A DNA stretch of 64,000 nt from Podarcis erhardii (GCA_964252035.1 OZ176207.1), one strand, 5' to 3'. Counted from the first letter of the stretch, positions 1 to 64,000 are shown. Translations and numbers: made by a program. Notes: a model not told the origin generated them from the sequence alone.

Positions 1-350
1 GGGCTTGGATCCAGACTTTGCTCCCCGTGGTGGGAGACTCCTTCGAGCAGAGTTCTGATCAGGGGACTCCTTCACAGGCAGAAGGGGGAAGGTGGCAATT
101 CCTCCTTCCTTCCCTTAAAGCCCTCTGAAAAAATATTAATGTGTGGGGTTGCAGGGAAAGCAGGGATGAGTGGACGTTGCCTCTTCCCTTTTTCCTCAGC
201 ATGTTCCCTCCACTGGATCAAAAGCCTAAATGGCTTTCTAAGTCTTTCTAAGTTTGGATTCAACCCCTTGTCATTATCTCAGTGATACCTAAGAAAGCCA
301 AAATGTTGAATCAGAAAGGCTAAAGTTAACTTTATAACTAAACAATGCAG

Positions 351-440
351 GACTTAAAGAAAGATCTGTTCCAGAACAGCAAAAGCCAAGAGATGCTGAA
401 GAGGTTATCCAACCTACAGAGGAGCCACATGGGAGAGCAG
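351..440 (+). CDS. ASPH: ASPH exon, start of luminal acidic region: (G)LKERSVPEQQKPRDAEEVIQPTEEPHGRA
   Basis: tgcag acceptor, gtaggt donor, 90 nt, phase 1-1. GLKERS matches the recalled human ASPH/junctate exon start. Confidence 0.9.
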
Positions 441-2357
441 GTAGGTTCTCGTGCAAACTAAATCATAGAAAAATAAACTCCAATCTTGCCTATCTTTTTG
501 TATGGTAAAAGCTACAGCATCTGCTCTACAGCAACTTGTCCTCAATGAGAGGTTTGCAAATCTTGTATTGCAAACCCTCTTCCACACTGTTAACACTATG
601 GGAGTGCTTTCAGAATGGTTCCATTGAGGTAGCGATATGCATAATGTCACATTGAATTTCTTTCTATTTAGATCTTTCATGAAAGATTAGTCAGCAGGAC
701 AAACCTAGTTTCTGGTTCATGAATTGTTGTGTGTACTTCACTAGCACATTTACACAAAACCATTCTGAACTCATTTCTCAGGGAAGTAAACATTATATGA
801 AAATATGCCCCAAATCAGAAAAGATAAAAACAGAGGGTGGCATCCAATGTCATGTGAGTGGACTTCTCCTTCCATGCTTCTTCCTGAAGCACCATGCCCA
901 CACCCCAACTTCTCTGCAGCCCTCCAGAACAGATTTGGGGGGGTATAGGAGGGAGGATGAATCTGTTCCACCAGCAGTTTAGGTTCCCCCTGGCAGATGA
1001 ACACTGTTGGACTGCACCCCAAAATGAAATAGCTATTTAAATCATCTTTGGATGTATATTCATTTAATAGACTAGATTCTCCATATAACCTTTAAAACTT
1101 TTCAAATAAAATATTAATTAGCTTAAATAATAAAAGTAGTTTCTTTACTAGAGTTCTTTATATCAGGGATTGAACTGTAGAAAAACCCTAAACAGCTATC
1201 TGTTACACTGTATACCTATGCCAGTGCATTCATTTATTTTGTTTTTGTTTTTTGCCACTCTTAGCATGACAAATATTTTTCTTTGTTTCAGGCACTGAGT
1301 ATTGTAAAAAGAAATGAGTATTTTCTATAATGGAGTGGGTCCAGATTAAATATTTTAAAGACACTTAAAACAATATGCAACTTTCCTAGTACTTGGAAGT
1401 CTTCTTGCAATATGTACATGCCACTGATTAGTGCTACATTCATTATGTGCAATGTAAAATTTCATCATTACATTGACTATTTTCCGCACAGATGTATGCC
1501 AATCACTTTACACGGTTAACTTTACAAATGTTCAGGACTTGTAATTAGCTGTTTTCACTTGGTCACTATTCAAAATCACATTATATGAATCTGTGTTCCT
1601 TTTTTTAGAATTATGGAAACTTTTAACATTTTATTTATTTATATATTTGAGAGATTTCTATACTGCCCAGTACCAAAAATGGCCACAGGGCAATGTGCAA
1701 CAAAACAATACAATGCAGTACATAATAAGTAACATAAATGTTAAAAAAATCCCAGATCCATATTAACTTGGCTGTAGATTTGTAGTCCCCTGTGTAGGTT
1801 TTACCAATATATTGCTCTTGTGGTGCAGTAAGTAATTGGTTTTGCTTCATAAGCTCCCATTGTTGCTCTAATTCCAGGTTGTGGACCTTGGGGTTCTAGT
1901 AAAAAACAATGTAGATTCTACAAGCCTAAAGTCTGCCTTTGTATGTATGATAAAACCTTGCAGGCTGTGCTTGCTCATATTCAAACATTTTCAGTCATGA
2001 GGGCTGCAAAAGTGCTTTATGTAAAAAGGAAAGCTAAGATCCTCAGGAGTCTAGATAGTTCAGCATAGCAGATTCTACCCCATACTCCAAGCTCATGGAA
2101 GATGCACTGTTAATCATGATGGATAGTTTCAAATTATTTAAACTTAGAGGTGACTAACCTGTGGCCTTCAGATGTTGGATTCACTCATTCACTCATGGAC
2201 AGTGATGTGATGTGGAATGCTTCGTCCATCCCTACTAGATTTATTTTATTTTACAAAATGTATATACTATTTGATTGTAAAGTAGCAACAACCACCCTCA
2301 AAGTGCTGTACTATAGCCTTGTGCTTAACTATAGTTTCAAACTGTTAATTTATAAAA

Positions 2358-2490
2358 TCACAGAATCATTGATAGCCAATGGTTATCTAGTCCAATGCTC
2401 TGCAATGCAGGAATCACAGCTCAAAAAATCCCTGACAGATAGGTATCCAATCTCTGTTTAAAAACCTTCAATGTAGGAGAGTCCACCAGC
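2358..2490 (-). mobile_element. CR1 3' end fragment
   Basis: Reverse complement gives gaaggtttttaaacagagattggata…ctgtcaggga…attctgtgat, a CR1-type tail. Confidence 0.6.
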
Positions 2491-2948
2491 TTCTGTGGGT
2501 ACATGTTTGTGACATGTACAGGCACCACCCTCACGTCATGTGTGACTGCGCATATGCATTGTATCAGGAACCCAGAAGTAGGGGAAGAGACCTGAAGGGC
2601 CTCAACAAAGCCTTGCTGTGCCTCCAGCTTGCAGGGAGACCTTCCCTGGCCCAAAAAGGATGTCCTCTTTGAGCTCTGGGAGGGTCTCCTGGTGAGTCAG
2701 AGGTGCAGTGGGGTGCTTCCCACTTAAGGGCATTTCATTTATGTGTGCAGAGGGCCAGCACAGGCTCCCCTGTGTAAGTGGGGAGTCACCTATATATGAA
2801 AAAAAGCCTGAATAAAAATGCCATATATCGCGTTTACCCAAGTCCATAGGTAAACATGTTTACTTTCCCTAAAAGTATTTGTTTTCTGGTTTTTGAGTTC
2901 AGTCTCTTCTTTCTGCTGACCTTTGATATATTTTCTAAAATAATGTAG

Positions 2949-3029
2949 AACACAAGAGTGCTGAAGCAGAACCAGAAGAGGAAGATGAAATGGACACTTT
3001 GCTACGTCAAGTTCTTGAATCAGAGTTTG
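2949..3029 (+). CDS. ASPH: ASPH acidic exon EHKSAEAEPEEEDEMDTLLRQVLESEF
   Basis: tgtag/gtatga, 81 nt, phase 1-1, open and acidic. Resembles recalled human EPQNIEDEAKEQIQSLLHEMV. Confidence 0.85.
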
Positions 3030-3938
3030 GTATGAATGAATATTTTCCCATGAACTTCTAAAAAGAAATTTTAGAACTAACCAATTATTTTGATCAGTTA
3101 AAAATTGTATGTAGCTAGTTACCGATCTTTCAAAACATTCTCGCTGCTGGTTGGAAATAACTGTTTGCTTTCCAAAATGGAACAATGACTGTAGTGGCTA
3201 ATGACCTGCCCCTCACATGTTTGTCCAATGATACCAGTTTATAGAATTATCCCATAATAACAGTAAATGCTTGAGGCGCAATATCAGAGCTAAGCACTCT
3301 TAAGATCCACTGATTTCTGTGAAAGGAGTAATTTTAAACTAGTAGGTTAGATGTGGACATTTCCCTCCACAAGCAGAAGGGCTCCTTCATTTGCAGATGG
3401 GACTCCAGTCCAGCAGAGGCTTTCATTCCACTTTACTGGAAAAGGGGAAGAAGACGATTTTTGGCAGGACCTAGAAGACCAGGGTTCAAATCCCCACTAT
3501 GCTATGAAGCTCACTGGAGGACCTCGGACCAGTCACTGTCTCTCAGCCTAGCCTACTACACAGGGTTATTGTGAGGATAGCATGAAGAGGGGGAGAACTG
3601 TGTAGCTTTCTTGAGTTCCTTGAAGGAAATAAATGTAATAATAATAATAAATGAGTAGTCCCCTGTGCAACTTCCCATACTGTTCTTCAGGGTCTCCTAA
3701 TACTCTGGAACAGATTTTCAAGGTGCACAGAGAGCTGTCTGAGGAAGCGGGGGTCTCAAAAAATGGTGTCCTTCCCCTTCCTCCAGCGGGAGCATCCAGT
3801 TAGCAAAATTCCATCTGGATCCAACCCAGTGGGCCTTAAATGTGTTTGGATTGTACCAATGATCTGTTTAGAAGGGCGGTGATTACAGAATGCAATTGAG
3901 ACTGTTCTGCTGATATGCTGTTTTTCTAACATTTTAAG

Positions 3939-4085
3939 AAAAAATAAATGAAGCGGATGAAGAAACAGATTTTCAGGAGGAGAATAGTGAAACACCTGAA
4001 GTTTCCACAGAACAGGATGTCTATGATGGAGACCTTGAAGATAAAGGGCCAGAAGTATTAGAAACACCAGAATCTGACTATGAAG
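3939..4085 (+). CDS. ASPH: ASPH acidic exon EKINEADEETDFQEENSETPEVSTEQDVYDGDLEDKGPEVLETPESDYE
   Basis: ctaac branch motif, ttttaag/gtacct, 147 nt, phase 1-1, very D/E-rich. Confidence 0.85.
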
Positions 4086-4106
4086 GTACCTGAAATTTTA
4101 AGAGTA

Positions 4107-4451
4107 CAGTGGTGCCTCACAAGACGAAATTAATCCATTCCGTGAGGCTCTTCGTATAGCGTTTTTTTCGTCTTGCAAAGCAAGCCCATTGACAGCTTAG
4201 CGGATTAGCGCTATTAGCGGTTTAGCGGCTTTTAGCGGCTTATCAGCTTAGCGGATCAGCTGATAAGCGGCTTAGCTGCTTAGAAAAAGGGGGGGAAAGG
4301 GGGGAAAACCCGCAGGAACTTGCAAGACATTTTCGTCTTGCAAAGCAAGCCCATAGGGAAATTCCTTTTGCGAAGCGCCTCCAAAACGGAAAACCCTTTC
4401 GTCTAGCGGGTTTTCCATCTTGCGAGGCGTTCGTCTTGCGGGGCACCACTG
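4107..4451. mobile_element. Tc1/mariner (Tigger-like) MITE family A, copy 1
   Basis: TIR cagtggtgcc.c.caagacgaa, TA TSD. Sits 21 bp after an exon donor. Confidence 0.85.
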
Positions 4452-5287
4452 TATTCAGCGTGTTCTTTTTCTTTTTTAGAAAGAGATTAAGAAGGTGGTG
4501 AGATATTTTACTTAGACTTTTATGGAATAAATATATGTCTTTGAGTTCATTCAGTTCAGTCGAACGTAGTATATCATCAAGTCTGTTTTAAATGACTTGT
4601 ATACTGTATTGTGACCCAGTTTGGACATAATTGGAAGGAAAGTTTAGTGAATGGAAGAAGACTGCAGCATCATGTGTGCCCTTCCTTCTGCTTTCCCCCT
4701 CTCATGCATGAATTCCTCCCATGTTCTTGTATTTAGGCATACATCTAACCTGAAGCCTAAGATCCTGAAAATTGTGGTTTTATCAGGATGTTCAAAATAT
4801 TTAGAAGTATGCCTGGATTCATTTTAACCTGAATTGATGATGCTCAAACCAAGATGCAGGGAGGCATGAGGAAATTCACTTGCAATAAAAGAAGTATTGA
4901 AGAACAGCACAAATGGTTCTGTGGTCTACTCCAGTCCTTACATTCTAGTTCTAGGATTATGTCTACTCCAAGCATATGTGTCAAAAAACTGTTAGATTAA
5001 TTGGGCACTTTTCTGAAAATTGACAGTATTTTAACTTAGCAGTAGGTGGTATTCAACAAAGTATTTGCAATAGCATAATGAGCTTTCCTTGCTCTATTCT
5101 CCCCTACCTCCCACAAGCCCTGCCCTGTCCCCAAATGTGCTCTGGAAGGTTGGGGAAAATCACCGAACAGCTTTAGGAGACATATAGAGGGAGAAGTGCC
5201 TGACGAAATATTTTTCCTAGTGTTACACTGAATACAATGTTTTATGTATCTTCAAAAAGCAAATATTTCCCTTATTTTTCATTTCAG

Positions 5288-5338
5288 AATCTCCAAGTGA
5301 CTATCAACCAGGAGAGCCAGACACAGATGACAGTCATG
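5288..5338 (+). CDS. ASPH: ASPH acidic micro-exon ESPSDYQPGEPDTDDSH
   Basis: tttcag/gtatgt, 51 nt, phase 1-1. Confidence 0.8.
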
Positions 5339-5507
5339 GTATGTCTGCTTTTCATAATATCTGTGAAGTGATGTATCAGGTGATGAACATGTGTCTGTGA
5401 ACTGATCCTAAATATTTGCAAATTTAATGGGAGAGATGGTTTATAGGATGGAATTTTCTAAAGTGTTGGTTTTCAACCTCACCTAAGTGGATCACAACTT
5501 TACCTAT

Positions 5508-5620
5508 TGTATCTGAAGAAGATACCCAGAACAAACTTAGTTGGTCTCTAAGGTGCTACTGGACAATTTTTTATTTATTGCAACTGCGTCAGACCAACAC
5601 AGCTACCTACCTGGAACTTT
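5508..5620 (+). mobile_element. Penelope pLTR tail fragment, same family as 52501-52636, hammerhead core deleted
   Basis: gtatctgaagaa…cttagttggtctctaaggtgctactgga…cagaccaacacagctacc. Confidence 0.7.
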
Positions 5621-6545
5621 ACCTAAGACAGATTGCCATGATTCAATACCATTTCACATTTTATGTTATTTAAATAATGCATCTTCTCAGCCAGGTGATG
5701 GAGAAATACTAGTCAGGGCAAAGATGCCATACATAGGCAACTCACTCGACATTTGAGGGAAGCATGGTTCATGTACATTCACAGTGTATAATCCTAATAA
5801 GTCTTAACTAGAAAGACCAATGTTAAAGTGGCTATGGCAAGCTGCCTTTTTTTGATTTGGCAGATCTGAAGATAAGATTCCATCAAGGTTGAGGTCTTTG
5901 TAAGGTCCTTTTGGGAGATAAATGACAGATAAGTGACAGATAAATTTCTGTTTATGTGCTAACATTTGAGGCAACAGTTATGTGAAGCTCTGCGCAGAGG
6001 AACATGATTACGGCGCCTGTCTGTAGTTTGGGTAGAGAGAATCCAGTAAAGGAAAACCCACAAGTAGGGATGAGATGTCCATACATAGAGAATAAAGATC
6101 AATAGAGCAAAGGGGAGAGAGGAAAAGAAAGATAGAGAATCAGAGAGAAAAAAATATACAAGTGGGTCCCATGTTAGAGGGGTTTAATGAAATGCCAGAT
6201 CAAAATATTTGAAGATAGCTGTTCTGATCAAAATATATTGTATTTCATAATACTTGTTGAAATCTATGTGCATTCATTAGTTCATCTAGGCTTAAATTCT
6301 ATACACAAACTACACTGGAGTTCAAGCCCCATTGAATGCAAAGGGACTTGCTTCTGAATTGACATGCACAGAATCCTGCTATTTACCAGTTATTAAATAT
6401 TTTAAGGTAATATCTATTATTACTTTCTTTGACAATCTGTTCCTGGGGGAAAATTTTCTACTCCAAACTTTTCATGGCTAGTGTTGATAAAAGCTGGGCA
6501 TTCCCAGTTATAGTTGTATGACTTTCTTTCCAATCAATCTTGAGT

Positions 6546-6810
6546 TAAAGGTAAAGGGACCCCTGACCGTTAGGTCCAATTGTGGATGACTCTGGGGTTG
6601 CAGTGTTCATCTCGCTTTGCTGGCCGAGGGAGCCGGTGTACAGATTCCGGGTCATGTGGTCAGCATGACTAAGCCACTTCTGGTGAACCAGAGCAGTGCA
6701 CAGAAACGCTGTTTACCTTCCCACCAGAGCAGTACCTATTTATCAACTTGCACTGCATTCTTTCGAACTGCTAGGTTGGCAGGAGCAGGGACTGAACAAC
6801 TAGTTAGTCA
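6546..6810 (+). mobile_element. Sauria SINE (lacertid-type), 3' truncated
   Basis: aaaggtaaagggacccctgacc…gggtcatgtggtcagcatgactaagcc…tttaccttccc…tttcgaactgctaggttggcagg matches the recalled consensus. Confidence 0.85.
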
Positions 6811-6886
6811 AACTAATTTAAACCCACCAGCCTTGACAACAGTATCAATAGCTTCTTGTGATTTAATGTGAACTTCTAATTTTCAG

Positions 6887-6943
6887 ATACATATGAATAT
6901 CATGCACATACGGAAGAAGCTACATATGAACCAGAAGGCCAAG
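6887..6943 (+). CDS. ASPH: ASPH acidic micro-exon DTYEYHAHTEEATYEPEGQ
   Basis: ctaattttcag/gtttgt, 57 nt, phase 1-1. Confidence 0.8.
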
Positions 6944-7032
6944 GTTTGTCTGATTATTATTCACATAGAAGTAATAGGTTATATAGAGTGTGTCTGTTTC
7001 TCTATGTTTAACCAACCTTGCGAGCAATGGAA

Positions 7033-7111
7033 CTGCAAATGTGCACATAGTTTAAATCAAGGAAAGCTTGTCTGCAAATGTGCACATAGTTTAGATCAAG
7101 GAAAGCTTGTC
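7033..7111. repeat. Tandem duplication, 2 x 39 bp
   Basis: ctgcaaatgtgcacatagttta(a/g)atcaaggaaagcttgt occurs twice. Confidence 0.9.
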
Positions 7112-8597
7112 TTTTGTCTTGGTAGGCTGTTGATACTGCATTCCTGTTATCTTTAAAATAAATGCACAATGTGCATTTAAAATGCCCGTCTGTGAGACAA
7201 AAAGGCATCCCAGAAGAGGGTTAAAAATAATGCTTATAGCAGTGAAAGCTCCTTGTGCTCCTATAAATTATTATTTTAATTTGTGTATATATTTATTTGT
7301 GAAATACATTGCAGTGCAGCAGTTACAGTTAATACCAAAATATTAATAAAATACTATTATAATACATTATTAATATTTTTATATACTCACATTCTCAAAC
7401 TGTTAAATATTTCTATAAATGCTAAAGAAAAAGAAAAGTTAGAATCTTACGTTACTTATTAACTATTTCACCTACACTTCATACTATTAACTTTTGCTCA
7501 GCAAATAATATGGATTCACTGAGTCTTATATTTTTACTTTGTTCCAATAAGAAATAAACAAATTCAGTTTCTTCCATAAAAACATTTTCTTGATGCCTAT
7601 TTCACTTCAAATCAGATTTGTGAACTTCCATCATGCATGCCGTATCCCAGACTTTGACTACCCAAGAAACTTTCCTGGTGCTTTTCCAGTTCTGACATAT
7701 TGTAATTGTGTCTGTTAGAAAATGAGTAGACATTTATGTATCTTCCTCTATTATACTATGTTTAAGGTAACCAAATAGTATTACTACTGTATCTTTGGTG
7801 AGACCACAGGCAAAAATGTTTTTTATTTCCATCGATGACTAAGGACTTTGATTGAAAGAGTGACTCCAACTATAAATAATATCCTTAAAATAATAACTGG
7901 CAATCTAATTGCTGCAATAAGAAACAAGGGGAAGAAGGATGATTAATATTTGAAAGTGGTTCCTCTTGATAGCTTCTTTATCTGTTTTAAGAAAGGTTTT
8001 TAATTGAAACTAATGAAAAGAGGAAATGGCATCTGACTGTCAGATGGTCAGGGCATGTGCTTTTCATAAGTGATGTGTGATGCTTGAGGCCTGTTCTTTA
8101 TTACTCATTTCTGTTTTGCTTTGGAACAATTTGTACAATAAAAATGCTGATTTAGTATGCTAAGAAAATGATGGTGATGTATGAGGGCATAATACAAATT
8201 ATACACTATGACACTAAAATGGTATATGCATCAATATATTATTAATAATAATAAGTAGTAGTAGTAGTTGGTTTATATATCACATTTGTATCCTATAATG
8301 CCTATATGCAGAGGGCCATATCCAACTAAGTAGTTCTAAGTAGAAACTTAGAATGGAACTCCTCCATTGAATTCTGCCGTATGAGGCTAACTTACGTAGA
8401 CTCAAACACATAATCTGCAAAACATAAATTTAGAAGTGCAGGCCTCTTTGCAGATATGATTAATATGTTAAATTGAATGTAGGAGACCTAGTGCAGTCCT
8501 GATTCCTTCCTCTTTCATCCAATCAGTCAACCAGCTGTATAGAAACATGTACTTTGATTTGCACAAATGAAAACATATTTTTGTCTGTCTTCCACAG

Positions 8598-8642
8598 ATG
8601 ACACAGAACTAAATCTAGAGGATGCTCTGGATCATAACACAG
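8598..8642 (+). CDS. ASPH: ASPH acidic micro-exon DDTELNLEDALDHNT
   Basis: ttccacag/gtatta, 45 nt, phase 1-1. Confidence 0.8.
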
Positions 8643-9561
8643 GTATTACACAGAAGTCTAAATACCTGCATTTTACAGTTGGATTCTACTTAATTTAAAA
8701 GTCAGGTTATGTTACCCAACAGAGCAGGGGTTGCCGACCTTTTTGGGCCTCTGGCACATCTGGAAAGAATGCTGTAGGTACTGTCCCTTCTGGTTCCTTT
8801 TTCACCCCTCTTCCTGGGTCAGACCTGCCCCCAACAGACAAATTGAAAGAAAGCACATGCATACACACAGCCAAACATACTTTTCTTTTACGTACGAGTA
8901 AAAAAATCAGATCCAGTAGAATTAAAACAGATCCTCTTGAATTTGTATGATTTTACCAAGGGTCCCTGAAAAACCGCAATCAAATTAATGCTTACAGTAA
9001 TACCACCAACAAATCACATAGCACATCTATGTATACAGAGGCAACTTGTACTTTTGAGGTAATCCCTGTTATAAATTATGAGGATCCATAAGTATCAGTG
9101 CCTCAGATCCCTGGCAATGCTGGACAGCCCCAGATCCATGTCTTTTCCAGTTCAGTCAATAGAAAAGATGTGATCTCTGATTTGATGGTTGATAGGGGAA
9201 GGGAACCAGAAGTGGCGGTGGTGATTTTAATGGATTATTCTTCTCTTTCTTTTCTAACTAATGTGGCACTCTGCTCTCCTCTCTGGCTATTCAATTTTCT
9301 TCCTCCCAGATTGCTCCCCTTTCTCTACTCCTTCTATTAATACCTCCACCATTGCCTGTACACATGCACCTTGACCTACACAAGGCACGTATCCAAGCCC
9401 TCTGGGACATTGTGAGCTACTCAGTTTGCCCTTGCCTTCCATGTTGCTTGCTATATTGACTTCCCAGTTAAATGCTGATTAAAAGCAGTAAGATGTGAAT
9501 TCTTAAGAATAATATGTGACAGTAGATTTATTGCATGCATTAACAGTCTCTTTACTTGCAG

Positions 9562-9609
9562 AACCTTATTCACATGACACAGAAAAGCAGGACTATGTGG
9601 ATGAACATG
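9562..9609 (+). CDS. ASPH: ASPH acidic micro-exon EPYSHDTEKQDYVDEH
   Basis: tttacttgcag/gtatgt, 48 nt, phase 1-1. Confidence 0.8.
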
Positions 9610-11066
9610 GTATGTTGTGTGACTTTATAGTAACTGTGATTAAGAGCAGGACATTTGTTTTTATACTTCATTTGTAATATCGTTTGAAAGTCCTCACATT
9701 TATAACATGTTGCTGTAACAGTATGGCTGTACTGTGTGTATAAATATTGCAGTTATGGGTTGGAGTTGATCTCATGTCTTTCTCAGCTGATTAATGCCTG
9801 CATTTCTGGATTGGGTTGTGGGGAAAGCTTTCTGCTTCCCTACCCACATGTGTGGTATCTATGTGTGACTCAGCCATATTTTACCATGGCTGAACAGTTT
9901 TACATTTATATTATATCATTTTTATGATAATTTGCTATTTCTCACCTCTTGGATACTTTATGATTAAATTATATATGAATGGGTAAATGAGTAAGTAAGT
10001 AAGTAAATAAATAAATAAATATAATGCACATAGAATGTCACCTCAAAGAAGCAGCAGACAGCTTGGCTTGTGTGAAAGGGCCATAGATGAATCAGTTTTT
10101 CTAGCTGTATTTTAAAGTTTTGAAAAACTGACAATGAAATGCAAATCATTCCTTGTGCCTTACAAAAATGTTAAGCTTTAAGCAGCAACAAATAAGTCGT
10201 GTGTGTTATAGTGAAATATGTGATCGTTGGGGAACCTTTTCTTTCTCTGTCCCGAACATAAAATATTGCTCAGTGACAGAGAACTACCTTTGCATGCAAA
10301 AGGTCACTGATTTGATTACTCTCAGAGGTATGAGTGGAATCACCACAAAGCATCTCCCAAGACTCCTAAACCCCAAAGGCAGTCCAGAAAGAAGCTGTGA
10401 CTAATGGTATCAAAAGCTGCTGAGAGGTCAGGGAGAATCAACAGGGTTGAATTTCCCCTACAAATTTCTCCTGACAAAGGTCATTTTTAAAATTTATTTT
10501 TATTTATTCACAACATAAATCTCAAAGTTGATCTGGACAAGCGAATTTTGATTCCAAAACCAGGTCTGAAACTGGATTGAAACGTGCCCAGATAATCAGT
10601 TTCATTTGATCATGCTTGAAGCTGTCCTACCCTACCTTCTCAAGCAACTTGCCCCCAAAGCAGATACTTTCTTCTTCCCTCACTCTCTGTCCATGTTTAC
10701 TCAGCAGCAAGGCCTGTTGCCTTCAGTAGCTTTACCTCTAGTAAGTGTGTTTAGGGTTGCAGTCTTAGTTTCTTTCCCTTTCCTCCATCTGATCCACCTA
10801 TCTGAAGGGGCCCTCTACAAGCTTTGCCAGCCCATTGAGATCTTCTTGATTCAGTCACTAAGAACTATTTGATGATGTCCCAGTGTTTGAAAACACCAGG
10901 CCATAGTTTCTGGAATGTCCAGTGCTGTTCAACACTAGAGAAGGGGGCATTCCAGTCACCATAAATTTGTGAGTGCATCTCTCCCCCTCTCAGTGTGCTT
11001 CCAACTTCATTTGAGATCCCTACTCTTATGCAGGCAGCTAGTCCACTTCACTACAACTTATGTGTG

Positions 11067-11112
<46 letters not shown>

Positions 11113-11297
11113 GTGATTAAGACAAACTGCTTTGCAAATCACAGTCCTTTAAAAACTTATGTATTCAAGTCTTTTTCTAGCATATATGCTAATTAATCTG
11201 ACAAAGGAAATTGTGATTTTGTTACTTTTTTCTTTATTAACTCATAACCATTGTAGCATTCCAGTTTTTAAATTTTAATTATGTATTTTTTTTTAAG

Positions 11298-11336
11298 AAT
11301 TAGAAAATGAAGAATTTATTGAAGCTCAGAATACAG
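11298..11336 (+). CDS. ASPH: ASPH acidic micro-exon ELENEEFIEAQNT
   Basis: poly-T taag/gtaaat, 39 nt, phase 1-1. Confidence 0.8.
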
Positions 11337-12501
11337 GTAAATTGACTGTGGCTATGAAAAATAATAACTTGGCAGTAATGGTTTTCCTTACCTGTTTCTT
11401 TGCTGTTTTAGTGCACACACTGAGCAAGTCATGTCCTGCATGAGTTACGTATAGGTGAACTAAACATATATATATAATGAGTTATTCTGCACTTTTGAAC
11501 ATATAAATAGTAGCAAATTATGTATTTGCTCTGTATCTGAACTGACAGCAAGGAAAGTTCTCTTCTCAAACAGGCATGGGGAAATGGATCTAAACAGTTC
11601 TCTACCATAGTTGTTGCGGACAAAGTTGCTACAGTGACATTGGGTGACATTTTTTACCCACATGGTCTTGCAGAGCCCCTTGCAAAGCTGAGCCCAGGCT
11701 TTTGCATTCCTTATATATAATATCAAGTATAGGGTAGATGGGTATGGCTGGGCCAAATGGGGAGCTCTGGCAGCCTAATGCAGAGGCCTGGTGGGCATAA
11801 TTAGGCCTGCAGGCTATACAGAATCATAGAATTGTAGGGTTCCCCAGGCCTCTCCTAGAAGCTGAAAGAACCTGCAATTTCAGGAAAAACTGAATGCTGT
11901 CAGCACGAGTCTGGTTAGTGATAGACATTGATTCCTTTGATGCAACTCCTATAATTGATACTCTCTAAGGGTCTAGCTACACATTATGTATAAATATGTA
12001 GAAAAGAACCCTAATGACAGGTTTTGTATTTTTTTTCTCTCTTTTGTTGTTGTTGACAAAATGCAGCCTTGGGTGGCTTCTCTACTCCATCAGTCTATTC
12101 TGTCCCCAGACCCCTGAGTTCCAACCACATTTTTTTTAAAGTCTGGAGTCATTCTCTTTAATTTACATAGTATGGACCTGGATTCTTTTTTTTTTCTTAA
12201 TCAAAGAGGCCTGCACAATATTTTGTTTGTTTCATAAAATTTATATACCATTTTATTGTAGAAAAAACTCACCTCGAAGTGGTTTTAAAAAAGATAAAAC
12301 CATAAAATTATCACTTTTTACAACCATAATTTAAAACATACAGAAAGTTAAAACCACAATAAAATAGATTAAAACAAATAAAAACTCATACTAACTTTCT
12401 AAACATCTGGCTAGGTTTATCTAAATAAGAATGTTTTCAGCAGGTGCCAAAAAAGAATACATTTTCTTGTGAACTATATCACAACATTGTTCTCTTTTCA
12501 G

Positions 12502-12543
12502 ATGGAGAACTGTTATCCGAACATTATTATGAAAATATGCAAG
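12502..12543 (+). CDS. ASPH: ASPH acidic micro-exon DGELLSEHYYENMQ
   Basis: tctcttttcag/gtaagc, 42 nt, phase 1-1. Confidence 0.8.
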
Positions 12544-13193
12544 GTAAGCATATATTCATTTTATCATCATTTATCTATAAATGAATATATTCATTTATTA
12601 ACTTGGGGTGGTGGTGGTGAGAAGAATTATGCTGCAAAACTAATGCTTATTGCTGGATTAAATAAACATGCCCATTTTAGTAGCAGCAGCAGCTGCAATG
12701 TTGGCCTCTCAAGTCCACTTGAAATATGAAAACAATGTTGTAGAAACAGCACAGCCAAATAGGAAATGTTGTGGGACCTTTATCTCTGCCTTATCAATGT
12801 GATTATTGTATTTTTCTTATTTGCTGTACGTTGTGTACAGTATCTACATTGTAGGGAGGCAGAGTCAGTCATGGATGTGTCAGTCAGTATGCATACACAA
12901 AGAGAAATACAGAAGTGTGCATGTGATGACCAATCCACATCTAACTTTATTGTTTCCTAAACAGCAATACTTTCCACATAAGCATTTTGTCACATTTGAA
13001 GGGATTTTCAGTTGTGTTGTCTGAATAGGTATTTTGGAGTCTGAGAACTAAAGTGTAAGGTTTCTTTCTCCTGCTTATAAAGGTCCTAGCTCTGTCTTAA
13101 ATTACAGTTTGTGTACACATTACTCTTTATATTGTTAGTTTTGGTCTTATAAAGGCTGTGATTTATTTATTATATGTATTATATATCTAACAG

Positions 13194-13226
13194 AGCCAAC
13201 TGAGAGCACTGATCAAACACATGAAA
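13194..13226 (+). CDS. ASPH: ASPH acidic micro-exon EPTESTDQTHE
   Basis: ctaacag/gtgagt, 33 nt, phase 1-1. Confidence 0.75.
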
Positions 13227-14025
13227 GTGAGTATAAAAAATGGTTCATTCCATCTTATTAGGAATCAGCCCTAAGAATCCTTTTTAAATCCAAAGCTTAT
13301 GATTTCATGATTTCTATAAATTCCCCATATTTGTGTATAATTACCTTTATAAATTAGCAGCTTCTGCTGTTAATGATAATCATAATCATTATCACCATTA
13401 TAATTATTAAAGGACATAAGAAGAGCCTGCTTCTACTGGATCAGGCCAGTGGCCCATCTAGTCCAGCATCCTCTTCTCATCATCAAACCTTTATTGGCAT
13501 CACATACAAACATTCAGAATAAATAGGCCAGTGCGATCTCATCGCCATTTCAACAGTACAGTCATTTGCCAAAGGGAAGAAGAGGTGAGCAATCTATTAT
13601 CCTCTTTCTCACAGTGCCCAGCCAGATGCCTTTGGGAAACCCACAAGCATGATTCAAGCACAATAGTCCCATTTTAGGATGTTGCAAATCCGCAAGGTAT
13701 CTTTTAGAGCTAAAAGCTCTTTCAGCAGTACTCAGTTGCCAGGATCCAATTTGTTATAATGTCATTTTGTCTTTGACCTGTTTCTTCTTTTCTCAGAAGT
13801 ATGTCAGTTTAATAATTAAAGCAAATTCCCATTCCTTACCTATCCACTCATTAGTAACGGCTGCTACTTAGGCCTTCCATTTCTGTGCAAACATTATTTT
13901 TCCTGCATCTGTCATATAAGGGAATAATTGTGCATGCTCGTTCTTTCTGAGGTGTTGTTTTTGTTAGTTTAATTTGGTTGCTACTCTAACAGCATGTTAT
14001 CTAATTCATTTTTATGTGCCCATAG

Positions 14026-14070
14026 ATGAAGAAGTTGTTCCACATTCTGCTACTGAACAAGTTCAGTCAG
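14026..14070 (+). CDS. ASPH: ASPH micro-exon (N/D)EEVVPHSATEQVQS
   Basis: cccatag/gtacgt, 45 nt, phase 1-1. Confidence 0.75.
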
Positions 14071-15816
14071 GTACGTTTGCATGAATTAACCAAGGTGGGA
14101 GAAACTAACTTGAGTATAACTTTTATTAAAGTTATCTTTCTGTAATTCATGAAAGCACTTTTTATCTGCTGTTCATGTGTGGAATAAAAGGAATACCGGT
14201 CAGAGAACTGCTAAGAAACTTCACTGTATAAGATGATGGTTTTTAACCACTGAATGTATTGATAAAAAATTAGACATCTGGATCTTAAAAGCTCTGAATG
14301 TATTTATATACTACATATTTGCATGTCACTTTGACATTTGCTTCTGTGAATTCAAATAATCACAAATCAGTATGGACCCATAAGGTGTCCTGTGAGAAGT
14401 ACTGAGAAATGTATTAAGGCTATTTTTGCTAGTATCTCTTTGCTGTCCGGGGAAAAGTGAATATTAAGTTTCTCTGTCAGGAGGAGATAGAAGAGATCAA
14501 ACCTGTCCCCCATTTTTAAAGCTACCTGTCTCAAGTGTGGCAAGGAAGGTTACTAGGATATTTGTGAACCTGATTTCCCTTTGCCTTCTCATACCATATA
14601 ACATAGGCATCTAGACTCTGAATTATGCTAATCTCAGGGATACATACTAGAATTCAAGAATAACCACCTACATAGTGGCGGTGGAGGGTGCAATTAAAAG
14701 TAGGAAAAGGGCTCTTTGCCATCTCTCTTTTTACCCTGTAACACGCTCCTCTCACCCATTTTTTACCCAGCCATGTTTCTCGATGTGTGTGTATGTCACT
14801 GGGGAAAAGCAGCAAGTGGGATGAAAGTTAATCACTCCATTCTACCCACCATTTTACTGTTTCAAATAACACCCACCCACCCCTGCTGCTTTGCAGCTAT
14901 TTTGTGGAGACCAAGGTCACTCCTAAATGTGAAGTTCCAGCTGAAGTTGAGGATTCTGTGGTCAGCTACCTATCCTTTTTGAGCTTTTTGGTTCCTGGAT
15001 GTCTGCTGGGCATTCCTCTGTTGTATTTGATCTCATACTCCATAGATAGGGAAAATCACAGAGTCCACTCTACCAGCCAGCTTAGCAATTTTGTTTTGAC
15101 ATCCTCTGCACTTGAACATGCTTTAGTACAGCCTTTTCTTGTCTTATTGAAGCTCACTCTTTCAAAGTTACTTTAAGGAGACATGTATGGATATCACTGG
15201 AAGAGGGCATACATCTTTAAGAATGGAGTACACTGCCAAACCATAGCTGTTATGTTGAATCTGCCTTGCCTTTGGAACAAACATCTGTTTGTTTTTAAGG
15301 ACTCAAGTGTTGGTATATGACTCCATTAAACCACTCATTTTCTTTGCTTTGCTCATTTCAGAAGTCAAAACTATTTTAAAGAAAATACTGTAGCTGAAAT
15401 ATCCAGCTATGATAGCTCAAAGCTCATAAATATTTAGATATTTGGCTTAAAAAATAAGAGAGTATTTTATGATGTACGTGTTAAAAATAAAATGCTTGGG
15501 GAAAACAAGAGAGAAGAGAATGCTGTATTTTATATCTGTGTCACACACTTATGCTGTAATGTACAATTTGACAACCTATGTGCTCTGTATCATCCTTAAA
15601 GTTCAAGCAATCACTGCTGGTTTTTAAAAAAGTATTTAAGCTTGTATTTATCTTATTTCTTTAATTATGTCTGTATAACTACAAAATCAGCCTGAATATA
15701 TTTTGGTTTATATAAAATGTATCAATTTGTTTAGTAGAAATTATTATTAGTAATAATAATAGCACACGCATACACAGTATAAGATAACATACGTTTTTCC
15801 AACTTGTTAACCATAG

Positions 15817-15867
15817 ATGACCGAGAACATACAGAAGATCATGTGACTGCTCAACCGCATGAGACAG
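15817..15867 (+). CDS. ASPH: ASPH acidic micro-exon DDREHTEDHVTAQPHET
   Basis: ccatag/gtttgt, 51 nt, phase 1-1. Confidence 0.75.
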
Positions 15868-16327
15868 GTTTGTACATTATTTTGTCATACCATGCTAAAA
15901 CCTGTTTATGTAATGGTGCTTATATATGAGTGTGCCCAGAATTGTTCACCCAGGGCACATACTTTTTCTGATTACTTCTGTTACAATATATAAAAATATG
16001 TCGTGAGCAGAACTATTTTATTAATTCAGTTTCTTAGAAACTGAAATGCACATCGTAGTTCATTAGCCTATATTCATTTATCTACTTATTTATTTTACAA
16101 TAAATTAAAAGCTTTTAAAAATGCTTTTAAAAGGCAGCCCTAATTTGGGGTCACCTGGCTCGTGGGATGATTATAGTGGCAGAGCCCATGCTACATTCAA
16201 CGTTCTACTAGTTCCACCCATCCAGGGCAAAGGGCCAAAAGCTCTGGACTTTTGGGTTGTTTTTTGCTTTGCTGTGCCAGCTCAAGCTGGCTCCTCACCT
16301 GACAGTGGGCTGGCTTAGGTTCTAGCA

Positions 16328-17100
16328 AATAATAATAATAATAATAAATTTTATTTATATCCCGCCCTCCCCAGCCGAAGCCAGGCTCAGGGCGGCTAAC
16401 AACAATCAAATAATCCAACATTCTAAAAACATTTCATTATAAAAATTAGCTAAAATCAAATTGATGGCAACCGTTAAGCAAAATTCTGTGCAGATTGCCA
16501 GAGGAGGGAGTCAGGCTGCGCCCTGGCCAAAGGCCTGGTGGAACAGCTCTGTCTTGCAGGCCTTGCGGAAAGATGTCAGGTCCCGCAGGGCCCTAGTCTC
16601 ATGTGACAGAGTGTTCCACCAGATTGGAGCCGCAGCCGAGAAAGCCCTGGCTCTAGTTGAGGCCAGCCTAACCTCTCTGTGGCCTGGGGCCTTCAGGATG
16701 TTTTTATTTGCAGACCATAAGTTCCTCTGTGGGACATACCAGGAGAGGCGGTCCCGTAGGTACGAGGGTCCTAGGCTGTATAGGGCTTTAAAGGTTAAAA
16801 CCAGCACCTTAAACCTGATCCTGTACTCCACCGGGAGCCAGTGCAGCTAGTATAGTACCAGATGAATGTGATCTCACAGCAAAGACCCCATAAGGAGTCT
16901 CGCCACGGCATTCTGCACCCGCTGGAGTTTCTGGGTCAGTCTCAAGGGCAGCCCCACGTAGAGTGAGTTACAATAATCCAGTCTGGAGGTGACCGTCGCG
17001 TGGATCACAGTGGCTAGGTCAGGGCGGGAGAGATAAGGAGCCAACTGCTTAGCTTGGCGGAGATGAAAAAATGCCGCCTTTGTTATAGCTTGGCCAAGCC
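16328..17100 (-). mobile_element. L2-clade LINE 3' fragment (different subfamily)
   Basis: TSRLDYCNSLYVGLP and YRIRFKVLVLTFKAL on the - strand. (TTA)n tail at about 16328-16345. Confidence 0.88.
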
Positions 17101-19318
17101 TTTTTTTCCCCCCTTGCGACTCAAATGTTTTGGGTCCTGAACACCGCAAACTCAGAAGTGAGTGTTCTGGTTTGCAAATGTTCTTTGGAACCCAATCGTC
17201 CAACGCAGCTTCCGTGGCTTCCGATTGGCTGCAGGAGCTTCTAATAAGATCCAATAAAGGTGTAGAAAACAACAGTGAGTGACTCACATCCATAATAAAT
17301 GTCTTCTCAAGCCCTGTCTCTGGATTGTGAGAAGAAAGCAGGTATACATATCTCTGTCGCAGAGTTTGTTTATAACCACCAAGGAGATGCATGTGGTGGC
17401 TGCTACTGTTTCTGGAAGTCTCTGGCTCACATGGGTAAGGCTCCTTTAACAGCAACACGACAGAAAAGGTCATATGTTGACATTTGACCTTACGAAAGCT
17501 TCTGAGTTGGGCTTCTTTTCTGTTTAGGGCAAAAAAGGGACTTTGCAACCACTGCTGTATCTTGCTCATATCAAGACCCACCATGTGTTGCGTCTGCTTT
17601 GCCTTCACCTTGCTTTATCTAGTATTGCCTTACTCCCAGAATGTGGTATCATGACTTGGCAGGATCTGGATTCAGGAACACGTTGCAGGCAATAGAGACC
17701 TGTAGCCTGCAACTTGGAATAAACAGTCAGCTTTCCAGGTACATCTTCAGTCAAATGGAGTTGACACAAAGGCACAAGTCTAAACCTCCTGGCAAAGAGG
17801 GACATAATATTTTGATGTGAAAAGATTGCCAGCAACACAGCTGCAGTGACTGCTTATCAACACCAAATGTGGGAGAAATTTGATTTTGTATTTCATGCCT
17901 CTCACACACTAAACTGATACTTTGCATCCCATAAAATGATGGCATTAGATTAGCACCAAAGCATTATTACAGGTGCTAACATTTTCATTTCCGTCCTCAA
18001 TATGTTTTTAGTGCGTCAGAATGAGTAAATACAAAGGGATTTGATCACAGCTGCAAATTTCCAGATTCTTAAGTGGTAGATGGAAATACTCATAGCTTTG
18101 GGCTTCTGTGAAGCACATTGCTTTCTGTTTCTTTTTTGTTTTTATTTCAGCATTTAACCCTACTTTTTGTTTTTGGGGAAATGGAATATTCTAAAAACTA
18201 TTCCAAGGCATAGTTGAGATAATAAAAGCCTTTGCCTGCAGGGCTCAGGTTAAATTTTAAAAGAGCAGTATGGGGAAAAATACCTCTGAGTCCCAGTTTT
18301 GGGGAATCACAGTGGTGAGATTGCTGTTGTGTGCCGTTCATGCTTTGGGGCATCCCATAGGCATCTGGTTGATTACTATGACAAAAGAATGCTTGGCTAC
18401 ATGAGTTTGATCCATCAGGCATTTCTAAAGTAAAGTCAGTGGTGGACTAATGAGTAGCATGTGGTAAATACTCTGGAAATAAATGCTGCTGCTGCAAAAT
18501 AGAGTTGGGGATCATCAGGTAACATTAGATTTGCAGATATGGTGAACTCATGGATGACTGCAAGGGAAGTAGGAAAGTCTACAGAAGTGCCACAATCATC
18601 AGAGTTCCAGTTTTCATTGACTAAAAAAGAAGGCTACTATTGTTGAACCAGAGATACGAGGCAAAATATGTAAGCACTGTTTTCCTTGTTTTGTAAACTA
18701 GCATGATTGCCAGTGAATGAAGTCATAGCAATGAGTGGCATTAAGAAAACAGATCTAGCCAACATGGTATCCTCATATGTTGTTTGACTACAATTCCTAT
18801 AAGCTGCAGCCAGCATGCCAAATAGTTGAGAATGATGGGAGTTATTGTCCAGCAACATCTGGAGGATACTACGTTGACTACTCCTGGGCTAGAGTCTAGT
18901 GAAGAAACTTGTTGGTTGGTTTTTAAGGCTTCTATGATGTAAAAAATGGTTGCTTCTTCATAGAGAGCCATTCATGTATCCAGGATTTTAGTGTATCTGA
19001 GTTTGGGGAGTCAACTAAAAAAGAAAAGTTAGCAACAAAGAGGAGTTTGTGATCTTTCTAACTCAGGTTTTATTTAATACCAAAAAAGTGCCCCTTCCCA
19101 TTTGTCAACATTAAAAAAGAAATCTCAATGCAGCTAAAACCTATCATTGTTTTATCCTTACTGCAAGCCAGGGGAGGGGACGCAGAACACTATGGCTGAG
19201 TGTATGCACAATGTAATCCAGTGTTTATATCAATATGCTGAAAAGTATGGGGAGTTATAGTACTTTATAACAACCCTGAAATATAGACCTTTGTTGTTAC
19301 TCTGACGTGCTGGTGTTG

Positions 19319-19319
<1 letters not shown>

Positions 19320-19358
<39 letters not shown>
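19320..19358. repeat. (GT)n microsatellite. Others: (CT)n(CA)n at about 11071-11112, (CA)n at about 30758-30798 and 50467-50492.
   Basis: Direct inspection. Confidence 0.9.
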
Positions 19359-19362
<4 letters not shown>

Positions 19363-19696
19363 TAAGGCTTGGTGGGGGTTAGCTGAGCCAGGGAAATAAT
19401 TGTTGGTTTGAGTGGTCATCAAAAAGTGTCTGGATGCCAGGTCTAGCCATCAGAAGCAACAGATGGAATGTATGGAATACAAGTTCATCAGATGCAGGCC
19501 TAGGTCTTCTAGAAATTGTAGGCCTGTTCTCTCATACTAGTTACATTTGTTTGGAGTATTTGCTTTGCTGCTGCCTCTGGGGAAAAAATCCTTTGGATGC
19601 CCATGGATGAGCTTAAAGCGAATAAAGAATGGATTGGAAATAAAGGCTTGGCTGTTGAGAAGAGAGTTGAAAAGGAGAGAGAAGCAATAGAGAAGT

Positions 19697-22600
19697 GATC
19701 ACGGGTAGGAGGAGGAGTTACGCTAAGACCAGACCGTGTCATTACAGAGGAGGCAGGTTTAGTCGTTGGCTGAGGACTATTCCTGCCTCCGGGTCTGGTC
19801 CTGACCGGATGGATACTAGAATCAGCAAGGGATACCCACATGACCTGAAAGTGTTGCTGTGCAATGCCAGGTCAATGATTCATAAGACCACTGCCATCCA
19901 TGACTCGATCATGGATGGAGGATTTGATCTGGCATGTGTAACAGAGACTTGGTTGGATGAAGCAGATGGGCCTGTCCTTGCCGCTGCTTGCCCACCAGGT
20001 TTCTCTTACGCACAGCAACCCAGGTCATGTGGGCGGGGAGGGGGGGTTGCAGTGATTTTTAGGAAGTCATTAGTCTGCACCAGGCATCCTATTGGGAAGA
20101 CCCAGTTTTCTGAGTGCATGTTCTGGAAGTTGGGCAATAGGGGCAGTACAGGATTCCTATTGGTGTACCGACCTCCCCGCTGCACCAAGGATTCCCTGCC
20201 CGAGCTGCTTCAGGTCGTGGCGGATATGCTCCTGGAGACACCTAGCTTGGTTGTCCTGGGGGATTTTAACATCCATGCCGACACGACCTTACAAGGGGCC
20301 GCTCGGGACTTCGTGGAAAGCATGGCCTCCATGGGGCTGTCCCTGAATAAGTCTGGCCCAACTCATAGCCACGGACATGCCTTAGACTTGGTGTTTACCT
20401 CTACGGATGCTGGTGATCTGACATTAACTAAAAGCGAAACAAAAGAAGTGCCATGGTCAGATCACTTCCTGGTGCAACTGGACTTCTCTGCAACCCTTCC
20501 CCTCCGCAGGGAGGTGGGACCGATTCGGATGGTCCGCCCCCGCCACTTAATGGATCCAATTGGCTTCCAGAGAGTGGTAGGGGATGCTTTATCCCAAGTT
20601 GATGGCCTTTCAGCTGATTCCCTGGTGGCCCGCTGGAATGCGGAGTTAACCAGGGCTATTGACTGTCTGGCTCCGAAGCGCCCTCTCCGATTGCATGGAG
20701 CCCGGACAGCCCCGTGGTTTTCCCCGGAGCTGAGGGTGATGAAACAATCGTTGAGACGGCTAGAGCGCCGGTGGCGGAAAACTCATTCTGAATCAGACCG
20801 GACACGGGTTAGAGCTCAACGTCGAGCCTACCAAGTGGCAATGGCGACGGCGAAGAGGGCCTTCTTCACCGCCTCCATTGCATCTGCAGAAAACAGCAGC
20901 AGGAGACTTTTTCAGGTGGTTCGCAATCTATCAGAACCACTTGTACCACCGGGGCCTGGTAGGGACCCCAAGATCTCCTGCAATGCTTTTGCAAAGTTTT
21001 TTGCAGATAAAATCGCTCAGATTCAGAAGGAGGTAGACTCCACCGTGGGAGCAGGGCCAGGGCGGGAGAGTGCTAGAGTTCTGTCTGGTCCTGTTACATG
21101 GGATCAATTCCAATCTGTTACCTCCGAGGATGTGGACAGGCTGCTTGGACGAGTGAAACCGACCACCTGTCTCTTTGATCCTTGCCCATCCTGGCTGATA
21201 AAAGCGAGCCGGGAAGGGCTGGGCGATGGGATCTGCGGGGTGGTGAATGCTTCCCTCTGTGAGGGAGCCTTCCCAGACCCGCTGAAAGAGGCGGTCATTA
21301 AACCGCTTCTTAAAAAAACATCTTTAGACCCGGCCAATTTGGCCAACTATCGCCCAGTCTCAAATCTGCCATTCTTGGGCAAGGTGATTGAGCGGGTGGT
21401 TGCTGAACAACTCCAAGCACGCCTGGAGGAAACGGACCATTTGGATCCCTTCCAATCGGGATTCAGGCCTCACCATGGGACTGAAACTGCCTTGGTTGCG
21501 CTGGTTGATGATCTCCGGCGGGCTAGGGACAAAGGTGAGAGCTGTTTCCTAGTTCTGCTGGATCTCTCAGCGGCCTTTGACACCATCGACCATAACATCC
21601 TTCTGGACCGTCTAGAGGGGCTGGGAGCTGGGGGCACTGTTATACAGTGGTTCCGCTCCTTCCTCCTGGGCCGTGTCCAGAAGGTGGTGGTGGGGGTGAG
21701 TGTTCAGACCCCTGGGCTCTCACTTGTGGGGTGCCTCAGGGTTCTGTCCTCTCCCCCATGCTTTTTAATATCTATATGAAGCCGCTGGGAGAGATCATCA
21801 GGGGGTTTGGACTGGGTGTTCATCAGTATGCAGATGACACCCAGCTCTACCTCTCCTTTAAATCAGAACCAGTGAAGGCGGTGAAGGTCCTGTGTGAGTG
21901 CCTGGAGGCGGTTGGAGGTTGGATGGTGGCTAACAGATTGAGGTTGAATCCTGACAAGACAGAAGTACTGTTTTTGGGGGACAGGAGGCGGGCAGGTGTG
22001 GAGGATTCCCTGGTCCTGAATGGGGTAACTGTGCCCCTGAAGGACCAGGTGCGCAGCCTGGGAGTCATTTTGGACTCACAGCTGTCCATGGAGGCGCAGA
22101 TTAACTCTGTGTCCAGGGCAGCTGTCTACCAGCTCCACCTGGTAGGCTAAGACCCTACCTCCCCGCGGACTGTCTCGCCAGAGTGGTGCATGCTCTAGTT
22201 ATCTCACGCTTGGACTACTGCAATGCGCTCTACGTGGGGCTACCTTTGAAGGTGACCCGGGAACTGCAATTAATCCAGAATGCGGCAGCTAGACTGGTGA
22301 CTGAGAGTGGCCGCCGGGACCACATAACACCGGTTCTGAGAGATCTGCATTGGCTCCCAGTACGTTTCCGAGCACGATTCAAAGTGTTGGTGCTGACCTT
22401 TAAAGCCCTAAATGGCCTCGGTCCTGTATACCTGAAGGAGCGTCTCCACCCCCATCGTTCAGCCCGGACACTGAGATCCAGCGCCGAGGGCCTTCTGGCG
22501 GTTCCCTCATTGCGAGAAGTGAGGCTACAGGGAACCAGACAGAGGGCCTTCTCGGTAGTGGCGCCCGCCCTGTGGAACGCCCTCCCATCAGATGTCAAAG

Positions 22601-22770
22601 AGATAAAGAATTACCTGATGTTCAGAAGACATCTTAAGGCAGCCCTGTTCAGGGATGTTTTTAATATGTAATGCTGTATTGTTTTTAATACTGATTGGGA
22701 GCCGCCCAGAGTGGCTGGGGAAACTCAGCCAGATGGGCGGGGTATAAATAATAAATTATTATTATTATTA
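19697..22770 (+). mobile_element. L2-clade LINE with near-complete ORF2 (APE endonuclease + RT), 5' truncated
   Basis: NARS, TETW, GDFN and SDH endonuclease motifs. GVPQGSVLSP and YADD RT motifs. LDYCN and LHWLP C-terminus. 3' stem-loop then (TTA)n tail. Apparent 1-bp deletion near 21696 and a small deletion near 22144 break the frame. Confidence 0.92.
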
Positions 22771-23937
22771 TAAGGAAAGGTTGTTTCTAGTAGGAAGGTA
22801 GAAATGGAAGGTGGATATGAAGAGGACAATATCTAACAGAAAGTGAGAGAGTACAAAAAATTGTGATTGTAACAAAGTTATGAATGTGTAAGCAGCAGAC
22901 AATGCATCTTGAAAATAAAAAGAATTTGGCAACTGGAGTCAAACATAAGGCTAAGATTGTGATGGCGAAGATAAGGGCAACATTAACAGAATAGAGATTC
23001 ATCCAGTTAAATTTATATTGGGTGTGGTGGTCATGGCACTCTCCTGCAGCATGTGAAGTAGCAGTTCTATAGGCACAGCAAGTCAGATGACCATTTAATT
23101 GGGGCAAGCAGCACCTGTCCCTATGCGAGCGGCATAGTAGTAAAGCACACTGTAGCTCCCATTTTGTAATAAGTGGCTAGCGCTGCCTTCAAATTCAGTG
23201 CCTTTTCTTTATCCATACTGTTGCGTCTAATGTGAAACAGGCCACAACTGTGTGTGTGTTTGGCCCACCCAATGTGCAATAACTGCAATTGACCCCACAG
23301 GATTGTACAGGATGTTATATCAGATGGACCAGCATAAATTTTCCTCTGCCCTGTTCCAAATACATACATATAACAACCCAGGATGGAACCATGTAGATGA
23401 AGAGCTATGCAGATAGATAATGCTTGGTTTAGCCTCCACCCTGGGGTTATCTCTATGTTATGTCTTCACTTTCTCCCATATAAGTGAATGGTTGCCAGTT
23501 ACCCTTCTTGCAAGGCAGAGAAGTAAAATACTGCAATTGTAGAGTGTTGGGGTGTAAGCAAATCTGCCCTTCCATCCTTAACACTGAATGGCCGAGCCCT
23601 CATTGTGAGGGAGTAGAGAGTTCTTACTCTACAAGTATGCTTTCATTATAGTAATGCATTTTTCTCATAATATGTATGTATGGTCAGAGGCGTACCTAGG
23701 CTCCCTTGCACCCTTGGCAAGGAGAGTGGGCAAACTCCTACCACTCTGAGCCAGAGTGGAGAGGTATGATTTCTGCGCTTCCTTGGACCTGCACCTTTGG
23801 CAGGGGCCAATCTGGCCATCCCCTAGGTACATCCTCATGTATGGTGTGCGTATGTGTGTAGTGGGGGAAGAGATTCTTGTTTTCTTGCTCAAAAAGGCTG
23901 TCCTTGAAGGTCTGCTGTTGCTTCCTCTCTTTATTAG

Positions 23938-23979
23938 ATAGCAACTTTGTGTCTAAAACTAATACAGTTTTAATAGAAG
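23938..23979 (+). CDS. ASPH: Probable ASPH micro-exon DSNFVSKTNTVLIE
   Basis: cttcctctctttattag/gtacaa, 42 nt, phase 1-1, open. Less acidic than its neighbours and only 112 nt upstream of the next acceptor. Confidence 0.5.
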
Positions 23980-24091
23980 GTACAACCAAATTCCTTTGCT
24001 ACAAAGTTGCATATTAGTAATAAAGAATATTTTTAAAAATAATTTGTATCATGGTTGGTCCTCTAATTTAGATCTCCCCTTATTTTTTCAG

Positions 24092-24099
24092 ATACTTAA
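24092..24099 (+). CDS. ASPH: Junctate/humbug-type alternative terminal exon, coding part (G|AT ACT TAA = D-T-stop)
   Basis: cccttattttttcag acceptor. The phase-1 join gives ...DT*, the recalled C-terminus of human junctate. The following gcttcaaaaagactg...caggaggaccagcctaa resembles the recalled human junctate 3'UTR start. Confidence 0.75.
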
Positions 24100-26290
24100 A
24101 GCTTCAAAAAGACTGTCCCTACAGCAGGAGGACCAGCCTAAACCATTCTCTACACAATGGGAACAGATGTTTGTTATAGACTTTATGCCGTAATTAACTA
24201 AGCAGTTGAGAAACTTGTGGTGGAGGGAGAAACACTAAAGGTGTTTCACAAGTGATGCTAGGAGACTTTCCCATTTAAGTTGCATCTCATGTAGATGTTG
24301 TTAATATGGTATTAGCCAGAAATAGAACACGATTTTTAAACTGAATATATATTCTGGTCAATGCAGACTTTTCATTCAATTTGTAGATGCAAAAAAACTA
24401 TTTACGCATCACTTGTGAAACTCTCTGAAAATGTGTAGCACTCAGTTCACATTTTAGTATACCATTAGCATATATTTAGAACCCCAATATACATTTTTAA
24501 CATTTTGTAGCTTTTAATATACATGTTTTTATTTTCTCCCTTACTAGTGACCAAGAGGTTGTAGTATCTGAATTTTACATGTGTCGTTCACATAACTGTA
24601 ATATGCTATTTATAATGTAGCAACAAATGATTTAAGATTTTAATATATATATATCTGTGGATACATTAAAATTCGGAAGCAATCTTAGTTAGCAAAGTTT
24701 TAAAATGTGATCAAATAGCATTGTGATATATTTACATTCTTTTATGGCAAACACTACTAAAATAGAGCTGTGAAATTTTGGCTTGGACCTATACTTGTTG
24801 GTTAGTAATTATTCTAGCTGAGCTCAGCTCACTTTAATCTATGTTCAGGTGTAGCAAACACCTTAATGATGGACATATCTACAGAATTACTTAACTAATT
24901 ACACTACACACAAACGTTATTGTTGTAACCACCACTTCTGATGAACACTGAAGAATTCCATAGCAATCTTGTTTTTTTTCAGAGCTTACATTGAAAATCC
25001 ACTTGGGCTTAATTGTTTTTTGATTTTATTTTTCATTTGCCCTTAGACCTGCCATTGTAATGCACTGTTTGTCAGCAGTTATATAGGCATAAGTACCTAA
25101 ACTGTATTCCCACAACTGCTTAATCAACAGTAGCCCCTCTGAAATAAATGGGATTATTCTGAGGCAAGGGTTGTAGTTATCTGATGAGTCTATCTAATGA
25201 GTCAGAATATGATTGATTTCAACAAATATTCTTTACCAAAAATTGCTTATTATAAATATAAATCAGTATTTATTAATAAAATCCTTATTTTGCTCATAAA
25301 TGAAGGTAAACTTAAAAAAAAAAGTTAGGGCTATAGATAACTATTGCATGGTGCTGTTCCATTACAATAGATTCACATTACTTTAATTATTTTATCCTTT
25401 TTTGGCTCAGGAATAGTTCTCATTTTAATGCTGTTGCTCTGAGAAAGATAATCTCAGTTTAATCTGATATATCAGTTGGAAACACTAAGTAGCATTGAAG
25501 TCAATGGGTATTCACTAGGATTGTTGTGGAATCTTTGACTTGTGAACTGTAGCCAGCACTTGGAGATAATTAGATTTAATTTTTTTTAATGTAGAAACAT
25601 GAGTAAGGAGAAATGTGATGCATTTTTCTTGGGTTGGAATCCAATATATTGAGAGGTCTACATAGTTTATATGTAGCATATATCCTAGATTTCTGTGAGC
25701 ATATTCCCTTCCCACATGGGTAATGCATCTGTGCATGAATGATTCCCATAAAATATAACAGAGCCTTGTTCTCACCACCACAAGCTGTGCACCCACAGGC
25801 ATTACACTAGGCCAGTTCAGGGAATGGGAGACTGTACAGGAAGGATCATGCCATTCATACTTTTCAGGAAGCAATAGTCCTCTAGTTCTGTTAATACCAA
25901 TTGAGGCAAAGTATTGTTTTATCATTGATGTGTTTGCCACCCTTGACTCCTTGGGGAGGAAGGGTGGTATATAAATTTAAGGAATAAATAAAATGAAAGA
26001 ATTGCATATTTCTAAGTGGAAGAGCAATAATTTTTTATAAAGCCATATTTTTAAGGACATGCGAGAAAAATAGGATTGTGTTTTTGTACAATAGCGACAA
26101 TATATTTTTAGGCTGCTGGAGTGAGAAAATTATTATGCTGTGATCAAGTTCTTAAAATGCTTATAATTACATAATTTTCATGTTTACACAAGTGTGCCAT
26201 GGGGGCAAGGTAACGGGGACTTTTAAAAGATGAACTTTTTCTTCTGTGTAATGATAGGTTGCAATAAAGTACAAAAGAACCTTTTCACTG
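24100..26290 (+). other. ASPH: Putative 3'UTR of the junctate-type isoform
   Basis: AU-rich, repeat-poor stretch. AATAAA candidates at 25143, 25275 and 26263. The end point is inferred. Confidence 0.5.
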
Positions 26291-26693
26291 GTGCAGTCAT
26301 TATTTTCCAAATCGCTGACAAAACATCTCTCTTCAATAACACTTTTGTGTCTTCTTTATACCATTTGAAATCACTAGTTATTTTATTATGCAGAACTGGT
26401 GGTTAAAACCAGCTTAATGTGAATTCATGTATGTCCTATATCTGCATATAAACTCCTACAGTTTATATGCTTGCAATCTTTTTTTATTCTGAAGTGTTCA
26501 CCAGTTTTATCATAACCTCTTACCTTTCACTATGAAACAGAGGCGGGCTAGTATCCTCCTTAGTGTGTAGGTTCACAGTGTATGTGCTAAGGCAATATCT
26601 GGAGCTGATGGTGGATTTTGTTTCAATACAGCAGCTTGTACCAGTAACTGTCCCTAGATGTTCCTAAATGCTTTAGTGATTGGGAGGCTTATA

Positions 26694-26935
26694 CAGTGGT
26701 ACCTTGGGTTACATGCACTTCAGGTTACATACGTTTCAGGTTACAGACTCTGCTAACCCAGAAATAGTATCTCAGGTTAAGAACTTTGCTTCAGGATAAG
26801 AACAGAAATTGCGCTCTGGCAGCATGGCGGCAGCGGGAGGCCCCATTAGCTAAAGTGGTGCTTCAGGTTAAGAACAGTTTCAGGTTAAGAACGGCCCTCT
26901 GGAACGAATTAAGTACTTAACCCGAGATACCACTG
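26694..26935. mobile_element. Tigger-like MITE family B, copy 1
   Basis: TIR cagtggtacc, TA TSD. Confidence 0.85.
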
Positions 26936-27102
26936 TAGTGAGCCAGGAGGAGAGGAGAACTAGAGTTGATTCATGAGCCATCATGAAGTCTTTTAAGGCA
27001 CCATGGTGCTGGTTATATTACTTCCACCATATCCCTGTGTTATACTATGGATAGAATTGAGACAGATAATTTAACATAACCAGAGGAACTTACTTCACAT
27101 GA

Positions 27103-27235
27103 GCAACACAGAGTCTTTTGGCATCTTAAAGACTAAAATCTATATTATGACATAATAAATATGTTAGTTTTTAAGGTACCACAAGGCTCTCTGTTTTTAC
27201 TGCAGCAGATGCATGTGACTAACCTCCTGAATTTG
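27103..27235. mobile_element. Older Penelope-like pLTR remnant with inverted arms
   Basis: gagtcttttggcatcttaaagactaa … ttagtttttaaggtaccacaaggctc form an imperfect inverted repeat. Confidence 0.45.
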
Positions 27236-27498
27236 CTTCACAGGATGTTAGATGTTACAATGGAACTGAAAAGTGGTTAGCACCAAAACGCAAAGCAAAA
27301 AAGAGGCAAAATCTCGAAATGTATGGGGGTGGGGTGGGGGTGGGGGATGGGACTAAGATTCGTTTGTCACACATGCCATATAATGTGAATTAATTAATAG
27401 GCTAAAGGTAGTTGGGAAATAACACATTACATAATTGTCTTGAACATAAAAAGGCTATTGAGTCCTGACAGGGGCAGTACAGATGTACTGTAAGATAC

Positions 27499-27777
27499 AG
27501 TGGTGCCCCGCAAGACGAACGCCTCGCAAGACGGAAAACCCGCTAGACGAAAATGTCTTGCGAGTTCCTGCGGGTTTCCCCCCCTTTCCCCCCCTTTTCC
27601 TAAGCCGCTTATCAGCTGATCCGCTGATAAGCCGCTTAACAGCTGATCGCTAAAAGCTGCTAAACTGCTAATAGCGCTAATCTGCTAAGCTGTCAATGGG
27701 CTTGCTTCGCAAGACGAAAAAAACGCTAGACGAAGAGCCTCACGGAACGGATTAATTTCGTCTTGCGAGGCACCACT
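27499..27777. mobile_element. MITE family A, copy 2 (opposite orientation, internally deleted)
   Basis: Same TIRs and ttagcgg/ccgctaa internal repeats. Confidence 0.82.
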
Positions 27778-27954
27778 TATACATCTGACCTTAATTTTAC
27801 ATATATATTTTAAAAACTCTAAATAACAACTTTTAGGACCACTTGCTCAGGATTTGAACTGCAATGGATACGGTGCTGGAGTTTAATCCTCACTATGGTT
27901 CTGAAGAAAATCACTCCATAGAAGCTATTATTAGCATCAGGAAGGGAGTTCCCA

Positions 27955-28047
27955 CTCAAATCACATATGATAGCTCAAATCACATATGTTAGCTCAAATC
28001 ACATATTATATGCTCAAATCACATATGATAGCTCAGATCATGGCAGT
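27955..28047. repeat. Minisatellite, ~4.5 x 19 bp (ctcaaatcacatatgatag)
   Basis: Direct inspection. Confidence 0.85.
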
Positions 28048-28743
28048 TCATACAGTTGGAGACTGCACATGAACTTGACCAAGTATTGAGCACATCAATT
28101 GCCCAACATCCTACCAGAAGCAATCACATTGTGGTGGAGGGGACTGGCACCTATCAGTCTTACCCTTCCATGTTGGGAGCACAACTTCCATCTTGGACCA
28201 TTGGCCATACAGTTAATTGTAGTTCAAGACACCTAGGAAGGTATAAGGCTGGAGAAGGTTGGCATGCATAAACCAGGTGCAAGGCATAGTGTAAAGGGAG
28301 CTGAAATGTTTGGTAAACTGAATTAAACCACCACCACACTGTTGTCTATATATAGAAGTCTGAAACCTCTATACATAAACTACCAGTATATTCAAGAGAG
28401 AAGATGCAGGAAGATGAAAAATGCAATTGGTTTATTAAGTTAAGAGTCTATGCAGGCAAAAACTTCCATTCATTTGAATGAAGTGAATTGAGAATGCAAT
28501 AGGTATGAACTTTAGTCCTTACCTTTTCCAGCACAGCCAAAACAATTATTCTTTACTCTCTGCACATAATAACTATATAATATTATATTTGGACATTGAT
28601 AGATTTAAAAACCTGACAATATTGCAAAATGAAGATACAGTATACCCATTATTTTGTGGGTATTATTCCAGTTGTATGCATTTTAAAAATAGCACTGTGG
28701 TAATGATACAAAATGTTTTTCTTTTCTTTTTTACATATTCCAG

Positions 28744-28779
28744 GACAAAGTGAAAAAGAAACTCAGCAAAAAGAAAAAG
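28744..28779 (+). CDS. ASPH: ASPH exon GQSEKETQQKEK (linker into full-length isoform)
   Basis: tattccag/gtaaga, 36 nt, phase 1-1, joins in frame to VKKKKPK. Confidence 0.8.
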
Positions 28780-28929
28780 GTAAGATAATGTGAATGCTTA
28801 GTTTTTGCATTGGTGCATGGAATAGAGAAAATGTTCAATTATTCTATTGCTCAAGTTTTGGGAGTTTGTATTGGAGACTGCTTGGAGACCTTTGAGTAGC
28901 AAGTGACATAATCACCATCTTCCTTAAGT

Positions 28930-29640
28930 TAGGACCCAAAGCATTGTGTTTAATTCAAATCAGCAGCCACTAGGCCCTTGACCACCTTCGAAAACCTTCT
29001 CCTGACGGCTGATGGACACAGCAAAGGGGTGGTATCCACAATATACAAAATACTACTCCAAAATCCCACAAACCCCCTTGACGCATTCAAATAACAATGG
29101 GAGGATGACATAGGCTATGAAATTAACCCCATTCATTGGACTAGAATGTGGTCTAAACCTCCCTTTAAGTCCATATCAGCCCAAAGAAGGTTTCACCCTG
29201 AAACTCACCTACAGGTGGTACTTAACACCATGGAAACTGGTGCTGATACACCCAGGAACCTCACCAAGATGTTGGAGAGGCTGCACCTCCACAGGCACAT
29301 GACTCCACATGTGGTGGGAATGCCCTAAAATCCAACCCTTCTGGACAGCAGTCCTACAAAAGATATGCAAAATAACTAAACACGTATTAGAAGTCACCCC
29401 ATAACTGGCCCTACTGAACACCTTCCAACATCATAATGACCACTCACATTATACAGAGGTGTCCTTGCTACATTTTGTGTCCCTATTATACAGCACTAGC
29501 AGAAGAAGGGGTTTTTCCTTGGATAGTTCAGGAACATGATCCCATATGGTGGATTGCTGACACAGTATCCTGAAGCATACGGGTGTTCTTGGAAAGAGTC
29601 CATGAAAGCATGCCTTCCAAGTCTTGGAAAATAAGATCAA
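28930..29640 (+). mobile_element. Degenerate L1 ORF2 C-terminal fragment
   Basis: LKLTYRWYLTP...PRCWRGC..GT*LHMWWECPKIQPFW, the Cys-rich CCHC end of L1 ORF2p, with stops and frameshifts. Confidence 0.8.
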
Positions 29641-30175
29641 ATGATTCTAATGGCCTGTTCTGCACATTTGTTCCTTATGCTGATCATTTGTCATATTGTG
29701 GTAATAACCATAAGCCTATGATGTTCATATATTTAGCCAAATCCTTTAAAACAGGGATAAGGAACCCATTGTGCTCCAGATGTTGTTGGACTGCAACTCC
29801 TATCATTCCTGACCATTGGCCATGCTGGATGAATGTGGTGAGAGTTGGAATCTAACAGCATCTGTAAGGGTGGGTTCCCAAGGTTCCCAATTCCTGCTTT
29901 AAAATCAGGTATAGAGGTTCTTTGTTAATTGATCCTTAATCCTACTATCCTGTTATCCCTCCCTCCTGCAGGGAATGGAGTTGCTGACAAACCCAGTGGC
30001 TGAATGACTTTGAATAGCTCAGTGACTAACAACGGCTTCAGAGACAGTTGTGATCTTTCAGATAGTTTGTAACCACTATGGGCTGCGATGAGGGCACCAT
30101 TGCCTTTTTGGGTGCTGGCCAGATGCTGCTGCAACTTGCAGGAAGCAGGCGATAGCCACCAACTTAGATGGCTTT

Positions 30176-30420
30176 AGGCAAATTCATGGAGGAGAAAGCT
30201 ATCAATGACTACTAGCCATGTTGGCTATATTCTGCTTCCACAGTTGGAGGCAGTAATACCAGTTACCAAAAATCACAGGAGGGGAGATGGCTCTTGTGCC
30301 CAGATCTTGTTTGCTGGTTTCCCACCAGCATCTGGTTGGCCACTAAGAAAGCAGAATGCCAACTACATGGACCATTGTCCTGAGTCAGTAGGCTCTAACT
30401 ATGTTCTTGCATTCTTAACA
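30176..30420 (+). mobile_element. CR1-like 3' end fragment. Related reverse copies at about 13411-13655 and 50325-50460.
   Basis: ggcaaattcatggaggagaaagctatcaatgactactag…gcatctggttggccact…ctatgttctt. Confidence 0.55.
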
Positions 30421-30754
30421 ATTTGGACTGGAAGACAAGAAATTTAAAAAAGAATGGCAAATGTTTATAATGTATATACAAAAGTAATACAAACGGGTCA
30501 AAACATTAGCAGGATTCTAAATACACTAAATGAAATAGAGAGTATGGATAACTTAGGAAGACAGAATAATTGGAGAAATGTCAATATGCAGTTAAAATAT
30601 AATTAAGAGGACCCATGGTTGGGATGGGGGGAAGTCAAGAGGGTAATCTCAATATGTGGAATTGTAAGATTTTTTGATGTAAGTTTATCTTTCTCTTGTG
30701 TTTTTTTCTTCTTTTCATTCTTTTTTCTCCCCCCCCTTTATTTTTTTAAATTCA

Positions 30755-30800
<46 letters not shown>

Positions 30801-30975
30801 AGTTTGGACTGGTCACAGTATTATTGTAACTGCATAAATACAAAAACACTACAGTTTTGCTCCTTATTGTTAGAGATTCTTCAGCATGCATTAAGGTGTT
30901 AAAGAAATTCATAAATAGTCAATTCTGAATTCGGGGAAGAAATGCTGTATTTCTTTTTAATCTCTTTTTTTCTAG

Positions 30976-31061
30976 TGAAGAAAAAGAAACCAAAATTGCT
31001 CAATAAATTTGATAAACAGATTAAAGCTGAACTCGATGCTGCAGAGAAGCTGCGTAAAAAG
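30976..31061 (+). CDS. ASPH: ASPH exon VKKKKPKLLNKFDKQIKAELDAAEKLRKK
   Basis: ttctag/gtaaca. Near-identical to recalled human ASPH. Confidence 0.95.
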
Positions 31062-31294
31062 GTAACAATGAAATCTGACTGAGCTTAAATTGGCTGTTGC
31101 TGGAGAGAACATAAAGATGGGCTGTAGCACCATGCATAAAATTCTAGGCATAGAAAACCTCAGAAGATGCTGATAAACACTACAAATGGTTGTGAACCCA
31201 TCTATTGGCCATGCTAGTAGATCACAATATAGGCTTATGTCTATTGTAAGGGGTGGATGGACAAAGACAGCAATTCAGTACTTTTAAAATGTAT

Positions 31295-31473
31295 AGACTG
31301 TAGCTCAGTGGTAGAGCATCTGCGTTGAATGCAGAAGGTCCCAGGTTCAGTCCTCAGCAACTCCGGGTAAGGCTAGGAAGACTTGTCTGAAATCCTGGAG
31401 AACTGCCATCAGTGTAGACAAAACTGAGCTTGGTGGAATAATGGTCTGATTCAGTGTATGGTAGCTTCCTATG
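31295..31473 (+). mobile_element. tRNA-derived SINE
   Basis: A box tagctcagtgg and B box ggttcagtcc in a tRNA-like head, followed by a non-tRNA body ending gcttcctatg. Confidence 0.8.
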
Positions 31474-32438
31474 ACATTTTATGCAACTGAACCTGGGAAG
31501 TAGGCCTGCCCAAGTAAAGTAAAACTTGCAGTTCTTCCAGATGTGATGGCAGCCTTGAGTTTTAAAATCTATATATTTTTCTCATATTTGCATACCTCTT
31601 CATAACTGATGCTTTCAAGGATTTCACAGCTGTGAAATAGCCCGTAAGAAGGTACCTAAATAATTTCATTTTGATGCCTTAAATTGTGTATTTAATTTCA
31701 GTAGGATTACTCTGAGTAAAACTGAGTTGAATACCACCCATCACATTCAATCAATTTTTTCCTTATGTGTTTTAAAAGCCCCCAATGTGCTTTCATCCCC
31801 CCCCCCAAGATGTTCACTTTAAGCCATTTCATAACAAAAAGGGAAATTTCAGGGATGGCCCCAGATGTTTCCCTCCCTGAGGAAGAGCAGTAAATACCGC
31901 CTTCTCCCTCTCCCTCTCTTCGGTCTCCTCTCTCCTCCCCCCCCCCACCCTGAGCCCAAACCTAGCTGGTTTATTTTAGCATCTAAGACATAAAATCCCA
32001 CAAGCACTTCTCCCTGGATACAAAAATAAATAACTTGTTACTCTTCCATGACACTCAAAATCCACTGCCTGTGGTCATCAACCCACTCTAGTGCTGATAT
32101 TTTAGATTCCCCCGCCATTCCCTTCCACAATCATTTCATAATGTTAATATTTTATTTTTATTTAAACAACAACAATCCCAACCTGTGCTTATTTAAAAGG
32201 TGTATTATACATTACCACACTATAACAGATAACTTCCCTAACTGTCACTGTAAGTGTTGTGTGCCTACTTCCTTTTCCCACGAAAAATGTTTTATAAATG
32301 ACTGGATTATTTTTAGGCGCTTTGTTAGCTGGTAACTTCTCAGCACTTTTATCGGAAATGTAAATAATAATGAATGTTAATATTTTCCCTACACCTGATA
32401 TTTTGCAAATTACTTCAGATAACAATGGTTTTCTTTAG

Positions 32439-32525
32439 GGAAAAGCTGAGGAAGCTTTGAAGGCATTTGAAGCATTAGTCAACAAGTATCCCCAAAGCCC
32501 ACGGGCAAGATATGGAAAAGCGCAG
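32439..32525 (+). CDS. ASPH: ASPH TPR exon GKAEEALKAFEALVNKYPQSPRARYGKAQ
   Basis: ctttag/gtaaaa, 87 nt, phase 0-0. Confidence 0.95.
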
Positions 32526-33574
32526 GTAAAAAATGAGCAAGCAATGTATAGAAAGACAAATTGTCTAGTTGTGTATGTCTCTATTTGTCCTAGACTATAA
32601 ATCCAGTCATCTCCAGGATGAACACAATGGGAAATGTGAATGATCTTGCAAAAGGCAGCTCTTATTCAGTGAGGCCAGGACATTTCCCCCAGAGCTGTGA
32701 AACTTGCAGGTGGTTTACTGAATGTTCCTTAATCCTAGCACTGGTTGTTGTTTCTTCCTATGCTCCTGTAACTGCCAATTTCTTCTGAAAGAAGGGAGCA
32801 GGTGACACTTCCTTTCATGAATAGAAGAGGCTTGGTAGCTCCTGTCTTTTCCTTTGGCTGTCTCTCAGCTTCTTGTGTTACATACAATTAAGCAATGGCA
32901 TTCCCAGTGATTTGTGCTTATAGCCCATATTTTGTAGCCTTGAAATAACTTGCGCAACACTATAATCAGCTTGCTTGACATTACACGATGGAAATATGGA
33001 GGTCTTAACTGTCAGTTCTTCAACTGACAGCCATCTTAAAATAAATAAATAAACCAAAGCCAGCAAAATTCACCATATTAACCCTTTGTTAAAACAACTT
33101 TCTGTTACAACTTTCCATCCAGTAAAGTCATTCTGAAGTGAAAACAGATTTATAACTACCTTTGAACAAATACTCGTGATTTGGTGACTGAATTCCAGAA
33201 TAAAACAAAACAAAGCTGCAGGCATTTCAAAAGATGAGCACGGAAACAAAATACCTGTTTATTTTTTCAAGTCAGTGTTGTGGTTGGCTATGTAGAGGCT
33301 GTTTGACAGCTATTAAAATACTTTTTTTCCCATTTTCCTTGCTGTACGTTTTGGTGTAAGTAGCCACCAAAATGCTTGAAGGTGTTACACTGTCCATTTG
33401 TACAATCAGGAATTCGTCTTCTTCTTCTTCTTTAAAATGAAAGCAGTTCATCTCCTTTCCCCAGTGACATTTACCAATCTCAAACAACTACCAAATGAGT
33501 AAAAACATGTTTTTAACAAACAAAAAGTTAAGTGGTGACTTGGGCACTGATGAATTATTTATGGTCACACACAG

Positions 33575-33725
33575 AGTGAGGATGACTTGGCAGAGAAAGC
33601 GAGAAGCAATGAAATACTACAGCGATCCATCAGTACCTATGGTGAAGTTGCTAGTCTACCAAATGTCCCTGATGATCTGGTAAAACTCACATTGAAAAGA
33701 AGGGCAGATCGACAACAATTTCTTG
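33575..33725 (+). CDS. ASPH: ASPH TPR exon SEDDLAEKARSNEILQRSISTYGEVASLPNVPDDLVKLTLKRRADRQQFL(G)
   Basis: acacag/gtaagg, 151 nt. Overlaps ORF-track 33587..33799. Confidence 0.95.
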
Positions 33726-34165
33726 GTAAGGATCTTAAATCTGTACTTACTGCAGGTCAAATGCCCAGGGGATTTTTAAAGACTTTGTTGTTTTATTAAA
33801 TGGATGATACATACAGCATATGTTTGTAAAGTTACATGAACGATAAGCAACAAAAGAACTGTTTGTGCAATGTAGCTTAAAGGGTAAGTACACACTAGAG
33901 ATGTATATCATATAATGCCAAGAAGATTTTGAAGGAGACAAGTTTTGTTTGCTGCAACTGAAACCTATTTGGTCTCAAAAAATCCTCCTTGTGAATTTTA
34001 ATATCATTTTTTCTACAGATACTGCTCAGTTGCTTGAATATTCTTCCAAATGATTTCTATCTAGATTTGACATTGATACTTGGTTTTAATATCCTGATAG
34101 GAGTGGGGGGATTTTGCCAGTATTTGATAATGCATATTCAACAGTATACAGCTGTGTTGCCTGTA

Positions 34166-34391
34166 CAGTGGTACCTCGGGTTAAGTACTTAATTCGTTCT
34201 GGATGTCCGTTCTTAACCTGAAACTGTTCTTAACCTGAAGCACCACTTTAGCTAATGGGGCCTCCTGCTGCCGCCGCGCTGCCGGAGCATGATTTCTGTT
34301 CTCATCCTGAAGCAAAGTTCTTAACCTGAAGCACTATTTCTGGGTTAGCCGAGTCTGTAACCTGAAGCGTATGTAACCCGAGGTACCACTG
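34166..34391. mobile_element. MITE family B, copy 2
   Basis: Same TIRs, TA TSD, inverted relative to copy 1. Confidence 0.85.
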
Positions 34392-35049
34392 TATACAGCT
34401 TCACAGAGTCAAATCATATTGCACAGACCACAGATATGCTTGTACAAAAACACCCCAAACCCTGTGTGCATCACTGCATTTGTGTTTTAAACTGTTGGTC
34501 TCTTTCCACTGGCATTAAATCACAGGCATGACTTGAAATGAACAGAAGTAGATAGAAACAGGTGTCTCCCAGATTCATGGAAAGGACAAATGTTAAGCAA
34601 ATATTGTGAGCAACTGTCTTCCTGTGAGCCAGGAAGTCTGAACATTCCGCCCCCCCCCCACTTGAATTAATTGCAGTTTATTTATACCCTTAATTAATAT
34701 AGTTGAAAAATAGCAGCAGCTTTAAACGTGCACTTTAAAGAACTGGAGATTAATTGCTCGCATATCTATCCACGCTGTGAACCCCCTTATTACCACTGTC
34801 CAATGAAAGCTGTGATATGAGGAATGCCACAGTTGTCCACAAGAGGTCTCCATAAGACTGACTGATACAACCCACCAGCTTGCTTTCCTAAGGCATAACT
34901 GTTAAAATTAGTAGTAAAAGAGATCAGTGAGAAAAATACTCATATATTTTTACGTGCATATTTACATTTTGTGTTATCGGTCTTTAGTAATGTACACTTT
35001 TTATATATTTAATCACCTGAGCCCATTTAACAGCTGAACATACTGTATT

Positions 35050-35182
35050 GCAGGCATGAGCAACATGATGCTCTCCAGATGTTGCTGGACTCCCATCAAC
35101 CTCAGTCAGGATGGCCAATAGGCAGAGATGATGGGAGTCCAACCACATCTGGACGGCACTGGATTGGCTACCTCCTCTGCTA
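35050..35182. repeat. Dispersed hairpin-type repeat (gatgttgctggact(acaact)cccatca). Related copies near 18790, 29770, 37580 and 38950.
   Basis: Internal inverted repeat tccagatgttgctggactcccatca/tgatgggagtccaaccacatctgga. Recurs across the window, probably a non-autonomous DNA element. Confidence 0.55.
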
Positions 35183-35245
35183 TATCCCAGACTACTCCTA
35201 CTTGTAACCAAGCTGCTGTTGTTGTTTTTTGTCCAATTCAATTAG

Positions 35246-35382
35246 GTCGCATGAGAGGCTCCTTGGTTACACTGCAAAAACTTGTTAGCCTGTTTCCCAA
35301 TGATACCTCATTCAAGAACAATCTAGGAGTGGGTTACCTTTTGATTGGCGACAACAGCAATGCCAAGAGGGTTTATGAGGAG
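35246..35382 (+). CDS. ASPH: ASPH TPR exon (G)RMRGSLVTLQKLVSLFPNDTSFKNNLGVGYLLIGDNSNAKRVYEE
   Basis: attag/gtgagc, 137 nt. Confidence 0.95.
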
Positions 35383-36199
35383 GTGAGCTTCTATTAAGAA
35401 TATGTAAACTTTTTTTTTAAAGTACCACAGGTTGATCAAGGCTTAAGAACATTACAATTTTGAAAACAATAAAAGTATGCACCTGCCTCTTTATAGCATA
35501 GGTGGTGAACCAGTGGGCTGAAAGGTGATTGCCGCGGCCCCGCCATCCCACAGCAAAATCAGACACATCTCCCTCTGCAAAGGCTCCATTGCTGGGTGGT
35601 CTTACCAGACAGGAACCAGGAAGGAGCCTTCTGTGCTGTTTCCTCATAGTAACGATTCCCGGCAAGAGGGAGTATGACTTTGCAAATTATGCAGATGGGG
35701 GCTTTCTTTTCCATTGTGCCAGTTGGGCCTGAACTTCTCTTCATTACCCAGGGCTGCAGTGGCAAAATCTGTACATCACAGTCCTGGGCTGAGAGGAAAG
35801 GGTTAAACCTCTTCATGCAGCCCGATACTGTGATGGACAAATCAGCCCATGACAGGGATGAGCTGAGGAGAGTGGTTTAAACTTCCCTGCCCAGCCTAGT
35901 GATGGAATTTCAAAGCCCTGTGGTGAGGATGAGTGTGTATGCAGTGTGTGTGTGTTTTGTATGTGGTGCATGTGTGATAAATATGTGTTGGCAACACCTA
36001 CCACAGGCATGCAGTCCTTGGATTAGTTTACTATCAGGGTAGCCCTTCAGCTGAAAAAGGGTAGCCACCCCTGCCTTTTAGGCCATGGTACCCTCATTTT
36101 GACCAGTCCAAACACTGCAAATGTTTCCTCTTACGGTTGCGCTAAAGTGTGCATAGGCTATGTGTGGTTTCCCTGTTGTGTAGCTTCTTGTTCAAACTA

Positions 36200-36548
36200 C
36201 AGTGGTGCCTCACAAGATGAAATTAATCCGTTCCGTGAGGCTCTTCGTATAGCAGTTTTTTCGTCTTGTGAAGCAAGCCCATTGACAGCTTAGCGGATTA
36301 GTGCTATTAGCGGTTTAGCGGCTTTTAGCGGATGAGCTGATAAGCGGCTTATCAGCGGATGAGCTGATAAGCGGCTTAGGGCTTAGGAAAAGGGGGGGGG
36401 GGGAACCCGCAGGAACTTGCAAGACATTTTCGTCTTGCGAAGCAAGCCCATAGGGAAATTCGTTTTGCGAAGTGCCTCCAAAACGGAAAACCCTTTCGTC
36501 TAGCAGGTTTTCCGTCTTGCGAGGCGTTCGTCTTGCGGGGCACCACTG
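36200..36548. mobile_element. MITE family A, copy 3
   Basis: Same TIRs, TA TSD, highly similar to 4107-4451. Confidence 0.85.
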
Positions 36549-36667
36549 TACAAGATACTTGCCTTTTCCTCTTCTAACTCTTCATTCCTTCACATGGGAA
36601 AACTTGGCATACTAAAAAGCATGTGAACAGGATTGTACCATGACTCTAGGTCCTGCTTGGACTTCTG

Positions 36668-37201
36668 CAATGTGCTCTACGTGGGGCTACCTTTGAAGGT
36701 GACCCGGAAACTGCAATTAATCCAGAATAAGGCAGCTAGACTGGTGACTGGGAGTGGCCGCCGGGACACATAACACCGGTCCTGAGAGATCTGCATTGGC
36801 TCCCAGTATGTTTCCGAGCACAATTCAGAGTGTTGGTGCTGACCTTTAAAGCCCTAAACGGCCTCAGTCTTGTATACCTGAAGGAGTGTTTCCACCCCCA
36901 TCGTTCTGCCCGGACACTGAGACCCAGCGCTGAGGGCCTTCTGGCAGTTCCCTCATTGCGAGAAGTGAGGTTACAGGGAACCAGGCAGAGGGCCTTCTCG
37001 GTAGCGGCACCCGCCCTGTGGAACACCCTCCCTTCAGATGTGAAGGAAATAAGCAGCTATCCTATCTTTAAAAGACATCTGAAGGCAGCCCTGTTTAGGG
37101 AAGTTTTTAATATTTAATGCTGTATTGTTTTTAACACTCAATTGGGAGCTGCCCAGAGTGGCTGGGGAAACTCAGCCAGATGGGCAAGGTATAAATAATA
37201 A

Positions 37202-37263
<62 letters not shown>
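36668..37263 (+). mobile_element. L2 3' fragment, same subfamily as 19697-22770, with expanded (TTA)n tail
   Basis: Highly similar to 22220-22770. About 20 TTA units at about 37200-37263. Confidence 0.9.
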
Positions 37264-37264
<1 letters not shown>

Positions 37265-38447
37265 GGTAGACATTCAAATCTGACTGTATGATAATGCCAC
37301 TGAAGGCAACTGAACCTCATTGAAAGTGAGGGCATTGCTTCCTGAAGCAGTCACTTACATAATTCCAGCCAGCTGCAGTTGTACATCAATTTAAAAGCAT
37401 ATCTCATTTACAAAATGCTCAAAGATGTTACATTTTAAAAGTTAAAGAATACATGTGGAATGGACTGATGAAGAAACAAAGTTAGGTATCCCAGGCGGAG
37501 TATCATAACTCATTTCAAGTTTAAATATAAAGTATAAAGTAGCTAGTTCTGTACCCTATAAAATAGGGATGAGGAATGTGTGGTGCTTTGGATGTTGTTC
37601 ACTACAACTCCTGTCATTTTCTTGTCATGCTGATTGGGGCTGATGGGTCTTGGCACCAAACAACTTCTGGAGGACCTCAGATTCTCCACTGCTGTTCTGA
37701 ATAGAGTCTTGAACTTTGACTAGAGGCATTGCAATGTGGTTGAAGACCCATGAAGCACCGTCTGCTGATGCCCAACGAGAATCAGAAAATCCCTGCACCC
37801 TCTCTTCACCTCTCTTCTGTTGGCAAAAGGGTAGCACTAGAATGAGAAGTTGTGGGTCAGCAGTAGGAATAACTTCTAGGAAATCTCTGTGTTCATGGTT
37901 GACCTAAATTCTGTTTTCAGCAGTTTGGTCATGTTGAATCTTTTTTCCTATTTCCCCTGCCACACACACCTTCAGCAATGAACCTAAACAGTGAACTTTG
38001 AATCAAAGAATTTTATTCCTATAGCTGGAATTCAACCCGATGGGAAACTTGTCCATTCTTGGCGAACAATTTTTTTAAGATCTTCCATTGTATCACAGCT
38101 TGAAGGCAGTGTCAAGAAAGGGATAGCATTTCATTTTTCTCCGATTAGCTTTTCCCCCTTTGAATCTAGTAGTCTGGCACTGAGACACAATACATTAAAT
38201 ATAGGCTTTGTAAAAATCAAAGCTGCTTTTGTTTTCAAAGCGCAATAGATCTTGATTTAACTTTCTTCAAGGGATTTCTCTAGTTCAAGAAATTTGAAGG
38301 CAAACGCTCTGTCTCCCAATTTGTGCCACAGATAGACGAGTGTTTTGAGGTCAGTCCTGAACTCTGCATTAATTATAGTTAAATGGCTGAAGGAGACACA
38401 GTAGCAGGAAGAATTCCCTTCCTTCTCTGCTCCCACAGTTCTGTGTA

Positions 38448-38673
38448 CAGTGGTACCTCAGGTTAAGTACTTAATTCGTTCCGGAGGTCCGTTCTTAACC
38501 TGAAACTGTTCTTAACCTGAAGCACCACTTTAGCTAATGGGGCCTCCTGCTGCTGCTGCTGCGCCGCCGCACGATTTCTGTTCTCATCTTGAAGCAAAAT
38601 TCTTAACCCGAGGTACTATTTCTGGGTTAACGGAGTCTGTAACCTGAAGCATATGTAACCTGAGGTACCACTA
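38448..38673. mobile_element. MITE family B, copy 3
   Basis: Same TIRs, TA TSD. Confidence 0.85.
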
Positions 38674-39675
38674 TACTAATTAAACATTCTTTTCATAAAA
38701 ATCCATTGTGCAAATGTCAAAACTGATGTTTGGTATGTTGTTTAAAAATGAAGGCCATACCACGAATATCAGCACAGCTTCTTGTCCATGGCTGAGGATG
38801 GAACGGCACCTTACATGCAGCATGGAAGTATTGCCAAAAATGGCTCCCCTCCTGTTTGAGTTTCCCCCCTCTGCTCCATAACATTTAGGCTCACTTAACC
38901 CAGCAGGTGCCCGCCACATATTTTTTTTAACTACAACTCTCATCCGCCTTGGCTATTGACCATGTTGTCTGGGACTGATGGGAGTTCTAGTCCAAAATAT
39001 CAAGGGGGGGCACCAAATTGGGGAAGACTGATTCAGTCTATATCATGATATCACCAAGTTGTGAGTTTCCCTGCCTTTAGCAATGGGATCCAATAATATG
39101 GAGTGAGACATGAAGTCTCATGAGTTGATAAAAACACATCACAGGGTATGTTCCTTATTTTATTATTTCTTTCTTTCCTTCATTATTTCATCTTTCTCTT
39201 CTCCTGTCTCCTAATTTATCCCTTCTCTATCTCCTTTTCTCTTTCTCTTTTCTTTTTCTTTTTAGTTTTTGGTTTTATTTAGATTAACATTTTAATGTTG
39301 ATAAAAAATATAATAAATAATATTTGTGTTCCTTTTTCCAAACTCTAATAAAATTTATTTTTTTTAATGCAATTTTGAAGCATCTCCATGTGACACACAA
39401 TATGTAATTCCAGCCTATATGACTGTGCTGAATTAGTCCAAGAAGTCTGCTGCATGACCTTGCAGGCAAGAGAAAAGGCAGGGACAACTCCAATTAGACA
39501 TACATGTTCAATAATGCATAGTCAAAACCCTTAGCCAGTGGTCTGCTTGTGGACTACTAATGGAAATAAATCCTTATTTTGAGCCAAGAACTAATATATA
39601 GCCATGTCTCTGTAAACAATTCAAAATCACTGCAGAGGTAAAGCCCTAATTATTTTTTGTTTTGCTTTTTCACAG

Positions 39676-39774
39676 GTTTTGAGCCTGGCTCCTAATGACG
39701 GCTTTGCTAAAGTGCATTATGGCTTCATCCTGAAGGCAGAGAACAAGATTGCAGAAAGCATTCCCTATTTAAAA
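39676..39774 (+). CDS. ASPH: ASPH TPR exon VLSLAPNDGFAKVHYGFILKAENKIAESIPYLK
   Basis: tcacag/gtaata, 99 nt. Confidence 0.95.
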
Positions 39775-39939
39775 GTAATATTTACATTAGGTTCTCCTTT
39801 TTTTGGAAAGCACAATAAATGGAGGAAATTATATGTGAAGGGTCAAAATTGTACTATTTAATATTAGAGGGTCGTGAAAACCTCCTTTCCCCATATGAAC
39901 TGACCCAGATCCTGTGATCACCATCTGAGACCCTTTTTC

Positions 39940-40078
39940 TTTTTCTTTTTTTAAATGATATTTATTAAGTTTTTAACAAGAAAAAGGTTACAAATAGTAA
40001 ACAAAAACACACACACAAAATACAACGTAAAAGGAAAAAAAATAAAAATAAAAATTCCTCTTTCTAATATCTTACCAC
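39940..40078 (-). mobile_element. Short L1-like 3' end (AATAAA + A-rich tail) fused to the U2 fragment
   Basis: On the - strand: T-rich body, AATAAA, then an A-rich tail. The whole insert is flanked by the 18-bp direct repeat catctgagaccctttttc. Confidence 0.7.
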
Positions 40079-40113
40079 TCGCTTCTCGGCCTTTTGGCTA
40101 AGATCAAGTGTAG
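40079..40113 (+). pseudogene. 3'-truncated U2 snRNA fragment (nt 2-36)
   Basis: tcgcttctcggccttttggctaagatcaagtgtag matches the vertebrate U2 5' end exactly, as recalled. The rest of U2 is absent. Confidence 0.92.
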
Positions 40114-41194
40114 CATCTGAGACCCTTTTTCATGTGCCTCCTCCACGAGAGGTTCAGAAGGTGGCAACACGAGAATGGGCCTTTTTTGCAGTGACTCTCC
40201 ACTTGCAAAATGCTTTCCCAGGGTACCAGGTGCCTTTGCTACTTATCTTTAGGCACAAGGCAAAACAGTCCTCTTCTCCCATACCTTTGGCTAATTAAAC
40301 AATCAATGGACTTTTTAACTGCGGGGGGGCTTGGGGTTTTTTGTTTCAAAAATGGTATACATTTTTGTGTTTTTATTTTGTAAACTGCCCTGTGATCCTT
40401 GGATGAATGGTGGTATAGGATGATGATGGTTATTGTTATTACTACTACTACTGCTATCACTACTATGTTGATCCATCCCCTGGATGAAAGATCTCTTTTC
40501 CAGGATGGGGCTTCAGGTCAGTTATTTAGCACTGCAACTTACTCCCTGCCCTCTAAGAGCCAGTTCACACAACCACATTTGAGATGGTTCTTCTGAAGCA
40601 AGTTCCCATGTAGAGACATTTTCACAAGTCCATATAATCATGTGAACATTTGTGGGGGAAACACACCATGGCCACTCTCCACCTCCATTAGAAATAGTAG
40701 AGTTGACACACAATAGCAGAGAAGACATGGGGAATATAGAGTGATAGATAATTGATTATGCATCCTTTGAAGGAACAGAAAGCGTGTACACTATAATACA
40801 TTATAGGAATTTTAAGATAATATATCTTTGAGAAAGAATTATATAAATACAAGTATACTATATAGTAGTAATTGACTTACTGCCTGCATGTGGGTCTTTA
40901 GGCAGCCCAAATGACAGTACAATTTAATGTATAAGCAGCCTTGGGGGATCCTTAAAGTTTTCAGAAGTACAAGAAATCTTTATGGTGGAGGAGACTCAAA
41001 ACAACTTGATGGACATGGAATGATGGAAAAATTGAAAGCTGGGGAAATGGAATAGAGTTTCCTAGTAAAGGGCATAGCTGGCTCAAATCCTGAATAGCAG
41101 CTATCCACACTGCTACATTTTGTTAGCTGTGGAACTGAAAAGCTTTTTTAAAACACAAAAATGAATAACTGGCATTCTTTTCTGATCCCTCTAG

Positions 41195-41284
41195 GAAGGT
41201 CTAGAATCAGGAGACCCAGGCACTGACGATGGGCGCTTTTATTTCCATTTGGGTGATGCCATGCAGAGAGTTGGAAACAAAGAG
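41195..41284 (+). CDS. ASPH: ASPH exon EGLESGDPGTDDGRFYFHLGDAMQRVGNKE
   Basis: ctctag/gtagag, 90 nt. Confidence 0.95.
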
Positions 41285-42693
41285 GTAGAGTTTAATGGAG
41301 GTTCAATGAATTTCATCTGAAAAGGCAAATAAGAACTGAGTTGACTTTGGCCCTAATGTGTCCAGAGTGTGAGATTGGTCAGGAACCTGAAGCAGGAAGC
41401 ACAGCAAAGAGCCAAACTCTAAATGTCATCAGAGGCTATGATGAAATTGCAGGTTGTTAAGCAGACAGAAGGGTTCAAGGGAAGACTTGGAAATAAATAG
41501 GGCTGTGGTCTTAGTCAAACCAATTAGAAGAAGCTGACTCTACCTAGGGAGCAAGATCTGGGTATATATCCAATTCAGTTTTTGCATTAATTCACACAGC
41601 CAAAATTCCTAAAGCTTTTTACGTGGACCATAACAAAAGGCTGAATGGTCGGAGGCACACTGCATAAAGAAGTGGGAAATTCCCAGTGCAGTGGTGTCTG
41701 AGATGGCATTGCAGTGGGTGAAATCCAATATAAGCTATGTTTATTTATGAATACACTTAGCTGGATCACACCAAACTGCTTCCTAGTTACTGATGTTTAA
41801 GTAGGATTCCCCCACCTCATTTCTTCTGTAAGGAAGTGCATAGAAATGGCTACAGAGAAGAAGCTTAGTTAATTGCCTTTTTAAAAAAAAAAAAAAATCT
41901 AGCAGCATTGCTGCAAAGACAGCTTAAAACCTATTTCTCTGTACCTCTGTGTCTTTAGAGTCCAGTATATTGAGTTCCTTTCCTTGTGATGTAGTTGAGC
42001 GGCTTACTGGTTATAGGATTGTGGATTGACATTAGGGACAAAATTTTAAAGAAAACTTTCAGCATATACTTTTTGATTAATTTCTGCACTTCTGGTTATT
42101 TACTGAAGTAAGGATGAGGAATCAGATTCAGCTGCAAGGCCAGACCCTGGCATCCCGCAACTCTCGTGGGCCACTGTGGGTGTGGTTTTGCAAAATGGCC
42201 TCACCACTTAACTGCCAATACTGGTAGCTTCCCTGCAGATATTATCCATGGAAGGCAGATAGATTTATTTATTTTTAAACAGGAGGTGACAAGAGAACAC
42301 TGTATGCTGGTAGAGAAGCTGTCTTTGTTTTTTGTGTTTTATTACAAGATGGGCAGAACTGGAGCAGCATCCTAGTAGGAATTTCTATAGGCACATCCAT
42401 ATTCCACGTGGATGGTGGGTATGCTTGAGTGCCCCTGAATTCTTTGGTGCTGCAGGTTTTCGTGGAAAAGATCTTAAATTGCTTGTATCCATCTCTGTTC
42501 TCTTTTCCCAAATCACTGCATCTTAGCTGGTTGTTTGTGATGATGCTATAGGGGAACAATCACTAAGCAGGCTGATAGCATCATTAGCATGCACAGAGGA
42601 ATTTGCTAGCATATGATATTTGTTATTGATTTATCCTTTTCTGCTGAAGTGTAACTAATGTAAATGAGCTGTTAACAAATTAAAATCTTCTAG

Positions 42694-42831
42694 GCATACA
42701 AGTGGTATGAACTTGGGCACCAGCGGGGTCACTTTGCATCTGTCTGGCAGCGCTCTCTCTACAATGTCAAGGGTTTAAAGGCTCAGCCATGGTGGACAGC
42801 AAAGGAAACAGGTTATACAGAGCTGGTCAAG
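42694..42831 (+). CDS. ASPH: ASPH exon AYKWYELGHQRGHFASVWQRSLYNVKGLKAQPWWTAKETGYTELVK
   Basis: ttctag/gtgagc, 138 nt. Confidence 0.95.
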
Positions 42832-45800
42832 GTGAGCAGTATGCCTTCTTTTACTTTATAGATTGTTATCAGCAGAAATTTCTGCATATTGCATGATGCC
42901 AAAAAGAAAACTGAAATTATTTGCAAGCACAATGCATACATAGAAAAATGCAAGAGGGAAAATATAGGAGATAAAAATACAAAATAATAATAATCAGGAT
43001 AAAAATCTACATTTCATTAATTCTCCTATATAGATTTTTGTCTGAAGTAGATTCCACAGCTGCAGTTCTCTGAATACATACCTGGAATTAAATCTCATTA
43101 AACACAGTGGAGCTTACTTCTCAGTAAGCATGCATAAGATCAGATTTCAGCAGATAGAACAATATGCTGCTTTGCTCCTTGTGACTGACATCTAAGCTTG
43201 GTTCCAGACTTGAGTCATACTTAGAGTAGACCAACTGGAATCAGCAGGACCTAAGTAAGTCATGTGACTAACTTGATTTCAGTGGGAGCCATAGTCCATT
43301 GTGTGACATTCCTTCTTCTGCTAAGGGAATGAGTTGTGGAAGTGAGTGAACACAAAAAAATGTACATGCTGGACCACTTGAGTTTTTATGGCCATAGTAA
43401 GTCTGTAATTTACACTAATTACTGGGAGGCAAGCCTTAAATTGCTGAATGTTGTAATTAGTGGATAACACGCCGGTTTGTTTTCCCTTGTGCTCTCATAA
43501 CTCTTAGAGGCTTCACTGGGACATTTAATTGCAGAAGTTAGACAACATCAGGCCAACTGAATAAATACAAAACTCAGACAACAGAGAAGAAACTCATCAC
43601 TGTTTGTAGCCCTTGAGATAGACAGCTAAATTATTTATAATCACTATTCTCTGCTATTGTTAAAATACAATTTAGACTCTGTTATTAAATCATCAATTAT
43701 TGTTCTTTTTTCAAAACGTCAGTGAGATTTCCATTTCTAGAACAGATTATAGAGGAACTTTAGAGGCTGCCATCTATTTTACTTGTTTGCTTTTTTTCTT
43801 AATGTTCCATGCTAAGAAAAAGAAGACTTATACTCCCTCCCCCTTTTAACAGGATCACACACATTATTAATTTTTGTTGTCCCTGTAAAAGGCTAAAACA
43901 TCTGGTTTTTCTGAACATGCTTTAATGTTAGCATGGATAATGTTCCCTAACAAAGAATGTTCTCTAGCATGAATATCCTCATTCATTTTGACCATCACCA
44001 TGCTTTCTTGTAGGAAAGCCCTGTTGAAATCAATGGTCCGTAGGGTAAGTTTGCACACTCAAAGCTCAGGTGGGCTTTTTAAATCTGTATCCCATGATGG
44101 AATAGTCTGGCTGTTTTGGAGACTAAATGAACCTTGAATTATTTATTTTTCTTCCCCCCAAGAGAGCTAATGCTTGTGTTTGGCCATAAGGTGCTACATC
44201 TAATCGCACCTAGTGGCACAATGTAATCATGAATAGTTACAGGATGCCAGTCAGAAAAGGGGAAAGACACCCACATGTTCTCATTCAGACACAGATCATG
44301 AAACAGAACCCATGGGTGCCTGCTTTCAAGCTGTAGGTTCATAAGCATGCATATTCCAAGATGCTCATTATCAACCTTTTCTTTCCCAAGAAATATTTAT
44401 AAGACTAAGGCACCTGCCTTATTCAAGAAGTAGCAGACAGACCTGAAAAAAACAATGTTTCAGAGCAGCAGACATAATGCTATTTCTTTGGAAGTGATCC
44501 ATTTTTGTTCACTTGTACCCACATATATTTATAGGTACACACAGAGAGAATGAAATTCTTGCACTGTCTGGAAAAGATCTGAGCTACCTTAAAATACTTG
44601 ATGTTTTGAATCTTCACAGTTTTTTTATTTGCTAACAAATATATTCACAAAAGCCCCAAACTTCTAGAAGCAGAAATCCCCACAGAGGTAACAAAAACAT
44701 TGTCTTGGATCAAGGAAATTTTAAAGAACCATTTTCCACTCCCACCTGCTCCCTTTTGCTCCCATTGTGGGTATGTTAACTTTTTGTAGGCATACTTTTG
44801 AACGCTTGGGTCCATTACATACAAAACTTGCATAGACAAAGATGCAAAGCATTGCAGTACTTGGAAGATTTTTTTTTAAAAAAACATCAGTATATAATTT
44901 TCACAAAGACAGACCAACTACCATGTGAGGGCACTTTCTTCTTTTGTTGCTGATTTTGGTAACTTAGTTTGAGCCAGATGGGGTCTCATTGTCCAAATTC
45001 AGTCTCCCCAAGTCTTCATGTTTGTAATTTTCTATTAATTTGTATATGCACCCCCCAAAAAAAATCTTTCTGGAGAAAGTACCAAATAATGCCTTACATC
45101 TCTCACCTCAGATTTAATTTTAAATGAGGGAATTGGACATTATCTTCAGGTATCCTGATATTCTTTCCAATGTCACTTATTTCATGTTGTTCTATTTTTA
45201 GTAAAAAGAGCAAAAAGCTTTTCTCCATGTGGAATCACAGCCGTGTAATCAGTCTAGCTAATATTTGCTAACTATAAAAAAACAGAAACCTGAGTGAGAT
45301 GCATGAAGCATCATGATGAAGCAGTGCAGTGATATAGTACTCGAGGGGCTGTTCCTTGGGTAATACTGTCAACTGATGTTTATCTGTGCTGTTTTGTATG
45401 CATAACAGCCTATGCTTCTGCTGATGCACGTATATATTTTGCTCTAATTGGTGTTATGTTTTAGATGCCTGAAGTAGCTTGCACAGTTGGAAGTTTGCCT
45501 AAGGAATTAGAAATATAAGTTGCAAAGACATAGGAGAAGAACATTTGTAGTCCTCATGCTTCCATGTTAATCCTGTATAAAATTATTTCAATATTTGAAA
45601 AAAGGTAATTCTAGTAATGAGCTGTGTTTTTGCTGCAAGCGAAAAGTGCCATAACGTTCTCAGGAGAGTAGTAACAAGCTTAATAAAGACAGCTGTTTCA
45701 GTCATTTGTGCTTCTATTCCTTCTTACTTATTAAAACCGAGAAATCCGGACACGTTTTCTCTCTGCAGCCCATGCAATCCAAATTTGTGAACTTGTTTGC

Positions 45801-48800
45801 AGAAAAGGCACTCAAACCAAACCGACTTGGCAGCATTCAAGCTTGTGTACGGTGCAAAGAACTCGTCTTACTCATATTCAGTCTATTCAGTGTTGAGCCC
45901 GGTTTATAGACTAATGTTAAAAATGTATTTAAATGTGTGTCTGTCCTATTTGTATGTAAATCTGGCTATGGAGTGTAAGATTCAAAGCATTGAAGAGGCA
46001 TAACAGTGCTGACCCTTCCTTGAAGCTTCCACACTCACTTCCAATTGCTTTCTTCCCAGCTGGCCCAACTTCCAGTATCAAAGCCCACTTTGGAGCAAAG
46101 TGATTCGAAGGAGAGTAGCAGTGGTGGATTCATCACTCCATGATCATGTGCCTGTTTGGTCTTCTGAATCACATTCTCCATGCTAGCTTTCCATCTAAGT
46201 AGGGTGGGTCTGTGTTTGGAAACACAGTTTTGCTCACATCACCTGCTTTTTGTGCCTCCGTTTAACATCATGGAAATTAATATTGCTTAATTGGGGCTTA
46301 GGCACAGACTAGATGCCATGGTTTGCACATGATGGGCCCTTACGTGCTTGATTTGTGTTTATTAAATAGTAGTTGCAGAGGGACCAGGATTATTCCTTTC
46401 ATGGTCCTAAGCCAGATCACTCCTCCCAAGCTATTTAGTTAAAAAAAAAAAATGCAAGGGAGAAGCATGGGCATACCATGCTGTCTAGTTTGGCTTTTGA
46501 CTATGGTTACTGTTTAGCCAAGACTAAACCATTTCACCTGTGCTTCAGTTCAGGTATATCTGACAGTACTGGGGAGTGTGTTCTGAGAATAATCAACTTG
46601 AACCCACTTTGCCCCACATTCAAGGGATACATGTCCCAGGCCCAGTGTGCTGTGCATGCCTGCTCCACTTCTAACCAAGCCCCACTGATGTGCTGCTGTG
46701 AAGAGAAATGCTGCCTTTTACTTTGCCCAAAATGATATGTAAATAGCAAAGTTTTCAGCCACCCCTCACGGCAGCATTGGAGTGGGGAGAGCTGGAAATG
46801 CTGGTTTTGTTTGTGTGTGTGTGTGTATTTGTAATATATTTGTATACACACATACCTACGCCACACCCACCACTATCATGCAACTCTCAGAAAGGTAGCT
46901 GACCATCATTGAGGCGCTCAGGCTGAAAAAGTTCAGCCACCCTTTGTCTGCACAGACTGGCAGCAGCTGCCCAAATTTCTCTGTGAGTGCTGTCTGGAGA
47001 TGGTTCCTGAGAGCTTTTGCAAGTGAAGTATGTGCATTTTGCTTTCAGGTGTTCAGGCTAAATACTTGAAGATGGCTAGCTATTTCATTTATTTTACTTA
47101 AATTCCTTAGAAGTTCAAAGTGCCAACAATTCAAAAAAACAGTAATATAAAACAATCACACCTAATAATGAAATATTAGCATGAGAAACTAGGACCACAA
47201 TAACAATTACAAGGCAGCCATCAGAATTAAAACATCATCATACCAAACATACCCCAAAGGAGGAAGTGTTCAGCCAAAGGCCACCCAAAACAGTTACACC
47301 AGAGGGAACCTGGCACAACTCTCTTGGCAAGACAGTCCAGGATTCATCCTTATGGAATTGCAGCACTGCACAGGCCATAAGAAAATCACCGTTCTTATCT
47401 GTGTTTCAGATAAGGAAAGCTTGCGTTTAACTTGAGTAAAGCTGTTCCCTGTGTTGGTGAATTGATATTCCCTTACCTGATCCTGTCAGCTTCTGTTCTG
47501 ACATCCTATAGTACATTATTATTGATTCAAGCAAATCAAGTGGTATACCTTTGTCAGTCCTCAGTATATTGTTTAGATTACATACAGATCATTAAAAGTA
47601 CTGTCAGTTTATTCTAGTGTCATCAGAAATATTGTTGGCAGCAAAAAGAAAGAAAGAAGGCAGGTAACTTTGTACATTTTCCTAATAATGCTGCTTTGAC
47701 ATTTAGGAAGGATCACAGCAGTGCCATTCTTAGATAATAACCAACTAACTGGAAATGATTGATTAAACAATGTCCTATATTGTCAGTTTGCAAAGCAATC
47801 TGGAATGTCTTTGACCTGTGTGATTGAGTTAGTTACCATGCAGATTTCTTTCTACACTTGAGGGAGGCTCAATAATGGTGCACATATTTCACACAAATGA
47901 GGATACCTGAGCTTTCCCCAAGCTTTTCAGGGAATGAATCTCAAGTGACTGAAGAACTAGTATCCATGGAGAACTAAAATTCATATCTGTTGACCACCAG
48001 AGTTGACCATTCTGCATAAGAGAGACCATGATTCAGTTCCCTTTTCTCCGACACCTTGTTACATTGGGCATTGCCAGGTGCTGGTATCAGTCATTAACCA
48101 CAATATATTTGCATTGCTCTTTGGAAATGAAAGCAGTGCCCAATTAATTGCATGGCACATAATCTGGCTTTGCAAGTGCCTCTGTGATGTTAAATAGCAA
48201 AAGAATTGCCTGGCAGACTGATGCACAAATTAAATCATTTAGGCAACAGAAGATAAAGATTCTGTTTTGCTGATGAAATTAAGTTGTAAATTAAGAGGAT
48301 TAACTCTGCTTAACATCAATAAGTACATAGAGAATCTGTGGAAAGCTTTGTTTGGGAAAATGTGATGATGGCAAGTTCTATTGGTTGCTTGAGTTAAGTT
48401 TGTGGACTAAAAACAATGCCTTTACCCTTTCTTTAGGGAATTCCTGTAATGCCATTAAACAGTATGTGGGCGAGATAGAGGTGGGAAGGCCTTGGGATCT
48501 CAACATTTGTTGAAGTCATATTGCTGTAGGAGTTACTCCTGCTTGATGCTTTAGCAGCAAATCAGAAATTTGAGGGAAGTGCCCTGGAAAAGAGGTGCTC
48601 CTCTAACTTTGCACCTTGGGCTATGGGAATGTTCTGCTCTCTCAACTTGTCTGGGGCTAACTTTTGCAACAGAGTGGAGTAGGGGAGGGAACACTGAGGA
48701 TTTCACATGTCATTACAGACTTAAAAGACATGTGTACATTGTGCTGCATTTATTTCTGGAATTCAAAGTATTGTTCTCAATGCTCTGTTAACTCTCTTGG

Positions 48801-49160
48801 TATTGAAAACTCTGGTGCGCTGTGGCTGTGAAGATCAATACTCTTGTTAGCGCATAGTATTAAATGATCTGCTGAACACCCCCCTCGGCTAATCAAAAGC
48901 AAATTAAAGTGGAGGACACTTTGGTAGGTGGCTGGGGATTATTGAAATTTTTATGATGCGAAGGTAATTGAAACTAAGAAACTACATGAATTGTTTTGTT
49001 TTAAACCCTTAACTGAATGGAAAATGGAAAATGGAAAGCTTGTTAACGATGCTAAATGCTTTCTTACTGCTGCTGTGTATTTTTAAGGTAAAAATAAATA
49101 AATCAGAATGCTCTTTAAATACTAAATTAATGTATTATTTGGTATTTTTTGCCTTTTCAG

Positions 49161-49296
49161 TCCTTAGAGAGAAACTGGAAGGTGATTCGAGATGAAGGAC
49201 TTGCTGTGATGGATAAAGGAAAAGGGCTCTTTCTGCCTGAAGATGAGAACTTGCGGGAGAAAGGTGACTGGAGCCAGTTTACTCTCTGGCAGCAAG
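49161..49296 (+). CDS. ASPH: ASPH oxygenase-domain exon SLERNWKVIRDEGLAVMDKGKGLFLPEDENLREKGDWSQFTLWQQ(G)
   Basis: ttttcag/gtttgt, 136 nt. Confidence 0.95.
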
Positions 49297-49814
49297 GTTT
49301 GTGAGCGCTAATTTTCCCCTCTCTCCGGTCACTCAGGTTCCATGCTGCAATTTTAATAAAAGCTGTCATTTTAATGGAAATGGGTTTGTTCCTGTGAAGT
49401 CAGACTGCAATAAAATGAAAATGCATGGCTGTTCTACAGCAAGTGCTGGATCTAATCTATTTGGGCAAGGTGGCCTCAGTGGGCCCACATCCTCCTTGAC
49501 ACTATCACCACTTTTTGTTCACTTGTCCTTTCTCTCTGTGACCAGTACATTCAGCCTCACAAAGGGAGGGGATGAGGCAAGTGGAAGCTGCTTACCCTTC
49601 TCATTCCTGCCATTGCCCACTTTTGTACGAGGACTGGGGGAAAGTAACTGACAGCAAAAAAGAGGAACAGCAAGTCCAGGAGGCACCCGAGACTTCCTGA
49701 TACGAGGATCATGCTTGTCCACATGGCAGTAAAAAGTTAGAAATTGTCCTATGCATGTGACTGTTGTGACATTTTTATAGAGACATAATCTTCCTTTCCA
49801 GCAGAGTGATGTAC

Positions 49815-50317
49815 TGTCAGACTCGAGGGATTCTCTCCTCCCCCGGTAGCATCAAGGATCAAAGAAGAAACAAGAAAATTCATATTTGTGGTTTTATTCA
49901 GTAATCATGGAGCAAGGAAAACAATCCAGTCCTTAACTCCATGGTGATGTTGCTCACTCTGAGCCCATCCCCTTTCTCCAGCAACAGCCCGTGGCTCTAT
50001 GGGAGGCTTCAGGAGTCAAATGTCGTTGAGCCCTTCGCTCTTGAATTCTAAGTGAGCGACGAGTACTCGGTGGTGGTGGAGCTTCTGTTCTCTCCAAGGA
50101 AGTCTCTGCTGGCATTTCTCCAACTCCCCCTCCTTCTCCTAAGATCTCATAATTTGGCAGCTCTGCGTTCTGCTGTAATGCAATCCTATCTCCCTCTTCT
50201 CTTGAAACTACTGGAGAAGGAGGGGTGACTCCCCCCCACTACCCCTCCTCCTCCAAGGGAAGCAGAGGAGAAGGAGGAGGCGATTCCCAAACCTCTTCTT
50301 CAGTCCAATCCCTGACA
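49815..50317 (-). mobile_element. Solo LTR (503 bp) of a third Gypsy-like family
   Basis: tgtcag...ctgaca termini. TSD TGTAC at 49810-49814 and 50318-50322. AATAAA on the - strand at 49893-49898. Confidence 0.88.
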
Positions 50318-50890
50318 TGTACATAAGATCATTAGAAGATCGGGCCCAAGGCCCATCCAGTCCAACAACCTGCTGTTTGCACAGTGGCCAAACAGCCACC
50401 TGTGGGAGGCCTGCAAGCAAGACATGAGTGCAACAGAACTCTGCCCACCAGTCTTCCTGGTGTTGACACACACACACACACACACACACACACTCATGTA
50501 ACTGAATCAGTTGCAACCTTTGTATACCAAGCTATTTAGATTTATAAGAAACTTGTACAGAATTTACAGAGATACTATGTTTTTGTCCTACTATGTTTTT
50601 TGTTCAAATTGTTAACAATGAAAAAATGTACTGTGGATGGGCTTTCTCATAATTTGGAAGGCTTTTCCCATCAATCCCTCTTTGCGTGGAATCAATATTT
50701 GTTTTTGGAATTAGAAGGTCTGTGGACTTGTAATAGACTTAAATAAACTTATGAATTTTACAGAGAGAGAATTTTCAAGTGTTTGAATAACTTTGAAGGT
50801 TAACGAAGGAGAATTTAAATGTTGATTAATCTTTTGTTTTAAGAATTCAGATTCCTGGTGCTTAAGTTGTGGTTTCCCCCCTCCTTCTAG

Positions 50891-50982
50891 GAAGAAAAAA
50901 TGAAAATGCATGCAAGAGTGTTCCCAAAACATGTGCCTTATTGGAACGATTTCCAGAGGCCACTGGATGCAGAAGAGGACAG
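50891..50982 (+). CDS. ASPH: ASPH exon (G)RKNENACKSVPKTCALLERFPEATGCRRGQ
   Basis: ttctag/gtacta, 92 nt. Confidence 0.95.
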
Positions 50983-51895
50983 GTACTAACTGACATAGAG
51001 GGGAAGAGAGAAGTGGAGTGGGGAGAGAGATGTTATAGGGATTGTTGAGTGTTTAATGTGCATAACAGGCCATTGTGCATATTCTCCAGGCCTCATTGAG
51101 AATGTGCACATTATATTTCAGTAAAGAGGGGATTGTGCACATTTCCTGGTTATTATGCATCTTGGGAAATGTGCATATTGTGGCTTAATTTTTAACATTC
51201 TCTTGCCATTATGCATAATTCCCAACAGGCCTTTGGGAATGTACATATATTGACTGCATTTTGTACGTTCCCAGGACAATATGCACATTATCTGATCTGT
51301 ATGCATAGTCTCAAGGAAACCTGCCTTTTTTTCTATTTCTTGTTCAGAAGTGTGCAATCTACACTCCCCAGGTTGCTTCTGGCCCACTGCATGGCATCTA
51401 CCTGGGTCACAACACTACTGATCACCTAAGTCCCCCCCCCCATGTAGTTCTCCTTTCACCACTCTCAGCTGTTTCCCAGTCAGCTGAGCAGCACAAGGGG
51501 GGTCATATAGAGATGCAAGTTTTAAACTTTCCTTCCCACTCCTACAATTCTGATAGAAATACAATCCCCGCCCCTCGCCCCTTATTAAGTGTGCTCCTAC
51601 ACACGGCAACAAACCATTTTTGGTGTGACCTGAGGGTGGGATTGTATTGGAGCTCTAAAGTAACTCTAGGAGATTCAGCTCTAATTAAAGCTCCTATCAT
51701 GTGCTTTGGAGAAGTTAAAGAACCTTTATATCAAGGTTCCTGGACATAGTTATGAACAGGCTTGCTAACACAAGATGACATAGCAGTGCTGGCTTGTCAG
51801 CCTGGATTGGTTTGAACACAGTCCTATACTCTCTGCAAGTTAATGAACTGTTGTTGTTTTTTTAAAAAAACCACAAACTATGCCTCTCTCTGCAG

Positions 51896-52029
51896 ATCAA
51901 ATATTCTGTCATGCACCCAGGGACTCATGTCTGGCCTCACACAGGGCCTACAAATTGTAGGCTGAGGATGCATCTAGGCTTGGTGATTCCAAAAGAAGGG
52001 TGCCAGATTCGGTGTGCTGAAGAAACAAG
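51896..52029 (+). CDS. ASPH: ASPH catalytic exon IKYSVMHPGTHVWPHTGPTNCRLRMHLGLVIPKEGCQIRCAEET(R)
   Basis: tgcag/gtatcg, 134 nt. Contains HVWPHTGP with the first Fe-binding His. Confidence 0.97.
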
Positions 52030-52272
52030 GTATCGCCCTCCTCCCCTATCCTCCGGTCTGGGGTTTATGGTGGGCAAGTTCATGTACTATAAGAGTGGGG
52101 ACAGGAGCCAAAGGGGAAGAGCTCCCCAGCAAACAGAGTCAGTACTCTGTTTAGGGAAGCTTTTAATGTTTAATAGATTATTGTATTTTAATATTCTGTT
52201 GGAAGCCTCCGAGAGTGCCTGGGGAAACCCAGCCAGATGAACCTTAACAATGGCTTCCCTCCTCAGCTCTTG

Positions 52273-52790
52273 GAAATGCTGATCCAGTTGTGTGTATGAT
52301 TCTGAACTGCTGACCCGGTGTATGGAAATTGTGAAAAAGGCAAATTCCATCCTAGGGCAAAACAAAATAAAAAAATTCCTTCCAGTAGCACCTTAAAGAC
52401 CAACTAAGTTAGTTCTAGGTATGAGCTTTCGTGTGCATGCACACTTCTTCAGATACACTTCTTTCGTGTGCATGCACACTTCTTCAGATACACTTCAGAT
52501 GTGTATCTGAAGAAGTGTGCATGCACATGAAAGCTCATACCTAGAACTAACTTAGTTGGTCTTTAAGGTGCTACTGGAAGGAATTTTTTTATTTTGTTTT
52601 GACTATGGCAGACCAACACGGCTACCCATCTGTAACTGGATCCATCCTAGGGATTATTAGAAAAGGACTTGAAAACAAAGCTGCCAACATCATAATGCCA
52701 TCACACAAATCTATGGTGCAACCACTTTTGGAATACAGTGTACAGTTCTGATCACCTCACCTCAAAAATTGTATGCTAGAGCTGGAACTG
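52273..52790 (+). mobile_element. CR1 LINE RT C-terminal fragment, interrupted by the Penelope insert
   Basis: aaaaaggcaaattccatcctagggattattagaaaagg…ttggaatacagtgtacagttctgatcacctcacctcaaaaa (K-A-N-x-I-L-G-I-I and LEYxVQF motifs of CR1 ORF2). Confidence 0.7.
52358..52640. mobile_element. Penelope-like element pLTR remnant with inverted duplication and minimal hammerhead motifs
   Basis: 101-bp inverted arms at 52358-52458 and 52501-52601, one mismatch. CTGAAGA-stem-GAAA cores. PLE-type tail cagaccaacacggctacc. 12-bp TSD tccatcctaggg at 52346-52357 and 52641-52652. Confidence 0.8.
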
Positions 52791-53477
52791 TTACTATTGT
52801 AGAAACCCAGTTAGTGGTTTTCGTGGGGTGGGATGGGAAGGGAATCACAAGTGCCAATCATCTTCCTAACATGTAAAAAAATAATAATACATTTTCTGGG
52901 GAATAGGCTTTACTATTTTGAAGGCAGGATTTTTTTCCAGCAATTAATAATGTGATTGCAGCTACTTCCACCAGAAATTTTGGACACTTGCCAGCATATA
53001 CCTAATTTAAATACTGCACCACACATGTCAGTTTGTGGCAGCCGTTAGCTCCTATTGACTAGTCATTGACAATAATATTTGTTTCCAGGAGTTTGAGCTG
53101 AGTTAGGTGCAAAGGGATGTTGCTCAGAAATTTGATAATGAGAAATTTAATGAATGTTTAGTTTCTCCTAGTAATTGTTTGTCATTTCCATTCCAAGTTT
53201 TTACTTCTTACAAAAAAGAAAGCCATTACACAATCATAATATATTACTGCAGAAAAGCCCTCCAAAAACCTTACCCAGCCCTTTTACAGGGATAAACATG
53301 ATCTAGATCAGATGCCGCAATTCAAAATGCAATATGAAATATGACAATACAAATAATTTAAACTTAATAAGCTGTCAAAGGAGAGTTCCATATAATACAG
53401 GAGTGTCTAGTGGTAAGAGATGTGCATTAGTTGATGCAACCAACATAGCCCAGTGTTGACATAATCCTAATTGTACG

Positions 53478-53886
53478 TGTGATGGGATGATGAGCTGCTT
53501 GTGCGTAAAAGCTTAGTCCCTCAGAGCTTGGGCATGGTTCTCAAAACTCTGTCTTAAGCGGAGCCCCTTAAACATGACTCCCTTAATCGCTGGCAGAATC
53601 CGACAGTGGGCGATTGTGGAATCTGCTCCAACATAAAAGTTCCTTAACGGAAACGCGTCTTCGGGATTCTCGGCGCGACAGTTTCCGGCGAGGAGTGGGT
53701 GTACCTATGGGGGGTCCTGAGACTTCTCCACTGTTTTCACTAGAAGTCTCTCGGAGCCCTCCCTCCGACTCACTTTCTCTCTGAGCTCCTTCTCTCCCCC
53801 TGCTGGTACCTTCCTCTGCTGCCGAGTCTCTCTTAGCGTCCGAGAGCCCTTCCACCGCCTGCCTTTCCGATGGCAGTTCCCTGACA
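53478..53886 (-). repeat. 3' LTR of the Gypsy element
   Basis: Preceded on the - strand by purine tract ggggggggaggtgga (PPT, about 53887-53901). Confidence 0.97.
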
Positions 53887-53933
53887 TCCACCTCCCCCCC
53901 CAGGGCCCCCTTCACCCCCTCCCGCCCCCTCAT
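53583..53933 (-). CDS. Candidate accessory ORF (116 aa) starting just upstream of the PPT and running through U3 of the 3' LTR
   Basis: True ATG at 53933, directly after an in-frame TAG. Acidic and Ser-rich, then basic motif RRKLSRRESRRRVSVKELLCW shared with the other LTRs. Confidence 0.5.
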   Translation of the reverse strand: MRGREGVKGALGGEVDVRELPSERQAVEGLSDAKRDSAAEEGTSRGREGAQRESESEGGLRETSSENSGEVSGPPIGTPTPRRKLSRRESRRRVSVKELLCWSRFHNRPLSDSASD

Positions 53934-56900
53934 CTATGGGCGGTGAGGACGGAAACCCCCGGAAAGAAGCTCCCTCATCGTCAGAGGACTCGAACACTTC
54001 TCTCCACTGACTCCCGTCTCTTCTTCCCGAGTACTCCTCCTCATCGGAGTCTATTCCCTCTTCCAGCCCTGATTCTGGGAACCCTTCGAACTCCTCTTCC
54101 TCATCGGTGGTGCCGAAGTGTTCCCTCCTGAACCGTGTCACCGGCTGAGGTTTCCTTGGGAACCGTTGATGAAACGTTTCTATTAAAACCTCGTCATTGA
54201 CCTCTTCTGCCGGTACCCATGTGTTCTCTGACTCCGGTTCTCCTTCCCATTCTACCAAATACTCCACGTGATTCCCCTTCCACCTGGAATCGACGATTTC
54301 TGCCACATGATTGTTGCGTTCCCTTTCTTCTATGACTGGTGTTTGAGTAACCTCCCTCTCACGTCCCCCCCACTCCCGCCCCTCTCGGTACGGCGACAGT
54401 AAGGACCTGTGAAATACTGGGTGCAGTTTCATGTGGTTGGGCAACCTGAGTTTGAATGCCACTGGGTTGACCTGTTGTATCACCTCAAATAGTCCCAGCC
54501 GTTTAGGTTTCAATTTCTTACACCCGCCCTTGAACGGCAGCCCTTGGGTGGATAACCACACCTGGTCCCCCACCCTTATGGTTTCACCTTCCCGTCTGTT
54601 TCTGTCTGCTTGCTTCTTGTATTCTTCTTTGGCCCTCTCTAAATTAAGTTGGAGCTGCCGGTGGATCGCTTCCATCTCTTCTACAAAGTGTTCCACTGCC
54701 GGGACACTCCATCTTTCCCCTCCTTCTCCTGGAAATGCCCTGGGATGACACCCATAATTTGCCAGGAAGGGACTCATCCCTGTGGACACATGCTCCGCGT
54801 TGTTGTAGGCAAATTCTGCCAGAGCCAACTTATCTACCCAATCATTTTCTCTGTCATTAACATAACACCTCAGGTATTGTTGTAGAATACCGTTTGCCCT
54901 TTCCGCCTGCCCATTTGTTTCTGGGTGTCGGGCAGTCGAAAAATTGACCTCTACGTGCAGTAAGCTCATGAGCTTCCTCCAGAACCTGGAAGTAAATTGT
55001 TTCCCTCGGTCTGAGACCACCCTCAAGGGGGCGCCATGCAACCTAAAAATATGTTTTACAAACAATTTGGCGGTTTCTTCCGCTGTGACCACATGCGAGC
55101 AGGCTATAAAGTGGCACATCTTGGTTAATAGGTCTACCACCACCATGACAGCTGTTTTCCCCTTGGATTTTGGCAGATCCGTCATAAAATCTATGGATAC
55201 TGCCTCCCATGGCCTTTCTGGTGTGGGTAAGGGTTCCAGTAGCCCCGCCGGTGCCAGCCTCTCCCCTTTTGCCCGCTGGCATCGGTCGCACCCCCTTACA
55301 TATTCCCGTACGTCTTCCCTCACCTTGGGCCACCAAAACTCCCTGGTAACCAACAACATGGTTTTGTGTTGCCCGAAGTGCCCCGCTGTGGGGCTTTCGT
55401 GCAATTGTTTGAGTACCCGGCCCCTCAGTTCTCCTTCGGGTATGTACAGTGCCCCCTTGTAATACAACGCTCCGTTCCTTTCCTCAAAACCCCCTGTGTT
55501 CTCTCCCCCTTCCCGGAGTCCTCTGAGCTTATCTTGGGCGTATACATCGTTCTCGGTTCCCTCTACCAGTTCTCTCGGCCCCACCAATGCCGCCCCACAC
55601 ACCCAGTGGTCCTCGGGGATGATATGTCTCTCCTCTGGCGCTCCCTCCCCCTCTAAATACTCTGGTTTTCGAGAGAGAGCGTCCGCTCTGACATTCTCCG
55701 GCCCTGGCATGTAGCAAATTTCAAAATGGAATTTGGAGAACTCCTGTGCCCATCTCACTTGTCTCTGGTTCAGTACTCGGGCAGTTCTCCAGTATTCTAG
55801 ATTTTTGTGGTCGGTGCACACTTGGACCTTGTGCTGCGCTCCAATCAGCAAGTGTCGCCATCTCCGGAACGCCTCATGAATGGCGAGTAGTTCTCGGTCG
55901 TACACGGTGTAGTTCCTCTCGGACTTGTTCAGTTTCCGCGAGAAGAAGGCACACGGTCTCCATTCCGACGTATCCTTTCCCGGCTGAAGAAGCACCGCCC
56001 CCACCGCGCGGTCTGATGCATCTGTTTCTACTCTCATCGGTTGTTGCAGATCCACGTGCAAAAGTTGTTCTTCCGACGCGAACGCCTTCTTTAACCTTTC
56101 GAACGCCCGCTGCGCCTCTTCCGTCCAGACAAATTTCTTCTTGCTGCTGAGACAATCAGTGATGGGCGCCGTTAAGTGGGCGAAGTTCTTGATGAACTTC
56201 CGGTAGAAGTTCCCGAACCCCAGGAACCTTTGCACGTCCTTCTTTGTCCTCAGTGTCTTCCATTCCAGTACCGCTTGAACTTTGCTGGGATCCATGGCCA
56301 ATCCCTTGTCTGACAAACGGTACCCCAGCAATTCCACCTCTCTGGTATGAAACTGGCACTTCTCCAGTTTCACCCACAGCTGGTTTGCTTGCAGTCTGCT
56401 CAGTACCTCTCTTACGTCCCGCACATGCTGCTCCTCATTCTCTGAGTACACCAATACGTCATCTAAAAATGTCACACAGTTTTTGTAAAGTAAAGGTCCC
56501 AGGACGTGATTCATGAATGATTGAAAACAGGCTGAGCCCCCCTGTAGACCGAAGGGCATAACGAGGTACTCAAAGGCCCCCAAGGGGGTGAACATGGTAG
56601 TTTTCCATTCATCTCCCTTTCTCATTCGTATCAGGTTATACGCCCCCCTCAGGTCCAGTTTGGTAAAATTTTTCCCCTTCCTCACTCGGGTCAAAATGTC
56701 ATCGATTCTGGGCATGGGGAAGGTCACGGGTTCTGACACTGCATTTACGGCCCGGTAATCCACTACCAACCTGGGTTTATCCGTGTCTTTTTTGTCCACA
56801 AAGAACACTGGACTACCCCCCACCGCTCGTGACTCCCTGATGAAACCTCGTTTGAGGTTCTTGTCAATGAACTCCCTTAACTCCTGCATCTCCCTGTCGG

Positions 56901-57492
56901 ACATGGCGTACAGCTTGCCTACTGGCAGCTGGGCTCCTGGGAGTAGGTTAATTTGACAGTCAAAGGGTCTATGCGGGGGCAGTTTATCTGCTTCTCTTTC
57001 GCTGAAGACATTACCCAGGTCGGCGTATTGTCGTGGTACCTTCCCTTTATCTGCTACTTCCATCCCTGCTAGGGTGGCCTGGGCTCCTCCCTGAGCCTCT
57101 CCCCCCTTGCAGTGTGCTAGGCAATGTGCTGACCCAAAGGAAACTACCCGCTGGTGCCATCCCACTAGCGGATCATGCAGTGCTAGCCAGCTCATTCCCA
57201 ATATGATGGGCGCTCCTCCCAGGGTGGCCACATTAAACGCTATCACCTCCGTGTGTCTTGCCACCTTCATTATCATGGGGACAGTTTGTTGGTTAACTTC
57301 TCCACCCAACAGTTCCCTCCCATCAATCGTTGTCACCTGCAAAGGGTTACTTAAAGGGATAGTCTGTATCTGGTGTTCAGCTGCAAACTCCTTGCTCATA
57401 AAATTGCAGGAGCTGCCTGAGTCCAATAGCGCCTTTATCTTTAGCGGATGTCCGTTTGGTAGCTCTAGCACCACCTCTACGACAAGCGCTGG
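53833..57492 (-). CDS. Pol polyprotein, uninterrupted part: aspartic protease (LLDSGS), RT (FLDD), RNase H (ETDASD), integrase (HHCC + DDE core), C-terminal chromodomain
   Basis: ORF-track 53833..58071 has no stop. All motifs are visible in the translation. Its first ~193 aa derive from the nested LTR read antisense. Confidence 0.95.
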   Translation of the reverse strand, partial: PALVVEVVLELPNGHPLKIKALLDSGSSCNFMSKEFAAEHQIQTIPLSNPLQVTTIDGRELLGGEVNQQTVPMIMKVARHTEVIAFNVATLGGAPIILGMSWLALHDPLVGWHQRVVSFGSAHCLAHCKGGEAQGGAQATLAGMEVADKGKVPRQYADLGNVFSEREADKLPPHRPFDCQINLLPGAQLPVGKLYAMSDREMQELREFIDKNLKRGFIRESRAVGGSPVFFVDKKDTDKPRLVVDYRAVNAVSEPVTFPMPRIDDILTRVRKGKNFTKLDLRGAYNLIRMRKGDEWKTTMFTPLGAFEYLVMPFGLQGGSACFQSFMNHVLGPLLYKNCVTFLDDVLVYSENEEQHVRDVREVLSRLQANQLWVKLEKCQFHTREVELLGYRLSDKGLAMDPSKVQAVLEWKTLRTKKDVQRFLGFGNFYRKFIKNFAHLTAPITDCLSSKKKFVWTEEAQRAFERLKKAFASEEQLLHVDLQQPMRVETDASDRAVGAVLLQPGKDTSEWRPCAFFSRKLNKSERNYTVYDRELLAIHEAFRRWRHLLIGAQHKVQVCTDHKNLEYWRTARVLNQRQVRWAQEFSKFHFEICYMPGPENVRADALSRKPEYLEGEGAPEERHIIPEDHWVCGAALVGPRELVEGTENDVYAQDKLRGLREGGENTGGFEERNGALYYKGALYIPEGELRGRVLKQLHESPTAGHFGQHKTMLLVTREFWWPKVREDVREYVRGCDRCQRAKGERLAPAGLLEPLPTPERPWEAVSIDFMTDLPKSKGKTAVMVVVDLLTKMCHFIACSHVVTAEETAKLFVKHIFRLHGAPLRVVSDRGKQFTSRFWRKLMSLLHVEVNFSTARHPETNGQAERANGILQQYLRCYVNDRENDWVDKLALAEFAYNNAEHVSTGMSPFLANYGCHPRAFPGEGGERWSVPAVEHFVEEMEAIHRQLQLNLERAKEEYKKQADRNRREGETIRVGDQVWLSTQGLPFKGGCKKLKPKRLGLFEVIQQVNPVAFKLRLPNHMKLHPVFHRSLLSPYREGREWGGREREVTQTPVIEERERNNHVAEIVDSRWKGNHVEYLVEWEGEPESENTWVPAEEVNDEVLIETFHQRFPRKPQPVTRFRREHFGTTDEEEEFEGFPESGLEEGIDSDEEEYSGRRDGSQWREVFESSDDEGASFRGFPSSPPIDEGAGGGEGGPGGGGGCQGTAIGKAGGGRALGR

Positions 57493-58314
57493 TGTCAGGG
57501 GCTCAGGAGCTGAGGCACAGGGAAGATGGGAGATGGAGAGCGAGGGGGAGGAATCCGAAGGGAGCGTAGGAGGGGACAGTGGTCCGAGGGATTCCATGAG
57601 CCTCTCCAGCGAATCGGAAGATTCACAGAAGGGAGCGCCAGTGGCCAGGGGCAGGGGGGTCCCAAGGGGAACGCCCCAGGAGCAAGGGGGCAGCAGGGAC
57701 TCCCAGAGCAGTAGTTGGAAATCAGGACCAGCTTCCCCACCAGAGCAGAGTGGGGGGGAAGAGTCCCAGGCATCGGGGCCAGTGCTTTCCCCACCAGGGA
57801 GAGGAGACGAGGCAGAGCCTACCACGCCTCCCTCGGAGAGTCGGACAACGGAAGGGAGGTCAGATCCGGCCAGTGTCACGGAAGAGGGAAGCAGTGATAG
57901 AAGTAGTGTAACGGTTAGGAGAAAGGTCACTGGGTTGGCGCGAGAAGCAAGTTCAAATGTACAGGAGCGTGGGACAGCAGAGAGTGAGGATTGGGAACCG
58001 GGTCCTAAAGCACGCCGGAGGCAGGGGGAGGAGCTAAGCGACTCAGCGTCGGAAGAGTCCAGAAAGGGCAATGCCCCAGAGGGCAGGAGGACCCAGAGGA
58101 GAAGAGAGCAGCGCAGGAGGTGGAGCAGGGCTAGGATCTTAAACTGGTGTGGAAGGGGCGGAGACTCAGACGGGACTTCGCCGATCTAGAGTCTAGACTT
58201 AGGGCTGCACGCTCTGGCTTTGAAATGGAAATTAAACTTCAATAAAGACTTTTGTACATAACATCAGCCTGGCGTTGGTACTCTGTGAGCTGGGACCTAG
58301 AGGCAGCTCTGACA
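57493..58314 (+). mobile_element. Solo LTR (822 bp) of a different Gypsy family, nested in opposite orientation in the gag/pol overlap
   Basis: tgtcag...ctgaca termini. TSD GCTGG at 57488-57492 and 58315-58319. ATTAAA at 58231 and AATAAA at 58241. Excision restores Pol EPPRPALVVEVVLE and the Gag stop. Confidence 0.93.
57533..58189 (+). CDS. Candidate LTR-encoded ORF (218 aa from ATG 57533) in the nested solo LTR
   Basis: Frame open from the LTR 5' end to TAG 58189. E/S/P-rich, with C-terminal RRTQRRREQRRRWSRARILNW. Confidence 0.5.
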   Translation: MESEGEESEGSVGGDSGPRDSMSLSSESEDSQKGAPVARGRGVPRGTPQEQGGSRDSQSSSWKSGPASPPEQSGGEESQASGPVLSPPGRGDEAEPTTPPSESRTTEGRSDPASVTEEGSSDRSSVTVRRKVTGLAREASSNVQERGTAESEDWEPGPKARRRQGEELSDSASEESRKGNAPEGRRTQRRREQRRRWSRARILNWCGRGGDSDGTSPI

Positions 58315-58337
58315 GCTGGTCTTGGGGGTTCAGGCTT

Positions 58338-58406
58338 GGGCACATTAACTGATCTTTGGCCTGGCTGCTGTGCCCCGATGCTGGCAACCAGGCGTTGGCT
58401 TTTACC
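58338..58406 (-). promoter_or_regulatory. Putative -1 ribosomal frameshift signal (G GUA AAA, 6-nt spacer, H-type pseudoknot)
   Basis: Stem 1 gcctggttgc/gcagccaggc and stem 2 gggcaca/tgtgccc. Pol lies in the -1 frame, which has a TAA just upstream of the heptamer. Confidence 0.7.
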
Positions 58407-59394
58407 TGCTCCTTAACCCCCTCTTCTTCACCCCCAACAGCTCCCGCCATTCCTTGCCATCCCTTCCTTTGAGGGCAGACTCTGGCAAAGTGACCTGGCT
58501 GTTGGCAGAGGAAACATTTCTTGGCGCTCTTTCCCTCCTTCTTCCGCCCTTCGTTGGTGTTTGAAACTCCGCGCGCGCGCGCTGTTCCAATCTCCATCGG
58601 TTCTACTGGCGGGGAATGCTGCTCTGGCATCTCTGGAATGCAGAACTCACTCCAACGTTCCCCTTTCCCTTCCCGCTTCTCCAAGGCTCTCGCCTCCTGG
58701 CCCACTCCTATGGCAAGCGCGGATTTAGTCAGCTGGTCCATAGACTCCGCCCTGGGCGCACGGGAAAGTTCATCCTTCACTGCCGAGGATAAACCTTCTT
58801 CGAACAGCATTTGTATCGGGTCCGCAGACAGGTCCCACCCCAATTTATGGATCAGCATGGTAAACTCTGTCCAGTACTCTCAGATGGATCGGTTCCCCTG
58901 TTTACACGCCATCAACTGTCTGCGCACCACCCCTTGTTCAATCTCGCTGGAAAACATCAGGTCCATGGCGCGAAAAAACTTTCTCGAGTCTTTTAGAGCG
59001 TCATTATTTGCTGCCATCAGGGGCCTCACCCAGTCTTTCGCCCCCCCCCCCTTCGAGATGCCCAATGACAAACGCCACTCTCGATTCCTCATCGGGAAAG
59101 TCATCAAACTGCAGATTGAGGGCGTATTGCATCTCTGTCCTAAAGGCTTGATAATTTCTGGGATCACCCCAAACTTTTGTACCAACCCTGGCACCTTCCT
59201 TGCGAGTGGGGTGGTTTTTCCCTTGTCTGCATCCTGAGCCCGCCTCTCTTCAAGCCTCGCCGTTTGCAGCACTAGCTGGAGCTCCAACACCCTGTACCTT
59301 TCTTCCAGGCTTGGACCCGCTCCAGCTCCTCCTGCGTCTCCGGCTCCGGTTGGGTTGCTCATGATGCCTCTCTTTGCACAAGCGGCTTTCAGGG

Positions 59395-59405
59395 ACTGTC
59401 GGATT
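59395..59405 (-). promoter_or_regulatory. Non-tRNA primer-binding site, complementary to LTR 59527-59537 (self-priming type)
   Basis: On the - strand, aatccgacagt lies 2 nt after the 5' LTR. No TGG tRNA-type PBS is present. It is the perfect 11-nt complement of actgtcggatt within the LTR. Confidence 0.75.
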
Positions 59406-59407
59406 GC

Positions 59408-59816
59408 TGTGATGGGATGATGAGCTGCTTGTGCGTAAAAGCTTAGTCCCTCAGAGCTTGGGCATGGTTCTCAAAACTCTGTCTTAAGCGGAGCCCCTTA
59501 AACATGACTCCCTTAATCGCTGGCAGAATCCGACAGTGGGCGATTGTGGAATCTGCTCCAACATAAAAGTTCCTTAACGGAAACGCGTCTTCGGGATTCT
59601 CGGCGCGACAGTTTCCGGCGAGGAGTGGGTGTACCTATGGGGGGTCCTGAGACTTCTCCACTGTTTTCACTAGAAGTCTCTCGGAGCCCTCCCTCCGACT
59701 CACTTTCTCTCTGAGCTCCTTCTCTCCCCCTGCTGGTACCTTCCTCTGCTGCCGAGTCTCTCTTAGCGTCCGAGAGCCCTTCCACCGCCTGCCTTTCCGA
59801 TGGCAGTTCCCTGACA
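59408..59816 (-). repeat. 5' LTR of the Gypsy element
   Basis: Direct repeat of 53478-53886. On the - strand it runs tgtcagggaa...catcaca. Confidence 0.97.
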
Positions 59817-61549
59817 GTACGATATCATGTTGTGATTATCACATTATGGTACTTTTCATTCACAATATACTGTGGCATACACACAACAAAAACCCACATT
59901 TATTTGCATTTCAGTGGTAGGTTGAGCAATTGATCCCAGAAACCAATTAATGGCCCTGGCAATTCTGTAGCTGTTTTGTTTTGTTTTGTTTGGGTGTGTA
60001 GCAATCTCTTTCAAGGCTATGTAAATGACAGAATCCTCTTCAAATTTTCGACAGCAACACTTCTCTTGCACTAGTGTTTTTCTCAAGAATCAGAACTTTT
60101 GGTGGCTAATTAATGCAATTTTTTTTAAATAAAAACAAACAAACCTTTCCCCCCTTTAAATAGAGTCACTTTCTTATGCAATTTTGTCTCCTGCTTTCCA
60201 CCAGAATTAGACAGAAGCTAAATTTAAGAACTGGCATGATGTTGCCTATAATCCTGCATGCCAGTTTACAGGACGACTATTTTAATCCTTGGGTTTCGTA
60301 TATCTGGATTAGAATTAACATTTATTCCCACTTTTCTATTAAAACAACACTTGAAGCAGCTATCCAAAGTTCTGGTATGTAAATTTAGGATCAAGATTCC
60401 CCATAGCCATCACTTTTTAAAATCAGTTTAAACAAATGAGTTTTCTTTCTTGATTATGACACTCCCACTGTATTGTATTTTCCATTAGTCAAAGTATCAG
60501 CCAAAATATTCAGTGCTATGAATTTAGTTGAAAGAAAGTCCCTTTTAAGTAGGGTGAACAAACCACTTCTGAACATCTTTCCAATTGTGAAGCTTTAATC
60601 CTTTCCTCTAATTGCTTCCTCTGTTTATTGCTCTCTCTTGAATTTTCTTCTCTTTAAATCTTTATGGTAATGTGATGTCCAGGGCTGTTTGCAGTATTTA
60701 AAGCTCAGTCTCATACTCATCAGAGATTAATTATGAGAAGACTGTTGCCTGCTCTCATTGTAGAACTAGGGCAATGTTGGAGTGAGGTGAGCAATGGATA
60801 TTCTTGCCTATTGCTTTCTGCTTCCGTAGGATAATCCCTGAGTTGAGAACTGGGGTACAAGCTCTACTTTCAGAGTACTAATCAGAGACTTTGCCAGTCG
60901 CAGACTTTGGAGGAATTAAGAGATCGTCAGGATGCTCCTAAGGTTTCCTGTTCACAGGATCATGAAAAAAGGAGGAAATGGTGGTTAGAAATATAATGTG
61001 TTCTGTGTAAACTTGAACCTCATGGGGGAAGCCTTGCAGTGTCCCATCAAGAGGCCAAATTAATGGTGTGAATCAAAGAGAAAACTCATCTGACCCAAAG
61101 AGGTCTGTCATACTTGTGTATGGTAGAACCAGTGAGGCAAGGCAGCATCTCTTTCCAAGAAGGTCGCTGTCACTGGAGAATTATTATTTCAAAGAGGTCC
61201 AAGGTTGTCACATCCTGCAAACTGAAATTGGGGGACGAGGGAAAGGAAAAGTGGGCCTCAGTGGCAGCTAGATTAGACAACACTGGGCCAAGCTCAGGAA
61301 ATATGCTATGAACTGATATAATGCAACTCTGCAAAGGGCACGATGAGACCTCTGCAAATACTAAAAAGCCGGCCATATTTGCACTGATCTTCACCATTGT
61401 GTAGGAAACTGTTTTCAGAAATAGTGCTTCTTGAATGACTCAATCAACATATATCTCACAGACTGAAGACATGCCATAAGCCAAGTTTCTAGATTTCTAG
61501 TTGATTTTAAAAAATAGGTAGATGATGACCGTATTTTTGTCACATCGAG

Positions 61550-61680
61550 GTGACAGACTCTTCTTGGAAGTTTTTAAGTAGAAGTTGGATATGATTTAGT
61601 TGAGATTCCTGTGTAGCAGAGGGTTGGACTAGATGGCCCTTGGGATACCTTCCAACTCTACAGTTCTATGATTCTATGAA
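61550..61680 (+). mobile_element. CR1 3' end fragment
   Basis: gggttggactagatggccctt…ccttccaactctacagttctatgattctatga octamer tail. Confidence 0.75.
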
Positions 61681-62454
61681 ATACTAGCTTCATTGCTTCA
61701 TTATAGGATAGAAGTCGTATTCCCATTTGAACACTTTTCACTCTAGCTCTGCCCATCGTTGACTCTGGCTCCTGTGACTCCTGGCATGCAGCCTATGACA
61801 GATTACATTTGAGGGCATGTGACCCTCATCATAGAAAAGGAAGATTATTCATTGATGGATTATAAGTTTATTAATGTCTGCTTCGGGTTTTTGCTAGTAA
61901 GATGGTTTCATAAAAGTGAGTCAAAGTGAGTCTTGTGTGTTCATTTGCTCTTCTAAGAATTAATTTGTACATATTGCTTTATTAGACTAGATTTGCTTTG
62001 GAAAATTACCATACTTGTTTTCTTTTTCCTTGATATTGATCTTTCCTCTCAAAGTTTTTCACTATGATGCTTAAACAGATGAACAGTTCTTCAGACTTAC
62101 CAAACTTGGTTGCTGAATATATTACATTTGCACCCTACCTTTTCTCAGCATATATGAGGAGATTGTGTGAAGAGCTTTAAATTAGAATCTAACCCAATCA
62201 AACAATAAGTAAACACAATGTAGAGAATCTGCTACAGATTCTGGATCAATGTGGATGTGCATTCTACCACATATTTTATATCATACATCTGCCTTTATGG
62301 AGTAGTGCAATTCTTCTTTTTGTATGGAAGAGCTAATATCAAGCTCTTCCAGAGTAAAGCTACTAGCTCCAGGGTCATCTGTGCATGGTTTTCATCTAGA
62401 ATGGAGATGTGGTTCTTGAGGCAGCAAATAAAGGATGGCTTCTCTGTCTTTCAG

Positions 62455-62605
62455 GTTCTGGGAAGAAGGGAAAATCCTTATCTTTGATGACTCTTTTGAA
62501 CATGAAGTGTGGCAGGATGCTGATGCTTATCGCCTGATATTCATTGTGGATGTTTGGCATCCAGAGTTAACATCGCAACAGAGGCACTCCCTTCCAGCCA
62601 TTTGA
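62455..62605 (+). CDS. ASPH: ASPH last coding exon (R)FWEEGKILIFDDSFEHEVWQDADAYRLIFIVDVWHPELTSQQRHSLPAI*
   Basis: ctttcag acceptor, phase-2 join. Carries DDSFEHEV (second Fe His) and the 2OG-binding Arg. TGA at 62603-62605. Confidence 0.97.
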
Positions 62606-63923
62606 AGGATGCTTGAGGCTTTCCCTGTTGAGGTCTACATTTTATGTTTGGAAGTGCTGGTCTCATTAAAAAAGAAAGAAACCTGAATTGTATGTATGAA
62701 GTAATCTGGGCATGGACTTTAAAGCATCCTATTCTGTGCTTTATAAGGCACTGATCTGATAGCTCTGTATTCATGCTGCAAGTACAGATTCCTATTCTTT
62801 TGTCAGCCAAAGAATATCCTGTGCCATATATCAAAATAAGACTTATGCCAATATTTGTTATGCCAGCATTATGCTTACCACTGCTAAGCATACACTTGGT
62901 GTACTAGTCACGTAACTACTAATGCTTGTGTGTAAACATAAAGGACATCAGTGCTTCTATATCCTTCTAAGGACACTCATAACGTGTTACTTGCAAGCAT
63001 TTTGGAAATTTGTCATACTAGAATGTGTAGAAATGAATTTAGATTTAAGTGAATGAACTGATAGTGTGAGTTGTAGATAATGTGAGTGGATGATTTGGTA
63101 TTGTATTTTTTAAAAGATCATAGTATTTTTGTATCGTATATGGATACCATTTTCCTGCTCTTTATGAACCACTTTCCTTTTGTAATTTTCTTTTGTAATA
63201 ATGGCAATCCATGTTAATTTTGCAGAGATGACGCCTTATGGAGCTGCTCTTCATTTTATTGAGTTCGGCCTTTGCCTTCCAAGTGAGAAGGCACAATATG
63301 CATTTGCCTTGTTCAGTTTCTGCTGAGCAGTACTTATAACCCAGCTCTGATATGTCTGTGTCTTCCTCATAAAAAAGGTCTGGTGGCCCTTTCCAATACA
63401 GCAAAAAAAATTTCACTTAAATGGGAAGCACATTTTCTTATTAAGGGACTGTGCAGGCTGTGAGGAGGATCACATTTGGAACCAATTTGCTTCCAGTCTA
63501 TTGTTATGGCATTTCTATTCACAAGTGTGGCCAGTTTCATATCGTACAGTGGCGTATGTGGTAGAGGAAGCATTCAGTTTGGATACAGGTATCGTTACTT
63601 GAAGTGACACCCACATGGTTGTTTCAATCCACCTGAGCGGGGGGAGTGGGGGCTGACCTCGCTTTCATATTCGCTTCTCAGTTTTGCCTTTGAATTAGTG
63701 AAGTGTGGTGCACAGGATCAGCACCAAAGCAGCTTTGGTTAGACTTTTTACAATTATGACCAACAACAAGGCAGTTCATACTCTCTGACCAAAATATACA
63801 TTACAATTTTAATTTTATGAGCAGAAACGTGCCAATGTATACATGTGCTGGGTTTTATAGTGCTATGCTTTTGAAATTATAGAAGCTGAAGTTCTGAGAT
63901 GTTACCTAAACTGATGACATGAA

Positions 63924-63929
63924 AATAAA
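63924..63929 (+). terminator. Candidate polyadenylation signal of full-length ASPH
   Basis: AATAAA about 1.3 kb after the stop, followed by T-rich sequence. Confidence 0.45.
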
Positions 63930-64000
63930 TATTTGCTACGGCCATGACGGAGTAATATTTTCAAATAGAATGGTCAGTATTTTGTACAGATTGAATCCAG

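What the first reader, a model, noticed from the sequence alone, without database searches (positions are those of the whole stretch)
49815..59816. Three different Gypsy LTRs all carry a long U3 ORF ending in a shared basic peptide: candidate LTR-encoded accessory protein
Seen in sequence: (1) Host element, ATG 53933 to TAA 53583 (-), 116 aa, ends PRRKLSRRESRRRVSVKELLCWSRFHNRPLSDSASD*. (2) Nested solo LTR, frame open from its 5' edge, ATG 57533 to TAG 58189 (+), ends GRRTQRRREQRRRWSRARILNWCGRGGDSDGTSPI*. (3) Solo LTR 49815-50317 (-), 121 codons from 50316 to 49954 with one internal TAG (50239-50241), ends STRRSLRIQERRAQRHLTPEASHRATGCCWRKGMGSE*. All three start in frame 2 of the LTR, are E/S/P-rich, and share RR-x5-E-x-R followed by a W near the stop. 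LTR 1 (53628-53690) and LTR 2 (58085-58147) align ungapped at 11 of 21 residues, and 9 of those 11 use different codons (e.g. CGC/AGG, GAA/GAG, TCC/AGC). That pattern fits selection on protein rather than DNA. Established analogies for U3 ORFs are HIV nef and MMTV sag. I do not recall such an ORF for vertebrate sushi-type chromoviruses. Inference: an acidic protein with an NLS- or nucleic-acid-binding-like tail, translated only from the 3' LTR because U3 lies upstream of the inferred TSS.
Basis: partly seen in the sequence, partly recalled or inferred. Interest (0 to 1): 0.85.

Follow-up and report, generated by a model that had tools for sequence, protein, structure and literature searches.

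The report
Pol gene tail encoded inside LTR
The "extra gene" seen in these lizard retrotransposon LTRs is real coding sequence under selection, but it is the last 100-230 codons of the element's own polymerase/integrase gene, which runs on into the 3' LTR, not a separate nef- or sag-like accessory gene.

Summary

**Selection on two families.**
- Against diverged copies, dN/dS is 0.21-0.27 in the nested LTR (57493-58314) and 0.23 in the host LTR. The other two frames give 0.8-1.8.
- Third codon positions carry about half of all differences, and every indel in the nested-LTR ORF is a multiple of three.

**It is the tail of Pol.**
- About 19 Podarcis muralis Pol proteins, and a contiguous 1307-aa ORF on contig L005, run from the chromodomain through the polypurine tract into this peptide.
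- The reading frame covers all of U3, the TATA-like box and the first ~21 nt of R, which holds the Tf1-type self-primer.
- The ATG at 53933 is not conserved.
- In the window copy, pol and tail are one base out of register at the 8-G run 53894-53901.
- For the nested-LTR family the link to pol is inferred, not shown.

**Shared motif and third LTR.** The basic motif shared by the host and nested LTRs beats shuffles (P about 3e-4). The third LTR (49815-50317) shows no significant similarity and no evidence of selection.

**Precedent.** Plant CRM, Beetle and Bingo chromoviruses also extend their ORF into the 3' LTR. Other first-reader notes on other pieces of this genome record the same read-through (s1-254807, s1-220679, s1-232446).

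The parts
53478..53886 (-). 3' LTR of the host chromovirus (409 bp, TG..CA, TSD CGTAC at 53473-53477)
   Evidence: 100% identical to 59408-59816; TSD checked
59408..59816 (-). 5' LTR of the host chromovirus (TSD CGTAC at 59817-59821). It carries the same untranslated copy of the tail frame.
53833..57486 (-). Host pol ORF (PR-RT-RNaseH-IN-SH3-chromodomain plus acidic tail). In this copy it stops 17 codons inside the 3' LTR, in LTR frame 1.
   Evidence: Pfam hits; ORF; frames
53583..53885 (-). LTR-encoded Pol tail (100 codons plus stop, LTR frame 2). The listed ORF starts at ATG 53933, 47 nt upstream of the LTR.
   Evidence: In frame with Pol in about 19 P. muralis proteins and in L005/L006. dN/dS 0.23, differences by codon position 13/12/33.
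53894..53901 (-). 8-G homopolymer in the polypurine tract where the pol frame and the tail frame fall out of register by one base in this copy
   Evidence: Alignment with L005/L006. Contigs of four runs include a form one letter shorter here (table 4).
53632..53639 (-). TATA-like box inside the codons of the conserved ELLCW part of the tail
   Evidence: it begins 32 nt upstream of the start of the self-primer
53597..53607 (-). Self-primer and inferred start of R, inside the last codons of the tail. The same 11 nt lie at 59527-59537 in the 5' LTR.
   Evidence: Exactly complementary to PBS 59395-59405. It covaries with the PBS in L005.
59395..59405 (-). Primer binding site for Tf1-type self-priming
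57493..58314 (+). Nested solo LTR of a second chromovirus family (822 bp, TSD GCTGG at 57488-57492 and 58315-58319), inserted antisense at the host gag-pol junction
   Evidence: Contigs with the empty site exist (joint 57487 to 58315).
57494..58189 (+). Frame-2 coding region of the nested LTR (231 codons plus TAG). Inferred Pol tail of that family.
   Evidence: dN/dS 0.21-0.27 against L001-L003, all indels in threes, third-position excess. Self-primer-like 58168-58178 and AATAAA at 58241.
49815..50317 (-). Solo LTR of a third family (503 bp, TSD GTACA). Frame-2 ORF 49954-50316 is broken by TAG 50239-50241.
   Evidence: No evidence of selection and no significant motif similarity.
58232..59362 (-). 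Host gag (Retrotrans_gag, CCHC knuckle). In-frame stop at 58880-58882; the C-terminal end runs into the nested LTR.

Best explanation
In this clade of lacertid Tf1/sushi-type chromoviruses the pol gene does not end before the 3' LTR.

**What is encoded.** After the integrase chromodomain comes a long acidic, Ser/Glu/Gly-rich tail that looks disordered. It is read through the polypurine tract, all of U3, the TATA-like box and the first ~21 nt of R, which is the Tf1-type self-primer. It ends in a conserved Arg-rich motif followed by Leu-x-Trp.

**Why every LTR carries the frame.** Reverse transcription copies U3 to both ends. Every 5' LTR and every solo LTR therefore carries an untranslated ghost of this coding segment, open from LTR base 2 in the frame in which pol enters. 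Only the 3' LTR copy is part of the genomic mRNA upstream of the poly(A) site.

**Status of each step.**
- Shown for the host family.
- Inferred for the nested-LTR family: coding constraint is shown, the link to pol is not.
- Only analogy for the third LTR.
- In the window copy a one-base length difference in an 8-G run of the PPT separates pol from its tail. This creates the apparent stand-alone 116-aa ORF.

**Function of the tail (inference).** An integrase C-terminal module for nuclear import and/or target tethering, by analogy with the basic C-terminal NLS/targeting segment of Ty1 integrase.
For: **Pol runs into the tail in relatives.**
- P. muralis Pol proteins P0006, P0008, P0013, P0014, P0016, P0020, P0023, P0024, P0026, P0029-P0033 and others run from the chromodomain tail straight into the window's U3 peptide. 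They end at the same C-terminus.
- L005 carries a contiguous 1307-aa ORF (513-4436). Its last 304 nt lie inside an LTR (4133-4540) that is followed by PBS and gag.

**Selection on the LTR-encoded part.**
- Window against L005: dN/dS is 0.23 in the U3 part, equal to the 0.23 of the pol tail just upstream. The shifted frames give 1.3-1.5. Differences by codon position are 13/12/33, chi-square P = 7e-4.
- Nested LTR against L001-L003: dN/dS is 0.21-0.27 against 1.5-1.8 and 0.8-0.95 in the other frames. Third-position share is 0.47-0.53 across the six pairs. The four indel events measure 3, 63, 6 and 3 nt. R-U5 has single-base indels.
- In a neutral simulation conditioned on an open frame, 0.2% of descendants stay open. 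Their third-position share is 0.33, maximum 0.40.

**Read and contig evidence.** Six single-base indel sites are listed in R-U5 of the host LTR and none in its U3 tail. A form one letter shorter at the G-run appears in all four runs.

**Against a separate gene.** ATG 53933 is not conserved in L005/L006.

**Overlapping signals.** The self-primer and PBS are complementary and covary in five copies of two families. This places the TSS about 21 nt before the stop and 32 nt after the TATA-like box.

**Shared motif.** The host and nested-LTR C-terminal motifs are similar at P about 3e-4.
Against: - In the window copy itself, pol and tail are not in one frame.
- For the nested-LTR family no intact 3' end was recovered. 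The two full-length P. lilfordi copies (L004, L008) share several pol frameshifts, including one about 270 nt upstream of the LTR. A separate ORF starting there is therefore not excluded.
- The L001-L003 copies were found by protein search, an ascertainment that the simulation only partly answers.
- There is no RNA, Ribo-seq or peptide evidence. None of the runs is recorded as RNA.
- The third LTR has no supporting comparative data.
- The tail has no Pfam match, and its function is pure inference.
Confidence: 0.8

Rival explanations
1. A separate LTR-encoded accessory protein (nef/sag-like). It would be translated from its own start codon just upstream of the 3' LTR, or from a spliced or subgenomic RNA.
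For: - The window copy has ATG 53933 directly after a stop, giving a 116-aa stand-alone ORF.
- The P. lilfordi annotation calls a 179-aa protein starting at an ATG 224 nt upstream of the 3' LTR in L004.
- L004 and L008 share the frame offset between the chromodomain and this ORF.
Against: - ATG 53933 is not conserved in L005/L006.
- About 19 relatives have the tail fused in frame to Pol.
- The stand-alone ORF found no homologue of its own size.
- The frame is open from LTR base 2 with no conserved internal start.
- dN/dS is the same as in the adjoining pol tail.
- L004 and L008 are decayed copies with at least four pol frameshifts each.
Confidence: 0.07
2. Programmed ribosomal frameshifting at the G-run of the PPT. 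This would yield two Pol isoforms, one with the tail and one without, so the window's out-of-frame arrangement would be functional rather than a defect.
For: - The break lies in a slippery-looking homopolymer.
- Both run lengths are present in contigs of four runs from three organisms.
- The window copy has identical LTRs and an otherwise open 1217-aa pol.
Against: - Many relatives need no frameshift.
- In L005/L006 the run is interrupted by an A, so no conserved slippery site exists.
- The window copy is defective anyway: it has a gag stop and a nested LTR.
- Homopolymer length errors and mutations are common.
- Contig depths at this low-complexity place cannot rank the two forms.
Confidence: 0.06
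3. Chance open frames in purine-rich, T-poor U3 DNA, with the motif resemblance due to Arg/Glu-rich composition and the TATA-like box.
For: - Shuffle tests give only P about 0.09 and 0.10 for the host and third LTRs.
- The antisense frame of the nested LTR is equally open.
- The third LTR has an internal stop, its only relative (L007) is frame-broken, and its motif similarity is not significant.
Against: - The two families for which copies could be compared show dN/dS 0.21-0.27, a third-position excess and in-frame indels.
- A neutral simulation cannot reproduce this.
- This rival survives only for the third LTR.
Confidence: 0.05

Closest known systems
Plant CRM-clade group A chromoviruses (also Beetle and Bingo of Beta vulgaris): the polyprotein ORF extends into the 3' LTR
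   Same: A chromovirus gag-pol/pol ORF crosses the PPT and ends inside the 3' LTR, so the LTR encodes the integrase C-terminus, a putative targeting module (PMC3059260 Fig. 4 legend; PMC3605345).
   Different: - In CRM the LTR encodes the CR motif that replaces the chromodomain.
- Here a canonical chromodomain (PF00385) lies upstream of the PPT.
- The LTR adds a further 100-230-codon tail with no Pfam match. It also overlaps the TATA-like box and a self-primer.
- The host is a vertebrate Tf1/sushi-type clade, not a plant one.
Tf1/sushi group of Ty3/gypsy elements (Tf1, sushi-ichi, the vertebrate V-clade)
   Same: PR-RT-RH-IN-chromodomain order, 5-bp TSD, and self-priming instead of a tRNA PBS (PMC6317226 cites this for yeast and vertebrate members). 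Self-primer/PBS complementarity and covariation were seen here.
   Different: In the library I searched I found no description of members of this group whose pol reads through the whole of U3. Absence from that library does not prove novelty.
Ty1 integrase C-terminal bipartite NLS / targeting domain
   Same: A basic segment at the extreme C-terminus of a retrotransposon integrase, needed for nuclear import and for tethering to the integration target (PMC2490736, PMC7459421, PMC10050235). This is the functional analogy for the Arg-rich end of the tail.
   Different: There is no sequence homology. Ty1 is a copia-type element and its IN tail is not LTR-encoded. No function was tested here.
Retroviral genes overlapping U3 (HIV nef, MMTV sag)
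   Same: Coding sequence occupies U3 of the 3' LTR, so promoter DNA is also protein-coding.
   Different: Those are separate genes with their own start codons and spliced mRNAs. Here the frame is the continuation of pol. No homology. The comparison rests on general knowledge.

Membership tests
Chromovirus (Ty3/gypsy, Tf1/sushi-type) | Pol domain order PR-RT-RNaseH-IN with a C-terminal chromodomain | tested here: met
   Pfam RVP_2, RVT_1, RT_RNaseH, Integrase_H2C2, rve, SH3_Tf2-1 and Chromo, in that order
Chromovirus (Ty3/gypsy, Tf1/sushi-type) | LTRs with TG..CA ends and a short TSD | tested here: met
   TGTCAGGG...ACA termini and 5-bp TSDs for all three LTRs
Chromovirus (Ty3/gypsy, Tf1/sushi-type) | Self-priming: the 5' end of R is complementary to the PBS | tested here: met
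   An 11-12-nt exact complement with covariation in the window, L005, L001, L003 and L004
Elements whose pol ORF extends into the 3' LTR (as in CRM group A, Beetle, Bingo) | One continuous ORF from integrase across the PPT into the LTR | tested here: met
   Met in relatives: L005 ORF 513-4436 with the LTR from 4133, and about 19 P. muralis Pol proteins. Not met in the window copy itself, which has a one-base frame break at 53894-53901.
Elements whose pol ORF extends into the 3' LTR (as in CRM group A, Beetle, Bingo) | The LTR-encoded part evolves as coding sequence | tested here: met
   dN/dS 0.23 (host family) and 0.21-0.27 (nested-LTR family), with a third-position excess
Elements whose pol ORF extends into the 3' LTR (as in CRM group A, Beetle, Bingo) | The LTR encodes the CR motif or chromodomain itself (CRM group A) | tested here: not met
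   The chromodomain lies upstream of the PPT. The LTR-encoded tail has no Pfam match.
U3 accessory genes of retroviruses (nef, sag) | An independent ORF with its own conserved start codon | tested here: not met
   ATG 53933 is not conserved in L005/L006. The frame is continuous with pol in relatives.
U3 accessory genes of retroviruses (nef, sag) | Expression from a spliced or subgenomic mRNA | not testable with these tools
   No RNA run was on record for this stretch. Only contigs were available.
U3 accessory genes of retroviruses (nef, sag) | Sequence homology to nef or sag | tested here: not met
   No Pfam family at E up to 0.1 for any of the three ORFs

The most novel reading that the evidence does not exclude
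The tail is a modular, optionally attached integrase appendage. In some lineages, including the window copy's 8-G form and the P. lilfordi subfamily with a shared frame offset, it would be made by frameshifting at a PPT homopolymer or as a free protein from its own ATG. The element would then tune the ratio of tailed to untailed integrase, or release a small Arg-rich nuclear protein. The same DNA would still serve as PPT, promoter, TATA box and self-primer.
Probability: 0.1. Interest if true: 0.65.

Novelty: new variant of a known kind. Interest (0 to 1): 0.45.

Why it matters
**Dense overlap of functions.**
- The plus-strand primer (PPT), the whole U3 promoter, the TATA-like box and the minus-strand self-primer all sit inside codons under purifying selection.
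- Promoter evolution and integrase-tail evolution in these vertebrate chromoviruses are therefore coupled.

**Source of annotation error.**
- Every solo or 5' LTR of these abundant families carries a long ghost ORF.
- Gene finders call these as hypothetical proteins. Two such models are in the Podarcis lilfordi annotation.
- A sequence reader can mistake them for accessory genes, as several first-reader notes on this genome did.

**A concrete experimental target.** The Arg-rich/Trp C-terminal motif conserved between two families about 60% identical in pol can be tested for integrase nuclear import or target-site tethering in a vertebrate retrotransposon.

Tried and rejected
- **Stand-alone 116-aa ORF.** A protein search found no homologue of similar size. 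The relatives are all long Pol proteins, which that tool's length window hides.
- **DNA of the P. muralis models.** No DNA could be fetched for P0006 and P0008. The Logan members P0023 and P0024 were used instead.
- **Third LTR.** A representative search with its 94-aa piece gave three spurious repeat-protein hits and one weak LTR-derived ORF (P0039, E = 6e-4). Its contig L007 is a frame-broken relative without pol context, so this family stays unresolved.
- **Full-length nested-LTR-family elements.** The P. lilfordi copies L004 and L008 share at least three pol frameshifts. They cannot show the intact pol/U3 arrangement.
- **Reads.** All runs were Logan contigs of unrecorded kind. This gives no evidence on expression, and no reliable ratio of the two G-run lengths.
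- **Variant table.** The read-laying table showed only 40 of 1048 sites, so a codon-position census from it was not possible.
- **DNA similarity among the three LTRs.** None beyond the shared TGTCAGGG terminus.
- **Pure composition artefact.** Considered, then rejected for two of the three LTRs.
Full report
**1. Anatomy**

The region holds a chromovirus on the minus strand.
- Its LTRs are 409 bp long, at 53478-53886 and 59408-59816. They are 100% identical and flanked by the TSD CGTAC.
- Gag lies at 58232-59362 and carries Retrotrans_gag and a CCHC knuckle.
- Pol lies at 53833-57486, with RVP_2, RVT_1, RT_RNaseH, Integrase_H2C2, rve, SH3_Tf2-1 and Chromo in that order.

Two further LTRs are present.
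- A solo LTR of a second family (57493-58314, plus strand, 822 bp, TSD GCTGG) is nested antisense at the gag-pol junction.
- A solo LTR of a third family lies at 49815-50317 (minus strand, TSD GTACA).
- The three LTRs share only the TGTCAGGG terminus at the DNA level.

The 1412-aa ORF listed at 53833-58071 is pol fused by chance to the open antisense frame of the nested LTR.

**2. The observation**

- The count of 11 of 21 identical residues, 9 of them with different codons, is exact.
- Dinucleotide shuffles alone give P about 0.09, 0.005 and 0.10 for the host, nested and third LTR.
- Composition therefore explains much of the openness. T content is 11-20% and purines 58-67%.

**3. Is it coding?**

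*Nested-LTR family.*
- A protein search with the nested-LTR ORF found three full-length relatives on short Logan contigs (P0001-P0003 on L001-L003) at 53-62% identity. It also found two Podarcis lilfordi hypothetical proteins.
- On the DNA alignment, every indel event inside the ORF is a multiple of three (3, 63, 6 and 3 nt). The R-U5 part shows single-base indels.
- Pairwise dN/dS is 0.21-0.27 in the ORF frame, against 1.5-1.8 and 0.8-0.95 in the two shifted frames.
- Differences fall on codon positions as, for example, 32/40/80. Chi-square P ranges from 2e-4 to 7e-7.

*Control for ascertainment.* These copies were found by protein search, so I simulated neutral descendants at 26% divergence.
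- Only 0.2% stay open.
- Among those that do, the third-position share is 0.33 (maximum 0.40), against 0.47-0.53 observed across the six pairs.

*Host family.* Window against L005, in the LTR-encoded 100 codons:
- dN/dS is 0.23, and differences by codon position are 13/12/33.
- This equals the 0.23 of the pol tail just upstream.
- The shifted frames give 1.3-1.5.

Both frames are therefore translated and under purifying selection.

**4. What it belongs to**

- The stand-alone 116-aa ORF has no homologue of its own size.
- A search with the C-terminal 258 residues of the host Pol found Podarcis muralis Pol proteins of 1275-1344 aa. Their sequence passes from the chromodomain's acidic tail directly into the window's U3 peptide and ends at the same C-terminus.
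- Of the 26 members in their three clusters, about 19 reach the junction. All of those read through it in frame, and 14 run to the same C-terminus.
- Two members have DNA. L005 carries a contiguous ORF (513-4436, 1307 aa) whose last 304 nt lie in an LTR (4133-4540). That LTR is followed by the PBS and the start of gag.

So the U3 ORF is the 3' end of pol.

*The window copy.*
- Its pol frame and tail frame are one base out of register.
- The alignment places the break in the 8-G run at 53894-53901 of the polypurine tract.
- Contigs from four runs, representing three organisms, include a form one letter shorter at exactly this place.
- The ATG at 53933 that heads the apparent stand-alone ORF is not conserved in L005/L006.

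*The nested-LTR family.*
- I recovered two full-length elements, L004 and L008 in P. lilfordi. Their pol is about 57-60% identical to the host's.
- They share several frameshifts.
- Upstream of their 3' LTR the U3 frame stays open for more than 100 codons of acidic sequence. A shared frame offset from the chromodomain lies about 270 nt upstream of the LTR.
- The link to pol in this family is therefore inferred from the host family, not shown.

**5. Overlapping signals**

- An 11-nt segment at LTR positions 280-290 (53597-53607, also 59527-59537) is exactly complementary to the sequence two bases past the 5' LTR (59395-59405).
- The same relation holds, with compensating changes, in L005 and in three nested-LTR-family copies (L001, L003, L004).
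- This is the Tf1-type self-primer, known for the Tf1/sushi group in yeast and vertebrates (PMC6317226).
- It places the start of R 32 nt downstream of the start of a TATA-like box (53632-53639) and about 21 nt before the stop codon.
- Pol thus reads through the PPT, all of U3, the TATA-like box and the self-primer.

**6. The shared basic peptide**

- With composition-preserving shuffles, the host and nested-LTR tails are more alike than chance. P is about 3e-4 on the last 40 residues and 0.008 on whole tails.
- The match falls at the same distance from the stop in both, on the residues most conserved within the nested-LTR family.
- The third LTR is not significantly similar to either (P 0.11-0.74).
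- Its only retrievable relative (L007) is frame-broken.
- The third LTR fits the model only by position and frame.

**7. Mechanism and function**

*Shown.* Coding constraint in two families. Continuity with pol in one family. Overlap with the cis signals.

*Inferred.*
- The tail is an integrase appendage.
- Its Arg-rich end may act in nuclear import or target tethering, by analogy with the basic C-terminal NLS/targeting segment of Ty1 integrase (PMC2490736, PMC7459421, PMC10050235).
- No Pfam family matches the tail.

**8. Comparison with what is known**

- An ORF that extends into the 3' LTR is established for plant CRM group A chromoviruses, where the LTR encodes the CR motif (PMC3059260). 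It is also established for Beetle and Bingo of Beta vulgaris (PMC3605345).
- The present case differs in host clade and in keeping a canonical chromodomain upstream of the PPT.
- It also differs in the nature of the LTR-encoded module and in the added overlap with a self-primer.
- I found no description of this arrangement for vertebrate chromoviruses in the searched library. That does not prove it is unreported.
- It is not a nef/sag-type gene. It has no independent conserved start, no homology, and is continuous with pol.

**9. Earlier notes of this scan**

- Notes on this window about self-priming (s1-244799) and about the nested foreign LTR (s1-244813) agree with what I found.
- Notes on other pieces of the same genome describe pol reading through the PPT and all of U3 (s1-254807, s1-220679, s1-232446).
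- Others read such ORFs as accessory genes (s1-244772, s1-247272, s1-214981).
- I did not examine those loci.

**10. Verdict**

- The accessory-protein interpretation is replaced by a pol tail encoded in the 3' LTR.
- This is a new variant of a known arrangement. Its interest is moderate, and it has practical value for annotation.

Noticed in passing
window 59395-59405 with 59527-59537 / 53597-53607; L005, L001, L003, L004: The Tf1-type self-primer and the PBS are exactly complementary over 11-12 nt. They carry compensating changes in five copies of two families. The primer lies inside the last codons of pol.
   Followed up: yes
window 57487-58315: Contigs from the best-matching organism join 57487 to 58315, skipping 827 nt (the LTR plus one TSD copy). 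Copies of the host family without the nested LTR therefore exist. The nested LTR family has roughly 5-10 times the contig word depth of the host's internal region.
   Followed up: partly
window 58880-58882: The host gag has one in-frame stop codon that splits it into two listed ORFs. Yet the element's LTRs are 100% identical.
   Followed up: partly
window 53833-58071 (minus strand): The 1412-aa ORF in the mechanical list is pol joined to the antisense frame of the nested LTR. That frame stays open for 231 codons because it is the complement of a T-poor coding frame.
   Followed up: yes
L004 10001-10540 and L008 7001-7531 (Podarcis lilfordi); P0009 (Podarcis muralis): Public annotations contain gene models made from these LTR frames (two hypothetical proteins). 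They also contain a chimeric 'vomeronasal type-2 receptor 26-like' model that includes chromovirus integrase sequence.
   Followed up: no
L004 6400-10225 and L008 3200-7006: Two P. lilfordi elements on different chromosomes share at least three pol frameshifts. This suggests that an already defective element was propagated, or that the copies arose by duplication.
   Followed up: partly
L001 1-55 and L002 50-150: Two LTR copies from different runs have the same repeated sequence upstream. These LTRs appear to sit in or next to another repeat family.
   Followed up: no
window 53583-53585: Most contigs of related organisms read the tail's stop codon as TGA instead of TAA. The change preserves the stop.
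   Followed up: partly
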